Source: Promethearchaeota archaeon (GTDB lineage Archaea; Asgardarchaeota; Odinarchaeia; Odinarchaeales; JBHLKK01). Taken from it: a stretch of DNA of 5,061 bases. The notes under the pieces are model-generated. The model had not been told where the DNA came from and ran no database searches. It saw only the letters and a program-made list of their open reading frames with translations. The stretch spans positions 1 through 5,061 of the forward strand of contig JBHLPL010000122.1 of assembly GCA_048939465.1 (NCBI GenBank), written 5' to 3'. Positions 1-5,061 of this stretch are shown here, in pieces. The position numbers and the translations under genes were made by a program. How positions within the stretch are numbered: the stretch's first letter is position 1; each line of letters opens with the position of its first letter.

Positions 1-286
1 TTAATCTACTGAACGCCAAAGTGATCTGTTCACCACCCTTTTCGTCTATGGCCAGAAGCGCGTTGACAATCCTTTTTATGGTTCGAGTACCTGGTGACTT
101 ACGCCGGCCGCTTTCATAATCACTTATAACAGAAGGGGAAACACCAAAGAAGTCAGCCAAGGCTATTTGAGGAATATGGAACAACTCCCTCCATTTTCGG
201 ATAGTCTTGTAGGGCTTGCTTGAGAGAGCTATTTCTCCCGCTATCCGCCTAGCAAGGCGTTCTTTGGTAGAACGCGGTATGTTCAT
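1..286 (-). CDS. XRE/Cro-type helix-turn-helix transcriptional regulator (archaeal COG1709-like), 3'-truncated by the window edge
   Basis: Manual translation from ATG at 286-284 gives MNIPRSTKERLARRIAGEIALSSKPYKTIRKWRELFHIPQIALADFFGVSPSVISDYESGRRKSPGTRTIKRIVNALLAIDEKGGEQITLAFSRL..., open to position 1. An in-frame TGA two codons upstream fixes the start. IAGEI and the HTH stretch VSPSVISDYESGRRKSPG are typical of this archaeal family. Not in the supplied ORF track. Confidence 0.88.
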   Translation of the reverse strand, partial: MNIPRSTKERLARRIAGEIALSSKPYKTIRKWRELFHIPQIALADFFGVSPSVISDYESGRRKSPGTRTIKRIVNALLAIDEKGGEQITLAFSRL

Positions 287-308
287 ATCTCAAATTCTCT
301 CGAAGGTT

Positions 309-323
309 GTTTATAAGTTTTAG
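309..323 (-). promoter_or_regulatory. BRE/TATA promoter of the HTH gene; probably leaderless or short-leader mRNA
   Basis: Minus strand reads CTAAAA-CTTATAAAC. The TATA box ends about 24 nt before the ATG at 286, and there is no clear Shine-Dalgarno. Confidence 0.6.
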
Positions 324-379
324 ACATTAGAAGCAGGACGAAGATGATTCATGGTGTATAAGTCCATATGCCGATAGAG

Positions 380-387
380 TTAAAAAC
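380..387 (+). promoter_or_regulatory. Putative TATA box of the tRNA-Pro gene
   Basis: TTAAAAAC preceded by purine-rich GATAGAG, 38 nt upstream of the tRNA 5' end, which implies a leader of roughly 12-15 nt. Confidence 0.5.
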
Positions 388-449
388 AAGGTTTTTGTTG
401 CTATAGTATGACTCGACTAGCTCGTGGGCGGGTGGTCTAGCTTGGCTAT

Positions 450-467
450 AGGTTAAGAACCGGCCAA
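450..467 (+). other. tRNA intron 1 (18 nt), position 22/23 in the D arm
   Basis: Central helix GGCU(444-447)/GGCC(462-465), bulges AUA(448-450) and AAG(466-468), inner helix GGUU/AACC. Cutting after the second nucleotide of each bulge restores D-stem strand UGAU. The outer helix is only about 1 bp, so the BHB is relaxed. Confidence 0.88.
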
Positions 468-490
468 GATTCCGGTTTCGGGAACCGGAG

Positions 491-518
491 AAACACTACG
501 CACCGTAGTGTTTCGGAT
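491..518 (+). other. tRNA intron 2 (28 nt), position 45/46 in the variable loop
   Basis: Central helix CCGG(485-488)/UCGG(513-516), bulges AGA(489-491) and AUG(517-519), 9-bp inner helix AACACUACG/CGUAGUGUU. Splicing restores the variable loop AGGUC. Confidence 0.88.
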
Positions 519-532
519 GTCATGGGTTCGAA

Positions 533-560
533 TCCTGAGACAGTTCGTATAGGGCGAAAA
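533..560 (+). other. tRNA intron 3 (28 nt), position 59/60 in the T loop
   Basis: Strict BHB: the outer helix is the T stem AUGGG(522-526)/CCCAU(562-566), central helix UUCG(527-530)/CGAA(555-558), bulges AAU(531-533) and AAU(559-561), inner helix CCU/GGG. Splicing restores UUCGAAU. Confidence 0.9.
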
Positions 561-586
561 TCCCATCCCGCCCACATCAACCATTT

Positions 587-1960
587 TCAGGCCGTGGATG
601 ATTTGTTGATTATTCCTCTTGCCGCAATAATTCCCGTTGCAGCAGCCGTTACAAGGCCCCTGGACAAACCTACGCCGTCCCCAGCCACGAACAAGTTTTC
701 AGTGGTCGTTTCTAGATCCGGATTCGTGTAAAGTCGAAGAGCAGAGAATTTTATTTCTGGAGCATATAACAGCGTTGAGGAACTAGCTACACCAGGCACG
801 ACCGAGTCCAGCTTGTCCAAACCTTCTATAATATCCGTCAGGATACGGTGTGGCAAAGCCATGGCAATATCGCCGGGTGTTACAGACTTTAACGTAGGTC
901 TTACATTACTTCTGGAGATCCTATCCCATGTAGATCTATTTCCGTGTCTGAGATCACCGAGGCGTTGAAGTAGAGGCTTTTTGCCCCCCAGTATGGATAT
1001 TTGGGAGGCGATCGAGCGCGCATAAGCGCTTGTATCTTCTAGGGGTTCAGTCAGAGCTATCCTTACTAAGAAGGCAAAATTACTGTTTTCTGAGGATTTT
1101 CCTACCATTGCATGTCCGTTGACCCCGCAGAAATCATCATATACTTCCGCTACAACAAATCCTTGGTGGTTAACACAGAATGTCCTAAGGAAGTCATCGT
1201 ATGTCTCCGTATAAATACGGAATTTTGGGTCTCGGGCGATTTGTACTATAGGATCAAGTATTACGGCGGGAACCTCAACTCTAACTCCCACATCGATGGG
1301 CTCGTGTCTTGCAGGGATGCCTAGTCTTTCTGCTTCCTTTGCTATCCAGTCTGCCCCGATTCGCCCCGGAGCAGCAATTATATATTTGGCCTTTATCTTG
1401 GTTCCGCCTTTGAGTGTCAATTCACCAGTTTCAATTCGGGTTACTTCTTTTTTCAAAAGAAATTTGACGCCTTTGTTTTCAAGGTAGCTCTTGAAGTTCA
1501 AGACTACCTTAGGAGCGTTGTCAGTTCCAATGTGCCTCTGGGGGATAGGGACAAATTCAATGCCGGCTGCAGCAGCCTTCCTCGAGAGGTTTTCTACATC
1601 CTCAGCATTCGGAGAATAGATCTTCTTTGGGGCTCCAAATGAGACAAAAACCTTGTCTACGTATTTGATAAGTCTCTCAGCGTCCGTTTGATTGCCCACC
1701 AATGATGTTAAATCCCCCCCAATATCAGGTCTGAGATTTAGCAAGCCACTCGACAGAGTCCCGGCACCACCGACTCCACTCATCACGTGACACGGATTAC
1801 ACTTTGTACATAGCGAGAAAGTCGTTATAGGACATTTACGCTTATCTACATCAGACCCTTTATCTACGACCAGTACTTTCATTTTTGTATTATTCAGCAG
1901 TTCATAAGCAGCAAAAAGACCAGCGGGTCCCGCCCCAATTATTACTACATCTGCGTCCAA
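587..1960 (-). CDS. FAD-dependent oxidoreductase/dehydrogenase (COG2509-like), 457 aa, TTG start
   Basis: N-terminal Rossmann motif VVIIGAGPAGLFAA, a Cys cluster C-x7-C-x2-C-x2-C, GVGGAG, a second dinucleotide-binding segment IIAAPGRIG, and the C-terminal FAD motif LFVAGDGVG. GGAGG lies 7 nt upstream of the TTG. Confidence 0.9.
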   Translation of the reverse strand: MDADVVIIGAGPAGLFAAYELLNNTKMKVLVVDKGSDVDKRKCPITTFSLCTKCNPCHVMSGVGGAGTLSSGLLNLRPDIGGDLTSLVGNQTDAERLIKYVDKVFVSFGAPKKIYSPNAEDVENLSRKAAAAGIEFVPIPQRHIGTDNAPKVVLNFKSYLENKGVKFLLKKEVTRIETGELTLKGGTKIKAKYIIAAPGRIGADWIAKEAERLGIPARHEPIDVGVRVEVPAVILDPIVQIARDPKFRIYTETYDDFLRTFCVNHQGFVVAEVYDDFCGVNGHAMVGKSSENSNFAFLVRIALTEPLEDTSAYARSIASQISILGGKKPLLQRLGDLRHGNRSTWDRISRSNVRPTLKSVTPGDIAMALPHRILTDIIEGLDKLDSVVPGVASSSTLLYAPEIKFSALRLYTNPDLETTTENLFVAGDGVGLSRGLVTAAATGIIAARGIINKSSTA

Positions 1961-1967
1961 GATCGAG

Positions 1968-1972
1968 CCTCC
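1968..1972 (-). promoter_or_regulatory. Shine-Dalgarno of the oxidoreductase gene
   Basis: GGAGG on the minus strand, 7 nt before the TTG at 1960. Confidence 0.7.
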
Positions 1973-2016
1973 AGCCTACCAGATATTTCAAACCCAATTA
2001 TCTCGGGGATGATAGA

Positions 2017-2024
2017 AATATAAA
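2017..2024 (-). promoter_or_regulatory. Putative TATA box of the oxidoreductase gene
   Basis: TTTATATT on the minus strand. It would give a leader of about 30 nt containing the Shine-Dalgarno. Confidence 0.45.
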
Positions 2025-2053
2025 GGTATCATTGAAAATGGTGAATTGAAGTG

Positions 2054-2061
2054 TTTTTAAG
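2054..2061 (+). promoter_or_regulatory. Putative TATA box of the SWIM gene
   Basis: TTTTTAAG 35 nt upstream of the ATG at 2097, in the divergent intergenic region. Confidence 0.4.
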
Positions 2062-2096
2062 CGTCCAGCAATGATTGTTAACAAGGTGTCACTCAG

Positions 2097-2519
2097 ATGT
2101 TGAGTCAAGAAGACATTGAGACCATGAATAGGATTAAGAAAAGCAGATGTCTTGCAGGCAGAGATATGGATTGGCTGGCCTCCAAATTCGGAGAGAGATT
2201 TTGGAAAGCGCTGAGAGCTACCATCGAGGGGGCGGTTAATAAGTACATTTTCGAGCCAAGTGGACGGGAAGTATGGATAGTTGTAGGAAAGGCGAGAGAC
2301 TATTTTATAGTTTCTGATCTCTATTGCAGTTGCGAAGATTTTTATATAAGTGTCGTCGTGAGAAAGCGCAGTCCTTTGTGTTATCATATCCTTTCGAAGA
2401 TGTTTGCAGAGATGCTTGGTCTCTTTAACCTATACAAAGTTCATGATGATCGTTACAATGAATTAATAAAAGAGTGGAGGAATACTGAACTGACTCCCGG
2501 TAGAAGGCGGAAAAAGTGA
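2097..2519 (+). CDS. SWIM zinc-finger protein, 140 aa
   Basis: C-x-C-x15-C-x-H motif (YCSCEDFYISVVVRKRSPLCYH, codons 2325-2387), preceded by the beta-strand stretch YIFEPSGREVWIVVGKARDYFIV typical of small archaeal SWIM proteins. The start could be a downstream ATG. Confidence 0.82.
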   Translation: MLSQEDIETMNRIKKSRCLAGRDMDWLASKFGERFWKALRATIEGAVNKYIFEPSGREVWIVVGKARDYFIVSDLYCSCEDFYISVVVRKRSPLCYHILSKMFAEMLGLFNLYKVHDDRYNELIKEWRNTELTPGRRRKK

Positions 2520-2592
2520 TTCTGATAGCCTTTGATGTCTTAAGAAACATTGTAGTTGCACTGGCTATAGTACTATCAATACTTGTCCTGGT

Positions 2593-3552
2593 CTATCTCC
2601 TAACAGGTGAAGGAGAAAAAGAATGAGTAGAATTAAGCTCAGATCTCAGTTCACCTATCGTGGCAATTCGTTCAGCGATTAGGTTGTATTTGTGCAAACT
2701 CTCTTCATTGACGCATCGTACACCGACTAGTGTTTTGCTGGGCAGTTTAGGATGTGCGTCTACCACTCTTCGGAGGATTTCTCGAACAACATCCTCCAGA
2801 AGGCGTGAATTACTGTAAGCATCCAGGATCAGTTTTACTTCATCAGGTCTCTTCAAAATAGAGAACGTTGGTGCGCTTACAGACTCCTCCGCAATCTGAA
2901 TGAGACTTTCTAGATCAACGCGATGCTTGCGGAACGTCTCAATGCGGATATTTACAAGGCATCGTTGAGTATGCGTCAACATGGGAACCAATGAGACCAC
3001 TTTTGAAGATGTCTTCTCGGAGAATTCTAATCTTTTGATCAGCTCCTCTTGGGCATGCTCAGACACAAGCTCTTTTAGACAAGGGCAAATAGTCATTCCA
3101 ACTATTTCTATGCCTATGAAGCGACGAATGCGTATTCTGTTCTGGGCTCTTCTGCCGATTGCCTTGGCGTAGATTTTGCAGTACTCATCGGATATGGAGC
3201 TGCTTGCAGGAGTCTCTCGGACTATGCTATAGTCACTTTTCATCCTGATTTCTGCTTTTGAAGCGTATTCATGTTTCTTCAGCACTTTTTTTGCGATTTT
3301 TGCACAAAAATCTTCCAAGAATCTAATCGGTAGTTGTTTTACCGTGTCAACTACCTCTCGGACGCTCTCCGCACTCCGCGAAATGTGTACTCCCTTCCTG
3401 GTGGAGGGGAGATCCACATAAATGCTAACTTCAGGAAACAATATGTTTATACCATCTTTTCTCAGAGTCTTGATGGATATCTTTAGAGACTCAATACCTA
3501 CGCGAGACACTTTCAATGAAATATCGGGTGTGGTATCGTGAAGATCGCGCAT
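2593..3552 (-). CDS. mptA: GTP cyclohydrolase, MptA (type IV)/FolE2 family, about 319 aa
   Basis: Family motifs: D..P....SRVGI, KGVHISR, MTICPC, THTQR, ILKRPDE, LEDVVRE, ESLH. The start was moved from the ORF-track 3615 to ATG 3552 because the family N-terminus begins there and the extra 21 codons lie over AT-rich promoter DNA. Confidence 0.88.
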   Translation of the reverse strand: MRDLHDTTPDISLKVSRVGIESLKISIKTLRKDGINILFPEVSIYVDLPSTRKGVHISRSAESVREVVDTVKQLPIRFLEDFCAKIAKKVLKKHEYASKAEIRMKSDYSIVRETPASSSISDEYCKIYAKAIGRRAQNRIRIRRFIGIEIVGMTICPCLKELVSEHAQEELIKRLEFSEKTSSKVVSLVPMLTHTQRCLVNIRIETFRKHRVDLESLIQIAEESVSAPTFSILKRPDEVKLILDAYSNSRLLEDVVREILRRVVDAHPKLPSKTLVGVRCVNEESLHKYNLIAERIATIGELRSELNSTHSFSPSPVRR

Positions 3553-3578
3553 GCTGGTTTGCCACCAAATTGTCTTGT

Positions 3579-3606
3579 GATAAAAGGAAGTTAAAGAGCT
3601 TAAAAG
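3579..3606. promoter_or_regulatory. Back-to-back TATA boxes for mptA (minus) and the small hypothetical gene (plus)
   Basis: Minus-strand CTTTTATC (3586-3579) lies about 27 nt before ATG 3552. Plus-strand CTTAAAAG (3599-3606) lies 36 nt before the GGAGG at 3643. Confidence 0.45.
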
Positions 3607-3652
3607 CATTCGCAAAATAAGAGTTATCTAGGAAAATTCCTTGGAGGGTATA

Positions 3653-3892
3653 ATGTTAATGGATGAGGAAAAAAAGGCATCGATTTGGGCTGCGTTCAAC
3701 GATGCTAGACCTCATGTTTCTGAGGGCGAATGGCTGAAGAACAAAATCAGTGAGATCACTGAAAGCATAGACACAGAACAGGAATTCATAAGACTACTCA
3801 GAGAGGAAGAAGAAAAACTAGAAGATTCCATCAGGAAAACAGACATCAGAATATATCTAACACAATTTGAAAGATACGTCACTAAGGATTGA
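3653..3892 (+). CDS. Small acidic, probably helical hypothetical protein (79 aa; 77 aa if it starts at ATG 3659)
   Basis: GGAGG at 3643-3647 precedes in-frame ATGs at 3653 and 3659, so the ORF-track TTG at 3641 overlaps the Shine-Dalgarno. The ORF fills the gap between mptA and tsr3, and the sequence is E/K-rich and amphipathic. No family was recognised. Confidence 0.72.
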   Translation: MLMDEEKKASIWAAFNDARPHVSEGEWLKNKISEITESIDTEQEFIRLLREEEEKLEDSIRKTDIRIYLTQFERYVTKD

Positions 3893-3957
3893 TTTGATCG
3901 ATTAAATTTCAAGCAAGATCAGCTCTTCTATTCAAAACACTCCTCGGAGGAAGGAAT

Positions 3958-4497
3958 ATGCCTGAGTCTAAAAAGATAGGTTCTGCAATCCTGTACGGAT
4001 ACCATACTGGGGAGTGTGACCCCAAAAAATGCACAGCACTCAAACTCAATCGCCACAAACTCATAAAAATCTTTAGACATCTAAGAGATTTGCCAAGAGG
4101 AGCGGTTATTTTAAATCCTTTCTCAGAAGTAGCTTTCTCTCCCCAAGATAAAGAAAGCTGTATAGAGCAGGGGATAGTGGCTATCGACTGCTCGTGGGCC
4201 AAGGCCGACGAGATACTAAGAATGAGATTAGGAGGGGTAAATCGTTGCCTTCCATACCTAATAGCAGCAAATCCAACAAACTACGGTCAGCCATCAAAGC
4301 TAAGCACCGTTGAGGCCCTGGCCGCTTCACTCTTCATCATTGGATTCAAAGATCAGGCTGAAAGAGTGCTATCAATTTTCAAGTGGGGAACCAATTTTTT
4401 GACGTTAAACCAAGAATTACTGGAAGCCTACGCAGAAGCGGGAAATAGCCAAGAAGTAGTAGGCATTCAGAAGGAGTTCATGGAAATCAATAGATAG
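3958..4497 (+). CDS. tsr3: SSU rRNA aminocarboxypropyltransferase Tsr3 (DUF367 family), 179 aa
   Basis: Signature motifs ECDPKKCTALKL, LNPFS, AIDCSW, RCLPYLIAANPTNYG..KLSTVEALAA, FKWG..FL.LN.ELLEAY. GGAGG at 3946-3950 lies 7 nt before the ATG. Confidence 0.95.
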   Translation: MPESKKIGSAILYGYHTGECDPKKCTALKLNRHKLIKIFRHLRDLPRGAVILNPFSEVAFSPQDKESCIEQGIVAIDCSWAKADEILRMRLGGVNRCLPYLIAANPTNYGQPSKLSTVEALAASLFIIGFKDQAERVLSIFKWGTNFLTLNQELLEAYAEAGNSQEVVGIQKEFMEINR

Positions 4498-4872
4498 AGT
4501 TAGGTGAGGAGAGTAGCCCCCCTTCTGTTACGGAAACATCGTCACCAATGTTTCTTTTGCGGCATTCAACTTAGCGCCCTACCCGCTGTCCTTAGTCAGG
4601 CCCTTCATCGACAGCCTATTTGGGCTTTCTCCACGGCGTTGGGCCGTTTCAATGTTTCCATACACATTCTCAACGGGTTACCTGGTCTCGTCGCCAAGAC
4701 TTTTCTCGAGGCAAGAACCTCTCAACCGAATCACAGTCATTTATGCATGGACATTCCGTTTCTGATCCCAGAGCAGGACTCAAATCCTGTGGCTTTCGCC
4801 ACGCCGTTGCCTGAGCGGAGGGGGGAACTTCCTCAGTGAAACACCGGTAGCCGCTTTTCCTCTCCTAACTCT
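4496..4872 (-). ncRNA. rnpB: RNase P RNA, archaeal type A, about 377 nt
   Basis: P4 strands GAGGAAGUUCCCCCC (4834-4820) and AACAGAAGGGGGGCUAC (4529-4513). P1 is 14 bp with one A.A mismatch (4858-4872/4496-4510). P2 GCGGC/GCCGC; P3 CGGUG-UUU-CACUG; P5 CUCC/GGAG; P6 UCAGGC/GCCUGA; P7 ACGGCG/CGCCGU; P8 UGGC-GAAA-GCCA; P9 CAGGAU/GUCCUG. The conserved loops AUCAGAAA and UUGAAACG flank P12. P15 GCCC/GGGC has GGU in L15; P16 GCUGUC/GACAGC; 9-bp P19 with a GUGA loop; no P18. Confidence 0.95.
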
Positions 4873-4897
4873 GTATTATGTTAGGGAAAAATCTGAA

Positions 4898-4909
4898 CTT
4901 AAACGTTTT
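4898..4909 (-). promoter_or_regulatory. BRE/TATA promoter of rnpB
   Basis: Minus strand AAAACG-TTTAAG. The TATA box ends about 25 nt before the 5' end of P1 (4872). Confidence 0.7.
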
Positions 4910-4934
4910 GAGAGAATAATCCTCAGAAACTTGG

Positions 4935-4953
4935 AAAAGAAATTTCGAAAAAA
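4935..4953 (-). terminator. U-rich archaeal terminator after the rRNA trailer
   Basis: Minus strand TTTTTTCGAAATTTCTTTT, between the 23S 3' end and the rnpB promoter. Confidence 0.5.
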
Positions 4954-5010
4954 GAGTCTTTGCCATGCAGGTTCGTATCCCTGAATTTAACCCCAAGCGA
5001 ATGACTTTCG

Positions 5011-5061
5011 AAGCGCGAACGCTCGGACGGTTAGTAGCGGCGGGCTCAATTGGTCGGCCGA
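5011..5061 (-). rRNA. rrl: 23S rRNA, extreme 3' end (partial; exact mature end uncertain)
   Basis: Minus strand reads UCGGCCGACCAAUUGAGCCCGCCGCUACUAACCGUCCGAGCG.... This matches the conserved LSU 3'-terminal pattern (U)UGAGCy....G.UACUAA....CCG.G, recalled from bacterial and archaeal 23S ends, and is followed by a trailer and a U-run. Only about 50 nt are visible. Confidence 0.72.

Follow-up and report, generated by a model that had tools for sequence, protein, structure and literature searches.

Can a tRNA gene of which half is intron be a working gene and, if so, where are its exons joined, and does it represent a new kind of interrupted tRNA gene? This question is raised by an archaeal locus for which a preliminary description had proposed a tRNA-Pro(CGG) gene carrying three introns. 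The window analysed here is the whole of a 5,061-nt contig (C76) of G000, a metagenome-assembled genome of 1.96 Mb in 152 contigs that is 91% complete. Its host lineage belongs to the Asgard archaea and is placed in the same GTDB order as Odinarchaeum, but in a different family, which bears out the early suggestion of a lineage other than the Thermoproteales. The order holds seven species representatives, three of them in the host genus (G000, G001 and G002) and four Odinarchaeum species in a second family.

Gene structure and mature tRNA

When the three proposed introns are removed, the four exons of 24, 23, 14 and 14 nt (Table 1) join into a 75-nt cloverleaf that ARAGORN calls tRNA-Pro(CGG), as originally proposed. 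The introns (18 + 28 + 28 nt) account for 74 of the 149 nt of the gene, so that the claim of a gene half made of intron is numerically exact. They lie at Sprinzl sites 22/23, 45/46 and 59/60, and thus at the non-canonical sites in the D arm, variable loop and T loop that had been described. In the spliced product the exons meet at GCUAU/GAUUC, GGAG/GUCAU and UUCGAA/UCCCA. The anticodon loop, UUCGGGA (477-483), is free of introns and the whole anticodon arm is uninterrupted, in agreement with the stated lack of an intron at 37/38.

The spliced tRNA has a 7-bp acceptor stem (GGGCGGG/CCCGCCC), a D stem formed by G10-U25, U11-A24 and C12-G23 with a mismatched U13-U22, a 5-nt variable loop (AGGUC) and the T arm AUGGG-UUCGAAU-CCCAU. 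The bases for tertiary pairing are complete (U8-A14, G15-C48, G18/G19-U55/C56 and U54-A58), and G37, A73 and G1-C72 are present as well. Overall, the restored cloverleaf keeps U8, A14, G18, G19, A21, U33, G37, G53, U54, U55, C56, A58 and C61.

The unspliced gene gives no ARAGORN match, with intron mode either on or off, and the Rfam tRNA covariance model likewise finds nothing there, even with the limit relaxed to E ≤ 10. The concern that standard annotation could miss the gene was therefore justified, and because both tools are blind to it, a decoder of CCG codons would be absent from an automatic annotation of this genome. An independent Logan assembly (run SRR34261218) contains the 149-nt gene without a single difference. 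Taking these features together with the comparative data below, we consider it very probable that 426-574 is a real, functional and single-copy tRNA-Pro(CGG) gene with three EndA-spliced introns, where the splicing itself is what we infer from the sequence.

Table 1. Coordinates of the tRNA-Pro(CGG) gene, its parts and its neighbours in the window; in the bulges, a slash marks the predicted cut
Feature	Position	Strand	Description
tRNA-Pro(CGG) gene	426-574	+	tRNA positions 1-73, CCA not encoded; called by ARAGORN on the spliced product; orthologues in five related genomes
Exon 1	426-449	+	Acceptor 5′ strand, U8, G9, D stem 5′ strand, D loop, U22
Intron 1	450-467	+	18 nt, site 22/23, relaxed HBh′; central helix GGCU 444-447 / GGCC 462-465; inner helix 451-454/458-461 (4 bp), outer helix 1 bp; bulges 448-450 AU/A and 466-468 AA/G
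Exon 2	468-490	+	tRNA positions 23-45; anticodon arm CCGGU-UUCGGGA-ACCGG; invariant in all six orthologues
Intron 2	491-518	+	28 nt, site 45/46, relaxed HBh′; central helix CCGG 485-488 / UCGG 513-516; inner helix 492-500/504-512 (9 bp), outer helix 1 bp; bulges 489-491 AG/A and 517-519 AU/G
Exon 3	519-532	+	tRNA positions 46-59: variable loop GUC, T stem 5′ strand, T loop UUCGAA; identical in G002
Intron 3	533-560	+	28 nt, site 59/60, strict hBHBh′; central helix UUCG 527-530 / CGAA 555-558; inner helix 534-536/552-554 (3 bp), outer helix = T stem 522-526/562-566 (5 bp); bulges 531-533 and 559-561, both AA/U
Exon 4	561-574	+	U60, T stem 3′ strand, acceptor 3′ strand, discriminator A73; identical in G002
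A/T-rich upstream blocks	379-409	+	GAGUUAAAAA at 379-388 and CUAUAGUAU at 401-409; conserved
Short T run	584-587	+	10 nt 3′ of the gene; overlaps the stop codon of the convergent oxidoreductase
HTH_3 regulator	2-286	-	Cut by the contig end; 245 aa in Logan contig L020
FAD-dependent oxidoreductase	587-1960		Tail-to-tail with the tRNA gene
GTP cyclohydrolase type I, FolE2/MptA family	2593-3615	-	PF02649
Tsr3-like ribosome biogenesis protein	3958-4497	+	PF04034 and an RLI-type Fe-S motif
Archaeal RNase P RNA	4502-4866	-	Rfam RF00373, 178.6 bits, full length

Splice motifs

The bulge-helix-bulge (BHB) motifs were read in the canonical 37/38 register, with the four bases preceding one bulge paired to the four preceding the other (H_a = p-5..p-2, H_b = q-5..q-2), and the predicted cuts were placed after the second base of each 3-nt bulge. 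In this register all three introns have a central helix of 4 bp, with G-U pairs in those of introns 1 and 2, which is the geometry that the preliminary description had reported for each junction. Introns 1 and 2 are of the relaxed HBh′ type, since their outer helices are a single base pair and their inner helices 4 and 9 bp, respectively. The central helix of intron 1 borrows D-loop bases 18-20a, and that of intron 2 borrows the 3′ strand of the anticodon stem (bases 40-43); the precursor is therefore expected not to be in cloverleaf form while these two introns are cut. Intron 3 mirrors the hBHBh′ geometry of the canonical 37/38 intron in the T arm: the 5-bp stem serves as outer helix, loop bases 1-4 form part of the central helix and the cut falls after base 6 of a 7-nt loop. 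Unlike a canonical intron, it lies within the T loop; this gene's anticodon loop carries none.

Because chance alone produces many BHB-like candidates (34 in 200 nt at the threshold used), the motif by itself is weak evidence, and the case for the gene rests on the cloverleaf together with the comparison of just six related sequences. Among the 401 combinations of BHB candidates within 400-600, the proposed triple ties for the top score (23); a tied top variant differs at intron 2 alone (491/517) and gives a 77-nt product. The proposed triple is preferred over this variant because the Odinarchaeum gene, which lacks intron 2, reads AG/GUC at this site. The combination of BHB candidates with ARAGORN gave a tRNA from none of 30 shuffled sequences. 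Such a solver ranks the proposed solution joint first under strict settings and puts wrong solutions first under relaxed settings, even for 426-574. The BHB conformers of introns 1 and 2 did not emerge from thermodynamic folding, and the conformer with all BHB motifs formed, at about -43.5 kcal/mol, lies some 26 kcal/mol above the predicted minimum of -69.2 kcal/mol. BHB conformers above the folding minimum are usual for bulges that are stabilised by protein. With the conformer this far above the minimum, folding energy gives no support and was counted neither way.

Conservation and evolution of the introns

The tRNA-Pro(CGG) gene lies tail-to-tail with an orthologue of the same FAD-dependent oxidoreductase in G002 and in all four Odinarchaeum genomes, with protein identities to the window of 92% in G002 and 71-73% in Odinarchaeum. 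We regard the loci as orthologous because this neighbour is kept, and a six-sequence alignment was made from the window, G002 and the four Odinarchaeum species (L003-L006). G002 carries the same three introns at the same sites; its exons show no differences in 75 positions, compared with 15 differences in the 74 intron positions (Fisher p = 1.2e-5), which is the pattern expected if the partition is right and the gene is under selection. Exon 1 is identical in G002 and retains 22 of its 24 bases in the Odinarchaeum genes.

Introns 1 and 3 are present in all six orthologues, intron 1 with a variable sequence and one compensatory pair in its inner helix. Intron 2 is absent from the four Odinarchaeum orthologues, which align with an exact 28-nt gap between AG and GUC, so that the boundaries of this intron are fixed without use of the motif. 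The Odinarchaeum gene thus resembles that of the window in its syntenic locus, near-identical exons and 22/23 and 59/60 introns of equal motif geometry, but has no 45/46 intron, has shorter introns at the other two sites (16 nt at 22/23 and 19 nt at 59/60) and encodes the CCA that the window's gene lacks.

Across the six-sequence alignment, 97.3% of BHB-helix cells are paired, as opposed to 31-58% when the partners are slid by one to three columns. Five two-sided compensatory pairs were found. Two belong to the inner helix of intron 2, where they distinguish the window from G002; the inner helix of intron 1 and the T stem contribute a pair each, and the fifth lies in the central helix of intron 3, where exon base 57 and intron base 555 form G-C in the host genus and A-U in Odinarchaeum. 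The central helix of intron 2 in G002 carries a G-G mismatch. Since the sequences compared are few and one of them supplied the structure, we treat this covariation as supporting the motifs and not as statistical proof of them.

The 22/23 and 59/60 introns look old in tRNA-Pro(CGG), since they are common to Odinarchaeum and to a third Asgard family (f12), where the gene in G016 has introns at 22/23, 37/38 and 59/60 and shares the upstream HTH-domain gene. The confinement of the 45/46 intron to the host genus among syntenic orthologues suggests a later gain. A phylum-wide pattern search of 400 genomes for a 45/46 intron in tRNA-Pro(CGG), with a very strict pattern, returned real matches only in G000 and G002; two further matches were discarded as they lie inside coding sequence.

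G001 was left out of this inference of gain and loss because its contig is non-syntenic and of low protein identity. Although G001 is labelled as belonging to the same genus, the 4.7-kb contig that carries its tRNA-Pro(CGG) gene encodes proteins only some 45-55% identical to those of G000, and the flanking oxidoreductase was not found in this genome, which is 78% complete. A mis-binned contig or a very broad genus would account for this. In the G001 gene (C98; L007 1420-1585) no insert divides the 22/23 and 59/60 sites, which gives boundaries for these two introns that do not depend on the motif, and we noted introns at 16/17, 25/26 and 45/46 there, each with a 4-bp central helix. A separate observation concerns a tRNA gene of another Asgard family (G014, L008 950-1102), which has a near-identical 5′ end, a 14-nt insert at 22/23 with the same GGCU central helix and a long insert in the anticodon region; it can be read either as Val(CAC) or as Pro(UGG), according to the splicing assumed.

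Alternative readings of the locus

The gene could be real with some of its junctions shifted, a reading to which we attach very little weight. Intron 1 would then be 449-466, placing A22 opposite U13 in a Watson-Crick pair, or intron 2 would be 492-517, giving a 7-nt variable loop; either variant still yields an ARAGORN-valid tRNA-Pro(CGG), and removal of 492-517 even equals the proposed triple in naive BHB score. The attraction of the A22 pair is lessened by the U13-U22 mismatches of three other G000 tRNA genes with uninterrupted D arms, and a shift of intron 1 by one base would break its 4-bp central helix. In three Odinarchaeum species A22 is impossible, the base before GAUU being G there; this base is counted as intronic because it varies between A and G among the orthologues, while U449 is invariant. 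For intron 2, the AG/GUC of Odinarchaeum species without the intron argues against removal of 492-517. The junction GCUAU/GAUUC, with U22, had been the less obvious choice of the preliminary description and is upheld by the central helix and by the variation among orthologues.

With the proposed junctions retained, the locus might still be a decaying, non-functional copy of a tRNA-Pro gene with insertions that are never spliced, as the blindness of two standard finders and the relaxed form of two of the three motifs could indicate. We consider this extremely unlikely: the exons are 100% identical to those of G002 although the flanking protein is only 92% identical and the introns differ at 20% of sites, the syntenic position is kept across two families, and compensatory changes have preserved the splice-motif helices. 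No second or intron-less Pro(CGG) copy was detected by blastn in the 91% complete genome, so that neither exon decay nor an intact copy elsewhere, the two marks of a tRNA pseudogene, is seen. A different question is whether the introns of a functional gene are recent arrivals of a transposing family, as proposed for the Thermoproteales, and not old vertical inserts. Repeated use of the 45/46 site, which is also occupied in two tRNA-Val genes of G000, would be in keeping with mobility; the three 45/46 introns, on the other hand, have in common only the handful of bases that pairing to the anticodon stem imposes, and the 22/23 and 59/60 introns occupy the same sites across families. As had been claimed, no resemblance is seen among the three introns (local alignment scores of 4-5), and their matches to the rest of the genome are only chance ones of 11-12 nt; similar introns in different tRNA genes of one genome, the hallmark of the Thermoproteales case, are thus not observed here. 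Recent transposition therefore seems a very improbable origin.

Splicing machinery and a proposed pathway

The genome contains two EndA-family genes. The first, on C90, encodes an alpha-type protein of 204 aa that is most like the catalytic alpha subunits of crenarchaeal heterotetramers, its best PDB match being that of A. pernix (3p1z_B, E = 1.5e-44); the Tyr/His/Lys triad is kept, and the alignment runs without gaps over the Crenarchaea-specific loop, with K59 aligned to the loop residue Lys44. The loop lysine K44 confers broad substrate specificity on EndA (PMC5829648). In the second, a paralogue of 191 aa on C139, Val replaces the catalytic His, which fits a structural, beta-like subunit. 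This pair agrees with the (alpha-beta)2 EndA with an L1 loop that has been reported throughout the Asgard archaea (Kaneta et al. 2018, PMC5829648). Two RtcB homologues are also present. The match on C31 (2961-5708, minus strand) is broken in two, one part covering profile positions 1-57 and the other 45-426, with about 1.4 kb between them in a single 973-aa open frame, and looks like an intein-containing RtcB; the second, on C78, is uninterrupted. By homology, the host thus appears to encode an endonuclease predicted to act on relaxed motifs and an RtcB-type ligase.

A pathway can be proposed from these components. The gene would be transcribed into a precursor of about 150 nt or more, in which EndA, as an (alpha-beta)2 enzyme with two subunits, would recognise three independent BHB motifs, the loop lysine of its catalytic subunit allowing for the relaxed ones. 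EndA would cut after the second base of each 3-nt bulge and release introns of 18, 28 and 28 nt, RtcB would join the four exons, and RNase P, whose RNA gene lies in the same window, would trim the 5′ end. CCA would be added enzymatically since it is not encoded. That splicing takes place, and in which order, is what we infer from these elements. The two relaxed motifs, which require an unfolded D loop and anticodon stem, offer a substrate set for examining the specificity of Asgard EndA in vitro.

An intron-rich set of tRNA genes

The genome had been suspected of an intron-rich tRNA set, and it has one. Among 24 Rfam tRNA hits that pass the cut-off, 19 cover at least 87 nt; ARAGORN reports an intron in 19 of its 25 calls; and a tRNA-Met gene on C88 (5638-5824, plus strand) has four introns, as shown by its five exons (5638-5669, 5686-5692, 5723-5730, 5762-5775 and 5808-5824), which join into a perfect elongator tRNA-Met(CAU). 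Genes with two introns were found for Val, Pro, Thr and Lys tRNAs. The tRNA-Val(CAC) gene (C77:13258-13376, plus strand) and the tRNA-Val(UAC) gene (C121:4734-4854, plus strand) have two inserts each, one of them at 45/46. An ends-first census counted about 45 tRNA-like loci in the genome, most of 100-190 nt; since the ranking of the solver is unreliable, this uncurated count is given as a rough picture only.

Several details of these genes may be recorded. ARAGORN miscalls both Val genes as tRNA-Leu(CAA) with one intron, and the 5′ 15-16 nt of both are the same as those of the Pro(CGG) gene. Contig C88 has tRNA genes for Arg, Thr, Thr and Pro as well. The last of these (7503-7637, plus strand) is a second proline tRNA gene with two inserts and an anticodon that is either GGG or UGG: the only strict BHB of the anticodon arm would leave GGG, A37 and a 6-bp stem, and a textbook UUUGGGA loop (UGG, G37) requires a 30-nt excision that lacks the 4-bp central helix.

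Relation to other interrupted tRNA genes

Earlier literature gave three introns as the maximum for an archaeal tRNA gene, found mainly in the Thermoproteales (PMC4033280), and the preliminary description had followed this view in calling triple-intron tRNAs rare. The view has since been overtaken, as Asgard genes with multiple introns have been published since 2018. Multi-intron tRNA genes together with a broad-specificity (alpha-beta)2 EndA were reported from Asgard archaea, Odinarchaeota LCB_4 among them (Kaneta et al. 2018, PMC5829648). In three complete Asgard genomes, introns occur in 92-95% of tRNA genes, more than half of which have several (Valentin-Alvarado et al. 2024, PMC11291895), and certain Asgard families average 2.2 intervening sequences with up to five per gene, 30% of these intervening sequences, mostly those in the D arm, being missed by tRNAscan-SE (2026 preprint 10.64898/2026.10.13.758758). 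The sites 22/23, 45/46 and 59/60 each appear on the published list of archaeal non-canonical positions (PMC4090602); a literature search on the numeric intron positions returned irrelevant matches only.

The present genome shares the features of the published Asgard cases: an Asgard host, at least two introns per gene, many of them non-canonical, and much of the tRNA set affected. The likeness extends to the introns, several per gene, short, bounded by BHB motifs and mostly non-canonical (D arm, variable region and T arm), to the (alpha-beta)2 EndA with its L1/CSL loop, and to genes that standard annotators partly miss. The published work differs in its focus on Atabeyarchaeia, Freyrarchaeaceae and Jordiarchaeaceae, and the main text of the preprint does not deal with Odinarchaeia; the host here belongs to a sister family of Odinarchaeaceae, and the three introns of the window gene are fewer than the published maximum of five. 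Since tRNA genes with many interruptions have been published from Asgard archaea before, the window gene is another example and not a new kind. Against the text of the papers compared, its only additions are the host family and the exact triple of positions.

The Thermoproteales offer a second comparison, here taken from PMC4033280 and PMC4090602, which summarise Sugahara et al. 2008 and Fujishima et al. 2010. According to these accounts, their genes also have up to three introns, drawn from the same list of sites, with relaxed HBh′ motifs and a heterotetrameric EndA with a specific loop. They belong to another phylum, and similar introns recur there across tRNAs, which has been read as transposition; no such reuse is seen in G000.

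A more far-reaching reading is that the sister family of Odinarchaeaceae is a further, undescribed hot spot of EndA-type introns outside the classes of the preprint, in which the 45/46 intron is a datable lineage-specific gain. It would draw on genes for tRNAs that hold three, four or more introns. We put this forward tentatively, as a possibility with the balance somewhat against it. If it were true, the need for an unfolded anticodon stem in the removal of the 45/46 intron would call for a refolding step or an ordered splicing pathway. The six-genome comparison provides intron boundaries that are independent of the motif and a dated presence/absence pattern for the 45/46 intron, and is useful for understanding how archaeal tRNA introns arrive.

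Flanking elements and neighbouring genes

The RNase P RNA gene in the window has an extra 25-nt hairpin near its 3′ end (about 4528-4552) relative to the model. This hairpin was considered as a BHB intron and rejected, as no motif fits its boundaries. Nearer to the tRNA gene, the short T run at its 3′ side is a possible archaeal terminator. The blocks at its 5′ side could possibly serve as a BRE/TATA promoter; within them, GTTAAA..AA is shared without change by the window, G002 and two Odinarchaeum species.
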